Shown piece after piece: positions 1 through 64,000 of a stretch of DNA of 64,000 bases (positions within the stretch are counted from its first letter, which is position 1; every line of letters starts with the position of its first letter). Source of the stretch: an uncultured Acidobacteriota bacterium (GTDB lineage Bacteria > Acidobacteriota > Thermoanaerobaculia > UBA5066); NCBI GenBank assembly GCA_963779415.1, contig CAVZYA010000001.1:1152001-1216000 (forward strand), written 5' to 3'. The position numbers and the translations under genes are program-made. The notes beneath the pieces were generated by a model. That model was not told where the DNA came from. It did no database searches and saw only the letters and a list, made by a program, of their open reading frames with translations.

Positions 1-356
1 TCCACCGTGTTTGGCCACCGTGACCCCCGCCCCGGCCACGACGAGCGCCGTCGCCGTCGAGATGTTGAAGGTCAGGAGGCCGTCCCCGCCCGTCCCGCAG
101 ACGTCGACGGCGCTCCGGGCGAGAGCCTCGTCGACGGGCGGACGGCGCGAGCGGTCCCGGAGAACGTCCACGAGCCCCGCGACGTCCTCGGCGGCCTCTC
201 GCCGCGCGCCGCGAGGGCCGCGACGAACGCCGCCGCGAGGGCCCCCGGCTCGGGCCCGTCGAAGAGATCCTCGAACGCCCCGCGAGACTCCTCGCGCGAG
301 AGGTGACCGCCGCGCGTCACGGCACGGAGCGCCTCCCGAAGCCTCTCGCCGCTCAC
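1..356 (-). CDS. trpD: Anthranilate phosphoribosyltransferase, 5' part (runs off the left edge; apparent frameshifts)
   Basis: GTG at 356 overlaps the trpG stop. N-terminus [26 protein letters not shown]; another frame gives [15 protein letters not shown], the TrpD glycine-rich motif. Confidence 0.88.
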
Positions 357-920
357 GCGACCCCCCGCTCCACGAAGTTCCGGAGAAGCCTCTCTCCATC
401 CGGCGTCAGGATCGACTCCGGGTGGAACTGGACGCCGGCGAGGGGACGGCTCCGGTGGACGAGCCCCATGACGAGGCCGTCCGCCTCGGCCGTGAGGACG
501 AGGTCGGGCGGAACGGAGGAGCGCTCGACGACGAGCGAGTGGTACCGCGTCGCCGTGAAGGGGTTCGGGAGGCCGCGAGAAGATCCCGGTGCCGGAGTGC
601 GCGATCTCCGATGTCTTGCCGTGCATCAGGACGGGGGCGCGGACGACCCGGCCGCCGAAGACGAGGCCGAGGGCCTGATGGCCGAGGCAGACGCCGAGGA
701 GCGGGATCCGGTCGTTCCTCTCGATCAGCGCGCAGGAGACGCCGGCGTCCTCCGGCCGGCCCGGGCCCGGCGAAATGACGATCCGGTCGGGGCGCATCGC
801 GAGGAGGGCGTCGGCCGAGGCCGTGTCGTTCCTGAGGACGCGGACGTCGCCGTCCACCCGCGCGAGGAACTGCACGAGGTTGAACGTGAACGAGTCGTAG
901 TTGTCGATGACGAGGATCAT
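353..920 (-). CDS. trpG: Anthranilate synthase component II, glutamine amidotransferase (one apparent frameshift near 575-580)
   Basis: [31 protein letters not shown] and MHGKTS in the 72..1769 frame; RYHSL and GVQFHPES continue in another frame. Confidence 0.93.
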
Positions 921-2318
921 CCGCCGAAGGCTCCGTACTCCGCCGCGGCGTCCACGGCGCGCATCAGCGCCCGCGCCTTGTTCTCGCACTCGTCCGCCTC
1001 GGCGGCGGGGACCGAGTCGGCCACGATGCCGGCCCCGGCCTGGATGTGGAGGACGCCGTTCACGACGACCGCCGTCCGGATGGCGATCGCCACGTCGAGG
1101 TTCCCGGCGAAATCGACGTACCCGACGGCCCCGCCGTAGGGGCCGCGCCGGACCGGCTCGAGCGCCTCGATGATCTCCATCGCCCGGATCTTCGGCGCGC
1201 CCGACAGGGTCCCCGCCGGGAACGTCGCCGCGAGGGCGTCCACGGCGTCCCGTCCCGGCGCGAGCGACCCGACGACGCGGGAGGCAAGGTGCATGACGTG
1301 CGAGTAGCGCTCGACGGAGAAGAACTCCTTCACCGTGACGCTCCCCGGGACGGCGACCCGCCCCACGTCGTTGCGGCCTAGGTCGACGAGCATGACGTGC
1401 TCGGCGCGCTCCTTCTCGTCCGCGAGAAGCTCGCGCTCCAGGGCGAGATCTTCCTCGCGCGTGGCGCCGCGCGGGCGCGTTCCCGCGAGCGGGATCGTCT
1501 CCACCTCGGCCGGGCCTTCCCGCCGCCGGACGCGGACGAGCCTCTCCGGGGAGGCTCCGAAGATCGTCCCGTGCGGCGTCCGGAGAAAATACTGGTAGGG
1601 CGACGGGCTGATCCGGCGGAGCGCGCGGTAGAGAGCGAACGGGTCGCCGGTAAACGGCGCCGACCAGCGCCGCGAGAGGACGACCTGGAAGATGTCGCCC
1701 GCCCGGATGTGCTCTTTCGCCTCCTCGACCGCCGCCATGTAGTCGGCGCGCGGAAGGCTCTCGGTCCACGCCATCTCGGGCCCCGCGCGGCGTGAAGAGA
1801 CCGCCGGTGCCTCTGAGAGAAGGGAATCAGCGAGTTGGCCCAGACGCTCCCGCGACTCGGCCTGGCTCGGCGGGTGGAACTCGCGCAAGGAAGAGCAGCC
1901 GGTGCTTGACGTGGTCGAAGGCGATGACGTCGTCGAAGAGTCCGAACCATCCGTCCGGAAGGCCGACGGGATCGGGGTTCTTCGAGGGGAGCCGCTCCAG
2001 CCGCCGGACGGCGTCGTAGCCGAGATAGCCGACGGCGCCTCCCGTGAAAGGGGGGTCGTCCTCTCCCCGCGGGAGCGGCTCGTGCGGAACCGTCTTGAGC
2101 GCGGCGAAGGGATCCCCTCCCGCCGCCGGGAGCGACGCCGACGGCGCCGTTCCGAGGAACGACCAGCGTCCCAGCCGCTCGCCCCCTTCGACCGACTCGA
2201 GAAGAAAGCAGGGCTCCGCTCGTGAGAGGAGCGCGCGCATCACGGCCACGGGCGTCGTCATGTCGGCCGGCCGCTCCACCGAGACGAGGAGCCGCGAGGC
2301 GGCCGCCGCGGGCGTCAC
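917..2318 (-). CDS. trpE: Anthranilate synthase component I (apparent frameshift near 1888)
   Basis: N-terminal [19 protein letters not shown] and [12 protein letters not shown] (1827..3263 frame); C-terminal [57 protein letters not shown] (917..1888). Confidence 0.93.
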
Positions 2319-3745
2319 GCCGGCCTCTGCTCGCCCCGGCGCTCGCGGAGCTTCCGCTCGACGTCGGAGGGCGAGAGGCCGCGCGCGGTCAGGAGCACCG
2401 CGAGATGGTAGAGGAGGTCCGCCGCCTCTCCCGCGAGGGCGCCGTCGTCCTCGACGAGGGCGGCGAGCGCCGTTTCGACCCCCTCCTCGCCGACCTTCTT
2501 CGCGATCCTCGCGATCCCCGCGTCGAGGAGATGGTTCGTGTACGAGCCGGCGACCGGATTCTTCTGCCGGTCCGCCACGATGGAGAAGAGCGGCCCGAGG
2601 TCGAGCGCGGGTGCGGCCGCCGCGGCGTCGAGCGTCCGGGCGACGCGGAAGCACGAGCGGCTCCCCGTGTGACAGGCCGGCCCCTCGGGAACGACGTCGT
2701 AGACGACGGCGTCGCCGTCGCAGTCGACCGAGATCGAGGCGACCCGCTGGACGTTCCCCGACGTCTCCCCCTTCTTCCAGAGCTTCTTGCGCGAACGGCT
2801 GAAGAAATGCGAGAAGCCGGTCGTCCGCGTCAGCTCCAGCGCTTCCTCGCTGGCCCAGGCGAGCGTCAGCACCTCTCCGTTCCGGACGTCCCGGACCACG
2901 ACGGGGACGAGCCCGGCCTCGTCGAACGTGACGGGAAGCGGGCCCGCCGCCTCCGGGGCCGGCGCCACGCCGCCGAGACGGACGGGGATCCCCGCCGAGG
3001 AGAGGGCCTGCTTCACCTCGCCGATCGTGAAGACGCGCTCGTGGAAGACCCCCGCGGCGAGGACCGCGTCGGCCCCCCCGTCGCGAACCGCCGCCACGAA
3101 GTGCGCGAGCTTTCCGGCGCCGCCGGAGGCGACGATCGGCACGTCGGCCGCGCTCCGGACGGCGCGCAGCATCTCGACGTCGAATCCTTCCCGTGTCCCG
3201 TCCGCGTCGACGGAGGTGAGGAGGATCTCCCCCGCCCCGAGCGACGCCGCCTCGGCCGCCCACTCGACGACGCCGCGCCCCGTGATCCGCCGGCCGCCGT
3301 GCGTCGTGACGACGAGCCGCACGGCGCCCCCGTCACCGCGGACTCTCTTGCCGTCGAGCGCGAGGACGACGCACTGCGCCCCGAACTGCTCCGAGAGGCG
3401 CCGGATCAGCTCCGGCTCGGCGGCGGCCGCCGTGTTGACCGTCACGCGGTCGGCTCCCGCCTTCAGGAGCGAGTCGGCGTCCTCGACCGACCGGACCCCG
3501 CCTCCGACCGTGAAGGGGATCGAGAGGACCTCGGCCACGCGGGAGACGAGCGAGACGAGCGTCCCGCGGTTCTCGTGCGCCGCGGCGATGTCCAGGAACG
3601 TCAGCTCGTCGGCCCCTTCGGCCTCGTACCGCACCGCCGCCTCGACGGGGTCTCCCTCGTCGCGGAAGTCGACGAACCGCGTCCCTTTGACGACCCGCCC
3701 CGCCGCCACGTCGAGACAGGGGATCACCCGGACCGCCAGCGTCAT
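2315..3745 (-). CDS. hisF: Trifunctional HisF-HisI-HisE fusion (IGP synthase cyclase + PR-AMP cyclohydrolase + PR-ATP pyrophosphatase)
   Basis: One 476-aa frame carries [18 protein letters not shown] and [15 protein letters not shown] (HisF), [22 protein letters not shown] and ACHTG (HisI), and KKVGEE and EAADLLYH (HisE). Confidence 0.92.
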
Positions 3746-4503
3746 CGCGTCCTCCCTTCCGCGGCGAGAGCGGCCGAGAGCCGCGTCACGCTCGTCGCCC
3801 CGAGGTGCAGGGCCCTGCCGAAGATCGCCCCTCGCGCGCCTCCGGCAAGGGCCGCGTCCACCGGAGAGAGGTCTTCCTCGCCGCGCATCCCGCCCGAGGC
3901 GAGGATCTCTCCGGGAAAGACCGCGCGGACCGAGGCGAGAAGCTCGAGGTTCGGCCCCTCCATCGCCCCGTCGCGTGCCACGTCGGTGACGAGGAGCGCC
4001 GTGACGCCCAGAGAAGAAAGCTCCTTCGCGACGGATACCGCATTTCCCGCACCGGCGTCCCGAGTCCAGCCGGAGGTCGTGGGCCGGCCGTCCTTGCAGT
4101 CCAGCGCCACGACGAATCGGGCGGAAGAAAATCTTCTTAGAAGGGTAAGAAAGACCGTCCGGTCGAGAAACGGCAGGCTGCCGAGAACGACCCGGTCGCC
4201 CCTCTTCCTTTCAAAGAAATCCTCGACGGCCTTTTCCGTGCGCAGTCCTCCCCCGACTTGAACCGGAATTCCCGCTCTTTCGACAATCTTGAGGATCACC
4301 GTCCGGTTCTCCCCCCGGCCGAAGGCCGCGTCGAGGTCCACGACGTGGATCCCGTCGGCCCCTTCGCTCTCGAAACGCCGGGCCGCCTCCACCGGGTCGA
4401 CATCGTAGACCGTCGTCTTCTCGAGGTCGCCCCGGAGCAGACGGACGACGCGCCCCTCCTTCAGGTCGAGGGACGGCCAGAGCGCGAGGCGGTCCGCGCT
4501 CAC
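3742..4503 (-). CDS. hisA: ProFAR isomerase
   Basis: [47 protein letters not shown]; GTG start overlaps the hisH stop. Confidence 0.95.
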
Positions 4504-5117
4504 ACGGGCTCCGGAGCGAGGAAGTTCCGGAGGAGCTTCCGCCCCGCGTCGGAAGACTTCTCGGGATGGAACTGGCACCCCCAGACGTTCCCGCATTGGA
4601 TGGCGGCCGGGAAGGAACCGCCGTACTCGCACGTCGCGGCGACGTCCTCGGGGTCGACCCCCTCCGGGCGGTACGAGTGGACGAAGTAGACGTACGTTCC
4701 GGACGGGACGCCGGAGAGGAGCCCGCCCTCCCTCGCGACGTCGAGCGCGTTCCAGCCGACGTGCGGTATCCGGACGCCTCCGCCGAAAGGAACGATCCGC
4801 CCTCGCACGACGCCGAGGCCGGGTGTCTTTCCGTGCTCCTCGCTCTCGTCGAAGAGGAGCTGGAAGCCGAGGCAGAGTCCGAGGAGGCGCGAGCCGTTCC
4901 GGACGGCTTCGAGGAGCGCCGAGTCGAGGCCGGTCTCCTCGAGCCGTTTGCGGGCCGGGCCGAACGCGCCGACGCCGGGAAGGACGATCCGGCCCGCGGA
5001 CGCGACGTGCGCCGGATCCGCCGTCAGGAGCACCTCCGCCCCGAGGCGCCGGAAGGCGCGCGTCACGGAGGCGATGTTTCCCACGCCGTAGTCGACGAGC
5101 GTCACGGAGTCCGTCAT
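4500..5117 (-). CDS. hisH: Imidazole glycerol phosphate synthase glutaminase subunit
   Basis: VDYGVGNIASV, LPGVGAFG, GLCLGFQ, PHVGWN, YFVHSY, QFHPEKS. Confidence 0.95.
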   Translation of the reverse strand: MTDSVTLVDYGVGNIASVTRAFRRLGAEVLLTADPAHVASAGRIVLPGVGAFGPARKRLEETGLDSALLEAVRNGSRLLGLCLGFQLLFDESEEHGKTPGLGVVRGRIVPFGGGVRIPHVGWNALDVAREGGLLSGVPSGTYVYFVHSYRPEGVDPEDVAATCEYGGSFPAAIQCGNVWGCQFHPEKSSDAGRKLLRNFLAPEPV

Positions 5118-5710
5118 GCCGTCAGCGTCCCTTTCGTCGAGAGGATCCCGGTCCCCGTCCGCTCCGCGGCGATCCGGAGGGCCCGCGCCGCCGACTTGAA
5201 GACCGCCTCGGCCGCGTGGTGGCCGTTTCTTGCCCGGATCACGTCGACGTGCAGGTTCAGCTTTCCGCGAAAGGCCGCGGACTTCCAGAACTCCTCGACG
5301 AGGGCGAAGGGGAACTCCTTCGTCACGAGGAGGAGCTCCTTGTCGACCGGCGACTCGAAGACGAGGAACGGGCGCCCGGAGAGGTCGACGACGGATCGCG
5401 CGAGCGCCTCGTCGAGAGGGACCGTGCACTCGCCGAACCGCTCGATCCCCGCCCGGTCGCCGAGGGCCGTCGCGAGCGCGTCCCCGAACGCGAGCCCCAC
5501 GTCCTCGACGGTGTGGTGCGCGTCGACGTGCGTGTCGCCCGTCGCGCGGACGAAAAGGTCGAATCGTCCGTGCTTCGCGACCGCCTCCAGCATGTGCGAG
5601 AGAAACCCGACGGGCGTCTCGACGTCCGCCTTTCCCGTCCCGTCGAGCTCGAGCTCGAGCGTGACCGACGTCTCCTTCGTCGTCCGCGAGACCTTTCCGA
5701 CCCGGCTCAT
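5114..5710 (-). CDS. hisB: Imidazoleglycerol-phosphate dehydratase
   Basis: RTTKET, FLSHML, DAHHTVEDVG, PLDEAL, NGHHAAEAVFK, STKGTL. Confidence 0.96.
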   Translation of the reverse strand: MSRVGKVSRTTKETSVTLELELDGTGKADVETPVGFLSHMLEAVAKHGRFDLFVRATGDTHVDAHHTVEDVGLAFGDALATALGDRAGIERFGECTVPLDEALARSVVDLSGRPFLVFESPVDKELLLVTKEFPFALVEEFWKSAAFRGKLNLHVDVIRARNGHHAAEAVFKSAARALRIAAERTGTGILSTKGTLTA

Positions 5711-6792
5711 CGCTCCTCCTTCCTCCGGACGATCTCCCGGAGCTCCGCGAGGAAGAGGTCATTCTCCTCGCGCCGCCCGACCGTGACGCGGAGCCTTCCC
5801 GGCGCGGACGGTCCGAGGTCGCGGACGAGGATCCCCCGCCCGAGAAGCTCCTTCCCCACCCGCTCCGCCTCGCCTCCCGGCGGCTCGACGAAGAGAAAGT
5901 TCCCCGCGGCGGGCGCCACCTTCGCGCCCATCCGCGAAAGCTCGCCGGCGACCCGGTCCCGCTCCCGGACGATCTCGGCGACGCGCGCACGCGCCGGCGC
6001 CGGATTCTCGAGAAGGGCGACGGCCAGCTCCTCCGCCGCCTGGTCGACGCTGAACGGGAGGACCGCCTTTCCGACTTCCCGGGCGAGGTCGGGACGGGCG
6101 ACGGCGTACCCGATCCGGAAGCCGGCGGCCGAGAAGGCCTTCGAGAAGGTCCGGAAGACGACGACGTTCTTCCCTTCGTCGACGAGCGGAAGAGCGCTCG
6201 CCTCCGCGGGGGCGAAATCGACGTACGCCTGGTCGACGAGAGCGACCGGAAAGGCGTCTGCGAGCTTTCGTAGGAACGGGAGTCCGGCCGCCGTCCCGGT
6301 CGGGTTGTTCGGCGAGCAGATCAGCGGGACCGTCCGCGGCGGCTCTCCGGCCGTTCGGAGGATCGCGGCCTCGTCGAACGCGAACTCGTCCCCCACGAGC
6401 GGGACCGTGACGACGTCGGCCTGCGCGATGGCGGCGAGCTGCGGGTAGAGCGAGAAGGTCGGCGGAGTCAGGAGGAGCCGCCCTCCCCCGGCGAAGACGT
6501 TGATCGCGGCGAGGACGATCTCGCCCGATCCGTTCCCGACGACGATCTCCTCCGGGCTTCGCCCGAGCAGGGCCGCGATCGCGCTCCGGAGCCTCCCCGA
6601 CCCGAACTCCGGATAGAGCGCCCAGCGCCGCCCCTTGAGCCGCGCGAGGACCTTCTCCTTCACCTCGTCCGGGACGTCGAAGGGCGATTCGTTGAAGTCC
6701 AGCTTCGCGCGGACCGGCACGGGAAGATCGGAGACGAGCGCGTAAGACTTCAGCGCCGCGATGCCGGGACGGGCCGGAGTTCCCGCCGTCAC
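5707..6792 (-). CDS. hisC: Histidinol-phosphate aminotransferase
   Basis: KLDFNESP, GNGSGE, CSPNNPTG, DQAYVDF, RTFSKAFSAAGFRIGY; start inferred at the GTG overlapping the hisD stop. Confidence 0.93.
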   Translation of the reverse strand: MTAGTPARPGIAALKSYALVSDLPVPVRAKLDFNESPFDVPDEVKEKVLARLKGRRWALYPEFGSGRLRSAIAALLGRSPEEIVVGNGSGEIVLAAINVFAGGGRLLLTPPTFSLYPQLAAIAQADVVTVPLVGDEFAFDEAAILRTAGEPPRTVPLICSPNNPTGTAAGLPFLRKLADAFPVALVDQAYVDFAPAEASALPLVDEGKNVVVFRTFSKAFSAAGFRIGYAVARPDLAREVGKAVLPFSVDQAAEELAVALLENPAPARARVAEIVRERDRVAGELSRMGAKVAPAAGNFLFVEPPGGEAERVGKELLGRGILVRDLGPSAPGRLRVTVGRREENDLFLAELREIVRRKEER

Positions 6793-8075
6793 GAGAGCCT
6801 CCGCCCCGCGGAACGTTCGTGCGCGACGAGCCCCTCGAACCGGGCCAGCGTGGCCGCCGCCGGGCCGAGCCGACGCGCCGCGCCCGGCGGGACCTCGACG
6901 CTCCGCCCCCATCGGAAGAAGTCGCGGACCGAGAGCCCCGAGAAGCTCCGCCCCGCGCCTCCCGTCGGGAGAACGTGGTTCGGGCCCGCCACGTAGTCAC
7001 CGAACGCCGTCGGCGTCGAAGAGCCGACGAAGAGCGCTCCGGCCGTGGGAAGCAGCGCGCGGGCGAGCTTCTCCGCCGGCTTTCCCATCACCTGAACGTG
7101 CTCGGCGGCGACGTCGACGCCCGCGGAGACGGCCTCTCCGAGTCCGGAGAAGACGACGATGCGTCCTCTCTTCCGGAGGGACGCCCGGATGACGGAGCGG
7201 ACGGATCCCGCTTCGAAGGCTCCGACCTGCGTGACGACTTCCCGCGCGACCGCCTTCGCGAGCCTCTCCGAGTCCGTGAAGAGGAGCCCGATCGCGTCCG
7301 GGTCGTGCTCGGCCTGCGCGAGGAGGTCCGCGGCCACGAGGTCGGCGCGGGCGTCTCCGGAGGCGACGACGAGGACTTCGGACGGGCCGGCGGGAAGATC
7401 CACCGACACAAGCCCCGAGACGAGGTGCTTGGCCGCCGCGACCCACCGGCTGCCGGGGCCGACGATCTTCGCGCAGCCGGCCACCGAGACGAGCCCCGCG
7501 ATCCCGTGGGCGCCCCCCGCGAGGAGCACCTCGCGGATTCCGAGCTCTCGAAGCGCCCACCGGAGCTCCGCGCTCCCGAGGTAGGCGCGCGGCGGCGTCG
7601 CGACGACGATTCTCTGGACGCCCGCCACCTGTGCGGGGACGACCCCCATCAGGAGCGACGAGGGATAGAAGGCGCGCCCGCCGGGGACGTAGACCCCGAC
7701 CGAGTCGAGAGGGAAGGGCTTCTCGACGAACCGGACGCCGAGCGCGTCCCGGAAGGAGAACCCCCGCGGAATCTGGCGCCGGTGGTACGTCTCGATCCGT
7801 CGCCGCGCCAGCCGGAAGGCGCGGACGAATGAGCGGTCGACCGCCAGGGACGGACCGAGAGAGGGATCGACGAGGATCTTCTTAGAAGGAAGAGAGACCC
7901 CATCGAATCTATGGACGAACTTCGCGAGAGCCCCTCTTCCCCTTCTAAGAATCTCTTCAACTATCGGTAGGACTTCGCGCAGCGTTCGAAAATCGACTTC
8001 GCCGCGCCGTCCCGCAAGAAGCCGTTCCAGCTCTTTTCTTCCCTTCACGGTTCTTGCGTCGACGATCTTCAGCAT
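6789..8075 (-). CDS. hisD: Histidinol dehydrogenase
   Basis: VGVYVPGGRAFYPSS, KIVGPG, DLPAGPSEV, DLLAQAEHD, GDYVAGPNHVLPT. Confidence 0.96.
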   Translation of the reverse strand: MLKIVDARTVKGRKELERLLAGRRGEVDFRTLREVLPIVEEILRRGRGALAKFVHRFDGVSLPSKKILVDPSLGPSLAVDRSFVRAFRLARRRIETYHRRQIPRGFSFRDALGVRFVEKPFPLDSVGVYVPGGRAFYPSSLLMGVVPAQVAGVQRIVVATPPRAYLGSAELRWALRELGIREVLLAGGAHGIAGLVSVAGCAKIVGPGSRWVAAAKHLVSGLVSVDLPAGPSEVLVVASGDARADLVAADLLAQAEHDPDAIGLLFTDSERLAKAVAREVVTQVGAFEAGSVRSVIRASLRKRGRIVVFSGLGEAVSAGVDVAAEHVQVMGKPAEKLARALLPTAGALFVGSSTPTAFGDYVAGPNHVLPTGGAGRSFSGLSVRDFFRWGRSVEVPPGAARRLGPAAATLARFEGLVAHERSAGRRLS

Positions 8076-9697
8076 GCCTCCCCCACGGCGGCCCGGAGGC
8101 GCCGGACGAGATCCGCGACCTCTTCGCGGCGGGAGACGAGGGCCGCGCGCCCGGCGATCAGGACGGCCCGGCTCCTCGCGATCGTTTCGATCTCCGTAAG
8201 GCCGTTCGCGGCCATCGTGGAGCCGGTCTCGATCAGGTCGACGACGGCGTCCGTCAGGCGAAGGGCGGCCGCCAGCTCGACGGAGCCCGCGAGCGGGACG
8301 ATCTCGAACGGGACCTTCCGCGCGTCGAAGAAGCGGGCGGCCGACCGGCGGTACTTCGTCCCGACGCGGATCGGGTGCCCGTTCGGGCGGGGCGGATCCC
8401 CCGTACGGCCGATGAGCGAGAGGCGACAGACGCCGAAGGGGAACTCCATCGGCGAGAAGACCTCCTCGCCCGACTCTTCGACGCGGTCGCTTCCGACGAT
8501 CCCGAGGTCGGCGCCGCCGTGGGCGACGTAGGTCGGGACGTCGTCGTCCTTCAGGAGGAGAAGCTCGACCCGCCCGGAGAGGTCGGCGAGGACGAGCCGC
8601 CGGCCGTCCGGCTCCGGAAGCTCCACGCCCGCGGTGCGCAGCACGCCGAGCGCCTCCGGCAGGAGCCGCCCCTTCCCTACGGCGAGACGGAGCGGCCTCC
8701 GCGCGCCCGGGCTCTCCGGCCCCGCGAGAGCCGTCGAGAGCGCTTCGAGGCCGACACAGAAGCCGAGAGCCGGCATCGGCGCGCCGAAGCGGCCGAGGAG
8801 GCCGTCGTACCGTCCCCCCGAAGCCAGAGGCGCCGCGCCGTCCGCGGCGTCGATCGCGAACGTGATGCCGGTGTAGTAGGGGGCCTCCGGAGTTCCGGCG
8901 AGGTCGACGACCACGGAGATCCCGGGGCGCGCCGCTCGTACCGCGGCTCCCGCGCGGAGGAGCGCCTCCGCCCCTTCGCGGAGGACCGGCGCGCCGAAGA
9001 GCGGCGAGGCGGGATCGAATCCGGAAAGGAGCGACCGGGCGATCTCGGCCGCTCGATCGCGGGTCGCGCCCGCTTCGAAGAGACGCTTCTCGACCGAGCT
9101 GACGCGCCGCGCCCGCGCTTCTTCCTCGGCAGCCCCGAGCGAGGCCCCATCCCCGCGGGCGAGGGCCGGAGCCGTGGCCGCGAGGAGCGACGGGAGAAGC
9201 CCCGCGAAGCCGAGCGTCACATGGAGCCGCTCAGTCGGGATCTCTGCGAGGCAATCGAGCGCGAGGGCGAGCATCGTTTCGTCCGCCGTGAACGACGGGT
9301 CGCCGTACCGTTCGGCCCCCACCTGCGCGAACTCGCGGGCCCGGCCGACGCCGCTCGGCTCGTCCCGGACGACGTCGCCGCGATAGAAGAGGGAAAGCGG
9401 AAACGCATCGGGCGAGAGGCGAGGCGCCACGACGCGGGCCGCCATCGGCGTGAAGTCGGCCCGAAGCGAGAGAGTCTGCCCCTCCCGGTCGAGGAACCGG
9501 TAGAGGCGCTCGTCCCCCTCGGCCGTGACGCCCCGGTAGGGGTCGGCGTAGTCGAGGACCGGAAGGATCACCTCCGCGAGGCCCGCCGCGACGAGGCGCG
9601 AGACGACCGCGTCTTCCGCCTTTCGACGGCGCGCGGCCGCCTCGAAAAGGAAGGCCGAGACGCCGCGCGGGAGATTCGGATCGGGGGAGGGGCTCAT
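8069..9697 (-). CDS. hisZ: Fused ATP phosphoribosyltransferase regulatory subunit HisZ + short-form HisG
   Basis: N-terminal LPRGV, LRADFT, REFAQVGAE, YYTGITF, SGGRYDGL (HisZ) continue in frame into LAVGKGRL, DDVPTYV, DLGIVGSD, GTKY, GSVELA, VDLIETGSTMAANGL (short HisG). ATG at 9697 overlaps the aroE stop. Confidence 0.9.
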   Translation of the reverse strand: MSPSPDPNLPRGVSAFLFEAAARRRKAEDAVVSRLVAAGLAEVILPVLDYADPYRGVTAEGDERLYRFLDREGQTLSLRADFTPMAARVVAPRLSPDAFPLSLFYRGDVVRDEPSGVGRAREFAQVGAERYGDPSFTADETMLALALDCLAEIPTERLHVTLGFAGLLPSLLAATAPALARGDGASLGAAEEEARARRVSSVEKRLFEAGATRDRAAEIARSLLSGFDPASPLFGAPVLREGAEALLRAGAAVRAARPGISVVVDLAGTPEAPYYTGITFAIDAADGAAPLASGGRYDGLLGRFGAPMPALGFCVGLEALSTALAGPESPGARRPLRLAVGKGRLLPEALGVLRTAGVELPEPDGRRLVLADLSGRVELLLLKDDDVPTYVAHGGADLGIVGSDRVEESGEEVFSPMEFPFGVCRLSLIGRTGDPPRPNGHPIRVGTKYRRSAARFFDARKVPFEIVPLAGSVELAAALRLTDAVVDLIETGSTMAANGLTEIETIARSRAVLIAGRAALVSRREEVADLVRRLRAAVGEAC

Positions 9698-11207
9698 CTC
9701 GTCGCTCCGGTGGCTGAGGGTGGCGCCGAGGCGAAGAGACCCCGTTTCCGTGCGGGAAGCCGGGAGACGAGGTCCGCCGCGGAGACGGACCGCCCGGTGA
9801 AGAGCGCCGCCTGTCCGGCCGCCTGCGCGAGAAGGAACGTAAAGCCGTCCACGACCTCGCACCCCGCCGCGCGCGCCGCGCGAGCGAGCGCCGTCCCTCC
9901 TTCCCGGTACGGCGCGTCGACGACGAGGAGGCCGGGGACCAGAATCGAAGCCTCGCAGGGGAGCGGGTCGTCGGCGCCGAGACCCAGCGGTGTCGCGTTG
10001 ACGAGAACCCGGGGAGAGACCCCCGGGAGATTCTCTGAATGGAATACAGAACCCGAGCGGACCGCGAAAGCCTCTCCCTTCTCGCGATCGCGCGTGCTCA
10101 CGAAGACCTCGTACCGCTTCTTTCGGAGAATTCCGACGGCGATCCGAGCCGTCCCTCCGGCTCCGAGGACGAGGGCACGTTCTCCCTCTTTCGCAGAGGG
10201 AATCAACTCGTCCAGCGCCTCGCCGTCCGTGTTCTCCCCGCGGACGGCGTCCTTTCCTTCGAAGAGAAGCGTGTTCATCGGCTCGCGTCGCGCCGGCGAT
10301 CGCGGCGGCTTCTTCCTTGAACGGGATCGTCACGGACGCCCCCGAGAGGGGAAGCCTGAGGCGAGCGAGGCCGTCGCGAAGGGCCGGCAGCTCGTTCACG
10401 AGTGAGCGGAGGGCGAAGGGAACGTAGAGGGCCTCCTCGTCGAGGGCCTCGAAGTTCGCGTTCTGGAGGGCGGGCGAGAAGCGAGTGGGAGACACGCGAG
10501 CCGAGGAGGGCGACGAGACGAGAGGCGCGTCGCGCCCGGCCCACGCCGTAGACGTCGCGGAGGTCCCGCGCCTGAAGCTGTCCCGGCGCCGTGGCGCCGC
10601 CCGGCACGATCGAGGCGAACATCAGCGGGGCGCCGAAATAAGGAGCGAGAACTCGCGTGGCTATCCCGGCCTCTCCCATGCCGAAGAGGGAGACGTTCGA
10701 TCCCTCGAACGATTTCTGGGCTTCGAGAAGGCGGACGGCGTCGTTCGAGTCGTTTGCCGTCCCGACGACCTTCACGTATCGGGCGCCGGTCGCGGCCATC
10801 CGCTCGGCGAGGCCGGCGACGTCGGGCGGAAGCCCTTCGAGATCGTGGACGGAGACGACGACCTTCGAGGGAGCGAGGCCCATGAGGTCGGCGTTCGTTC
10901 CGGCCCGGTACTCCACGTCCGACGAAGTCGAAGCCCGCCGCGAGCGCCTTCGAGAGGAGCGATCGGGCCTCTTCGGCGCTCCCCGAGAAACCGCCCCCCT
11001 CCGCCGTCGACCGGAGAGTGGCGACCAGGGTCTTCCCTTCGAAGCACGCGCGCAGCGCGCCGAAGTCTCCCGGTTCCCGGAGGGCGTCGAGCCGGACCTC
11101 GACGGCGGTCGAGGTCTCTCGCGAATGCCGCCGCCTCGCGGGCCTCCGCCATCGAGGAAGGCCCGAACGGAGCCGACGATCCGCGTCTTTTCCGCGCTCA
11201 GGACCAA
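9694..11207 (-). CDS. aroE: Bifunctional type I 3-dehydroquinate dehydratase / shikimate dehydrogenase (AroD-AroE), several apparent frameshifts
   Basis: Pieces across frames: VEVRLD, ATLRS..EGG, VVSVHD, MGEAG..TRVL, TAPGQL (type I DHQase) running in frame into LLGSRVSHSL; then SVTIPFK, NTDG, LGAGGTAR, VNATPLG (AroE). Confidence 0.85.
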
Positions 11208-11236
11208 ACGAAAACCCCCTCCGGTCCGGAGGGGGT
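11206..11236 (-). terminator. Attenuator terminator hairpin, which also contains the likely RBS of aroD-aroE
   Basis: Minus-strand RNA ACCCCCUCCG-GAC-CGGAGGGGGU followed by UUUCGUUU; perfect 10-bp stem with GGAGG in the 3' arm. Confidence 0.8.
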
Positions 11237-11306
11237 CGAAGTCGCTGCTTCTGGCCTTCGCGCCCTCCGGACAACTCCCTGTCCGGCGGCGAGAACGCCC
11301 GCCGGC

Positions 11307-11342
11307 TCAGTTGTGGTGACCGTGCCAGTGAAGAGCCAGCAT
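11307..11342 (-). CDS. His/Trp-rich attenuator leader peptide MLALHWHGHHN
   Basis: Read directly as ATG CTG GCT CTT CAC TGG CAC GGT CAC CAC AAC TGA: 4 His and 1 Trp codons, upstream of an aro-his-trp operon and followed by alternative hairpins. Confidence 0.85.
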   Translation of the reverse strand: MLALHWHGHHN

Positions 11343-11351
11343 GAGACGCGA

Positions 11352-11377
11352 ATTGAAACCCGCCCGGGGGAGCGCTG

Positions 11378-11381
<4 letters not shown>
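11352..11381 (-). promoter_or_regulatory. Putative sigma70 promoter of the leader and aro-his-trp operon
   Basis: Perfect TTGACA (11381-11376, overlapping the cysS stop), 18-nt spacer, weak -10 TTCAAT, 9 nt before the leader ATG. Confidence 0.55.
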
Positions 11382-12834
<1,453 letters not shown>

Positions 12835-12911
12835 GACGGGCGATTCTCGACGACCGCTGCGGATTTCGCCAGCGAGCGTGCGGAAAGCGGCCTTCGGGTT
12901 CTGCGATACCC

Positions 12912-13832
12912 TTGGGCGCCATGTTTCGATCGCCCGCCGCCGCCCCGCTGATTCTTCTCGTCGACGACGACCCTTTTCAGGCCGAGGTGGCGTCGTACAT
13001 CGCCTACGAGCTCGGCTGCGACTTCGACAGCGCGATCTCCGGAACCGAGGCGCTGGAGAAGGTCGCCGCGCGGAAGCCCGACCTGATCCTCCTCGACGTC
13101 CGGATGCCCGACCTCTCCGGCTACGAGGTCTGCCGCCGGGTGAAGACCGCGCCCGAGACCGCCGACACGCAGGTCATCTTCGTCACCGCCCGGACGGAGG
13201 AGGAGGACCTCCTCGCCGGATTCGAGGCGCTCGCGAACGACTACGTGACGAAGCCCTTCTCGGCCCGCGAGCTGAAGGCGCGCGTCAAGAACGCCCTCCG
13301 GGTCAAGAGCCTCCTCGACACGCTCACCGCGCGGACGCGGCTCCTCGAGGCGCAGCAGGAGATCACGGACCAGCTCGACTCCGACGACGTCACGTCGGAC
13401 GAGCTCCGGAGCGGCCGTCTCGGCCCGATCCTCGACCGGATCGCCGCCACGTTCGGAGCCGACGGAGCCACCCTCCATCTCCGGCGTCCGGGGCGCGGCG
13501 AGCTGGCCGCGATCGCCTCCTCCAAGTGGCCGGCCGGCGAGCCGCCGGCCCACCTCGCCGCGCTCGCGCTGCAGGAGGACCCGCGTGTGGAGCGCGCGCC
13601 GCGGATGCCGGGCGAAGTGCGGGACTCCGGCGGCGAGTGGACCATCTCGTCGGCGCCTCTCTGGGCGGGGCCCGAGCTGATCGGGACCCTCCGGCTCCAC
13701 CGCCGCGCCGTTCTCGCGCCCCCGGGGGAGTCTCCCGAGCTCGAGCACCTCGTCGCCTTCGCCTCGCACCTCGCCCGGACCCTTCACCGGGTCCAGCTGA
13801 CCGAGTCGTTGCGCGAGCGGGCCGCCGGCTGA
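12912..13832 (+). CDS. Response regulator receiver plus GAF-like domain protein (start may be ATG 12922)
   Basis: ILLVDDD, PDLILLDVRMP, FVTA, DYVTKPF; coiled linker then a GAF-like segment (SAPLWAGPELIGTL). Confidence 0.8.
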   Translation: MGAMFRSPAAAPLILLVDDDPFQAEVASYIAYELGCDFDSAISGTEALEKVAARKPDLILLDVRMPDLSGYEVCRRVKTAPETADTQVIFVTARTEEEDLLAGFEALANDYVTKPFSARELKARVKNALRVKSLLDTLTARTRLLEAQQEITDQLDSDDVTSDELRSGRLGPILDRIAATFGADGATLHLRRPGRGELAAIASSKWPAGEPPAHLAALALQEDPRVERAPRMPGEVRDSGGEWTISSAPLWAGPELIGTLRLHRRAVLAPPGESPELEHLVAFASHLARTLHRVQLTESLRERAAG

Positions 13833-13839
13833 CGCCGGC

Positions 13840-14355
13840 CTACCAGCTTCCCTCCCGCCTCCTCTTGGCCGCCTTCCGGAGGAGCAGGCTCTTCTTCAGG
13901 CTCGAGAGCCGGTCGACGTAGAGGTGCCTGTGGAGGTGGTCGATCTCGTGGCAAAGCGCACGGGCGAAGAGGTCGCGGCCGGAGAGGGTCCGGATGGCCC
14001 CGGTCCCGTCCTGCGCCTCCACCGTCACCTCCTCGGGACGGTCGACGACCTCCACGAGGTCCGGAAGGGAGAGGCACCCCTCCTCCTCGCGGACCCGCCC
14101 GCGCTCCGACACGACTCTCGGGTTCACGAGAACGACGACCCCGGAGGGGTCCTTGCCGACCGAGAGGTCGATGATCGCCACGCGGAGATTCACTCCGATC
14201 TGGGGTGCGGCGAGGCCGACGCCGGGAGCGGCCCAGCACGTTTCGGTGAGGTCCCGGATCAGCTCCGAAAGGGCCGGGCTTCCAAAGTCCGAAATCTCCT
14301 CGTTCGGGGCGAGGAGCCGGGGATCCCCGTACTTGACGATCTCGCGTATGGCCAA
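13840..14355 (-). CDS. def: Peptide deformylase
   Basis: GVGLAAPQIG, EGCLS and HEIDHL motifs. Confidence 0.96.
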   Translation of the reverse strand: MAIREIVKYGDPRLLAPNEEISDFGSPALSELIRDLTETCWAAPGVGLAAPQIGVNLRVAIIDLSVGKDPSGVVVLVNPRVVSERGRVREEEGCLSLPDLVEVVDRPEEVTVEAQDGTGAIRTLSGRDLFARALCHEIDHLHRHLYVDRLSSLKKSLLLRKAAKRRREGSW

Positions 14356-14473
14356 TGAGTTGTCCCCTCCGCGGCGGGTCCCGCCCGTGCGCGCCAGATT
14401 GACCGGGGAGGGGGGCGGAGGTCAAGTCGTCCCCGGGCGGTGACGGTCCCGCTGGTACAGAGGTCGCATAAGA

Positions 14474-16375
14474 ATGACCGGAGGAATGGAAATGAGACGC
14501 GGCCAGGCCGCCGGAACCGCCGTCCTTTTCCTCGCCGCGGCCCTCGCGGGGCCGGCGGCGGCCGAGCGCGAGTCCTACTCCTACGTCTCGTACGCGGGGA
14601 ACGACGTCTCCCTCCTCTCCAGCGCCTCAGACGAGGAGATTGCCCGGATCAACACCCCGGTTCTCGGGGGAGACCGGATGGTGACCGGCGCGGCATCGCG
14701 CGCCGAGGTCGTCCTGGCGAGCGGAAACATCATCCGGATCGACGGAAGAACCGAGATCCGGTTCGACCGGATGTCCCGGACGTACGAGTCGGACGACGAC
14801 CGGGATCTTCTCTATCTTCTTCGCGGCTCGGTCGCCGTGGACGTCCGCGAAGCCGCCTTCGGCGAGGAGGCCTTCCGCCTCGACACGGACGACGCGACCG
14901 TCGTGATGGAGGGGAGCGGCCAGCTTCGCATCGACGCCGGGCCGCGCGGCTCGGTGATCACCGTCGTGGCCGGAGAAGCCGAGGTGACGGGACGGGGAGG
15001 CTCCGCGACTCTCCAGGCCGGAGAGTCCGCCGCCGTGAGCGGCTCCGAGCCGTTCGAGGCCGAGAGATTCGATCCCCCGCGCGACAGGTTCGCGCGTTTC
15101 GTCGAAGAACGGCGTGATCGCGGGACGCGTGGAGGCGCCGACACCTACGTCGGCTCCGACCTCCAGTACGAGGCCTCCGCCTCCGACCTCGAGGAGAACG
15201 GGAACTGGGTCTACGTCTCCGGATACCAGCGGTGGTGCTGGCGGCCAACCGTCGCCGCCGACTGGCGCCCTTACTCCTCCGGCACCTGGCGCTGGACGCC
15301 GTGCGGCCTGACATGGGTCTCGTACGAGCCGTGGGGCTGGCTCCCCTACCACTACGGCGACTGGTCCTGGGACAGCCTCGCCGGTTGGGTCTGGATCCCC
15401 GGATCCCTTTACGCCCCGGCATGGGTCTACTGGAGCTACACCCCTTCATGGACCGGCTGGTGCCCGATGGGCTACTACCAGCACCCCCGGCACCATCGCG
15501 TGAACAAGACGGTCTACGGAGCCGATGGAAGCGGATCGCGGATCCCCTACTTCCGAGGACGAGTCGACATCTCGAAGGTCGACCAGAGGGGGTGGAACTA
15601 CGCCCCTTCGACGCGTCTCGGCAGCCGCCTAGACCCGTCGCATGACATCGTTCGCGGAGAACGCCTCTCCTTCCGCCCCGGCGAGACCGGGATCATCTCC
15701 ACGGCGCCTCTCCGGATCGAGAAAGGCTCCGGTCCCGCTTCGGCGGCGGTCCGGGACGCCGTCGGGAAGATCTCCGGGTCTCCCGTGTCGCGGAGTCACC
15801 TCCCCGTGAACGAGGGCCTCACGGCGATCCTCCGGCGCGACGCGAGCCTGACGCCGGCCGCCGAGCAGGAGCTTCGCCGTTCGCTCGTCCGCCTCAGCGC
15901 CCGTGAGACGTTCCGTCCCGTCTCGCCCGAGTCTCTCCTCCAGGCGACCGTGACGGAGAGGCCGGCGGTCTGGACGGACGATTGGCGGACGTCGACCCCC
16001 CGAAGCCGCGCAGGCGGCCACACCGCGATCTCGTCCACCCGGAGGCCCGACCCCGTGCGGGACAACGGCTGGCGCTCCCCCGCCTCGACGGCGCCGCGCG
16101 ATATCGCCCCGAAAACGGCCGGACCGCCGGGAAGCGACACCGGATGGCGCGCCCCCCACCCGCAGTCGCGCCGCGAATCCGTCGCCCCGTCGACCCCCCG
16201 CACCCCCGGGAGCGACTGGCGTGACGCGCCGAGACGCGATCTCCCCTCTCCACGGTACGAGGCCCCGCGCCAGGCTCCGGCTTCGCCCCCCGCGCCCCGT
16301 CTCTCGGCCCCGGCTCCTCAGGCGGCACCGCAAGTGGCCCCCGCCCCGCGAGGCGACGCTCCCAGGCAGCACTGA
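14474..16375 (+). CDS. Secreted FecR-like / DUF6600-type protein with Trp-rich repeats and a Pro-rich tail
   Basis: Signal peptide; FecR-like beta region (GDRMVTG..RAEV); WRPY..G.W, EPWGWLPYHYGDW and YAPAWVYW motifs. Confidence 0.7.
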   Translation: MTGGMEMRRGQAAGTAVLFLAAALAGPAAAERESYSYVSYAGNDVSLLSSASDEEIARINTPVLGGDRMVTGAASRAEVVLASGNIIRIDGRTEIRFDRMSRTYESDDDRDLLYLLRGSVAVDVREAAFGEEAFRLDTDDATVVMEGSGQLRIDAGPRGSVITVVAGEAEVTGRGGSATLQAGESAAVSGSEPFEAERFDPPRDRFARFVEERRDRGTRGGADTYVGSDLQYEASASDLEENGNWVYVSGYQRWCWRPTVAADWRPYSSGTWRWTPCGLTWVSYEPWGWLPYHYGDWSWDSLAGWVWIPGSLYAPAWVYWSYTPSWTGWCPMGYYQHPRHHRVNKTVYGADGSGSRIPYFRGRVDISKVDQRGWNYAPSTRLGSRLDPSHDIVRGERLSFRPGETGIISTAPLRIEKGSGPASAAVRDAVGKISGSPVSRSHLPVNEGLTAILRRDASLTPAAEQELRRSLVRLSARETFRPVSPESLLQATVTERPAVWTDDWRTSTPRSRAGGHTAISSTRRPDPVRDNGWRSPASTAPRDIAPKTAGPPGSDTGWRAPHPQSRRESVAPSTPRTPGSDWRDAPRRDLPSPRYEAPRQAPASPPAPRLSAPAPQAAPQVAPAPRGDAPRQH

Positions 16376-16408
16376 CGCCATCCGTCGGCTCGCCTCTAGA
16401 ATGCCGCG

Positions 16409-16690
16409 ATGGCCACGCCGGCCGAGTCGAAGATCCTCCGCTTCCTGACGATCATCTACTTCGCCGAGGCCGGCGCCTTCCTCGCCGTCGCGCCGTGGAG
16501 CCTCTTCTGGATCCGGCGGATCGTGGCCCGATCCCCCGCGCTCGTGCAGCCGCTCCTCCTCTCCCCGTATTTCCGGAGCTTCCTCGTCGGGCTGGGGATC
16601 CTTCACCTTTTCGTCGCCTTTCGCGACCTCGAAGCGTGGCGCAAGGCCTCCTGGGGACGTGCGCGTCCGGCCGAAGGGACGGCCTCGTGA
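16409..16690 (+). CDS. Small membrane protein
   Basis: Two hydrophobic segments; TAGAAT 6 nt upstream; stop overlaps the acpS GTG. Confidence 0.7.
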   Translation: MATPAESKILRFLTIIYFAEAGAFLAVAPWSLFWIRRIVARSPALVQPLLLSPYFRSFLVGLGILHLFVAFRDLEAWRKASWGRARPAEGTAS

Positions 16691-17121
16691 GCGACGGGCC
16701 TTCCGCCGCTCCCTTTGCGGCGCTCTCTCACGGCGGAACGGTCGTCGGGATCGGGACGGATCTTTGCGAGGTGCCGCGGATTTCCGAAGCCCTCGAGAGG
16801 CACGGGGACCGGTTCCTTCGGCGTCTCTTTCTCGACGGGGAGATCCGCCGGTCGCGCTCGTCCCCCGCCTTCGCCGAGCACGTGGCCGGACTCTTCGCAG
16901 CGAAGGAGGCGGCGATGAAGGCGCTCGGCACCGGGATGCAGGGTGTCGCCTTCCGGGAGATCGCAATCCTCCGCGAGAGGGGCGCCGCGCCCCGGCTCTC
17001 CTTCCGCGGCCGCGCGGCGAGACGCGCCGAGGCACTCGGCGTCAAGGCCGCCCACGTCACCATCACCCACACGCGCACTCTCGCTTCGGCCGTCGTCCTC
17101 CTTCTCGCCCGCGAAGACTAG
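16687..17121 (+). CDS. acpS: Holo-[acyl-carrier-protein] synthase
   Basis: GIGTDL, FAAKEAAMKALGTG, HVTITH. Confidence 0.92.
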   Translation: MSDGPSAAPFAALSHGGTVVGIGTDLCEVPRISEALERHGDRFLRRLFLDGEIRRSRSSPAFAEHVAGLFAAKEAAMKALGTGMQGVAFREIAILRERGAAPRLSFRGRAARRAEALGVKAAHVTITHTRTLASAVVLLLARED

Positions 17122-17133
17122 AATCGTCCTCTC

Positions 17134-17532
17134 GTGAGCAGCCTCCCGGGCCCCCTCGCCGGGCGCAAGATCCTGATCGTCGACGACGAGCCCTACATCC
17201 TGAAGATCGTCGCCTTCAAGCTGCGCCTCTCCGGGATGACCCCGTTCGAGGCGACCTCGGGCGAGGAAGCCCTCCGGATCCTCCGCGAGGAGTCGCCCGA
17301 GCTGATCCTCCTCGACGTCTCCCTCACCCCGGGCCTCTCGGGCTTCGACCTCTGCCGGATCCTCAAGGAGAACCCGGGAACCTCGCGCATCCCCATCGTC
17401 ATGCTCACGGCGCGGACCCACCCCTCCGAGCGCGACCTCGGTCTCCGCCTCGGCGCCCACTCCTACGTCACGAAGCCCTTCTCGACCAAGGTCCTCCTCC
17501 GCGAGATCGAAAGCGCGCTCGAAACGGCCTGA
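17134..17532 (+). CDS. Single-domain response regulator (CheY-like)
   Basis: ILIVDDEP, LILLDV, IVMLTA, YVTKPF. Confidence 0.9.
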   Translation: MSSLPGPLAGRKILIVDDEPYILKIVAFKLRLSGMTPFEATSGEEALRILREESPELILLDVSLTPGLSGFDLCRILKENPGTSRIPIVMLTARTHPSERDLGLRLGAHSYVTKPFSTKVLLREIESALETA

Positions 17533-17551
17533 GCTCGCACGCCACGGCCAG

Positions 17552-18085
17552 ATGATGCAAGGGCTCGGACTCGCCGTCCCCGGCTCATGGCTCTCGACCA
17601 TTGGACTCGCCGTGGCCTGGCTTGCGCTGATGCTGGCCTGTAGCCCGCTCGCAGACAGGGTCGCGACCCGACTGGTTGCCAGGCCACCAAACCTCGGCGC
17701 CTTCCGTGTGCTTCAGCAGTCCAGGGCCAAGCTCGTCCTCGGGATCGTCGTGGCCTGGCTCCTCGGGGGATTTCTCGAGGAGATCGTCTTCCGGGGAGTC
17801 ATCCTTCAATCGGCGAAAAAACTACTGTCCGCCTGGCTCGCCGCGCCCGCCGCAACTGCTGCCGCCGTCTGTGGCGCCGCCGCAGGAGCGGGCCTCGTGC
17901 ACCTCTATCAGGGTCCCCGTGCCGCGATCATCGTCACCCAGCTCTCGGTACTGTTCGGCCTGCTGTTCGTCCTGAGCGGGTACAACCTCTGGACGGTCAT
18001 CCTCTGTCACGGGCTCTACGACACCATCGCCTTCGTCAGGTTCGCCCGGAAACAGTCCAGATACTCAAATCTCGACGGCCAATGA
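17552..18085 (+). CDS. CPBP family (Abi/CAAX) intramembrane metalloprotease, possibly N-terminally truncated
   Basis: EEIVFRG, HLYQG and HGLYD motifs with hydrophobic helices. Confidence 0.8.
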   Translation: MMQGLGLAVPGSWLSTIGLAVAWLALMLACSPLADRVATRLVARPPNLGAFRVLQQSRAKLVLGIVVAWLLGGFLEEIVFRGVILQSAKKLLSAWLAAPAATAAAVCGAAAGAGLVHLYQGPRAAIIVTQLSVLFGLLFVLSGYNLWTVILCHGLYDTIAFVRFARKQSRYSNLDGQ

Positions 18086-18097
18086 TGGAAACGGCAT

Positions 18098-18598
18098 TCA
18101 GACCACCCGAAAGTCGTCGTCGGGATGAATCTCCAGAAAACCCTCGCCGTCCGTATCCACGACGACCGGACCGCCGCAGAAGAGACTCTGCCCTTTCAAG
18201 ACGCCACCAAGTCGCTCGCAGACGGCGTGCGCGCCGGTCTTCGGCTCGACTTCGACCCGGACGTACCGTTCCACCTCCGATGGCATCGACACCGTCTGGA
18301 TGACGAACGTCTCGAGATGAAGATCGATCGTGAAAAAGCCGTCGGTGGAGTGGCCGGCGTCGTAGACGGCCACTCCCGCGGCCTTCGCATCGCACCCCGT
18401 TGGCTGCCATCCGCTGATGCCGCACCGCTTGAACGGCGTCGTCAGGATCCCGATGGCCTTGGAGAACCAGCCCAGCTCGTCCTGCGGCGCCATCGAAAGC
18501 TTCGCGACCGTGCCCGGGGCGTCACACGCACGTGCGGCCCGGAGCCCCTTGAGTTCGTGGTACCAGTAATGGCGCTGCACCAGGCGGCGCATCGTCAA
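18098..18598 (-). CDS. Hypothetical protein
   Basis: 166-aa ORF with globular composition, a GGGGAGG RBS upstream and a C-terminal FLEIHP. Confidence 0.55.
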   Translation of the reverse strand: MTMRRLVQRHYWYHELKGLRAARACDAPGTVAKLSMAPQDELGWFSKAIGILTTPFKRCGISGWQPTGCDAKAAGVAVYDAGHSTDGFFTIDLHLETFVIQTVSMPSEVERYVRVEVEPKTGAHAVCERLGGVLKGQSLFCGGPVVVDTDGEGFLEIHPDDDFRVV

Positions 18599-18667
18599 CC
18601 TCCCCGCCTCACCCGCATCCGGCCGGACGAACCTGGCGCTCTCCGGAATCGGAGCATGTCGGGCGGC

Positions 18668-18940
18668 TCAGGCCTCCCGGGAGGCCACCTGAGGGTTCTT
18701 CCGCCTTTCCGGATGATGCGGTGGGGCGTCGGGACGATAGACGCGCCTCTCGTGCCGCAGATATCGCCGGGGAATCGGCTCGAACACTTCGCCCTTCTTC
18801 ACCATGTCGCGAATCAGCTCCTGCACGACGTTCCGCTCGGCGCCGATCGCCTCGGCCACCATCCCCACGCTCCGCAGAATGTCCCCTTCCGCGTGCTCGA
18901 GGTAGTCGATGATTCGCGCCCGGAGCTCAGCCTCCTTCAT
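18668..18940 (-). CDS. Small hypothetical protein, possible winged helix
   Basis: MKEAELRARIIDYL...VAEAIG..VQELIRDMVKKGEV resembles a wHTH pattern; GGAG upstream of the ATG. Confidence 0.5.
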   Translation of the reverse strand: MKEAELRARIIDYLEHAEGDILRSVGMVAEAIGAERNVVQELIRDMVKKGEVFEPIPRRYLRHERRVYRPDAPPHHPERRKNPQVASREA

Positions 18941-19246
18941 CCCGGCTCCACCCCTCTTGCTGGTCTTACTGGGGTCAGGTCTCATTCCTTGATTATACGC
19001 CATCGGTGTCATCGGGGTCAGGTCTTACACCTCTATTCTACTCCCATTCTGACATCCCCTCCGAGATCCTACCGGGTCCCTCACGAACGTCGGCCTGGCG
19101 TCGCCAACGGGAAAAGAGATCCGCTCGGCCGAGGACCGCGAGAGCCGGCTCACGGCCGCCGTCGTCACGAAAGAATGCTCAACGAGAGGACAGCTTTCCG
19201 CTCGAGGCGCCGTGGACCGTCAGGGCGGCTTCGCGCCGCGGAGAGG

Positions 19247-19897
19247 CTACGGAAGCGCTGCCCGCCGCAACCGCGGGATGAGGTCGGCGAGAAAGGATCG
19301 CAGCTCCGTGGGAGAGACGCCTCCCGGCAGGTTAGCCGCGTCCCCGATCCGGATCTCCGAGATAACCCAGGCCAGCGTGGCGGGCGTGCAACCCCCGTCC
19401 TTCGCTATGGCTGCGGGCAAGGCCGACTCGATCTTGTGGCCTGCACGTTCGAGAAGAAGCAGGTCGACGAGATCTCTCTCTTCCCCACGCGAGAGAACCG
19501 TCGTCAGTTTGTTTGCCAGGATCTCTTCAATCGGATCGATCCGGACGACCCCCACCCGCCGCTTTTCGGAGATCGCCTGTGGGGCACGGTCCCATACCAG
19601 ATCCACGACGACCGATTCATTGCCACGCGTCACGACGTAACGCTCGAATCCGGGTGACAGCTGGCGACGCCTCACCGTCGCACCGAGACTGTCAGCGGCC
19701 GCACCAAGCGCGTGAGAACCTCTCTCCAGCGCCTCGCGACTCTCGGTGAACAGGTCGAGATCCGTCGTCTCCCTGTGCTTCAAGTAGAAACCAGCGAGAG
19801 CGGCGCCGCCGGTGAGAAAGAACCCCTGCTCCCGCTCGAAGAACGCCTGGAGAAGTTCCCGCTGGAGCGGCGTCAGCCTATCGGTTGAGGAGTCCAT
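19247..19897 (-). CDS. AbiEii/AbiGii-like nucleotidyltransferase toxin (type IV TA-like)
   Basis: FFLTGGAAL..HRETTDLDLF NTase motif, ANKL and RDLVDL. Confidence 0.88.
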   Translation of the reverse strand: MDSSTDRLTPLQRELLQAFFEREQGFFLTGGAALAGFYLKHRETTDLDLFTESREALERGSHALGAAADSLGATVRRRQLSPGFERYVVTRGNESVVVDLVWDRAPQAISEKRRVGVVRIDPIEEILANKLTTVLSRGEERDLVDLLLLERAGHKIESALPAAIAKDGGCTPATLAWVISEIRIGDAANLPGGVSPTELRSFLADLIPRLRRAALP

Positions 19898-20174
19898 CGG
19901 CTCGCCATCCTTCGATCAGGAAGTCCCAGAACGCGCGTCGCCGGCCGAGCCGGCTTCGGACGGCGGGCAGCGCTTCGGCCACCTCGGAAGGCGTCACGAA
20001 CTGCCACACGTCGGTGTCCCGCGCCTCCCGAAGCATCTTCGCCATGAGCCGAAGGCGCTCCAACCGGTCCCCGCCCTTCAGGCGTTCCTTCAGGTCACCG
20101 ATCGAGAGGTCCTCGTCCCAGAGGAAATAGGGGCGAGCGGCGTCCTGCGACAGGTCGACGGATAACACACGCAT
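19878..20174 (-). CDS. Putative cognate antitoxin of the AbiEii-like toxin
   Basis: 98-aa ORF (RPYFLWDED...FWDFL) overlapping the toxin start; TACTGT 7 nt upstream. Confidence 0.72.
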   Translation of the reverse strand: MRVLSVDLSQDAARPYFLWDEDLSIGDLKERLKGGDRLERLRLMAKMLREARDTDVWQFVTPSEVAEALPAVRSRLGRRRAFWDFLIEGWRADGLLNR

Positions 20175-20302
20175 GACCCGAACAGTATGCCTCGTCGGCC
20201 ATTCCCCCGCACCAGTCAGCCTCCCGGGCGCTGCGACCCCTTCCCGTCAGCCGACGACGCTGAAGATCTTGCGGTGTCAGCGCCCATCGGTGTTCATTGG
20301 GG

Positions 20303-20380
20303 TCACGCCCGATATCTAATCCCCCGATAAGTCACGCGCCAGACAGCGCCGGGGAAATCCACTCGAAGACGCCGGCTCAC
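20303..20380 (-). pseudogene. N-terminal remnant of a REP-associated (IS200-like, Y1) tyrosine transposase
   Basis: VSRRLRVDFPGAVWRVTYRG matches the typical MxRPLRIEFPGAxYHVTxRG N-terminus; stops after 25 codons; preceded by TATGCT and a GGGGTCAGGTCTTGCA motif. Confidence 0.7.
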
Positions 20381-20740
20381 CGCGGTAGCATACGATAGCT
20401 GCAAGACCTGACCCCGACTCACCCCGCCCTCACTCTTGTCCAAGATCGGCCGTGGAACATTCGCTTTCCGGGGGGCGGCGAGGGCGAATCCCCGAACGAC
20501 TCCGTGCATTCACCAGCGGAAATGGCCCGAATTCCTCGAAACCCGGCTGTTCGCCCTTTCTTCGAGACCCCGGCAGACAGCCTTCCGGGCGGCTCGGCTT
20601 CTGGACAGCATGTTTCACGCTTCCCCGGGGCCTGAACCGCCGATGCCCTCCTCATCCCACGTTTTCAGCCCGTCTTCGCCCCTTCCCCGTCCGAAATCCG
20701 CCGTTCTTGGACAGCAGTGCCCCGCCCTGAGGTTGACCCC

Positions 20741-21745
20741 TCAGTCCACCATGCTTTCGGCCCCCACAGCGAGAGCCCGGCCAAAGGGCAGCTCTGCAAG
20801 GTACTGGTCTCGACCCGCACTAGCGAAAACCCTCCGAATCTCGGGATCGAGCGCGATGCGCTTGATGGCACGCCGCAGCCACTCTGCGGTTTGGAAGAAC
20901 TCCTGCATCGCCTCCACGCGCTCTCTCTCCGTGTCGCTCCTCAAGAGTCCGTCCGCCCTTCCGTGAATCACCTTCGAGCGACGGCCATAAGTTCTCTTGA
21001 TTGCCCGATACAGGGCCCGCGCGGCCGAGATGTCGTCTTCGAGAAAGAGAGCGATCCGCTCAGCCAGCTGATGAATCGTCTCTCCGGAGCTGTCAGGTCC
21101 GAAGAGCGCCTCAAGCCCCACCCACATGAGTGCGAAAGCGATGTCTGCGTGGTTTTGATCCGACGCAAGAGCGGCCATCCTGAGGGCCACCCAAAGCGGA
21201 CCGCGACGTTCGCCATCGTAGCGTTCCAGAATTACGCTCACGAGATCCCGAGCCTCTCCGAGCTGCGCTTGAGTGAGAACCTGTTTCATGTCTAGCCGCG
21301 CGAGGTCCGCAGGCAGCACCGTCCAGGACTTGAATCGGCGCTTTCCGTCCTGTCCCACCGGCTCTACGAGGATCGTGACGTCGTAACGCAAGCGAATGCC
21401 GCTTGCGATCCAGACGGCCACTTGCGCCGACCGTAGCTTGGACTGGTCGAGCTCCTGCTCGCTTTGCCCTGGTCCGTTCGGGCCGGCGCGCCGTCCCGCC
21501 AAGAGTGCAAGCTCGGCCTTCTCTACTCTCTTCCGCTCAAAATGGCCCAGCCAAGTCGGAACTGCCTCAGGACCGAACCAGTCGGGACGAGGCGCTAGGA
21601 CTACCCCGTGCCCAAGATCAAATGCCTGATCGAGAACCCCTTCGGCAAGAGCGAAATCCTGCGACACCGGACCGATGAGGTGCCATGTCGCCTCGCCCTC
21701 TTCGGGTTCCCACTCGGTCGAAGTGCTTTGAGTAAGTTCTCGCAT
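20741..21745 (-). CDS. HEPN-domain protein (Apea-like HEPN)
   Basis: LEALF..LAERIALFL..YGRRSKVIHG (Rx4H HEPN motif); lower GC than the flanks. Confidence 0.75.
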   Translation of the reverse strand: MRELTQSTSTEWEPEEGEATWHLIGPVSQDFALAEGVLDQAFDLGHGVVLAPRPDWFGPEAVPTWLGHFERKRVEKAELALLAGRRAGPNGPGQSEQELDQSKLRSAQVAVWIASGIRLRYDVTILVEPVGQDGKRRFKSWTVLPADLARLDMKQVLTQAQLGEARDLVSVILERYDGERRGPLWVALRMAALASDQNHADIAFALMWVGLEALFGPDSSGETIHQLAERIALFLEDDISAARALYRAIKRTYGRRSKVIHGRADGLLRSDTERERVEAMQEFFQTAEWLRRAIKRIALDPEIRRVFASAGRDQYLAELPFGRALAVGAESMVD

Positions 21746-21801
21746 CTCTAAGGTATTCCCCCGGATCCCCAGCCAGTCGCCTCGACCGATGGCCCTGGCC
21801 G

Positions 21802-23754
21802 TCAGCCCGCCGGGCGCGCGGCCGCGGCAGGGGGACGGACTTTCCAGTAGACGACGTACCGCTCGCCGGCGATCCGGTTTAGCGGGGCGAGATCGATGAT
21901 CCGGCTCTGGGCCTTCGTCCGGAAGGCGAGCCGCCCGCGAACGGACTCGACCCATGTGCCGACCTCTTTCGGATCGGCAACGACATCGGGAACCGGAACC
22001 GGATTCCCCTTCAGCTCGCAGTCATAGCCGCCGTAAGTCGTCTCGCGCGTAAGCCCTTCCGATCCGAGTCGCCCCGCCAGGACGACGGGCCCGTAGAGGA
22101 GGGCCTGAATCGAGGGATCGTCGGGCATCGACTCGGCCCTCAGGCTCATCGGGAGGTCGAGCCGGACGCGGTCTCCCCGTCGCCAGGTCCGGTTCAGCGT
22201 CAGGTAGCTCGAGGGGCTGGCGAACGCGTCGACGGCCGTGCCGTTGACCGTCACGGTGCCGCCCCGGGTCGCCCAGCCGGGAATCCGGAGGCGGAGCGTC
22301 GTGGCGACGGGGCGCTCGTTCTCGAAGACGAGGGTCGTTCCTTCCTCCTCGGGGAACCGGGTCTCCTGCCGGAGGCGGAGGCCCTTTTCCGGCCACGAGA
22401 CTTCGGAGGCGGCGAAGAGATTCACCCAGACCCCCGCGTCGTCGTGAAAGTAGATCGAGTCGCCCAGCTTCGAGAACTCCTCGACCCCCGTCCCCGTGCA
22501 GCACCAGAACGCGCCGAGGGGCTCGCCGTAGAACTTCCAGTACCCGGACGCGAGCGGGGTGTAGTACATGAGCGTCCCGTCCTCGGGGTTCTGCGTTCCG
22601 AGCCGGCTGTTCAGGAGCGTCCGCTCGAAGTAGTCCGCCGCGCGCGGGTCCCCCGTCCAGGAGAAGACGTGGCGCGTGAGCTTCAGGAGGTTGTAGGCGC
22701 AGCAGCACTCGGCCGTCGACGGGGAAAGCTCCGTCGAAAGGACGCCCGGCGGCGTCTCCCACCGCTCGCCGTTGCTCGTGTTTCCCGTCACGTAGCAGCG
22801 TTCGGACGTGACCTCTCGCCAGAAGTACTCGGCTATGTCCCGGTAGCGCCTCTCGCCTGTCAGCTCGTAGCGCCGGGCGGCGCCGATGACCTTGGGGATC
22901 TGCGTGTTGACGTGGAGGCCCTTCAGCTCGTCGCGACGCGCGGCGAGAGGGGCGAAGAACGCTTCCTGGTCGAAGCGGTGGGCGAGATCGCGGTATTCGT
23001 CCTTCCCGGTCAGGGCGAAGAGATCGTAGAGCGCGTCGTTCATCCCGCCGAACTCGACGGTAAGGATCCGCTCCATCTGCGCGTCCGAGAGCCCCTTGGT
23101 CCAGGTGCGGATCCAGCCGGCCATCCCCTCGGCGGTCCGCAGCGCTTCCTCGTTTCCACACAGCTCGAAGACCGCGAGGTGCCCGGCGAGGATCTTATGG
23201 AGCGTGTAGAACGGGGCCCACACTTTCGCGCCGCGGCGCAGCCGGTCGAACAGCTCCTCGGGGAAGGCCGAAAGGTACCCGCTGCCGGAAGCCCTCTGGC
23301 ACCTCGCCAGCTCGGCCACCATCCCGCTGGCCCGCATTCGGAAGACGTCGTCTCCCGTCCCGGCGTACGAAAGGGCGCAGGCCGAGAGGTAGTGCCCCGT
23401 GAAGTGGCCGCGCAGCTCGCAGTCGGGCTTCTCCCACCCGCCGAGCGGCTCGGCGGCGGAAGGGAGCCCCGCATTGACGCGAAAGGTGTGAAGGAGGCGG
23501 TCCTGCGGCAGGGAGAGAAGGTAACGGGCGTTCCGCTCCTGCGCCTCCCGCAGCGGGCCGGAGAGCAGACGGACCTGTTTCAGCGGGAACGGGCGGACCG
23601 GTCCGCCTCGCCACGCCTCTCCCGCCGCAGCCGCAGCCTCCGACATCTCCGAAAGGACCGTGCCGAGAGCCCGGCGTCCGACGAGGAAACCGGCGCCTGC
23701 GGAGAGGGCTGCGCCGAAAAGGTTTCGTCGCGAAAGAGACGGACCGCCGGGCAC
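21802..23754 (-). CDS. Tat-exported glycoside hydrolase family 127/146 (beta-L-arabinofuranosidase-like)
   Basis: SRRNLF Tat motif; GGWE..LRGHFTGHYLSA, EFGGMN, HVNTQIPK, ECCCAYN, FWCCTGTG. Confidence 0.9.
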   Translation of the reverse strand: MPGGPSLSRRNLFGAALSAGAGFLVGRRALGTVLSEMSEAAAAAGEAWRGGPVRPFPLKQVRLLSGPLREAQERNARYLLSLPQDRLLHTFRVNAGLPSAAEPLGGWEKPDCELRGHFTGHYLSACALSYAGTGDDVFRMRASGMVAELARCQRASGSGYLSAFPEELFDRLRRGAKVWAPFYTLHKILAGHLAVFELCGNEEALRTAEGMAGWIRTWTKGLSDAQMERILTVEFGGMNDALYDLFALTGKDEYRDLAHRFDQEAFFAPLAARRDELKGLHVNTQIPKVIGAARRYELTGERRYRDIAEYFWREVTSERCYVTGNTSNGERWETPPGVLSTELSPSTAECCCAYNLLKLTRHVFSWTGDPRAADYFERTLLNSRLGTQNPEDGTLMYYTPLASGYWKFYGEPLGAFWCCTGTGVEEFSKLGDSIYFHDDAGVWVNLFAASEVSWPEKGLRLRQETRFPEEEGTTLVFENERPVATTLRLRIPGWATRGGTVTVNGTAVDAFASPSSYLTLNRTWRRGDRVRLDLPMSLRAESMPDDPSIQALLYGPVVLAGRLGSEGLTRETTYGGYDCELKGNPVPVPDVVADPKEVGTWVESVRGRLAFRTKAQSRIIDLAPLNRIAGERYVVYWKVRPPAAAARPAG

Positions 23755-23792
23755 GCCTCAACGTTATGCCCGGCACTCCACGACCGTCAATC

Positions 23793-24089
23793 TCAGCCGA
23801 CGACGCTGAAGATCTCGCGGTGCCCCGACTCGATCATCGGGCGAAATCGGCCGTAGGCCTTCTGCCATTCCGGATCGGCGAAGATCTTCGCAAGCGACTC
23901 CTCGAACGCCGCGAGCGACGGGAACTCTCTCTCGAGGACGAGGGTGTAGTACGGCCCCGTCACGTCGGTCATCGCGCGCCCCACCGGAACGCCGAGCCGC
24001 TTGTTGAGCGACTGGATCTCCGGTATCAGGGCCTTCGCATCCTTCATCCGGTCGGGGTGGATCCGGAAGACGTCGCGGATCAGGGTCAT
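23793..24089 (-). CDS. NIPSNAP-like dimeric alpha/beta barrel protein
   Basis: RAMTDVTGPYYTLVLEREFPSLAAFE pattern; AAGGAG RBS upstream of ATG 24089. Confidence 0.7.
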   Translation of the reverse strand: MTLIRDVFRIHPDRMKDAKALIPEIQSLNKRLGVPVGRAMTDVTGPYYTLVLEREFPSLAAFEESLAKIFADPEWQKAYGRFRPMIESGHREIFSVVG

Positions 24090-24357
24090 GATCGGCTCCT
24101 TTTCGCGCGCCCCCAAGGCGCGCTCAGTTGCGACTTCGTCTCACTGATGATACCCCTCGGAAGGATTTCATCCTCTCGACGAGGATCCGGCCGCCTCTCC
24201 GAGATTGCCTCCGGTCCCATCCCGTGTAAACGTCCGGCGGGGCTTTGACGTCTTATCACCCGGTCTCGGCATCGCCCCGAGGCAGGCGGGCGGACCGGAA
24301 GACCCTGAGAAAAGGACACCTGTCCGGCGGCTGAGACCGCCGGCGCCTCTCCTCCAA

Positions 24358-24390
24358 GAGCGGGGCCCCGCGGCCCCGCTCCTTTTTTTT
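24358..24390 (+). terminator. Intrinsic terminator with plus-strand polarity
   Basis: GAGCGGGGCC-CCGC-GGCCCCGCTC 10-bp stem followed by C and T8. Confidence 0.8.
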
Positions 24391-25362
24391 CTAGAGCCAG
24401 CCCGCCTTCCGGAAGAGCCGGTGGAGGAGGCTGCAGATGGACACCATGACGGCGAGGACGACGAAGTAGCCGTACTTCATCTCCAGCTCCGGCATGTGCC
24501 TGAAGTTCATCCCGTAGACGCCGGCGATCATCGTCGGAACGGCGAGGATGGCGACCCACGCCGAGATCTTCCGCATGTCCTCGTTCTGCCGGACGTTCAC
24601 CTGCGTCAGGTTCGCTTCGAGGACCGACGTCAGAAGGTCGCGGAAGGAAACGAGCTGGTCCGCGACGCGGAGCAGGTGGTCGTGAATGTCGCGGAAATAG
24701 GGGCGCATCTGCTCGTGGATCCACGGGAACTCGGCCCGCGAGAGCCGGTCCACGGCCGGGAGGAGGGGCACGACGGCCTGATGGAACGTGATCGACTCAC
24801 GCTTCAGGAAGTAGATCCGTTCCGCGGGGTTCGCCCGATCCCCCGAGAAGACCTCGGTCTCCACCTCCGCGATGTCGTTTTCGAGCCCGAGGACGACGGG
24901 ACCGTAGTCGTCCACGACCCGGTCCAGGATCTCGTGGAGGACGGCGCCGGGACCGAGACGGAGAAACTCCGGCTTCGCCTCCAGCTTCTTCCGGACGTCG
25001 GCGAGTCCGCTCGCCGGGCCGTGACGGACGGTGACGATGAAGCCGTCGCCGATGAAGGCGAGAATCTCGCCGAGATCGATTTCCTCGGCTTCCTCCTTGT
25101 ATGCGGCCGTCTTCAGGACGACGAAGATCGTGTCGTCGAAAACCTCAAGCTTCGGCCGCTGGTGGGCCTTGATGGCGTCCTCGACGGCCAGATCGTGGAG
25201 GGAGAACTCCTGCCGCACGGCGGCGAACTCCTCCTCGGTCGGCTCGTGGAGGCCGATCCAGACGAAGGCGTCCGCGGGCCTCCCGGCCTCGAAGGCCTCT
25301 TCGAGGGAGAGGGCGCCGCCGCGTCGGACGCCGTCCACGTAGACCGCGCAGTCGACGATCAG
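24391..25362 (-). CDS. corA: Magnesium/cobalt transporter CorA (probable CTG start)
   Basis: IVDCAVY, FVWIGLHEP, AVEDAIKAHQRPKLE, YFRDIHDH, YGMNF..MPEL. Confidence 0.92.
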   Translation of the reverse strand: MIVDCAVYVDGVRRGGALSLEEAFEAGRPADAFVWIGLHEPTEEEFAAVRQEFSLHDLAVEDAIKAHQRPKLEVFDDTIFVVLKTAAYKEEAEEIDLGEILAFIGDGFIVTVRHGPASGLADVRKKLEAKPEFLRLGPGAVLHEILDRVVDDYGPVVLGLENDIAEVETEVFSGDRANPAERIYFLKRESITFHQAVVPLLPAVDRLSRAEFPWIHEQMRPYFRDIHDHLLRVADQLVSFRDLLTSVLEANLTQVNVRQNEDMRKISAWVAILAVPTMIAGVYGMNFRHMPELEMKYGYFVVLAVMVSICSLLHRLFRKAGWL

Positions 25363-27098
25363 ACGAAGACTCCGGTGAAGTCGAACATCGTCACGTCCAC
25401 CAATCCCCTGTCGGTCAGCTTCAGCTCCGGGATGACCGGAAGGGCGAGGAAGGCGAGGGTCATGAAGGGATGATCCATCGTCGCGCCGAGGGCGCGGGCC
25501 GCCTCGTTGGCCGTCCGCTCGGCGGCGTCGACCTCCCCCATCGAGGCGTTCGACATGAGGCCGCCGACCGCGAGGGGGACCTCGGCGACCGGCTGCGCCC
25601 CTTCCGCGATGACGACGCCTCCGCCGATCTCCGCCGTCCGGCGGACCGCGGTCTCCATCGAAAGGTCGTCCGCACCGAGGACGACGATGTTGTGCGAGTC
25701 GTGCGCCACGGAGGAGGCGATCGCCCCGCGGGCGAGGCCGAAGCCGCGCGCGAAGGCGACGCCGACGTTTCCCGTCCCGCGGTGACGCTCGACGACCGCC
25801 AGCTTCAGGAGGTCGCGCGCCGGATCCGCCACTGCCGCTCCCGCCTCCACCTTCGCCGGGGCCGTGGAAGCGCCGGTCGCCAGCGAGCCGGCCCGGACCT
25901 CGATGACCCGGATCGCGGCCCCCGGCGCGGCCGGGATCCGGAGACGGTCGCTCGAGAAGCCGGCGACGCGAAACGCGGGCCCCTCGTCCATCCGCGAGGA
26001 ACGGATCTCTTCGAGGAGCCGGCCCCCCTTCGCGACGCGGCGGCCGGCGAGGACGACGAGGTCGGGGCGGAACTCCTCGAGGCTCTCGAACGTGAGGAGG
26101 TCGGCGCGGAACCCCGGCGCGACCGCCCCCCGATCCCCGAAGCCGTAGTGCCGCGCGCAGGACCAGGAAGCGAGCCGGAGGGCCAGAACGGCGTCGAGAC
26201 CCAGGGCGATGGCGCGCCGGACATGGTGGTCGACGTGCCCGTGGGCGAGGAGGTCCCACGGGTGGCGGTCGTCGGTCGCGAAGGCGAACCGCTCGGAGTT
26301 CGAAGGCGTCACGAGCGGCAGGAGGTCGTCGAGGTTCTTCGCGGCCGTCCCCTCGCGGATCCAGATCGACATCCCGCGGCGGACCTTCTCCTCCGCCTCG
26401 CCCCGCGAGAGGCATTCGTGGTCGGAGCGGATTCCCGCCCCGACGTACGCGTTCAGGTCGAGGCCTGCGAGGAGCGGCGAATGCCCGTCCATCGGGACGC
26501 CGCGGCGGCGTGCCGATTCGACCTTTCCGCGGACGCCCGGGTCGCCGAAGAGGAATCCCGGCACGTTCATCATCTCGGCGAGGCCGAGAACGCGCGGAAG
26601 GTCGTAGAGTGGCTCGAGGTCCCCGGGGCCCAGCGAGGCGCCGGCCGTCTCGAGGTGCGTCGAGGGGACGCACGACGGGAGCATGACGAAGATGTCGACC
26701 GGAAGGGCGTTCGACGCCTCGAGGAAGGCGCGGATCCCCGCGACGCCGCGGACGTTCGCGATCTCGTGCGGGTCGGTCACGGCGGCGGCCGTGCCGTGCG
26801 CGGCGGCGAGGCGCGCGAAGGTGGCGGGCGTCGTCATCGTCGACTCGACGTGAAGATGGGCGTCCCAGAGGGCCGGCGCGAGGAAGGCGCCGCGAAGATC
26901 GATCTCGTCCTCCGGACGGGCCGCACGGTAGTCACCGAATCCGAGGATCCGGTCTCCCTTCACGCCGACCGTCGCCTCGTGGATCTCTCCGGTCAGGACG
27001 TTCACGAGGCGCCCGCCGCGCAGGACGAGGTCGGCGGGGACCTTTCCGCGCGCGGCGTCGACGAATTCCCCGAGCGAAAGAGCGGAGTCGTACCTCAT
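25359..27098 (-). CDS. ade: Adenine deaminase
   Basis: DAHLHVEST, DPHEIANV, LAEMMN, DGHSP, DHEC, TDDRH, AHDSHN, LALPVIPELK. Confidence 0.94.
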   Translation of the reverse strand: MRYDSALSLGEFVDAARGKVPADLVLRGGRLVNVLTGEIHEATVGVKGDRILGFGDYRAARPEDEIDLRGAFLAPALWDAHLHVESTMTTPATFARLAAAHGTAAAVTDPHEIANVRGVAGIRAFLEASNALPVDIFVMLPSCVPSTHLETAGASLGPGDLEPLYDLPRVLGLAEMMNVPGFLFGDPGVRGKVESARRRGVPMDGHSPLLAGLDLNAYVGAGIRSDHECLSRGEAEEKVRRGMSIWIREGTAAKNLDDLLPLVTPSNSERFAFATDDRHPWDLLAHGHVDHHVRRAIALGLDAVLALRLASWSCARHYGFGDRGAVAPGFRADLLTFESLEEFRPDLVVLAGRRVAKGGRLLEEIRSSRMDEGPAFRVAGFSSDRLRIPAAPGAAIRVIEVRAGSLATGASTAPAKVEAGAAVADPARDLLKLAVVERHRGTGNVGVAFARGFGLARGAIASSVAHDSHNIVVLGADDLSMETAVRRTAEIGGGVVIAEGAQPVAEVPLAVGGLMSNASMGEVDAAERTANEAARALGATMDHPFMTLAFLALPVIPELKLTDRGLVDVTMFDFTGVFV

Positions 27099-27109
27099 CG
27101 GCCGTGAGC

Positions 27110-27724
27110 CTAGCCGAGGGCTCCGGAGTTGGGAAGACGGTCGCCGCCGGCCGGGAGGCGGATTCCGGCCTCGCCGAGAAGCCGCGCGAGGAGCCGGACC
27201 GGAAGGCCGATCACGTTCGACGGGCTTCCCTCGACCCGTTCGATGAAGAGGCTGCCGATCCCCTGCAGGGCGTAGGCCCCGGCCTTGTCGTCCGGCTCTC
27301 CCGAGGCGGCGTAGAGGCGGATCTCCTCCTCGGTCATCGGCGCGAAGACGACACCGGTCACGTCGCGCCCCGACCGGAGAGCGGCGTCGCGCGCCACGGC
27401 GAGACCGGTGACGACCTCGTGTCTCCGCCCCCGCAGTTCCCGAAGCATCCGGACCGCGTCCTCCCGGTCGGCGGGCTTTACGAGGGGACGCCCCTCGAGG
27501 ACGACAATCGTGTCGGCCGCGACGACGATCGCCCCCGGCTCCGACGCGGAGACACGCCGGGCTTTCTCGCGGGCGAGCCTTTCGGCCGCGTCGTACGGGC
27601 TCTCCCCCGACAGGAGCGACTCCTCCACGTCGGAAGCGCGGATCTCGAAGACGAGGCCGAGCGTCTCGAGGATCTCCCGCCGGCGAGGGGAAGAGGAGGC
27701 GAGAACGAGACGCGGAGCCGGCAC
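27110..27724 (-). CDS. maf: Maf family nucleoside triphosphate pyrophosphatase
   Basis: [34 protein letters not shown]. Confidence 0.94.
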
Positions 27725-27780
27725 GCCCGGAGATTAACCGGGCCGGCCGTGGCTTCGGCCGACGATCGGCGCGAGAATGT

Positions 27781-30700
27781 GTGCAGATGTCGGAAAATCC
27801 GGCGACCCCCGAGGGCGTAACGGGCGAGGAAACCGACCTGACCACGGGGGAAGTCCGCCTCCGGCGGATGGTGGACGAATCCCCGACGATCACATGGACG
27901 GTGGACACGGCCCTTCGTTTCACCTCCTCCCTCGGGGCGGGACTCGTCTCGCTGGGTCTGAAGCCCGGCGAGGTGGTCGGCCAGACGCTGTTCGACTTCT
28001 TCGGCACCCGGGACCCGGAGTTCCCGGCCGTCGCCGCGGCGCGCCGGGCCCTCGCCGGTGAGACCGTCTCGTTCGAGATCACGTACGCCGGCCGGCGATT
28101 CCGGACCCGGGTCGCGCCGATGAAGGGCCCCGACGGCAGCATCGCGGGCTGCCTCGGAACTTCCCTCGACGTCACGGAGACGTTCGGGCTGTCGCAGATT
28201 CTGAAGAGGCGCGAGGCCTTCGAGCAGCTCCTGCTCGGCATCACGACGGCTCTCGTCCGTGCTCCGACGGCGGGCCTCGACGGCGAGATCGTGCGGGTGC
28301 TCGAGCGGGTCGGGACGAGCCTCGGTGCGCCGGAAGCCGTCGTCTGGCTCCTTTCGGAGGACGGCACGCGGCTCCTTCCCCGCTTCGCGTGGGAACGGCA
28401 GGGCGGCCGCGGGAGCGCGCCGGCTCCGATTCACTCCCGCCGTCTCGAATGGCTTCTCTCGAGGTTCGAGTCCGGGGGTGCCGTGATCATGCAGGGAGCA
28501 TCCGGCCTGCCGGGTGGCGCCAACGGAGATGGGGAGATCGCGCGGGGGGCCCCGTCGGTCGCCGTCGTTCCCCTCCGGTCGGAGCAGACGCTCCTCGGGT
28601 TTCTCGCCTTGCCGGCCTCCCCCGCCGCAACGACGTGGCCGCCCGATCTCGTCGCGGCGCTTCCGCTCCTCGGCGAGATCCTCGGGCATGCGCTCGAGCG
28701 CCGTCGCGCCGCCGCCCTGCAGGGAGCGCTGGACCGGATCGCCGCGGCGGCGAGCGGATCCGCCGACCTCGGCAGCCTCCTTGCGACGATCCACGCGACC
28801 GTCGAGGACCTCATCGAGGCCCGGAACTTCTACGTCGCGCTCTGGGACGCCGAAGCCCGGCTCCTCCACTTCCCCTATTTCGCCGACGAGTTCGACCCGG
28901 CCCCCGCTCCAAAGCCGCTGGGGCGCGGGCTGACCGAGCACGTGATCCGGACGGGCGAGCCCCTTCTCGCCTCCCCCGAGGTCTTCGAGACGCTCATCGC
29001 CTCGGGCGACGTGGAGCTGATCGGCGCGCCGTCGCTCGACTGGCTCGGCGTCCCCCTGAAGGCCGGCGAAGAGACCTTCGGCGCCCTCGTCGTCCAGAGC
29101 TACGACCGCGAGACGCGTTTCGGCGACCGGGAGCTTCGGCTCCTCTCCGCTGTGGGACGCCATGTCGAGGCGGCCCTCCGGAGGCGGAGCGCGGAGGTAG
29201 CCCTTCGGCGTTCCGTCTCGCTCCTCGAATCGACGCTCGAGTCGACGGCCGACGGCATCCTCGTCGTCGACCTCGAGGGAAAGGTCACGTCCTGGAACCG
29301 GCGCTTCGGCGAGCTCTGGAGGATTCCGCCCGGATTGCTGGCGAGGCGAGAAGACGCCGCGTTGCTCGAGTCGGTCCTCGGCCAGCTCGAGAACGCGGAG
29401 GCCTTCCTCGCGAAGGTGCGCGAGCTCTACGCGCAGCCGGAAGCCGAGAGCTTCGACGTCCTCCGGTTCCGGGACGGACGCGTCCTCGAGCGCCTCTCCG
29501 TTCCTCAGCGCCTCGACGGAAAGGCCGTGGGGCGCGTCTGGAGCTTCCGCGACGTTTCAGAGAGGGTCCGTGCCGAGGCCCAGATCGAGCATCAGGCGTA
29601 TCACGACGCGCTGACGGGGCTTCCGAACCGCCTCCTTTTGAACGACCACCTCGAGCTCGCCCTCGCGCAGCTCGAGCGGGGCGGGAGCCCCTTCGCCGTC
29701 CTCTTCCTCGACATCGACCGGTTCAAGCCGGTGAACGACTCGCTCGGCCACGCCGTCGGAGACCGCCTCCTGAAGGCGGCCGGGGAGCGCCTCCGGGCCG
29801 CCACCCGCGCGGGCGACACCGTGGCCCGCGTCGGCGGGGACGAGTTCGTCCTCCTCCTCGCCGGGCTGTCGAAGGAGAACGTCGGCGCCGCCGCCCAGAA
29901 GATCCTCGAGGCCTTCGCCGAGCCGTACTCCGTCGACACGCATCCCATCTACGTGACGACGAGCATCGGCATCGCGATGGCTCCCGGCGACGGCGAGGAC
30001 TCCCAGACCCTCCTGAAGAACGCCGACAGCGCCCTCTACCGGGCCAAGGAGCTGGGGCGGAACAACTGCCAGTTCTGCACGCCCGAGCTGACGACCGCCG
30101 TGCGGGAGCGCGCCCAGATGGAGTCGGGCCTCCGGAAGGCGCTTCACGAGGAGCAGTTCCGCCTCCACTATCAGCCCCAGGTCCACCTCGCGACGCGCCA
30201 GATCGTCGGGATCGAGGCCCTTCTCCGCTGGGAGCAGCCCGGCCGCGGCCTCGTCGGCGCCGCCGAGTTCATCCCCGTGGCCGAGGAATCGCGCCTCATC
30301 GTGCCGATCGGGGCGTGGGCGCTCCAGACGTCGTGCCGCTTCGCGGCGAAGCTGGAGCGGCGTTCGACCCGCCGGATCCGGATCGCCGTGAATCTCTCCG
30401 CCCGCCAGTTCGCCCGCGGCGATCTCGTGACGACGGTCGAGGACGCCCTCACGGTGAGCGGCCTTTCGCCGCGCCTTCTCGAGCTCGAGATCACGGAGAG
30501 CGTCGCCATGAGCGACGTCGAGCAGACGACATCGACGCTCCGCCGCCTTCGCGAGCTCGGCGCCTCCATCGTCCTGGACGACTTCGGGATGGGACACTCC
30601 TCGCTCTCGTACCTCAAGCGCTTCCCGTTCGACGCGCTCAAGATCGACCGCTCCTTCGTCCGCGAGATCCCCGGAAGCGGCCCCGACGCCGCTCTCGTCC

Positions 30701-30882
30701 AGGCGATCGTGAAGATGGCGGGGAGTCTCTCGCTGAGGGTCATCGCCGAAGGGGTGGAGCGCGAGGACCAGGCCGCCTTCCTGCAGGATCTCGGCTGCCC
30801 GCTCGCGCAGGGCTTCCTCTTCCACCGCCCGCTTCCCCCCGCGGACGCGGAGGCTCTCGTCGCGGGAGCGGCTCAGGGGTAG
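27781..30882 (+). CDS. PAS/GAF/GAF/PAS-GGDEF-EAL c-di-GMP signalling protein
   Basis: [16 protein letters not shown], intact GGDEF, EALLRW, DDFGMG, KIDRSFV. Confidence 0.94.
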
Positions 30883-33800
30883 TAGCCGCTGATCGTCCGG
30901 GCCACGAGGCTCGCGGGCTTCATCTTCACCTCGATCTTCCGCCACGCGTTGCCCGGAGTCCTGTTCTGGGGAAGGTAGGAGAGGAGGTACTGGCTCCGGA
31001 GCTCCTCGTTGATCTCGGCGTAGATGCGGGCGACTCCCATCGCGTCGCTCACGAAGTAGGCGGCCCCCCCCGTCTCGCGCCCCAGCTTCGAGAGCTTCGC
31101 GCGGACCGTGAGCTGCGTCCCCGGGATCTTCAGGCCGATGAAGTAGAGCGCGACGCCGGACTTCTTCGCGTAGTCGAGAGCCGCCTCGAACGGGAACTTC
31201 GACGAGCGGTCCTCGCCGTCGGTCAGGATCACGTAGGCCTTCCGGCCGCGGACGCCCTGGAACTGGAAGAGGCCGTAGACGATGGCGTCCCAGAGAGCGG
31301 TCGAGCCGTGCGCCCGCATCCCCGCCATCGCCTGCGCGAGGCGGTCCCGGTCGGTGGTGAAGCGGACGACGAGCTGCGGCTCGTTGTCGAAGTTCAGGAG
31401 GAAAGAGCGGTCCCGCGGCGTCATGACGTCCTTGAGGAACTCGTTCGCCGCCTTCTGCGCCTCGACGAGCGATTCCTCCATGGATCCCGACGTGTCGATC
31501 CCGATGCCGATCGAGAGCGGGAGGTTCGTGACGACCTCGAACCCGTCGAGCGTCTGGGGCACGCCGTCCTCGAGAATCGTGAACTGTTCCTTCGAGAGGC
31601 CGGTGACGGGCTTTCCCTTCGCGAGGACCGACGTGTAGAGCTCCACCGCCTGGACGCGCTCCTCCGTCAGGTACTTCGGGGCGTTGTAGTAGCGGAGGTC
31701 CTCCGTCTTCGTGCCGTCGGTCAGCGTCGCCACGACGCGGAGGAAACCGAGGTCCTTCGACTTCGGGACGTCCACGACCTTCGCCCACGGCGGCGCCCTG
31801 AGGACGGCCGCGCGCGTCTCGTTGACGAAGAACTCCACCTCCTGAAGCTCCTTCGTCTCGGGAACCGCGAGGTCGGCCACGAGGCGGACCGGCCCCGCCA
31901 GCTTCACCCCTTTCTCGGGGGCCGTGATCCGGATCCGGAACGCTTCGCGCCCCTCGTTCAGGATCATCTCGTCTTCCCCGAGGACCTTCCCTTCCTTCGA
32001 GAGGGCGACGACCTTCACGACGTGCCGGCGCGGAAGCTCGCCGAGGTCGAGGTCGACGGAGAACGGCGCCCTCCGCTTCGAGGAGATCTTCACGTTGTCG
32101 AGATAGAAGTCGGCGGCGGAGACGTCGGGGGACGAGGTGCGCGTCTCGAACCGGATGAGGCCCGTCGCGAACTCCCGCGCGATCGGGAGGAGAAGGATCG
32201 TCCCCTTCGGCTTCCCGGCCTCGGAGACGAGCCGCGCCACGGCGGCGCGTCCGGCGTCGCGCGCGGCCCTCTCCTCGGCCGAGAGCGACACGTCCGGAAC
32301 GTCGGGGATCCGGACCTTCTCGTCCACGAGGCCGGCGGCGTTCCGGTTCGCGTCCGCCACCTTCACCCTGATCCGGTAGTCGCCCGGGAAGATCTCCCGC
32401 TCGATCTTCAGGGGGACGAAGGGGCCGGTGACCGACGTCGTCGGAAAGTCGAACCGGTACCGGAAGTTGTCGACGAGGCGGTCCCCGTGGACGACCTCCC
32501 CGACCACGTCGAAGTCGAAGAAGGAGACCGGCCCCATGGCCTTCGTCGCGAGCCCCTCGCGCTCGAGAAGAAGCGTCAGCTCCATCCGCATCTTGCTGCC
32601 GACCATCTCGGGGAAGCGGAGCGTCCTCTGGAGCGGCAGCCGGACGGCATCGTCCGGAATGTCGGTCGTCATCTGAAGGATCGCGTCCGCGCCCTCCACG
32701 TCGCCCGGCTTGGGGCCCTCGCGAAGGACGCCGGTCATCTTCAGGCCGCCGGTCGTCCCCCACTGCGCCTCGATCGTCGCGAGCACCCGGGTGACGTCGC
32801 CCGCATCCGGGCAGCCCGTCAGGTCGACCCGCCGGGAAGGGCCCGCGCCCCCCGGCATCGACCCGGCGATCACCGACGCCCGCCCGTCCGCCGGCGTCCA
32901 GAGACGGTAGTCCCCGGCCCCGAACGACTGGTAGAAGAGGAGGAGCGCTTTCGACATCTTCAGCGACTCGATCCGCTCGTAGTACCAGATCTGGATCGGC
33001 CAATAGACGTCCTGGCAGTCGATCTTCCGAACGGAGTCCGGCGGCCCGTGGAGGATGTAGATCCGGGCCTGGTCGCTCTGGAGATGGCGGAAGAGCTCGC
33101 GCGCCCGCTCGACCCGGAGCTCGTAGACCTCGCGGAAGTTGACCCGGAGCCCGTCGGAATCGATGGAGCGCCGCTTCCAGAACTCGTCGATGAAGCGGTC
33201 CCGCTGGTAGTCCGAGTTGAGGCGCAGCATCGTGTCGCGCTCGAGGTCGGTGATGATCGGCTCGACGTCGTCGAGGAACTTCCGGTACCGGTCCGGAAGC
33301 TCCGACTCGAGCTTCTTCCGCTCCTTTCCCGTGAGCGGCCTGTTCGAGACGAGGACCGGCACGGGCGCGGAGGGCTTCGGCGAGGCCTTGACGAGCGCGT
33401 CGCGTGCCACGGCGATCCCTGCCCGCTCGGCCAGGCCGCCGCTCCGGTCCTTCTGACGGGACGTGACGGATTCCACGGCCGCCTTCAGGACGGCGGCTTC
33501 GGCGCAGAGGCTCTTGTCCGGCTCGAACGTCGAGAAGTCGAGACGGACGTTCGGCGCGAGGAGAAGCTCTTCGCCGTCGACGAGGGTCCAGTACCGGTAG
33601 ACGCCGGTCCCGGGCTCGGGAAAGAAGATGCCGCGGGCGTTCCGGCCGAGCTTCGGATGCTCCAGATAGGTCCAGACCTCGACTTCCCGGAAGAGCGCCG
33701 GACAGTGGACGATCGTTCGCGCGTCCGGAGGGCCGGAGAGGACGTAGACGACGGCCCGGTCGTCGTCCGGGCGTCCGAAGAGCGTCACGGCCTCGGACTG

Positions 33801-33974
33801 GCGCTGGAGTTGCTCGGGGGACGGCGTCGGAGAGGGGGTGGCCGCGGCTCCCGGAGTCGGAGAGGGGGGTGGGGCCGCCCCGGCGGGGACGGCGGCGAGG
33901 AACAGGGGGATCCAGAGGAGCGTCGCGCTCCTTCGCGTCGCCCGGAACGGGTCGCCGCCTCTCACGGCTGCCAT
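30873..33974 (-). CDS. Secreted GWxTD-domain + Ig-like + VWA domain protein
   Basis: Signal peptide; two GWxTD-like modules ([37 protein letters not shown]); VWA with [33 protein letters not shown]. Confidence 0.85.
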
Positions 33975-34072
33975 TCTCTCCGATGAAAGTACGCGCCGGA
34001 TTCCCCTGCGGGTTCCTCCCTTCTCGAACGGAGCGCCGGCACCCCTAGAATCCGTGGTGAGAACGGATCGCC

Positions 34073-35260
34073 ATGACTCCTCGGGATCTTCTCTACGCGG
34101 ATCACCACGCCACGACGCCCGTCGCCGCGGAGGTCGTCGAGGCCATGGCGCCGTGGACGGCGTTTTCCGGAAACCCTTCCTCGGTCCATGCCGCGGGGCG
34201 GGCCGCCCGAAACGCGGTGGAGGAAGCGCGGGGGGAAGTCGCCCGCGCCATCGGCGCGGAACCCGGAGAAATCGTCTTCACCTCCGGCGGAACGGAAGCC
34301 GACAACCTCGCGGTACGGGGGGCGGCCCTCGCCGCCTTCCAATCCGATCCCGCGCGCCGTGCCGTCCTCTTCACGGCGGCGGAGCATCCGGCCGTCCGGG
34401 AGGCGGCCCGGTCGCTCGGACGATCCGGCCTTGCGCCGGTGGAGATCGCCTGCGACGGCGACGGACTCCCGTTCGCCGCCCTGATGGAGGAGAGTCTCGG
34501 ACCCGCGACGGCTCTTCTCTCGGCGATCCTCGCGAACAACGAGACCGGCGTCGTGAACGGAGGCCTTCCCGACCTCGCGCGCCGGGCCCGCGCCGCCGGC
34601 GTGATCGTCCACACCGACGCCGTCCAGGCCGTCGGGAAGATCCCGGTCGATGTCGCGTTTCTGGGCGTCGACCTTCTCACCCTGACGGCTCACAAGTTCG
34701 GGGGGCCGAAAGGGGCCGGTGCCCTCTGGGTTCGAAAGGGCGTCCGCCTCTCGCCGCTCGCCGCGGGGGGGGGTCAGGAAAAAGGGCGGCGGGCCGGGAC
34801 CGAGAACGTGGCCGCCCTCGTCGGCCTCGGAGCGGCCCTCCGGCTCGCCGTCTCGCGCCTCGAAGCCGAGGCCGCACGTCTCTCGGCTCTTCGCGACCGG
34901 TTCGAGCGGGGCCTCCTTGCCTCGATCCCCGGACTCCGGGTGAACGGCGCGGCCCCCGCGCGTCCCGGAACGCGTCGCCTTCCGACGGCCACGTCGGCGG
35001 TCTTCCCCGGCATTCTCGGCGAGGTCCTCCTCGCGGCGCTCGACCTCGAGGGGATCGCCGCTTCGGGGGGGTCTGCGTGCGCCAGCGGGACGACGAAGCC
35101 GAGCGCCGTCCTTCTGGCGATGGGTCTCACGCCGGCCGACGCGCGAGCCACCCTCCGCTTCTCCTTCGGAGCCACGACGACGGCCGCAGAGATCGACCGT
35201 CTCCTCGAGGCCGTCCCGCGCCTTTTCGCGCGCGCCGCGGCAGCGAAAGGCGCTTGCTGA
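34073..35260 (+). CDS. Cysteine desulfurase family protein (IscS/NifS-like)
   Basis: YADHHATTP, FTSGGTEADN, NNETG, HTDAVQ, AHKFGGPKG, GSACASG. Confidence 0.93.
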   Translation: MTPRDLLYADHHATTPVAAEVVEAMAPWTAFSGNPSSVHAAGRAARNAVEEARGEVARAIGAEPGEIVFTSGGTEADNLAVRGAALAAFQSDPARRAVLFTAAEHPAVREAARSLGRSGLAPVEIACDGDGLPFAALMEESLGPATALLSAILANNETGVVNGGLPDLARRARAAGVIVHTDAVQAVGKIPVDVAFLGVDLLTLTAHKFGGPKGAGALWVRKGVRLSPLAAGGGQEKGRRAGTENVAALVGLGAALRLAVSRLEAEAARLSALRDRFERGLLASIPGLRVNGAAPARPGTRRLPTATSAVFPGILGEVLLAALDLEGIAASGGSACASGTTKPSAVLLAMGLTPADARATLRFSFGATTTAAEIDRLLEAVPRLFARAAAAKGAC

Positions 35261-35323
35261 ACGGCGGCGGGAGCGTTCTAATTCCATCGACTTTCCCGGA
35301 ACGGCCCCCGAAGAGAGACCGCC

Positions 35324-36082
35324 TTGATCATTCAGTGTCCCTCCTGTCTCGCCCGCTACAACTACGACGACACGCGCTTCGCGGGCGTGGCGAAGAAGAA
35401 GATCCGGTGCACGCGCTGCACCGCGGTCTTCGAGATCCAGAATCCGGCGGCGGGCGCCTCGCTGAGCTCCACGGCGCCGAAGCCCGCCCCGCCCCCGCCG
35501 CCTCTTGCCGGAGCGGGACCCGGGGGCCTTCCCGGCCCGGACGACTTCGCCCTCGACGAAACCGCGCTCACCGAGGCGAGCAAGCGCCGCCGCGCGATTC
35601 CGGGAGCGCCCGCGCGCGCCGTCGCCTTTCCCGCAATCCCGCCTCCGGACGCCCCTCCTCAGGACGCCACGGCGCCGCCCCCCGGATTCGGAAAGGCCTC
35701 GACGACCGACAGGGCCACGGTCATGCCGGCCCCTGCCGCCGGGGTCGAAAGGCGCCTGCGCCTCCCCGCGGGCTATCGCTATTCCCTCGCGTGCATCTCC
35801 GGGCCGGAGGCTGGAAAGATCTTCGAGGTCGGAAAGCCCCGGGTCGTCATCGGCCGCGGGCAGGCGGACATCGTTCTCGGAGACATCCAGTGCTCGCGGC
35901 AGCACGCCGCCATCGAGGTGCTCGACGAAAAGGTCTACGTCGTCGATCTGAACTCGACGAACGGAACGTGGATCGGGGACCGGCGCGTCACGCGCGTGGA
36001 ACTCGAGAACCGCGCCGAGTTCGAGATCGGGACGACGACCCTGATGCTCATCCGCAGCGCGACCGACGCGCCGTCGGGCTGA
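35324..36082 (+). CDS. MJ0042-type zinc ribbon + FHA domain protein
   Basis: CPSC..CTRC zinc ribbon, Pro-rich linker, FHA motifs IGR, SRQH, NSTNGT. Confidence 0.85.
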   Translation: MIIQCPSCLARYNYDDTRFAGVAKKKIRCTRCTAVFEIQNPAAGASLSSTAPKPAPPPPPLAGAGPGGLPGPDDFALDETALTEASKRRRAIPGAPARAVAFPAIPPPDAPPQDATAPPPGFGKASTTDRATVMPAPAAGVERRLRLPAGYRYSLACISGPEAGKIFEVGKPRVVIGRGQADIVLGDIQCSRQHAAIEVLDEKVYVVDLNSTNGTWIGDRRVTRVELENRAEFEIGTTTLMLIRSATDAPSG

Positions 36083-36115
36083 GCGCAAACGCGGGACCGG
36101 ATAGAATTCCCCGCG

Positions 36116-36340
36116 ATGACGCGCACGCACGTGACCTCCGCCGCCCTGAAGCTCCCCCACCGAGATCGAGCCGAGCTGGCGGCGCTTCTGCTGCACAGTC
36201 TCGAGCAGCTTCCCGAAGGCGAATGGGAGGCCGTCTGGGCTGCGGAGTCCGAGAAGCGACTTACCGAGGTCCGTGCCGGACGAATGAAGGAGAGTCCTGC
36301 GAAGGACGTCTTCGCGCGTGTCCGAAAAGCGCGCCGTTAG
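36116..36340 (+). CDS. Addiction module antitoxin (TIGR02574-like)
   Basis: ALKLPHRDRAELAALLLHSL..W..ESEKR pattern; overlaps the downstream toxin. Confidence 0.8.
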   Translation: MTRTHVTSAALKLPHRDRAELAALLLHSLEQLPEGEWEAVWAAESEKRLTEVRAGRMKESPAKDVFARVRKARR

Positions 36341-36632
36341 GGTCACTTTCGTCGCCGCTGCCGAGGCGGAGTTTCGCGACATCGCTCTCCGTTACGGGCA
36401 GGAATCGGCGAGCCTCGCCGACGAGTTCGAGTCCGAGGTGCGCCGCGGCGTCGAGTTCATCGCCGCGAATCCCGAAGCCGCCCCCCGAGTCCGGGGTGAC
36501 GTCCGGCGCAAGGTCCTTCGTCGATTCCCGTTCAGCCTCTTCTACGCTGTCGACCCTGACCGCATCCGCATTCTTGCCGTCGCCCATCACCGTCGCCAGC
36601 CCGGGTACTGGGCGAGCGGGCTTCGCGGCTGA
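36318..36632 (+). CDS. RelE/ParE family toxin
   Basis: AEAEF..RRKVLRRFPFSLFY..ILAVAHHRRQPGYW. Confidence 0.88.
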   Translation: MSEKRAVRVTFVAAAEAEFRDIALRYGQESASLADEFESEVRRGVEFIAANPEAAPRVRGDVRRKVLRRFPFSLFYAVDPDRIRILAVAHHRRQPGYWASGLRG

Positions 36633-37182
36633 TTGGCCATTCGCATGTTTGGGTTCCACGCCTCACGCGGATCAAGGCGGTGACCATCCCGGACGCCCCG
36701 ACAATTCTGTGAGGGCTTGATAGCCTTTGCTCATGGGAGATCTGCCCTGAGGAGGTCGGCTACGCGTTCGCGGATTCCGCGCCGAAGGTCTTCCCGATCC
36801 AGGACTGGATGCTGAACGGCTGGACACTGCAGTTTTCAGTCGGTCCAAACCACGGGGAAGCCGGAACCGTTGCAAGCGCCCACGGAAATGCGGGTCAAAC
36901 AGCACTGTCGCTAGCTCTGGAGGGACCAGATTGGAGGCGCAGAACGGAGTTTCGGCGCGAAGATAGTCTCGAGAAGCGCTGGAAGGGTCTGCGCCGAGCG
37001 ATGGCCGCAGAGACGCAGTAGATGCTCGCGCCGCTCCGCGAACGCCAAGCCGGAGCGAGTGAAAGCGGCGCGAAGTACAGACCCCCCGCCGCCGCGAGTC
37101 TATGGCAGGGGCGACCAAGGCTCGCGTTGACCGGTTCAGTAGCCTTCTGAATCCCTCAATAATCTCGTAGGAAGAACCCGGG

Positions 37183-38487
37183 TCATCCCAGCGCCGCCAG
37201 CACCGCGTCGAGCGTCGGCGGGAGGCGGCGGGGCGGGTTCGCGAGGCGGGCGCCGCTCCGGTGGTACGCGGCGGCGGTCGAAGCGAACTTGAGGGCGTGG
37301 GCCGTGGCGACGACGACGACGAGGTCCTCCTTCCGGATCACCCCCTCCCGCCGCAGCTTCGCGGCCCCCGCGAGGGCGACGGCGCTGTTCGGGCAGATGG
37401 CGAGGCCGTGCCGGTTCGCGAGCGCCGCCGCGTCGAGGAGCTCCTCCTCGGAGACCCGCCCGACGACGCCGCCCGAGGAGTGGATCTCGCGCTCGGCCTT
37501 CGGGTGCGAGACCGGCGCCCCGATCCGGATCGCCGAGGCCGCCGTCTCCCCGGCGACGCGCGTCACTCGCTCCCGGAATCCCGTCTCGAACGAGCGGTAG
37601 AACGGGTCGGCCGCCTCGGCCTGGATCCCCGCGAGGCGCGGCGCCTTGCCGATGACGCCGAGATCGAGCCACTCCCGGAGCCCCTTCCCGATGGCCGAGA
37701 CGTTCCCCGCGTTCCCGACCGGGACGACGAACCAGTCGGGCACATCCCAGCCGAGATCCTGAACCGCCTCGAAGCCGATCGTCTTCTGCCCCTCGATCCG
37801 GACGGAGTTCTTCGAGTTGAGGAGGTAGATGGGGCGCTCACGCGTCAGCTCCGTGACGATCCGCATGCAGCCGTCGAAGTCCGTGTCGAGCGCGAGCGTC
37901 GTCGCGCCGTAGTGGAGCGCCTGCGAGAGCTGCTCGTCGGTGATCTTCGCGTTCGGGAGGAGGACGATCGCCCGCATCCCGGGCACCTCGGCCGCGTACG
38001 CGGCGAGGGCGGCGGAGGTGTCCCCCGTCGACGCGCAGGCGACGTCGCGGATGCCGAGGTGCCGCGCCCAGGAGACCCCGACCGTCATCCCGCGGTCCTT
38101 GAAGGAGAGCGTCGGGTTCTCCCCTTCGTGCTTCACGAAGAGGCGCGAAAGGCCCAGCTCCTCGCCGAGCGCGCGCCCCGGGTAGAGCCGCGTCGCCCCT
38201 TCCGGCTTCGAGACGATCTCCGGCTCGGGGAGATCGGGGAGCACGTGCTCCCGGAAGCGCCAGACGCCGCTCCGCTGGTACGCGGGCGTTGCCTCGGACG
38301 GAAGGGCGGCGCGGCGACGGTCGAACAGGTCGCGCCACTCCGCCCCGCTCCGTCCCCAGACGCGGAGATCGGCGTGCACCTCGAGGAGCCCGCCGCAGGA
38401 GGCGCAGTCCGAGGCGGTCTGGGAGAGCGGAGCCGAGGCGCCGCACCCGAGGCACCGGAACGAGGCGGGCACCGAGGACGAGGTCAC
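37183..38487 (-). CDS. thrC: Threonine synthase
   Basis: SGVWRF, KHEGENPTLSFKDRG, CASTGDTSAA, PVGNAGN, TAHALKF. Confidence 0.94.
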   Translation of the reverse strand: MTSSSVPASFRCLGCGASAPLSQTASDCASCGGLLEVHADLRVWGRSGAEWRDLFDRRRAALPSEATPAYQRSGVWRFREHVLPDLPEPEIVSKPEGATRLYPGRALGEELGLSRLFVKHEGENPTLSFKDRGMTVGVSWARHLGIRDVACASTGDTSAALAAYAAEVPGMRAIVLLPNAKITDEQLSQALHYGATTLALDTDFDGCMRIVTELTRERPIYLLNSKNSVRIEGQKTIGFEAVQDLGWDVPDWFVVPVGNAGNVSAIGKGLREWLDLGVIGKAPRLAGIQAEAADPFYRSFETGFRERVTRVAGETAASAIRIGAPVSHPKAEREIHSSGGVVGRVSEEELLDAAALANRHGLAICPNSAVALAGAAKLRREGVIRKEDLVVVVATAHALKFASTAAAYHRSGARLANPPRRLPPTLDAVLAALG

Positions 38488-40196
38488 CCGAGAAGTTTAC
38501 GAAAGAAGTCGGGGCCGACGGGACGGGAGACGAGGAAGCCCTGGATCTCGTCACAGCGCTGGCGGACGAGGAACTCGCGCTGCCCCTCCGTCTCGACCCC
38601 TTCGGCGATGACGCGGAGGTTCAGGCCGTGCGCCATCGCGATGGCCGTCGCGCCGAGCGACGCGTCCTTCGGGTCGAACTCCACGCCGCGGACGAAGCTC
38701 TGGTCGATCTTGAGGACGTCGATCGGGAATCGCTTGAGATAGGCGAGCGACGAGTAGCCCGTGCCGAAATCGTCGAGCGCGAGCTGGACGCCGAGCCCCT
38801 TCAGCTCGGCGAGCTTCGCGAGGCTCCCGGCGGCGCGCTCCATCGCGACGCTCTCGGTGATCTCCAGAAGGAGCGATCGTGCGGGGAGGCCGGTCTCCCG
38901 GAGGATCCTCCGGATCGTGTCGACGAGGCTCGCGTGCTGGAACTGGCGGGCCGAGAGGTTCACGGCGATGCGCAGGGCGGTGAAGCCTTCGTCATGCCAC
39001 GCCTTCACCTGGGTGCAGGCGGTCCGGAGGACCCACTCGCCGATCGAGACGATGAGCCCCGTCTCCTCGAGGATCGAGATGAAGTCCGACGGCGGGACGA
39101 CCACCTTCTCGCCGCGGCGCCAGCGGAGAAGCGCCTCGACTCCGACGATCCGGCCCGTCAGGAGGTCGACCTGGGGCTGGTAGGCGAGGAGGAACTCCGT
39201 CCGCTCGAGAGCGCGCCGGAGGGCCGTCTCCAGCTTCATCCGCTCGCGCGCCCGGGCGTTCATGTCGGGGCGATAGAGCATGAACGCGTCGCGTCCCTCG
39301 CGCTTGACGCGGTTCATCGCCGTGTCGGCGGACGAAAGGAGCGTCTGGACGTCGTCGCCGTCGTCGGGAAAGAGGCTGATCCCGATGGAGGCCGTGACGA
39401 AGAGCTCGCGCCCGTCCACGTGGTAGGGGCGACGGATCGCCTCGAGGATCCGCTCGCCGATGGCGGGGATCGAGGAGGGAGAGCCGATGCGCGGCATCAG
39501 GACGAGGAACTGGTCGCCCCCGAGGCGCGCCACCGTGTCCCCTTCCTGCACCGAGTGGCGGAGGCGCGCCCCCGTCTGCTGCAGGAGGGCGTCGCCGGCC
39601 TTGTGCCCCATCGAGTCGTTGATCAGCTTGAAGCGGTCGAGGTCGACCACGAGGACCATCAGCGGCTCGCGCGAATAGCGCGCCTTCGAGAGCGCCACCT
39701 CGATCCGGTCCGCGAAGAGAAGCCGGTTCGGAAGCCCCGTCAGGGAGTCGTGGTAGGCGAGGTGCTCGATCTCCTCCTCGGCCCTTCGCCCCTCCGTCAC
39801 GTCGAGAAAGCTGCAGACGACCTGCGACAGCTCGCCGACCTCGTTGAGCTCCGGCTCCACGTTCAGGAGGAGCCACGTCGGCTCCCGCGCCCCCGGGACG
39901 CCGATGATCACGTTCCGGACGGGGACCTTCTCGACGAGCGCCCGGATGAGCGGAGACTCCCCGGGCCCGTACGGCGTGCCGTCCTCGCGAAGGGGGCTCC
40001 AGGAGTCCCGGAAGACGTCGATCCCGACGAGCTCCTGCTCCGGGCGCCGGAGGAGATCGGTGGCGGTCCGGTTCGCGAGCCTGATCTTCCCTTCCGGCGA
40101 GATGAGAAGGATGCCGGCCGGAAGGTCGCGGAGGACCTTCCGGAGGGTCTCGAAGGCGAACGACGGCAAGGCCTCCGACGACTTCCGCTCGGGCAT
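38484..40196 (-). CDS. PAS-GGDEF(degenerate GGDQF)-EAL protein
   Basis: YHDSLTGLPNR, DLDRFK, GGDQF, VEALLRW, DDFGTGYSSL. Confidence 0.92.
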   Translation of the reverse strand: MPERKSSEALPSFAFETLRKVLRDLPAGILLISPEGKIRLANRTATDLLRRPEQELVGIDVFRDSWSPLREDGTPYGPGESPLIRALVEKVPVRNVIIGVPGAREPTWLLLNVEPELNEVGELSQVVCSFLDVTEGRRAEEEIEHLAYHDSLTGLPNRLLFADRIEVALSKARYSREPLMVLVVDLDRFKLINDSMGHKAGDALLQQTGARLRHSVQEGDTVARLGGDQFLVLMPRIGSPSSIPAIGERILEAIRRPYHVDGRELFVTASIGISLFPDDGDDVQTLLSSADTAMNRVKREGRDAFMLYRPDMNARARERMKLETALRRALERTEFLLAYQPQVDLLTGRIVGVEALLRWRRGEKVVVPPSDFISILEETGLIVSIGEWVLRTACTQVKAWHDEGFTALRIAVNLSARQFQHASLVDTIRRILRETGLPARSLLLEITESVAMERAAGSLAKLAELKGLGVQLALDDFGTGYSSLAYLKRFPIDVLKIDQSFVRGVEFDPKDASLGATAIAMAHGLNLRVIAEGVETEGQREFLVRQRCDEIQGFLVSRPVGPDFFRKLLG

Positions 40197-40213
40197 ACCC
40201 TCCTATCTTCGCA

Positions 40214-41161
40214 TCAGCGCCGGACGCGGCGCGCGCCGACCGGATCGACCCGGTGGATCCGCGCCTCCGCCTCCACGCCGGCCGCGCCGAAGGCCGCGAC
40301 CGCGGCGCGGGCGATCTTCGCCGCGGCGGCCGCCGAGCCGGCCAGCGCCACGAGCGACGGCCCCGCCCCGGCAAGGACGACACCGGGCGCACCGGCCTCT
40401 TCCATCGCCCGCCGGACGGCGGCGTAGCCGCGGACGAGAGGCGAGCGGGCCGGATCCACGATCCGGTCCGACGAGGCGAATCGCCCCGCCGCGGCGATGT
40501 CTCCCGAATGGAGCGCCGCGACGAGGCCGGCGAACGCCGCGCCGTGGCGGACGTGCTCGGCGAGCGTCACGCGCCGTGGAAGGGCGCGGCGCGCCCGCCG
40601 CGTCGCGAGCTCGAGAGCCGGATGAACGAGGACGAGTCGAAGCCGGGGCGGCACCGGGAGGGAGATCGCTTCGAGGGGGCCGTCCGGATCCGACGAAGGG
40701 ACCAGGAGGATCCCTCCGAGGAGCGACGGAAAGGCGTTGTCGCCGTGCCACCCTCCGTCGGCCGCGTGCTCGGCGAGAAGGACGGCGCGGAGGAGCTTCC
40801 TCTTGTCGGGGGCGCCGAGAAGGAGAGCTGCCGCATACGCCCCCGCCGCGGCGGACGCGGCCGAGGAACCGAGCCCGCTGGAGAGCGGGAGCCCTTTCTC
40901 GAGATCGAGGTCGATTCCCGCCCGCTTCTCCCCGCCGAACTCAACGAGAACGGCGCGCGCGGCGACCGCTGCCGTGTTGCGCTCGGCGTCCCGCGGAAGG
41001 CGTCCTCCGTCGCCGCTCACCGCGACGACCCGGACCCCGGGCTCTCTCGAGAGTCGGGCCGTGACGACGTCCCCCGGCCCGTCGAGCGCGACGCCGAGCG
41101 CGTCGAAGCCGACCCCGAGGTTCGCCACGGACGCCGGCGCAAAGACGGAGACGGTCTTCAA
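40214..41161 (-). CDS. thrB: Homoserine kinase
   Basis: APASVANLGVGFD, LPLSSGLGSSAAS (GHMP kinase), HGDN, GAGPS; TTG start overlaps the upstream stop. Confidence 0.92.
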   Translation of the reverse strand: MKTVSVFAPASVANLGVGFDALGVALDGPGDVVTARLSREPGVRVVAVSGDGGRLPRDAERNTAAVAARAVLVEFGGEKRAGIDLDLEKGLPLSSGLGSSAASAAAGAYAAALLLGAPDKRKLLRAVLLAEHAADGGWHGDNAFPSLLGGILLVPSSDPDGPLEAISLPVPPRLRLVLVHPALELATRRARRALPRRVTLAEHVRHGAAFAGLVAALHSGDIAAAGRFASSDRIVDPARSPLVRGYAAVRRAMEEAGAPGVVLAGAGPSLVALAGSAAAAAKIARAAVAAFGAAGVEAEARIHRVDPVGARRVRR

Positions 41162-42549
41162 CTCACGACCCGGTGCAGCGCCCGGACGGCCGCGACGCGC
41201 TGGGCGTCGTCTACGGCGAAGCTGATGTTGCATTCCGACGATCCTTGCGCGATCGCCTCGACGTTCACGCCGGCGCGGGCGACCGCCGCGAAGACCTTCG
41301 CCGCGATCCCCGGCGTGCCGCGCATCCCGTCGCCGACCGCGGCCACGACGGCCACCGGGGCTCTCGCCGTCACGCCGTCGATCGAGCCGGAGAGCTTCTC
41401 GTACCGGAACTCCTGCTCCAGTGCGGCGACGGTGCGGGAGCGGTCCGCCTCCGGAAGGACGAGCGCGATGTTCTGCTCGGACGAGGCCTGCGAGAACATG
41501 ACGACCGAGACGCCGAGACGCGCCGTCGCCCCGAAGACGCGCGCCGCGATCCCGGGAACGCCCGTCATCCCGCGCCCGTCGAGCGACAGGAGGCAGAGCC
41601 CGGAGATCGCCGTCACGGCACGGATCCCCTTCCGCCCGTCTCCTTTCGCCGCGATCGTCGTTCCCGGCTCCTCCGGGCGGAAGGAGTTCCGGATGACGAG
41701 CGGGATCCCCGCCGCGATGGCGGGGATGACGGCCGGGAAGTGGAGCACCTTCGCGCCGAAGTACGTCATCTCGGCGGCTTCCCGGTACGACAGGCGCGGA
41801 AGAAGCCGGGCGTTCCTCACGAGTCGCGGGTCGGCCGAGAGTACGCCGTCCACGTCGGTCCAGATGACGACCCGCCGGGCGCGGAGGGCCGCGCCGAGGA
41901 GGGCCGCCGTCGTGTCCGAGCCGGACCGGCCGAGAGTCGTCGTCTCGCCGCGCGGGCTACGGGCGATGAAGCCCGTGACGACGGGGACGATTCCCTTCCG
42001 GAGCTTCGGGAGGAGGAGCCGCCGGACGCGCGGATCGCTCCGCGCCCGGTCGCACGTCGCGGCGCCGTGCGTCTCGTCGGTCACGAGCATTCGCCGGGCG
42101 TCGACGGCAGAGGACGGAACGCCCCGCGCCGAGAGCGCGGCGGCGACGAACGGGGCCGACAGGCGCTCCCCGAACGATGCGATGAGGTCGGTCACGCGCG
42201 GCGACCGTTCGCGGAGGAGGGAGACGCCTGAAAGCACGGTCCGGAGCTCCTCGAGAGGGGCCGCGTCGAAGGAGATGCGCGACCCGGTCCCCTTCGAGAG
42301 GGCGCGGGCGGTCTCCTCGTGCCTCGCGCGGAGCCGCTCGACGATCTCGCGGGCCGCTCCGATCCGCCCCGCCTCCGCATCGCGCGCCGCGGCGAGAAGC
42401 TGATCCGTGATGCCGGCCATCGCCGAGGCGACGGCGACGACCGGCCCCCGGCGGGCCGCCGCGCGAAGGAGGTCGGCGGCCCTGAGGATCCGCTTCGCGT
42501 CCACGAGAGAGGTGCCGCCGAACTTGTGGACAGAGACCCGACGGTCCAT
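41158..42549 (-). CDS. Aspartate kinase (AK + 2 ACT domains, ThrA-like, no homoserine dehydrogenase domain)
   Basis: HKFGGTSL, SAMAGITD, GERLS, TTLGRSGSD, WTDVDG..ADPR, SQASSE, IAQGSSE. Confidence 0.93.
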   Translation of the reverse strand: MDRRVSVHKFGGTSLVDAKRILRAADLLRAAARRGPVVAVASAMAGITDQLLAAARDAEAGRIGAAREIVERLRARHEETARALSKGTGSRISFDAAPLEELRTVLSGVSLLRERSPRVTDLIASFGERLSAPFVAAALSARGVPSSAVDARRMLVTDETHGAATCDRARSDPRVRRLLLPKLRKGIVPVVTGFIARSPRGETTTLGRSGSDTTAALLGAALRARRVVIWTDVDGVLSADPRLVRNARLLPRLSYREAAEMTYFGAKVLHFPAVIPAIAAGIPLVIRNSFRPEEPGTTIAAKGDGRKGIRAVTAISGLCLLSLDGRGMTGVPGIAARVFGATARLGVSVVMFSQASSEQNIALVLPEADRSRTVAALEQEFRYEKLSGSIDGVTARAPVAVVAAVGDGMRGTPGIAAKVFAAVARAGVNVEAIAQGSSECNISFAVDDAQRVAAVRALHRVVS

Positions 42550-42596
42550 GAGGGCCAATGGTACAGGCCCGCGGGTCACGCTAGGATCGCGGGCCC

Positions 42597-44681
42597 ATGT
42601 ACCCGAATGCGCCGACCTCCGACGCCGTGGACGACTATCACGGGACGAAGATCGCCGACCCCTACCGGCCCCTCGAGAACCCCGACAGCCCCGAGACGCG
42701 GAAGTGGATCGAGGCCGAGAACCGGCTGACGGAGAGCTGGCTCGCCGGCGTGCCGAACCGCGCGAAGCTCCTCGAACGCCTGACGACGCTCTGGAACTAC
42801 GAGCGGTACAGCCCTCCCTTCCGCGAAGGAGGCCTCTACTTCTTCCAGAAGAACGACGGGCTGCAGAACCAGGCCGTCCTCTACGTCTTCCCGAGGCTCG
42901 ACGCGGCGCCCCGCGTCCTCCTCGACCCGAACGCGCTGAGCAAGGAGGGAACGGTCGCCCTCTCGGGCTACGCCGTCTCGACCGACGGGAAGCACCTGGC
43001 TTACGGCCTCGCGGCCGCGGGGTCGGACTGGAACGAGTGGCGGGTCCTCGACGTGGCGACCGGGAAGGAGACCGGCGATCTCCTGAAGTGGGTCAAGTTC
43101 TCCGGCGCCGCGTGGACGAAGGACGGAAAAGGGTTCTACTACTCGCGATTCGACGCGCCGAAGCCCGGGACGGAGCTGGAGGCCGTCGTCAAGAACCAGA
43201 AGCTCTTCTATCACCGGCTCGGCACGCCCCAGTCCGAGGACCTTCTCGTCTACGAGCGCCCCGACGACCCCGAGCTCGGGTTCGGCGCCTCGGTGAGCGA
43301 CGACGGCCGGTACCTCGTCGTCGTCGTCTCGAAGGGGACGGACACGCGGAACCGGATCTACGTCCGCGACCTCTCGGGAAAGGACGCCCCCTTCGTGAAG
43401 CTCTTCGACGATTTCGACGCCCGGTACGAGGTCGTCGACAACGTCGGGACGCTCTTCTACGTCTGGACCGACAGGGACGCTCCGCGCGGCCGTGTCGTCT
43501 CGGTCGATCTCGCGTCCTACGAGAAGGCGGCCGCGGCCGATCCGAAGGCGAAGCCCCTTCTCACGGACGTCATTCCGCAGGGAGCCGACACGATCTCGGG
43601 CGTCCGCCTCCTCGCGGACCGGCTCGTCGTGATCTTCATGAAGGACGCGGCCGAGGAGGCCCGGATCTTCTCGCGCGACGGCAGGCCCGAGACGGAGATC
43701 GCCCTTCCGGCGCTCGGGATGCTCCAGGGATTCGCCGGAAAGCGGGGGGACCACGAGACCTTCTACGCTTTCACCTCGTTCACCTATCCGACGACCATCT
43801 TCCGGTACGACTTCGAAACCGGGACGAGCACGGTCTTCCGAAAGCCGAAGGTCGACTTCGATCCCGCCGCCTTCGAGACGTCGCGGGTCTTCTACACGAG
43901 CAGGGACGGAACGAGGATCCCGATGTTTCTCGTCCGCCGGAAGGGGATGACGAAGAACGGCTCGAACCCGACGTACCTCTACGGTTACGGTGGCTTCAAC
44001 GTGCCGCTCGGCCCTTCCTTCTCGCCGGGCCGGATCGCCTGGCTCGAGCAGGGCGGCCTCTATGCCCAGCCTTCGATCCGGGGGGGCTCGGAGTACGGCG
44101 AGGAGTGGCACAAGGCCGGAATGCTCGCGAAGAAGCAGAACGTCTTCGACGACTTCATCGCGGCGGCCGAATGGCTCGTCGCAAACCGCTGGACCTCTCC
44201 GGCGCACCTCGGGATCGTCGGGGGATCCAACGGAGGCCTCCTCGTCGGTGCCGTCCTGAACCAGAGGCCCGACCTCTTCGGCGCCGCCGTCCCGGCCGTC
44301 GGCGTCATGGACATGCTCCGCTTCGACAAGTTCACGATCGGCTGGGCGTGGGTCTCCGACTACGGCTCCCCCGACGATCCCGAAGCGTTTCGCTGGATCT
44401 ATCCCTACTCGCCGCTCCACAACATCCGGAAAGGGACGAAGTATCCGGCGGTCCTCGCCGTGACGGCGGACCACGACGACCGCGTCGTCCCCGCCCACTC
44501 CTTCAAGTACGTCGCCGCGCTCCAGGCCGCGCAGGGGGGCGACGCGCCGATCCTGATCCGGATCGAGACGAAGGCCGGCCACGGCGCCGGAAAGCCGACG
44601 ACGAAGGCGATCGAGGAGGCCGCCGACATCCAGGCCTTCCTCTGGCGGACCCTCGGCGCGCCGGAGAAGGGCCGGCCGTGA
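42597..44681 (+). CDS. Prolyl oligopeptidase (S9A)
   Basis: DPYRPLE, GYGGFN, GGSNGGLL, HDDRVVPAHS, AGHG. Confidence 0.95.
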   Translation: MYPNAPTSDAVDDYHGTKIADPYRPLENPDSPETRKWIEAENRLTESWLAGVPNRAKLLERLTTLWNYERYSPPFREGGLYFFQKNDGLQNQAVLYVFPRLDAAPRVLLDPNALSKEGTVALSGYAVSTDGKHLAYGLAAAGSDWNEWRVLDVATGKETGDLLKWVKFSGAAWTKDGKGFYYSRFDAPKPGTELEAVVKNQKLFYHRLGTPQSEDLLVYERPDDPELGFGASVSDDGRYLVVVVSKGTDTRNRIYVRDLSGKDAPFVKLFDDFDARYEVVDNVGTLFYVWTDRDAPRGRVVSVDLASYEKAAAADPKAKPLLTDVIPQGADTISGVRLLADRLVVIFMKDAAEEARIFSRDGRPETEIALPALGMLQGFAGKRGDHETFYAFTSFTYPTTIFRYDFETGTSTVFRKPKVDFDPAAFETSRVFYTSRDGTRIPMFLVRRKGMTKNGSNPTYLYGYGGFNVPLGPSFSPGRIAWLEQGGLYAQPSIRGGSEYGEEWHKAGMLAKKQNVFDDFIAAAEWLVANRWTSPAHLGIVGGSNGGLLVGAVLNQRPDLFGAAVPAVGVMDMLRFDKFTIGWAWVSDYGSPDDPEAFRWIYPYSPLHNIRKGTKYPAVLAVTADHDDRVVPAHSFKYVAALQAAQGGDAPILIRIETKAGHGAGKPTTKAIEEAADIQAFLWRTLGAPEKGRP

Positions 44682-45016
44682 ACCCGCTCCCACGCGCTTC
44701 GTCGGCGCTCCTTCTCGCCGCCCTCCTCGTGACCGCCTGTGCGACCGCGCCCCCTCCGCCGCCGCCCGCTCCGGCGCCGGCCCCAGAGTCCGAGCCTGCT
44801 CCGGCTGCCCCCGCCGAGCGACCCACCTACATCGTGAAGTCCGACAAGACCCAGCTCCGCGACGATCCGACGACGAAGTCGATGGTCCTCGGGCGGCTCT
44901 CGAAAAACACCCGGGTCACGGGGATGAAGGAGAAGGACGGCTGGGTCTTCGTTCGCCTTCCGGACAACCGCGTCGGATGGATCCGGGGAGATCTCCTCCG
45001 GAGGGAAGCTCCCTAG
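44678..45016 (+). CDS. Small lipoprotein with SH3b-like domain
   Basis: Lipobox LVTAC, Pro/Ala linker, LRDDP..GW..V..GWI SH3-like pattern. Confidence 0.78.
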   Translation: MNPLPRASSALLLAALLVTACATAPPPPPPAPAPAPESEPAPAAPAERPTYIVKSDKTQLRDDPTTKSMVLGRLSKNTRVTGMKEKDGWVFVRLPDNRVGWIRGDLLRREAP

Positions 45017-45058
45017 AGGGCGTCGGGGGCCGGGGATTCCCGTAAACTCCCGCCGGCC

Positions 45059-48000
45059 ATGCCGAAGCGGACGGACCTCAAGTCGATCCTCGTCCTCGGG
45101 TCCGGACCGATCGTGATCGGCCAGGCGTGCGAGTTCGACTACTCCGGCACGCAGGCCTGCCGCGCCCTTCGCGAGAAGGGGTACCGGGTCGTCCTCGTGA
45201 ACTCGAACCCCGCCACGATCATGACGGACCCGGAGTTCGCCGACGCGACCTACATCGAGCCGCTCGACCGGGACACGGTGGCCGCGATCATCGACCGCGA
45301 GAAGCCCGACGCCCTTCTCCCCACCGTGGGGGGTCAGACCGCGCTGAACCTCGCCGTCGCGCTCGACGAGGCGGGCGTCCTCGCGAAGCACGGCATCGAG
45401 ACGCTCGGAGCTTCGGTCCGGTCGGTGAAGCTGGGCGAGGACCGCCTCCTCTTCAAGAAGGCGATGGAGGAGGCCGGCGTCGCCGTCCTCCGGTCCGGCC
45501 TCGCCCACGGCCTCGACGAGGCCCACGCGATCGCCCGTCCCTTCGGCTTCCCCGTCGTCATCCGCCCCTCGTTCACCCTCGGCGGGACCGGCGGCGGGAT
45601 CGCCTTCAACGTCGACGACTTCGAGGCGATCGTCAAGCGAGGCCTCTCGCTCTCCCCCGTCCACGAGGTCCTCGTCGAGGAGTCGGTCCTCGGGTGGAAG
45701 GAGTTCGAGCTCGAGGTGATGCGCGACGTCGCGGACACCTTCGTCGTCGTCTGCTCCATCGAGAACCTCGATCCGATGGGGGTCCACACGGGCGACTCGA
45801 TCACGATCGCGCCGCAGATGACGCTCTCGGACGTCGAGTACCAGGCGATGCGCGACGACGCCCGGAAGGTGATCCGGGCCGTCGGGGTCGCCACGGGCGG
45901 GTCGAACATCCAGTTCGCGGTCGACCCGAAGAGCGGGCGGCGGATCGTCATCGAGATGAACCCCCGCGTCTCGCGCTCCTCGGCTCTCGCTTCGAAGGCG
46001 ACCGGCTTTCCGATCGCGAAGATCGCCGCCCTGCTCGCCGTCGGCTTCCGCCTCGACGAGATCCCGAACGACATCACGAGGAAGACCCCGGCCTGCTTCG
46101 AGCCGACGCTCGACTACGTCGTCGTCAAGATTCCGCGCTTCACCTTCGAGAAGTTCCCCGGGGCCTCGACGAGCCTCGGCGTCCAGATGAAGTCGGTCGG
46201 CGAGGTGATGGCGCTGGGGCGTACCTTCGCCGAGTCGTTCGGAAAGGCGCTCCGCTCGCTGGAGACCGGGCGGAGCGGCTGGATGGACGAGCCCGGGACG
46301 CCGGCGGCGGTGCCCAAGCCCGACGCCCTGCGCGTGGCGCGCCCCGAGCGGATCTTCGCCGTCCTTTCCGCCCTCAGGGCGGGGATGAGCGCCGAAGCCA
46401 TCTCGGAGATCACGGGGATCGACCGCTGGTTCCTCGACCGCTTCTCGGAGGTGATCGCCGTCGAGCGCGAGGTCCGCGCGGCGGGCCCGCTGGCGCTCGG
46501 GGACGCCGCGCTCCTCCGGCGAGCCAAGCAGCACGGTCTCTCCGACGAGGACCTCGCGACGCTGACGGGACGGACGGCGGACGACGTGGGAGCGGCGCGC
46601 CGGCGCGCGGGAACGATGCCGGTCTTCAACCGGGTCGACACCTGCGCCGCCGAGTTCGAGTCGACGACGCCGTACCTCTACTCCTGCTACGAGACGGAAG
46701 ACGAGGCGGAGACCGACGAGCGGACGAAGGTCGTCGTCCTCGGGTCCGGGCCGAACCGGATCGGGCAGGGGCTCGAGTTCGACTACTGCTGCGTCCACGC
46801 GGCCGGGGCGATCTCGGAGGCCGGCTTCGAGTCGGTGATGGTCAACTGCAACCCGGAGACGGTCTCGACCGACTACGACACGTCGGACCGGCTCTACTTC
46901 GAGCCGCTGACGATCGAGGACGTCCTCGCGGTCGTCGAGCGCGAGAAGCCGCTCGGCGTCCTCGTCCAGTTCGGCGGGCAGACGCCGCTGAAGCTGGCGC
47001 GCCCGCTCGAGAAGGCGGGCGTGAGGATCCTCGGAACGTCGCCCGAGGCGATCGACCGCGCCGAGGACCGGCAGCGTTTCGGCGAGCTTCTCGCGGACGT
47101 CGGCCTCCAGGCGCCGCCGTGGGCCGCCGCCTCCTCGCCCGCCGAGGGGATGGCGGCCGGGCGGTCGCTCGGCTTCCCCCTCCTCGTCCGGCCGAGCTAC
47201 GTCCTCGGAGGACGCGCGATGCGGATCGCGTACGACGAGCGGATTCTCGAACGGATCCTCGAGGAGGCTCTCGCCGCGTTTCCCGACCGGCCCGTTCTGA
47301 TCGACCGGTTCCTCGAGGACGCCTTCGAGCTGGACGTCGACGCGCTCGGCGACGGGACGGAGATCGTCGTGGCAGGCGTCATGCAGCACATCGAGGAGGC
47401 CGGGATCCACTCGGGGGACTCGTACGCCGTCCTTCCGCCGTACCGGCGCGTCCCGCGCGGCGCTCTCGGCGAGATCCGCGACGCGACGGCCCAGCTCGGA
47501 AAAGCCCTGAAGGTCGTCGGCCTGATGAACGTCCAGTACGCCATCAAGGACGGGCAGCTCTTCGTCCTCGAGGTGAACCCCCGGGCCTCGCGAACCGTCC
47601 CGTTCGTCGCGAAGGCGACGGGTGTTCCCTTCGCGCGGCTCGCGACCCGGCTCTGCCTCGGCGAGAGCCTCCGCGACGTGGGGCTGACGGAGGAGCCCCC
47701 GCTCGGCGGCTTCTCGATCAAGGCCCCCGTCTTTCCCTTCCGGAAGTTCGAAGGGGTCGACACGATCCTCGGGCCCGAGATGCGCTCGACGGGCGAGGTG
47801 ATGGGGCACGACCGGAGCTTCGGCCTCGCATTCCTCAAGGCCGCGCTCGGAGCGGGGATCCGGCTGCCGGAGAAGGGAACGGCGTTCCTCTCCGTGCACG
47901 ACGGCGACAAGGAGGCGATCCTCCCGATCGCGCGCGAGCTCGCGTCGCTCGGCTTCTCGCTCCTCGCGACGTCGGGGACGGCACGGGCGCTCGCCGAAGG

Positions 48001-48271
48001 GGGACTCTCGGCCGCCACGGTCCTCAAGGTGAACGAGGGGCGCCCGAACATCGTCGACCGGATGATCAACGGCGAGGTGGAGCTCGTCATCAACACGCCG
48101 CTCGGCCGCGAGTCGTTCTACGACGAGATCATGATCCGCCGGACGGCGCTGGAGCGCGACATTCCCTGCCTGACGACGCTCTCGGCGGCCTCGGCCGCGA
48201 TCGAGGCGATCCGCGCCCGCGCCGCCGGCGCCCTTTCGTACGCCCCGCTTCAGGAGGAGGTCCGGGTCTGA
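45059..48271 (+). CDS. carB: Carbamoyl-phosphate synthase large subunit
   Basis: [54 protein letters not shown]-terminal MGS domain. Confidence 0.98.
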
Positions 48272-50142
48272 GCACGGCTGCGTGGGCGGCCGGCGCCGTC
48301 CTCGCCGCCGTCGGTGCGTACCTCGGCCTTCGCCGGCCGGACGACGCGCCCCTCGGCCTCGTCTTCCTCGCGCCGCTCCTCCCCGGCGTGGCACGGCTCC
48401 TCGGCGGCGATCTGCCGCTCCTTTTCTTCTACGCCGCTCCGGCGCTCGGCGCTTCGCTCGCCGTCCGGCACCGCCGTGGCGAGCCGTCGCCCCTTCCGCG
48501 GAACGTTCTCCGCTGGAGCCTCGCCTTCCTCCTCGTCGCCGCCGTCTCGTCCCTCTCTTCGATCGTCCGGGGCGAGACGCTCTGGCGCCTCCTCCACGAG
48601 CGCGTCGTCCCTCACTACGTGAACGGGCTCTGGATGACCTCGGCGGACCGGAGCCGCGGCGCCGTCCTCACGTTCCTCGGCTATCTCCTGCTTCTGGCGG
48701 CGCTCGACGCCTTCTCCCGCCTCGCCGCCGACCCGGTCCGTCGGCGGCGGCTTCTCGCGGCCGCCTCGGCGGGAGGCGCGCTCGCTCTTGCGGCGGCGGT
48801 GCTCGAGCCGGCAATCCCCTCCGCCGCCGGCGCGGAACGATGGGCCGCCTATCTGCGCTACTCGGGGACGTTCACGGACCCGAACGCCCTCGGCATCGGT
48901 GCCGCCCTTCTCGCGATCCTCGCCCTCGCGCTTCTCCTCGAGAAGGCGAAAGGGCCACGCCTCGCCCGGATTCCCGCCTTCGTCGTCCTGATCCTCGCCC
49001 TGCCCGCCCTTCAGCTCTCCGGATCGCGCACGGGGTTCCTCCTCCTCGCGACGGCCGGAGCCCTCCTCCTCGCGGGCCTCGTCCGCGCCGGGGCCGTGCC
49101 GCTCCGGAGGCTCGGCCTCGGAGTCGCCGCCGCCCTTCTCCTCGCCGTCGTGGTCTGGCCGCTCCTCCCGAAGGGAGGGAACGTGGCGAAGGGCGGGCTC
49201 GCGGCCCGGCTCGCGGCCGCCCTCCGGACGGGCTCTCTCGACGCGACGGCGAACAAGAGGCTCGTCTTCTGGCGCGGCGCGCTCGACGTCATTCTCGAAG
49301 AGCCTCTCTCCGGCTGCGGCCTCGGGGGATTCCCCTACGAGTTTCCCGTCCGCTTCGGCCAGAGGCATCATCCGGTCGAGTTCACGGACAACGCGACGAA
49401 CGCGCTCCTCGACTTAGGCGCCGAATGCGGACTCCCGGCGCTCGTCCTCGCGCTCGCGGCCGCGATTCCCGTCCTCGTCCGCGCCTTCGACGCGGCGCTC
49501 GCGCGTCCGCCGATCGCCATGGGACCGCGCCTCGCCGGCGCCGCGATCATCGGATTCGCGATCGCGTCGATCACGGGGAACCATCTCCGGTTCCCGGAGA
49601 TCGGCTGCCTCGTCATGGCCGCCGCGGCTCTCCTCCTCTCCCCGGGGAGCCCGGAGGAGAAGCCCGATCCCGACCTCGTCCCGCCGCGCATCGCGGGGGG
49701 CGTCCTCGTCGTCTCGGCCATCGTGGCCTCCCTCCTCGTCGTCTGGCCGACCCGGCGCCCGGAGGAGGCCTTCCGGACCGAGCCCTGGCAGGGGCTCTAC
49801 CGGCCCGAGCCGATGGGGTCCGGCAGGCTCTTTCGCTGGATGGGGCCGATCGCCATTCGACGCGTCCGTCCGGGCGAGACGTCGCTCTTCCTTCGCGTGC
49901 GGAACGGCCGGCCAGACGACCTGCCGGTGACCTTCACCGTCGAGGTCGACGGGGTGCCTCGCCGTGGATTCGTCGTTTCGAAAGGAAGCGAGGAGGCGGT
50001 CGACGTCGACGCCCTCTCCGCCGGGCAGATCGTCCGTTTCTCGGCGCAGCCGACCTTCGTGCCGGGAAAGAGGGCGGACGGCCGCGATGAGCGGACGCTC
50101 GCGCTCATAGTTCTGATTCCGCCCGGGACGCTGGCCCCATGA
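48268..50142 (+). CDS. O-antigen ligase-like membrane protein (probable CTG start)
   Basis: Multi-TM; [34 protein letters not shown]; frame of 45127..50142. Confidence 0.78.
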
Positions 50143-52115
50143 GCCCCCCGCGCCCGGGACCGGTCCTCCTTTCCGCGGCGGCATGGGTCGCGTTCGGGGC
50201 GATCCTGACGCCGATCCTCCTCCCGCCGATCCCGGCCTATCGGACGTTCGTCGCCGTGGGAGCGGTGGTCCTCTTCGTCGCCGCGCTCGCGGCGCCGCGG
50301 ACCGCCTTCGTCCTCGCGACCGTCGCCGCGACGAGCGCCGGGGCTTCGGCCCTCGTCTTCGGAGGCCGCGAGCCCGCCTGCGCGGGCCCGATCCTCCTCT
50401 CGGGATACTTCGCCGGCTTCGCGCTCAAGGGGCTCTTCGAGTTGGACGCTCCGCTCGCCTCCGCGCCGCTTCTCCCGGCCTGGCGCGCGCTCGCGACCGT
50501 GGCCGCGGTCTCCGCCGCCGCGACGTTCGTCGCGCTCCGGTCGAGCTACCTTCTTCTCGCGGAAGTCCCGACGCCCCGCGCCGTGAATCTCCTCGGACAG
50601 GACGCCGCCCCGGCCCTTACCGGAGCGGTCGGCATCTTCGCCTCCTTCGCCGTTCTGGCGGGAATCCACCGGGCGGCGGCGCGCCTCTCGGCCGATACGC
50701 CCGGGCGCCGGACCATCGACGCGGCGTTCGTCTCCGTCGGACTCCTCGCCGGGGGCGTGGCGCTCCTGCAGAAGACCGGCGTCCTGCCGTCGCTACGCGT
50801 CGAGCCGTGGAGCCAGTGGGGACGCTCGCAGAGCGTCTTCACCGACCCGTCTTCGGCCGGCGTCGCGGCGGCGCTTCTCGTCGCTCCGCTCCTCGCGCGG
50901 GCCACGACCGGCATCGCCGCGGCGCGGCTCGCGGCCGCCCTCGCGGCGGCCCTCATCCTCCTCGTTCTCGGCGACGCCGGGTCCCGGGCGGGCCTGATCG
51001 GTGCGCTGACCGCCGCGGCCGTCTACGTCATCTGGGCGCTCACCCGACTCGTCGCCGGCACGCGCGGCGGAAGGCGGTGGCGCGTCGCCTGGGGCGTCGG
51101 GGCGCTCGCCATCCTCGCGGCGGCCGCGCTCGCCACCGCTCTCTCGTGGCCGAGCCGCGGCGCCGTCCGCTCCGCCCTCGCCACCCGGATCGAGGCCTCG
51201 TTCCGTCCGCGCGAGTCCCCCGCCGAGGGAACGCCCGAGCGGGCGCTCCTCTACGAGGCGGGCTGGTCGATCTTCAGGAAGCGCCCCGTCGCCGGGATCG
51301 GCCTCGGAGGCTTTCGCGTGGAGTTCCCGAACGAAGCCGCCGCCCTCGGCCACCCGGTCCGCTGGACGGACAACCCTCCTTCGCTCTACCTCGGCACCCT
51401 CGTCGAGTCGGGGCTCGCCGGCGGAATCATCCTTCTCCTGCTCCTCCTGGCCGTCACCCGCGGAGCCGGAAGCGCCCTCTTCATGGTGGAGACGTCGACC
51501 GCGACCGCCTTGCCCGCCGTCGGCGCGGCCTCCGCGCTGATCGGGCTCCTCGTCGTCTTTCTGTTCGGCTCGCACCTGATCTACCCCGAGATCGCGACGC
51601 TCGTCGGCATTCTGACGGCGCGTCTCCCGATCCGCCCCGGCGGACGGACGGCGCGGCTCTTCTCGAGCGCGCTCCCCGTCACGCTCGCCGGCGTCCTCGC
51701 GCTCCTTCTCGGAAACGTCGCCTGGGCCGCATGGACCACGAGGTCGCCCGATGCCGCGTTCCGCTGGGCACCCACCGCCGGCCTCTGGGGTCCCGAGCGC
51801 GAGCCGGACGGACGTCGGTTCCGCTGGACCAGCGCGGCGGCGGCATGGCTCGTCCCCGGGACGCCCGGGACGGAGCGGACCCTCTCGCTCCCGGTCCGGA
51901 ATGCCCGGCCCGACGGGCAGCCCGTGGCTCTGGACGTTTCGTGGAACGGCCATCCTTCCGGCCGCGTCACCCTTCCCGTGGCCGGATGGAAGCGTCTCGA
52001 GCTCCGCGTGAACGGCCCCGGCGTCCTCCGGCTCGGAATCGGCGAGACGTTCCGCCCCGCCGGACGAAGGGACCCGCGCCTCCTCGGCATCGAGGTGGGA
52101 CCCGAACTGCCGTGA
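50139..52115 (+). CDS. O-antigen ligase-like membrane protein (paralog of the upstream gene)
   Basis: FTDPSS, GSRAG, GIGLGGF, DNPPSLYL..LVESG; shares a C-terminal FRW motif with the upstream paralog. Confidence 0.78.
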   Translation: MSPPRPGPVLLSAAAWVAFGAILTPILLPPIPAYRTFVAVGAVVLFVAALAAPRTAFVLATVAATSAGASALVFGGREPACAGPILLSGYFAGFALKGLFELDAPLASAPLLPAWRALATVAAVSAAATFVALRSSYLLLAEVPTPRAVNLLGQDAAPALTGAVGIFASFAVLAGIHRAAARLSADTPGRRTIDAAFVSVGLLAGGVALLQKTGVLPSLRVEPWSQWGRSQSVFTDPSSAGVAAALLVAPLLARATTGIAAARLAAALAAALILLVLGDAGSRAGLIGALTAAAVYVIWALTRLVAGTRGGRRWRVAWGVGALAILAAAALATALSWPSRGAVRSALATRIEASFRPRESPAEGTPERALLYEAGWSIFRKRPVAGIGLGGFRVEFPNEAAALGHPVRWTDNPPSLYLGTLVESGLAGGIILLLLLLAVTRGAGSALFMVETSTATALPAVGAASALIGLLVVFLFGSHLIYPEIATLVGILTARLPIRPGGRTARLFSSALPVTLAGVLALLLGNVAWAAWTTRSPDAAFRWAPTAGLWGPEREPDGRRFRWTSAAAAWLVPGTPGTERTLSLPVRNARPDGQPVALDVSWNGHPSGRVTLPVAGWKRLELRVNGPGVLRLGIGETFRPAGRRDPRLLGIEVGPELP

Positions 52116-53094
52116 GCGAGATCCGGTTCCACCCGGGAAATCCGAAACGCCGCTCGCGCTCGATCGACGTGGGGCCGGTCCTCGGCGGCCTGATCGCCTC
52201 TCTCACCGTCGCGGCCGGGACCGTGACGTTTCTCGGCCTCGCGGGCGCTCCGTCGCTCGTCTCGGACCTGGTCCGGTCCGTCGACCGGCTCGCCCTTCGC
52301 GAGACGGCGCGGCGCGGCGCCGAAGCACTCGGGAACGTCGCGCGGCGCGCCGAGAAGTTCTCCGGGCGCCTCGCCGCGGACGAGCTTTTCCTCGCGCGCG
52401 TCGGCCTCATCGCCGAGGTGCCGCTCCCCGACGGATTCCCGACGGTCCTCTCGCAGAAGGAGCTCCCGGCCTCGGCCGACGAGATGGAGACGGCCATCGC
52501 CTCCCTGAGGCGACGTCTTCGCGTCTTCGAGCTTTTCCGCCGCCGCCTCTCCCCTCTCCCCGGTCCGGGCGGGCCGAACCCTCTCCGGATTCCCTCCCGC
52601 TGTCCCGTGGATCCGTCTTCCTCCGTCCCCATCGCCGTCTTCGGGCCACGGATCTCCGAGGTGACGCGGCAGGCGGAGTTCTTCCCGGGCCTCTCGCTCG
52701 CGGCGCCGGCCGGATCCCTCGTCCTCGCGCCGGCCGCGGGGACGGTCATCTTCACCGGGAGCGTCGGGCGAAAGGCCGACGCCGGGTGGCGCCGCCTCGG
52801 GACGATCGTCGTCATCGCCCACGACGACGAGACGCGGACCGTCTTCGGCCACCTCGGAAAGGTCCTCGTCCCGAAGGGGCGCCGGGTCCACCGGGGCGAG
52901 CCGATCGGCCGCGTCGGGCAGAGCGGCTTCGCCGCCACGCCGCGTCTTCACTACGAGGTGCGGCGGCGGGAGGGTGCCCAGTTTCTCCCCGTCGACCCGC
53001 GCCTCTATATCCTCGATGCCGACTGGATCGACGCGTCCGAGCTTCGGAACCGCCCCCCGCGCCCGCGTCCACGGCGATGCCGCCGCTGGGCTGA
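52112..53094 (+). CDS. M23/LytM family protein with degenerate zinc motifs (C-terminus uncertain; possible frameshift in the C-run near 53055)
   Basis: APAAGTV, VVIAH, TVFGHL, GEPIGRVGQSG, LHYEV, VDP; the primary frame stays open to 53308. Confidence 0.78.
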
Positions 53095-53304
53095 GGCTCA
53101 GAGGCGCGAAGGCTCGCGGACTGACCGAGCAAGCCTGTCACCTTTCGGAGACGGCGAAACGAGACGGCTGCCGGGTGATCGTCGGGGCAATCGACTGAAC
53201 CAGCCTGTCTTTCTCGGCAATTCCGTGCCCGAAGGCGGAAGATCGATGAGTCCGGACAGGGCTGGCCCGCGTGTTGCGGAATCTGGAAGTTCGATGAGAC
53301 CGCG

Positions 53305-56300
53305 ATGAGACAGAAGAAGCGATGGCCGCCTGTCGGAGCTTCCCTCGCTCTCCTTTCGTTGACGACTCTCTCTACGCCAGTCCTCTCCCAGCCTTTGGCG
53401 ATCTCGCACCTTGCAGGGACGATGGGCCCATCCGGCTGGGTCGACGGACCCGGGACCTCTGCGGGCTTCCATGACCCTCAGGGGGTCGCCGTGGACAGCT
53501 CGGGAAGCGTCTACGTGGCGGATTCCACCAACTGCACCATCCGGAAGATCTCGTTGTCCGGGGTCGTTTCCACGCTCGCCGGTCTTGCGGGCTCGTGCGG
53601 CAGTGCGGACGGTATCGGATCTATCGCACGGTTCAACTTTCCCTGGGGCGTCGCCGTGGACGGCTCCGGCAACGTCTACGTGGCCGACTCCTACAACGAC
53701 ACCGTCCGGAAAATCACCCCATCAGGGTTCGTTTCCACCATCGCTGGCGTGGCAGGCTCCTCCGGCAGCGCGGACGGCATCGGGTCAGCCGCACGGTTCA
53801 GGTTTCCCACGGGCGTCGCCGTGGACGGCTACGGCGACGTCTACGTGGCCGACTATTTCAACAACACCATCCGTAAGATCAGTCCCGCCGGCGTCGTCTC
53901 GACAATCGCGGGCGTGGCGGGCTCCTCCGGCAGCGCGGACGGCACCGGGTCTGCCGCACGGTTCAACTTGCCTCGGGGCGTAACGACGGACCGCCTGGGC
54001 AACGTCTACGTAGCCGACTCGGGATACTACTTCGGCCATCCGGCCATCGCGTCTCCCGGCTTCACCGTCCGAAAGATCACACCAGACGGCGTCGTCTCTA
54101 CGCTTGCCGGTCTCTCCGGCACTCCCGGGACGTCGGACGGCACCGCTGCCGAGGCGCGGTTCGTCGGACCCTTAGGAGTTGCAGTCGACGGCCAGGGCAA
54201 CGTCCTGGTCGCCGACGGATTCACGATCAGGAAGATCTCGCCATCGGGGGTGGTCTCCACGATCGCAGGTCTCGCGAATACCGATGGCAGCGCCGACGGC
54301 GCCGGATCAGCGGCGCGGTTCGAGTCCGCCGCAGGCGTGGCCACGGATGTTTCAGGCAACGTTTACGTCGCCGACACCGGCAACCACACAATCCGCAAGG
54401 TGACATCAGCCGGCGAGGTTTCAACGCTTGTAGGCCTCGGCGTGGCTGGCTCGTACGGCAGCGCAGACGGCACTGGGTCAGCGGCTCGGTTTGACTATCC
54501 CTCGGGCGTGGCCGTGGACAGCTCCGTCAACGTCTACGTAGCCGATACCAGCAACCACACGATCCGAAAGGTGACCTCCACCGGCGTTGTCACCACACTC
54601 GCTGGCCTCGCCGGTTTCGACGGTAGCGCGGACGGCCCCGGGTCCGTTGCACGGTTCAATTTCCCGAACGGTGTCGCCGTGGACGGCTCCGGCAACGTCT
54701 ATGTGGCCGATACCAGCAACGACACAATCCGAAAGGTGACCTCGGCCGGAGTCGTCTCCACACTCGCTGGTCTTGCGGGTTCCTACGGCAGCGCCGACGG
54801 CCCCGGGTCCGCTGCACGGTTCCTTTGCCGGCGGGCTTGGCCGTGGACAGCTACGGCAACGTCTACGTGGCCGACTCCGGCAACCACACCATCCGTAAGA
54901 TCAGTCCCGCCGGCGTCGTCTCGACAATCGCGGGCCTGGCAGGCTCGTACGGCAGCACGGACGGCGCCGGGCCAGCCGCGCGGTTCTTCTACCCCACGGG
55001 CGTCGCCCTGGACGGCTCAGGCAACGTCTACGTGGCCGACTACCTCAATGACACGGTCCGAAAGATCACCCCGTCAGGCGTCGTTTCCACTCTCGCCGGC
55101 CTGGCAGGATCCTACGGCAGCGCGGACGGGACAGGACCCGCGGCTCGGTTCACCGATGTTTCAGCCGTGGCGGCAGATGGTTCGGGCAACGTCTACGTGG
55201 CCGATACCAGGAACGAGACTATCCGCAAGATCACGCCGTCCGGGGTCGTCTCCACGGTTGCCGGTCTGACTGGTTCCCAGGGCAACGTCGACGGCACCGG
55301 CTCCCTCTGCAAGGTTCAATGAACCATCGGGGATCTCCGTAGACGGCTCCGGCAATGTCTACGTCGCAGACACTTTCAACCACGGCATCCGCGAGGGAAC
55401 GGCCGCATCGCTCACCGATGCGGCCACAATCGACGCTTCGACCGGATTGACGGGCCAGCTTCGCCAGCTCGACACCTCACCGCAGCAGGCCACGAGTTGG
55501 AACTGGGAGGAGATCCGGCGCCCTGCGGCATCGACGGCAAACCTCTCCTCGACGATGATTCGCAACCCGACGTTTACGCCAGATGTTCCGGATCTCTACA
55601 TCTTCAACCTGACGGCGACCAACGACTCTGGCGCCCGGGGCGTCACGACCGTATCGCTCCTGGCAACGAGCCCTGCACCTCCCGTGCCCGTCTCCCGGCC
55701 CTCCCCGTCGTCGTGGATGTCGCCGGCGGCCAGGTCCACTACACGACGGAGATGGCGCTCACGAATAACACCACGTCAACACTCGATATCTCGATACTCT
55801 ACACCGCCTCGCTCGGGTCGAAGCAGGGATCGGGGACGGGGACGGACTACCTCGCTCCGGGCGAGCAGAAGATGATCGGCGACGCCATCTCGTATCTTCG
55901 AGCCAGGGGCCTCGCCATTCCGTACTCCGAGCAGCCGCAGGAGGGAGGCACCCTGCTCGTGACGTTCCAGGGCTCCGACGTCATCGACCCAAGGTCCGTT
56001 CGGCGACGGCCCGGACGACGACGCCGACGGCCGCACCCAGCCCGTCGGGCGCGCGGGCTCGCGTCCGGGACTCAACCCGAAGAATCGTCGACGTCGAGTC
56101 TCGACGATCTACGGCCTCCGCTCGACATCGGCGGAGCGAAGCAACGTCGCCGTCTTCAACACGCGAGCGACCCGGTGACGCGCAGGTGACCGTCTGCTCC
56201 GGGACGGGAGAGGCCGGTGTGTCGCTCAAAGGCGCGAGACCTGCGCATACGGATGGCCAGTACCCGTCGACAGATCCTCGACGGAAACGGGATTCGAAGG

Positions 56301-56600
56301 GTGGGCGATCGTCGAGCGGACATCGGCCACGGGCTCCAGCGCCTACGGCGGATCACGACACGTACGAACGACGGGTCGTTCGTCCTGCCCGTTGGGAGCG
56401 CCACCGCCGCCTCGACCACGGTACCTGTCCTCGCCGAGACACCGACTCCGGAGCGAGCTGGTCCTCGCGACAAGAGCACTCGCCGGTCACGTGACGCGAG
56501 CTACGTCGAGCGATGACCCCTCGCCGGGACCTGGCGGGAGGATGACCCTCACGCTCTCACCGATGGAGGAACGGATCATCCCGGAGGCGATCGACTCCTC
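53305..56600 (+). CDS. Large secreted NHL-repeat protein (12 repeats) with a C-terminal domain; multiply frameshifted, 3' end uncertain, possibly a pseudogene
   Basis: Signal peptide; ~55-aa repeats ARF.xP.GVAVD.SGNVYVAD..N.TIRK across ORFs 53305, 54825 and beyond; later fragments LPVVVDVAGGQVHYTTEMALTN and GGTLLVTF. Confidence 0.75.
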
Positions 56601-57042
56601 GCCAGGCGTCAGCCGGGCGAGGACGCCGCGCCAACGCCGTGCGCGGACCGGAGGACCCTGAACGTCGCCGGCAGCACGGCTACAGTCGCGCGGGCCGGCC
56701 CGCCGAGCTCACGCCGGAGAGAGCCAGCGAGCTACCTTATGCCCCGGCCCGCCGAGACCGTCCGAGCCGTCGTGCCGGGACAGCTCCGGGCCGTCTCTCA
56801 GCTCAGCTCGAGGCGACGCCGGCGCGTGCAGTGCCGTCCTCGCTTCTCCGTGGCGCGTCCGGTTCACTCCGCGTCGCGCGTGTGTGACCCTGCCCCGTTG
56901 TCGCTCGTGTGTCCGTGGACCGTTTGCGAGCGCGGCGCGCTTGGCGTGGGGAGCCCGCGGGCGGCGAGGTCCCGTCGCGTCGGCTGAGGCTCACGAGCTG
57001 GCTTCCCGCTGGCCCGTCAGGCGCGAAGCGGGTCCGCTCGAT

Positions 57043-58220
57043 TCAGTAGGCGCGCTGCGCCGCGACGAAGGCGTGGAAGTTCCGCCGCACCTCGTCCATC
57101 GAGTCCCCCCCGTCTTTTCGAGGAGGGCGTCCGCGAGGACGAAGGCAAGCATCGCCTCGGCGATGACCCCGCACGCCGGGACCGCCGTCACGTCCGAACG
57201 CTCGTATTGCGCGCGGTGGGGCTCCTTCGTGTCGATGTCGACCGACGGGAGGCCGTCCCGGAGCGTCGAGATCGGCTTCTGGTAGAGGGTCGCGAGGAGA
57301 TCCTCGCCGTTCGTCATCCCTCCTTCGAGCCCGCCGGCGTGGTTCGAGGTCCGGAAGAAGCCGCGTTTCGCCTCCCACGCGATCGGGTCGTGCGCCGCCG
57401 ACCCGGGCCGGAAGGCGTTCGCGACGGCGGCGCCGAGAGAGACCCCCTTCACCGAGGGGATCGACATGAGAGCCCGCGCGAGACGGCCGTCCAGCTTCGC
57501 ATCCCACGAGACGTGGCTCCCGAGGCCGGCGGGTACCCCCGTCGCCCCGACGAGGATCGTCCCGCCGAGCGTGTCGCCGGCCTTCGAGGCCGCGTCGACG
57601 GCCGCGATCATGGCCGCTTCAGTTTCACGGTCCACGGCCCGGAGCGGCGACGTCTCGTCCACCCGCTCGAGATCGCCGAAGGAAAAACCGCCGGGCGGCT
57701 CCGGAAAGGAGACCGGGCCGAGCGAGAGAACGCCGCTCCGGATCCGGATTCCGAACGTGAGGAGAAGCTGCCGGCAAAGCGCTCCCGCGGCCACACGCGC
57801 CGCCGACTCGCGGGCGCTCGCCCGCTCGAGGATGTCGCGAAGGTCCCGCCGCCCGAACTTGAGCCCTCCGGCCAGGTCCGCGTGGCCGGGGCGCGGCGAC
57901 GAGAGGCGGCGCTTTTCGGCCGCCTCGGGATCGACGACGAGCGGCCCCATCACCTTCTCCCAGACGACGTAGTCGCGGTTCGCGATCTCGAAGGCCACCG
58001 GTCCCCCGAGCGTCTCGCCTCCGCGCAGCCCTCCGGTAAAATGCGCTTCGTCCCTTTCGATCTTCATCCGCCCGCCGCGCCCGTGGCCGTGCTGGCGCCG
58101 GGCGAGGTCCGCGGCGACGGCGGCGGCGTCGATCCGGAGCCCCGCCGGGAGGCCCGTCAGGATCCCGGTCAGCTTCGGGCCGTGAGACTCTCCGGCCGTG
58201 ACGAGCGCGAGACGCGGCAT
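57043..58220 (-). CDS. aroC: Chorismate synthase (apparent frameshift in the homopolymer near 57105-57111)
   Basis: TAGESHG, RRQHGHGRGGRM, PRPGHAD, ERASARE, NHAGGLEGGMTNG, ERSDV; C-terminus GGDSMDE in another frame. Confidence 0.94.
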
Positions 58221-58244
58221 TCCGCGGAGTCTAAACTCCCGCGC
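58221..58244. promoter_or_regulatory. Symmetric bidirectional promoter (overlapping -10 hexamers) for aroC and the ABC ATPase
   Basis: AGTCTAAACT: TAAACT (+, 58232-58237) and TAGACT (-, 58233-58228), each exactly 7 nt from its start codon. Confidence 0.65.
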
Positions 58245-58961
58245 GTGATTCACATCGAGGGGCTGACGAAGGCCTACCGCGATCTGACCGCGGTCTCGGC
58301 CCTCTCGTTCGCGGTGGCGCCCGGAGAGGTGATGGGCCTCGTCGGCCCGAACGGCGCCGGGAAGACGACGACGCTGCGTTGCCTCGCCGGGATCCTCCCC
58401 CCGACGGCCGGGCGCATCACGATCGACGGTTTCGATCTCGCCCTCCGCCCCGTCGACGCCAAGCGCTGCATCGCCTTCATGCCCGACGAGCCGCGACTCT
58501 TCGAGCACCTCACGCTCGCGGACCATCTGGCCTTCACCGCGCGGCTCTACGGCGTCGCGGACGCGGCGGCGCGGGGCGCGGCCCTCCTTTCGGAGCTGGA
58601 GCTGAACGGGAAGGAGAACGCCCTCCCCGCGGAGCTGTCGCGCGGGATGAAGCAGAAGCTCGTCATCGCCTGCGGCCTCCTCCACGAGCCGAAGGCGCTC
58701 GTCTTCGACGAGCCGCTGACCGGGATCGATCCCGGCGGGATCCGCCGGCTGAAGCAGACGATCGTCGCTCGGGCGCGTGCCGGAGCGGCCGTGATCGTCT
58801 CGTCGCATCTCCTCCACCTCGTCGAGGAGATCTGCGACCGGGTCCTGATCCTGTCGAAGGGGCGGGCCGTTCTCGAGGGAACACTCGAGGAGATCCGCGC
58901 CGGGGCGGGGGACGCGTCTCTGGAGGAGGTCTTCCTCCGGGTCACCGGGACGGGGGGATGA
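58245..58961 (+). CDS. ABC transporter ATP-binding protein
   Basis: GPNGAGKTT, LSRGMKQK, LVFDEP, SSH. Confidence 0.94.
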   Translation: MIHIEGLTKAYRDLTAVSALSFAVAPGEVMGLVGPNGAGKTTTLRCLAGILPPTAGRITIDGFDLALRPVDAKRCIAFMPDEPRLFEHLTLADHLAFTARLYGVADAAARGAALLSELELNGKENALPAELSRGMKQKLVIACGLLHEPKALVFDEPLTGIDPGGIRRLKQTIVARARAGAAVIVSSHLLHLVEEICDRVLILSKGRAVLEGTLEEIRAGAGDASLEEVFLRVTGTGG

Positions 58962-60762
58962 ATCCCCGTCCCTCGCCGGCCGGCGCCCTCGTCTTCTTCG
59001 CCGTCCGCTCCGCGTCGAACGCGGCGCGCCGCCGGCTCCGCCGTCTCGCCGAGCCCCGGTACCTGGTCGGCCTCGCCGTCGCCGTCGCGTACATCGCGCT
59101 CGTCCTGATCCGGCCCGGCCGTCCTTCCCCTCGCGGCGCTGCCGCCGGCCCATGGCCCGTCGAGCTGACGACGGTCGTCCAGCTCGGCGCCGCCGCTCTC
59201 CTTCTCCTCGGCGCGGCGTTCGTCTGGCTCTTCCGGGGAAGTGACGCGGCGCTCTCCCTGACGGAGGGGGAGGCGGACACCCTTTTTCCGCGCCGGTGGC
59301 GCGGCAGACCGTCGTCCACTTCTCCCTCCTCCGCTCGCAGCTCCGGGTCCTCTCCGGCGTCGTCGTCGCGCTCCTCTTCTCGCGCCCCTCGTCTCTGGCC
59401 GGACTTCTCCGGAGCGCCCTCGGCGGGTGGATCCTCTTTTCGACCGTCAACCTCCACCTTCTCGGCGTCGGCTTCACCAAGGCCGCGTGGAAGGAGCTCG
59501 GGGCGGCGCGGCGCCGGACGATGACCATCGTCTCGACCCTTCTCGCGCTCGCCGTTCTCGCCTTCACCGTCGCGGGCGTGACCGAGGTCGTGGTCCGGGC
59601 GGCGGCCACGGCCGGGCCCCGCGGCCCGAGCGTCATCGCCGTGGAGTCCGCTCTGGTCTCGGGGAGGCTCGGACGCGCGCTCCTCGCCCTTCTCACCCCC
59701 CTGCGCGCCGTCGCCGCCCCGCTCTTCGCCCCGACGCCTTCGGCCTTCGTGGCCGCGCTTCCGGCCGCGCTCCTGCTTCTCGCCCTCCACTACGTCTGGG
59801 TCATCCGGACGAACGCCCGGTACGAGGACGCGACGATCGAAGGGGCGGCTCGCCGCGCGGCCCGGCGGGCGCGTCGGCGCGGAGAGGTGGCGGCCCTCCC
59901 CGGGGAGGAGAAGAGGAAGAGCGTCCCGTTCGTCCTCGCCCCGAGCGGGCGCCCCGAGGTCGCGATCTTCTGGAAGAACCTCGCCGCGTGGAACCGGACG
60001 CCGATGAAGACGCAGCTGGGCTGGTTTCTTCCTCTCGGCGTCTTCTTTCTCGCGGCCGGAGCCTTCTCGCGCTCCCCCGCCGCCGACAGGGCGACCGGCG
60101 TGGCGCTCATGGTCGTCTCGGCCGTCGCCCCCTTTCTCGCGCTCATGCTTCCGTCCGGCCTCCGGCTTGATCTCCGCCGGGACCTCGCGGACGCCGCCGT
60201 CCTCCGGTCCTGGCCCGTCGGGCCGGTGGGGCTCGTCGTCGCCGAGGTCGCGGCACCTCTCTGGGTCTGCGTTCTGATTCTCCTCGGCGGCGTTCTCAGC
60301 GCCCTTCCGCTCTCCGTCGGGAGGGCCCTGCGCGGCGCCGCGAACGCCGCCGGGCCGCTCGCCGGCCTCGACGCGCCGGAGCGCCTCGTCCCGGCGGCGC
60401 TCGCCGCGTTGCTGATCGTGCCGCCCCTCTCGCTCCTTCTCGTCCTCGGACAGAACGCCGCGACGCTCGCATTTCCGGCGTGGTTCCCGCCGGGACCTCA
60501 CCGCTCTCGCGGGCTCGAGCAGATGGGGATCAGCCTCCTGACGGCTCTCGTCTCTCTCATGGCGCTCGCGCTCGCTCTCATCCCCGCGGCCGTCCTCGCC
60601 GCGCTCGTCCTCTTCCTCGGGGGAGCGGCGCTCGGCCCCTGGGCGCTCCCGCTCGGCGCGCTCTTCGGCTCTCTCCCCCTCTGGGCCGAGGCGGTCGGCG
60701 CCGTCTTCCTCCTCGCGAGGATCTGGGAGCGCTTCGACCCGTCGCTCGACCTTCCCGACTGA
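58958..60762 (+). CDS. Putative ABC exporter permease (apparent frameshift near 59290)
   Basis: Multi-TM; starts at the ATGA overlap (MNPRPSPAGALVFF..) and continues in 59296..60762 (AIFWKN, RLDLRRDL). Confidence 0.75.
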
Positions 60763-60774
60763 GAGAGCGCCCGG

Positions 60775-61725
60775 CTACTCGAGCGGAATCCGGCTCTTGT
60801 TCCTGGCGAGCCACGAGTCGAAGGTCTGGAGGCCGGGGTACAGCGACCGCGAGAAGTCGACGCTCCGGACTCCGCAGAAGTCGTCCGAGAAGTCGCGGTT
60901 GAACTGGAACATGTTGCCGAGATCCTCGGCGCCGGGGAAGCCGAAGCCGCGGTAGACGTCAGGCGGAATCGCGTTGTAGGCCACAACCCGTCCGAGCGCC
61001 TTCGAAAAAGATGCGGCCATCTCGGCCCCCGTCAGGTGCTCGCCCGCGATGCCGACCGTCTTCCCGACGTGCTCCTTCCCCTTCCGGAAGATCCCGTACG
61101 CACACCGGCCGATGTCCTCCGCGGCAATCCCGGGGAGCCTTCGGTCTCCCATCGGGAGCGAGATCGCGAGGATTCCGTCCGGTCCTTTCTTCGGGCCCAT
61201 CCCGAAGAAGATGAAGTTGTCCCAGTAGAACGACGTCAGGAGGAAGGTCGTCGGGACCCCTTCCGCCGTGAAGAACCGGTTCGACTCCCCCTTGGCATCG
61301 AAGTGCGGCACCTTGAAGCTCCCGAGGAGCGTCGGCATCCGGTCGTCGTCGAGCGGCACCCACTGGCGCGTGTCTTCCAGAGTCGACCAGATCGCGTGGG
61401 CGACGCCGGCCCTCTTCGCGGCCGACGCCATGGACCTGGCCTGCGCCATCTCCCGGTCGGGCGAGAAATGCTCCCAGAAGAAGGTGACGCAGTAGGCGCC
61501 GTGGGCGCCCCGGAACGCCTTCTCGAGGCTTGCTTCGTCGTCCACGTCGGCGGCGACGACCTCGGCGCCGAGCTTCGCCAGCTCCTTCGCTTTCTCCGAG
61601 TTCACGTTTCGGGTTACGGCGCGGGCAGTAAATCCGCCGGAGTGGTCGCCCTGGATGGCGCGGACGAGACCGCCCCCCTGCGCGCCCGTCGCCCCCACGA
61701 CGACGATGATTCTCTTCTCGACCAT
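60775..61725 (-). CDS. NmrA/HSCARG family NAD(P)-binding protein
   Basis: VVGATGAQGG, CVTFFWEH, IWSTLED, VPHFDAK. Confidence 0.92.
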   Translation of the reverse strand: MVEKRIIVVVGATGAQGGGLVRAIQGDHSGGFTARAVTRNVNSEKAKELAKLGAEVVAADVDDEASLEKAFRGAHGAYCVTFFWEHFSPDREMAQARSMASAAKRAGVAHAIWSTLEDTRQWVPLDDDRMPTLLGSFKVPHFDAKGESNRFFTAEGVPTTFLLTSFYWDNFIFFGMGPKKGPDGILAISLPMGDRRLPGIAAEDIGRCAYGIFRKGKEHVGKTVGIAGEHLTGAEMAASFSKALGRVVAYNAIPPDVYRGFGFPGAEDLGNMFQFNRDFSDDFCGVRSVDFSRSLYPGLQTFDSWLARNKSRIPLE

Positions 61726-61823
61726 GTTCGGCTCCCCTCATGCCCGCTCCGGCGAGCGGACCCGGGCGCGACGATACCTTGATGCAACTCTGTCACAAAA
61801 CGGGATCGGGACCCCCGGGACGG

Positions 61824-64000
<2,177 letters not shown>

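Follow-up and report, generated by a model that had tools for sequence, protein, structure and literature searches.

A short, unannotated open reading frame at the head of a merged aroDE-his-trp operon in the genome of an uncultured member of the Thermoanaerobaculia (Acidobacteriota) is likely the leader peptide of a ribosome-mediated transcription attenuator that reports on two amino acids, histidine and tryptophan. The find marks a small open reading frame missing from the annotation and, for a 15-kb operon, the true unit of regulation. The operon lies on the minus strand of the window (the whole stretch of 64,000 nucleotides analysed here), where its genes were located by tblastn searches of the window with proteins from relatives and by Pfam on loci of the same and other genera:

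1 to 11207, minus strand, controlled operon
11207-9694, minus strand, aroD-aroE fusion, the operon's first gene, with its TTG start at 11207-11205
about 9673-8069, minus strand, hisZ-hisG fusion
between hisZ-hisG and hisF-hisIE, minus strand, hisD, hisC, hisB, hisH and hisA, in this order
3745-2315, minus strand, hisF-hisIE
2261-917, minus strand, trpE
after trpE, minus strand, trpG and then trpD, which runs off the window edge

In relatives, whose records are MAGs in the carrier genomes seen, the operon goes on past trpD with trpC-trpF, trpB and trpA, so that its content is aroD-aroE, all his genes (nine, several of them fused) and all trp genes. The gene order is identical in seven of seven family loci, and the TTG start of aroDE is conserved in relatives together with the residues that follow it. 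An earlier note, made from the sequence alone, had read this locus as one merged his and trp operon, and the aroD-aroE, his and trp genes found here bear this out. The trp genes also appear to lack an attenuator of their own, as neither a second leader nor a strong terminator was found in the 53-nt gap between hisIE and trpE.

Between cysS and aroDE we distinguish the following elements:

11376 to 11381, minus strand, -35-like box TTGACA, first five bases invariant in 19/19 aligned loci
11352 to 11357, minus strand, weak -10-like hexamer, with 18 nt separating it from the -35 box and 9 nt from the leader ATG
11307 to 11342, minus strand, leader open reading frame of 11 codons plus TGA (MLALHWHGHHN; ATG 11342-11340, TGA 11309-11307), conserved with coding signatures
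11330-11328, 11324-11322, 11318-11316 and 11315-11313, minus strand, His codons
11325 to 11327, minus strand, Trp codon, six codons ahead of the stop, invariant in 19/19 loci
11333 to 11340, minus strand, segment 0, inside the open reading frame, predicted to pair with the stop codon and the start of A (11308-11301) when the ribosome is absent
11296 to 11305, minus strand, segment A, starting 2 nt after the stop codon and pairing with B
11280 to 11291, minus strand, segment B, whose partner is A or C
11261 to 11273, minus strand, segment C, pairing with B (anti-antiterminator) or D (antiterminator)
11224 to 11237, minus strand, segment D, the terminator 5' arm and alternative partner of C
11213 to 11223, minus strand, segment E, the terminator 3' arm, holding GGAGG (11222-11218)
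11206 to 11214, minus strand, terminator tail, T-rich and ending in the first two bases of the aroDE TTG

We propose that these elements work as follows. Transcription would start at about the ATG of the 11-codon frame, giving a leaderless mRNA. Where charged tRNA-His and tRNA-Trp are ample, the ribosome would reach the stop codon and cover segment A, leaving B to pair with C; D would then be free to form the D:E terminator and transcription would end before aroDE, while any transcripts that escape would carry a ribosome-binding site buried in the D:E hairpin. Where His or Trp is short, the ribosome would stall at the Trp codon or at one of the His codons near it, between 3 and 8 codons ahead of the stop, leaving A free to form A:B; C would in turn be free to take D once D is made, E could no longer make the terminator, and the polymerase would proceed into aroDE, the nine his genes and the trp genes. 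A shortage of either amino acid would thus switch on the whole operon, as in an OR gate, though Trp sensing could be weak with one Trp codon set against four His codons in the window.

The helices on which this scheme depends are conserved. The earlier note had proposed five segments with mutually exclusive pairings; the arms are present as proposed, and the A:B, B:C, C:D and terminator helices all fold in each of 19 family loci (retrieved by DNA similarity alone; 20 loci were returned, 19 of which cover the whole region). Specifically, the A:B hairpin reaches -17.4 kcal/mol in the window and ranges from -14.4 to -24.3 kcal/mol across the 19 loci, the B:C helix reaches -22.2 kcal/mol in the window, the C:D duplex -24.0 kcal/mol in the window and -14.0 to -27.3 kcal/mol across the 19 loci, and the D:E terminator hairpin -18.5 kcal/mol in the window. 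In 18 of 19 relatives the terminator hairpin could be isolated at -11.3 to -19.4 kcal/mol, and in one (L007) the automatic pick was irregular, at -8.6 kcal/mol. The 156-nt stretch as a whole folds to -80.2 kcal/mol (z = -3.45), a value matched by none of 200 dinucleotide shuffles. The pairing of segment 0 with A is part of the minimum free energy (MFE) fold of the window and is predicted in 8 of 19 family loci only, which suggests a lineage-specific feature; a classical six-segment layout by way of segment 0 was accordingly dropped as a general description.

Alignment adds to this picture in part. In one alignment (A1), 86.0% of the ON pairs and 86.4% of the OFF pairs are paired, against 33-61% in slid controls. 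The covarying stems that the earlier note had looked to are seen as compensatory changes in two helices: B:C is the RNAalifold consensus helix and includes compensatory pairs, while in C:D 92.8% of cells are paired and four pairs have changed on both sides. Correlated changes span B-C and C-D (alignment pair 39-61, CG 35 and UA 11; alignment pair 61-102, GC 30, AU 11 and GU 5). As pair counts, however, the covariation does not rise above shuffles, with the numbers of pairs and of pair types within the shuffle range both in one alignment (18/500 and 192/500) and in a second (309/500 and 427/500). The covariation rests on few events, and the compared genomes are kin, such that counts overstate independence. 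Helix A:B is poorly registered by sequence-only alignments (76.7% and 62.1% of cells paired) and was judged from per-sequence folds instead.

Whether the position of the ribosome would move the balance between these helices depends on how the folding is modelled. With A free in the window, A:B plus C:D (-41.4 kcal/mol) matches B:C plus D:E (-40.7 kcal/mol), and with A masked, C:D alone (-24.0 kcal/mol) competes with that same -40.7 kcal/mol. MFE folding with the ribosome's footprint masked showed no switch: the window's full transcript gave the terminator, and its transcript cut before E the antiterminator, at every ribosome position, and over the loci full transcripts were likewise mostly terminator and those cut before E mostly antiterminator, whatever the mask. 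We replaced this test by a constrained energy gap, in which the energy of the terminator fold is subtracted from that of the fold lacking the terminator, with the ribosome at a set position and an assumed footprint of 13 nt counted from the first base in the A site. The gap averages +1.7 kcal/mol when the Trp codon occupies the A site and +10.4 kcal/mol at the stop; the shift toward the terminator when the ribosome stands at the stop rather than at Trp is 2.6-13.7 kcal/mol, and all 19 loci show it in this direction. The idea that a ribosome at the stop masks A and favours termination is thus supported by the constrained folds and not by the plain MFE folds. As the latter show no switch, and as a ribosome on Trp still leaves the terminator form in the window 5.5 kcal/mol ahead, folding at equilibrium is not enough to settle the switch in these models, and read-through would have to rest on the order of folding, as a kinetic switch. 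The lowest modelled gap (1.4-2.7 kcal/mol) falls at codons -8 to -3, matching the series His, Trp, His, x, His at codons -7 to -3; the Trp codon lies inside this modelled effective range and the last His codon outside it.

The leader itself, MLALHWHGHHN, is confirmed as the earlier note gave it, with four His codons and one Trp codon in six consecutive codons (codons 5-10 being His, Trp, His, Gly, His, His). It is kept in all 19 family loci that span the whole region, and alignment upstream of relatives' operons shows its His and Trp codons to be conserved: besides the invariant Trp codon, His is found in 13 of 19 loci at position -7 from the stop, in 18 at -5, in 18 at -3 and in all 19 at -2. 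Relatives carry one, two or three Trp codons per leader. Indels within the leader come in threes and keep the frame, and the third positions of His codons vary (151 CAC and 31 CAT among 51 distinct leaders), as does the stop codon (TGA in 24, TAG in 20 and TAA in 7 of the same 51).

Across the class, leader codons follow the cargo of the operon, although the rule is not clean. Trp and His occur together in every scored leader that precedes a merged aroDE-his(-trp) operon. Outside the family, a leader with both was seen at nine of ten merged aroDE-his-trp loci, and a short open reading frame with both at 45 of 49 loci found through HisZ in which aroDE precedes hisZ. Before operons that begin with his genes, 22 of 23 loci have a leader, and 20 of these 22 leaders are His runs without Trp; the other two, from one genus, contain one Trp codon each. 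At two aroDE-trpE loci the leaders are Trp-only, while two aroDE-(hisZ-like)-trp operons have leaders with Trp runs plus His. No leader candidate was seen within 450-600 nt upstream of one merged locus (L092), one his-first locus (L170), one trpE-first locus (L096) and the f8 and f16 loci, and in the second batch four merged loci (L166, L169, L173 and L178) were left unscored, being truncated by a contig or locus edge. A pattern scan gave a single match, in Nostoc, which has no open reading frame and was taken as chance. The suggestion that the leader senses both amino acids is strengthened by this distribution, in which separate his and trp operons have His-only and Trp-only leaders and merged ones have both.

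The same distribution bears on the alternative that survives best, namely an ordinary histidine attenuator in which the Trp codon is kept for RNA pairing or for its peptide context and does not respond to tryptophan. The surplus of His codons in the window fits it, as does modelling that ties the sensitivity of classical attenuators to the number of regulatory codons (PMC1183508), and the two his-first leaders with a Trp codon have no trp genes nearby. Against these points stand a Trp codon that is fixed throughout the family, doubled or tripled in some relatives, and placed where the modelled ribosome would be effective; trp genes without an attenuator of their own; the general absence of Trp from his-first leaders; and the merged-operon leaders of five other families, which cannot be aligned with those of this family and yet all carry Trp and His. 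We therefore consider a response to histidine alone unlikely.

A terminator scan and the sequence itself agree with the earlier description of D:E as a terminator that carries GGAGG in its 3' arm ahead of the aroD TTG: the scan returned an 11-pair stem (11237-11213) with 8 GC pairs and a loop of 3, followed by the T-rich tail. The GGAGG is likely the ribosome-binding site of aroDE, and its burial in the hairpin, with the TTG start abutting the tail, would also suit a control that is mainly translational, with termination minor or absent; attenuator variants that sequester such sites are known (PMC9413887). We think this improbable as the main mode, as the hairpin has the classic build of an intrinsic terminator, its tail is conserved in the family, and translational control of aroDE only would not obviously extend to the 15 kb of genes behind it. 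Termination and translational control are not exclusive, and both are expected. Still less probable is a nascent peptide acting as the sensor, its chain arresting the ribosome on free amino acid as in tnaC: the fixed distance of Trp from the stop and a conserved C-terminal motif within the family would agree with such an arrest, but across families the leaders share their content of Trp and His only, with order and spacing differing, His-only and Trp-only versions track operon cargo, and switching on biosynthesis calls for sensing shortage and not excess.

Promoter function of the TTGACA box is suggested by its position and conservation. The box, which overlaps the cysS stop codon (11380-11378), is present as the earlier note had it and is conserved, while a consensus promoter scan found no full sigma-70 site, the -10 being weakly consensus-like; the promoter is accordingly called from the conserved -35 box and the spacing. 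The hexamer at 11352-11357 may serve as the -10 element, and relatives have a hexamer of the T..A.T type at the equivalent place. Counted from the first base of the -35 box, the start codon comes after 36 or 39 nt in 49 of 51 distinct leaders, and the offset of the Trp codon from this box is divisible by three, likewise in 49 of 51. No purine-rich (Shine-Dalgarno) site is present in the 9 nt before the leader ATG, and the leader mRNA is probably leaderless, with transcription starting at about the ATG. A look-up of sequencing runs that contain the stretch listed no RNA run, and DNA runs with shares of 0.14 or less. That the frame arose by chance ahead of a cysS terminator and has no regulatory role is hardly credible: the hairpin does lie about 140 nt behind cysS, whose transcript it could end, and open frames abound in high-GC DNA, but the conservation carries coding signatures and extends to the antiterminator and upstream helices, one locus (L018) retains box and frame although its cysS stop lies further upstream, and analogous leaders precede his operons that do not adjoin cysS.

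Attenuation by leader peptides is a textbook mechanism from enterobacteria, worked out for single pathways, and the hisL leader of Salmonella and Escherichia coli (RF00514) is a close likeness. Both have a short His-codon frame, alternative helices and an intrinsic terminator, and in both a ribosome at the stop would lead to termination and one stalled upstream to read-through. The Salmonella his leader is laid out in six segments and five helices, as is the window when segment 0 is counted. The element here differs in that its four His codons are interleaved with Trp, where hisL has a run of seven, in having no Shine-Dalgarno site and probably no untranslated leader, in that a stall would in most relatives leave A free instead of masking the first arm, in a cargo that adds trp and aroDE, and in matching no covariance model. 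A cmscan of 10800-11800 against Rfam (E up to 10) gave six weak unrelated matches only, with none to the models for the His leader, the Trp leader (presumably RF00513) or the T-box.

Similarly, the trpL leader of proteobacteria such as E. coli has Trp codons a few codons before the stop of a short frame, and the position of the ribosome sets terminator against antiterminator (PMC1183508). It has two Trp codons to the one in the window and three helices to four, whereas the leader described here also has His codons and no Rfam match. Leaders with codons for several amino acids are known from the enterobacterial thr (Thr and Ile) and ilv (Ile, Leu and Val) operons, where, as proposed here, several shortages derepress one operon; their amino acids share one branched pathway, while His and Trp are two separate end products, linked only via PRPP and the operon's shikimate-pathway gene. 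In Bacillus subtilis the aromatic supraoperon, which has hisC embedded among its aro and trp genes, likewise unites histidine and aromatic pathway genes in one transcription unit, but includes a single his gene and is controlled by TRAP, a Trp-binding protein acting on the RNA, and not by a leader peptide. Mixed codons are also reported for ilv leaders in Actinobacteria (PMC1262725). In mycobacteria, leaderless polycysteine short frames are described as Cys-responsive attenuators in a preprint (bioRxiv 10.1101/834739); as described, they resemble the element in being short frames at the 5' end without a Shine-Dalgarno site through which amino-acid supply controls an operon, and they differ in phylum and in amino acid. 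The His/Trp frame is followed by a classical chain of terminator and antiterminator helices. The earlier note knew of no hybrid His/Trp leader, and our literature search agrees in having found none in print, though supplementary lists of attenuators could hold a prior mention.

We regard the element as a novel form of the classical ribosome-mediated attenuator: it would join two unrelated end products in one leader, on an apparently leaderless transcript, in a poorly studied and largely uncultured class of Acidobacteriota. For the class as a whole we lean, with some reserve, towards a single leaderless attenuator chassis that is re-addressed by its codons as operons fuse and split, His-only before his operons, Trp-only before aroDE-trpE and with His and Trp interleaved as an OR gate before the fused operon. 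If so, 11 codons would suffice for a two-input gate that co-regulates two amino-acid pathways and a step of the shikimate pathway, and the evolution of the chassis could be read directly from genomes. The class offers a natural experiment of a kind seldom to be had, one design with His-only, Trp-only or mixed leaders according to operon content, in which it can be asked how codons are gained or lost when operons merge and how few are enough for sensing.

When the whole genome was scanned for this layout without regard to gene function, three matches came back, one of which is the His/Trp element. The second is a Thr-rich open reading frame before asd-aspartokinase-dapB, and the third a Met-rich open reading frame before a Cys/Met PLP enzyme.

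The minus-strand sequence of 11600-11000 has a short ORF and five RNA segments (A–E) between cysS and aroDE, where the earlier note had named them, together with the perfect TTGACA that it saw upstream, and confirms the observation from which that note argued.

Features of the leader element (window coordinates)
11381-11376, minus strand: TTGACA (-35 box), from sequence reading
11380-11378, minus strand: TGA stop codon of cysS, within the perfect TTGACA
11357-11352, minus strand: weak -10-like hexamer, 18 bases past the -35 box
11342-11340, minus strand: ATG start of the leader ORF, 9 bases past the -10-like hexamer
11309-11307, minus strand: TGA stop of the leader ORF, closing the 11-codon frame MLALHWHGHHN
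11305-11296, minus strand: segment A
11291-11280, minus strand: segment B
11273-11261, minus strand: segment C
11237-11224, minus strand: segment D
11223-11213, minus strand: segment E
11214-11206, minus strand: T-rich tail, 3′ of segment E
11207-11205, minus strand: TTG start of aroDE

The D:E terminator proposed at the outset was recovered by a terminator scan as an 11-pair stem (8 GC pairs, a loop of 3) followed by the T-rich tail, and the 156-nt stretch folds at -80.2 kcal/mol (z = -3.45), a value equalled by 0 of 200 shuffles. No purine-rich ribosome-binding site was seen 5′ of the leader ATG in the sequence reading, and a consensus promoter scan reported nothing at the leader.

Since the window's own genes hold several frame changes, the operon was annotated by Pfam in clean relatives, one genome of the same genus and one of another genus. 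Both share the order cysS, leader, aroD-aroE fusion, hisZ-hisG fusion, hisD, hisC, hisB, hisH, hisA, hisF-hisIE fusion, trpE, trpG, trpD, trpC-trpF fusion, trpB, trpA, with the genes from aroDE onwards close-packed over ~15 kb; the order is identical in 7/7 family loci fetched, and by tblastn the window follows it down to trpD, at which the window ends. The trp genes are, on sequence grounds, without an attenuator of their own, because the hisIE–trpE gap in the window (53 nt, 2314-2262, with GGAG 5′ of the trpE ATG) was searched for a short ORF and a terminator and neither was found, and because the leader's terminator is the sole strong terminator-like site in a minus-strand scan of 1-12000.

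The operon and its surroundings have further features. The operon carries four gene fusions (aroD-aroE, hisZ-hisG, hisF-hisIE and trpC-trpF, by Pfam; window 11207-2315 and relatives' loci L069 and L071), and in other families of the class hisZ/hisG and hisF/hisIE match as separate pieces. In relatives (loci L069-L075) a conserved ORF of ~250 residues with 0 Pfam matches lies between trpA and a RodZ-like gene. Searching the minus strand of 1-12900 by tblastn, with proteins of a relative as queries, locates one frame change in cysS, three in aroDE and one each in trpE, trpG and trpD, with none in the seven his genes of the window, an uneven spread; they are probably indel errors of long-read assembly, given that the genome consists of 3 contigs and is 92% complete. 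The leader sequence of the window agrees with that of relatives.

Used as a DNA query, the leader region (11150-11420) matched 21/24 further genomes of the window's family (10 genera) and 0/16 genomes of two sister families. The DNA search gave 20 loci including the window's own, of which one is truncated where its contig ends, and the short ORF is present in all 19 uncut loci, its codons running His/other, Trp, His, x, His, His, x, stop. Trp is kept without exception and is encoded twice in 5/19. Aligning relatives, as the earlier note proposed, finds His and Trp codons kept in every locus. A scan of 185,579 species genomes with a degenerate pattern returned 48 loci, 47 of them in MAGs whose titles name Thermoanaerobaculia, Holophagales or Acidobacteriota; it adds variants such as a leader that combines three Trp codons with four for His, and is silent on the constancy of Trp because the motif was required by the scan. 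The remaining match, in Nostoc, is a chance one. The leader carriers encountered are MAG records.

Across 51 distinct leaders the ORF bears, in its sequence, the marks of a translated frame, as judged from spacing (36 or 39 nt from the initial base of the -35 box to the start codon in 49/51), Trp phase (offset from the -35 box divisible by three, again in 49/51), and variation of stop codons (TGA 24, TAG 20, TAA 7) and His codons (CAC 151, CAT 31). The fixed distance from the -35 box and the absence of a Shine-Dalgarno sequence suggest that the mRNA is leaderless or nearly so; leaderless regulatory short ORFs are known in mycobacteria (10.1101/834739).

The relation of leader codons to operon cargo was followed across the class. 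HisG was found in 77/121 sampled genomes; 20 loci around it were fetched, genes were ordered by tblastn, and leaders were screened for stretches of 7 or 8 residues in which His or Trp occurs at least 3 times, both residues not being demanded. Ten loci of five further families hold the merged aroDE-his-trp operon, and nine have an upstream short ORF with both Trp and His, the peptides not being alignable with that of the window; in the tenth no short ORF was found in 500 nt upstream. A HisZ search added 51 loci titled Candidatus Multivorans and relatives, 49 with aroDE 5′ of hisZ, and 45 of these 49 have a short ORF with both residues. Seven loci of the first batch start with hisZ, with both aroDE and trp genes missing from the 20 kb around; each of the seven has a His-run leader, in six cases without Trp. 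A second batch of 16 more his-first loci (three cut short) yielded 15 leaders, 14 without Trp, making 22 leaders in 23 his-first loci, 20 of them His-only; trpE is sited elsewhere in these genomes. Two genomes carry an aroDE-trpE unit whose leader has Trp codons, two or three, but lacks His; two others (loci L099 and L100; genomes G065 and G131) have a leader of three Trp codons plus His ahead of aroDE, a hisZ-like gene and trp genes. With both codons before most merged operons and 20/22 his-first leaders His-only, the cargo matches the dual His/Trp reading of the earlier note; as far as codons and gene order can indicate, this pattern is predicted by dual sensing and not by a His-only reading, with the proviso that the counts are not independent trials because the genomes are kin.

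Among the his-first leaders, those of L078 and L162 (genomes G131 and G089, which share a genus) combine five or six His codons with a single one for Trp. The hisZ-like gene of L099 and L100, between aroDE and trpE, is 29-30% identical to the HisZ part, and G065 and G131 also have a separate his operon, with a normal hisZ; the hisZ-like gene may be a trace of operon split or fusion. HisG was not found in 44/121 sampled class genomes, including 12/14 of sister family f2 and 3/3 of family f3, and 120/121 of the sample pass a bar of 90% completeness and at most 5% contamination, which hints at histidine auxotrophy in the f2 and f3 lineages.

Piecewise folding of each of the 19 family sequences found the conserved stems that the earlier note had called for: A:B (-14.4 to -24.3 kcal/mol, beginning within 5 nt of the stop, with 0-5 unpaired nt), extended B:C (-14.5 to -28.3 kcal/mol) and C:D (-14.0 to -27.3 kcal/mol) form in all 19, and the terminator (-11.3 to -19.4 kcal/mol) was isolated in 18, the pick at locus L007 (-8.6) being irregular. 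In the 19-row alignment the on state (A:B + C:D) is 86.0% paired and the off state (B:C + D:E) 86.4%, against 33-61% for slid controls; C:D reaches 92.8%, with four pairs altered on both sides. RNAalifold on a 46-row alignment returned B:C plus the terminator, and here a single substitution is carried through segments B, C and D (B-C pair 39-61, CG in 35 rows and UA in 11; C-D pair 61-102, GC 30, AU 11, GU 5), possibly as a single event, since all 11 variant rows are one subfamily. Pair-count and pair-type measures do not beat shuffles (18/500 and 192/500 for the 19-row alignment; 309/500 and 427/500 in a second alignment test), and helix A:B is poorly registered in sequence-only alignments (62-77% paired).

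Plain MFE folding with a masked stretch shows no switch, giving mostly the terminator for the full transcript and mostly the antiterminator for a transcript ending before E, at any ribosome position; it is uninformative because of the window's helix energies (A:B -17.4, B:C -22.2, C:D -24.0, D:E -18.5 kcal/mol), by which A:B + C:D (-41.4) is level with B:C + D:E (-40.7) when A is free, as against C:D alone (-24.0) versus -40.7 when A is masked. Constrained folds, scored per sequence by a gap (the energy of the best fold lacking the terminator less that of the best fold having it), with the ribosome's footprint assumed to be 13 nt counted from where the A site begins, do shift the way the earlier note's logic expects.

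Mean gap in constrained folds
A site on Trp: +1.7 kcal/mol
A site on last His: +8.1 kcal/mol
A site on stop codon: +10.4 kcal/mol
Ribosome absent: +7.7 kcal/mol

The stop-minus-Trp shift is 2.6-13.7 kcal/mol under that footprint, with the same sign in 19/19; the smallest gaps (1.4-2.7) come at codons -8 to -3 from the stop, coinciding exactly with His, Trp, His, x, His, and at -2 the value jumps to 8.1. In the window the terminator form keeps a lead of 5.5 kcal/mol when the A site is on Trp, and in this model read-through must rest on C:D forming ahead of E synthesis, which is plausible.

We propose that, with both amino acids ample, the ribosome would get to the stop codon and cover A, such that B:C and D:E form and transcription terminates, the D:E hairpin also hiding the aroDE ribosome-binding site. 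With His or Trp short, the ribosome would wait 3-8 codons ahead of the stop, allowing A:B and then C:D to pair and polymerase to enter the operon. Without a ribosome, in the window and its nearest relatives, the first ORF codons would pair with the stop and A, and transcription would also terminate; this pairing appears in the MFE fold of the window and is predicted in just 8/19 loci.

The element shares the working logic of enterobacterial his and trp attenuators but lies outside the Rfam families of those leaders: an Rfam scan at E up to 10 gave six weak hits to unrelated families, with His leader, Trp leader and T-box all absent. Mixed-codon leaders are known from thr and ilv operons. For Actinobacteria, ilv leaders with mixed codons are described in PMC1262725. 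The earlier note knew of no described His/Trp hybrid leader, and none was found in full-text searches of openly searchable main texts, nor does one occur in passages of PMC4833913 and PMC9413887.

The same layout recurs in the genome. A function-blind whole-genome scan looked for a -35 box with a Met codon 34-41 nt beyond it, opening an ORF of 6-35 codons in which some residue occurs at least three times in six, and for a terminator within 170 nt; it gave three matches, the His/Trp element among them. The second (locus L182, C1 ~1048366, minus strand) is a 26-codon Thr-rich ORF starting 38 nt past a -35-like box, followed by a terminator-like hairpin and then asd, an aspartokinase gene with ACT domains and dapB; it is a candidate aspartate-family attenuator. 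The third (locus L183, C2 ~1422701, minus strand) is an ORF of 33 codons in which Met takes four of seven, with the same -35-like box spacing and a terminator-like hairpin. It lies ahead of a gene for a PLP enzyme of Cys/Met metabolism and is likewise a candidate, here for a Met attenuator.
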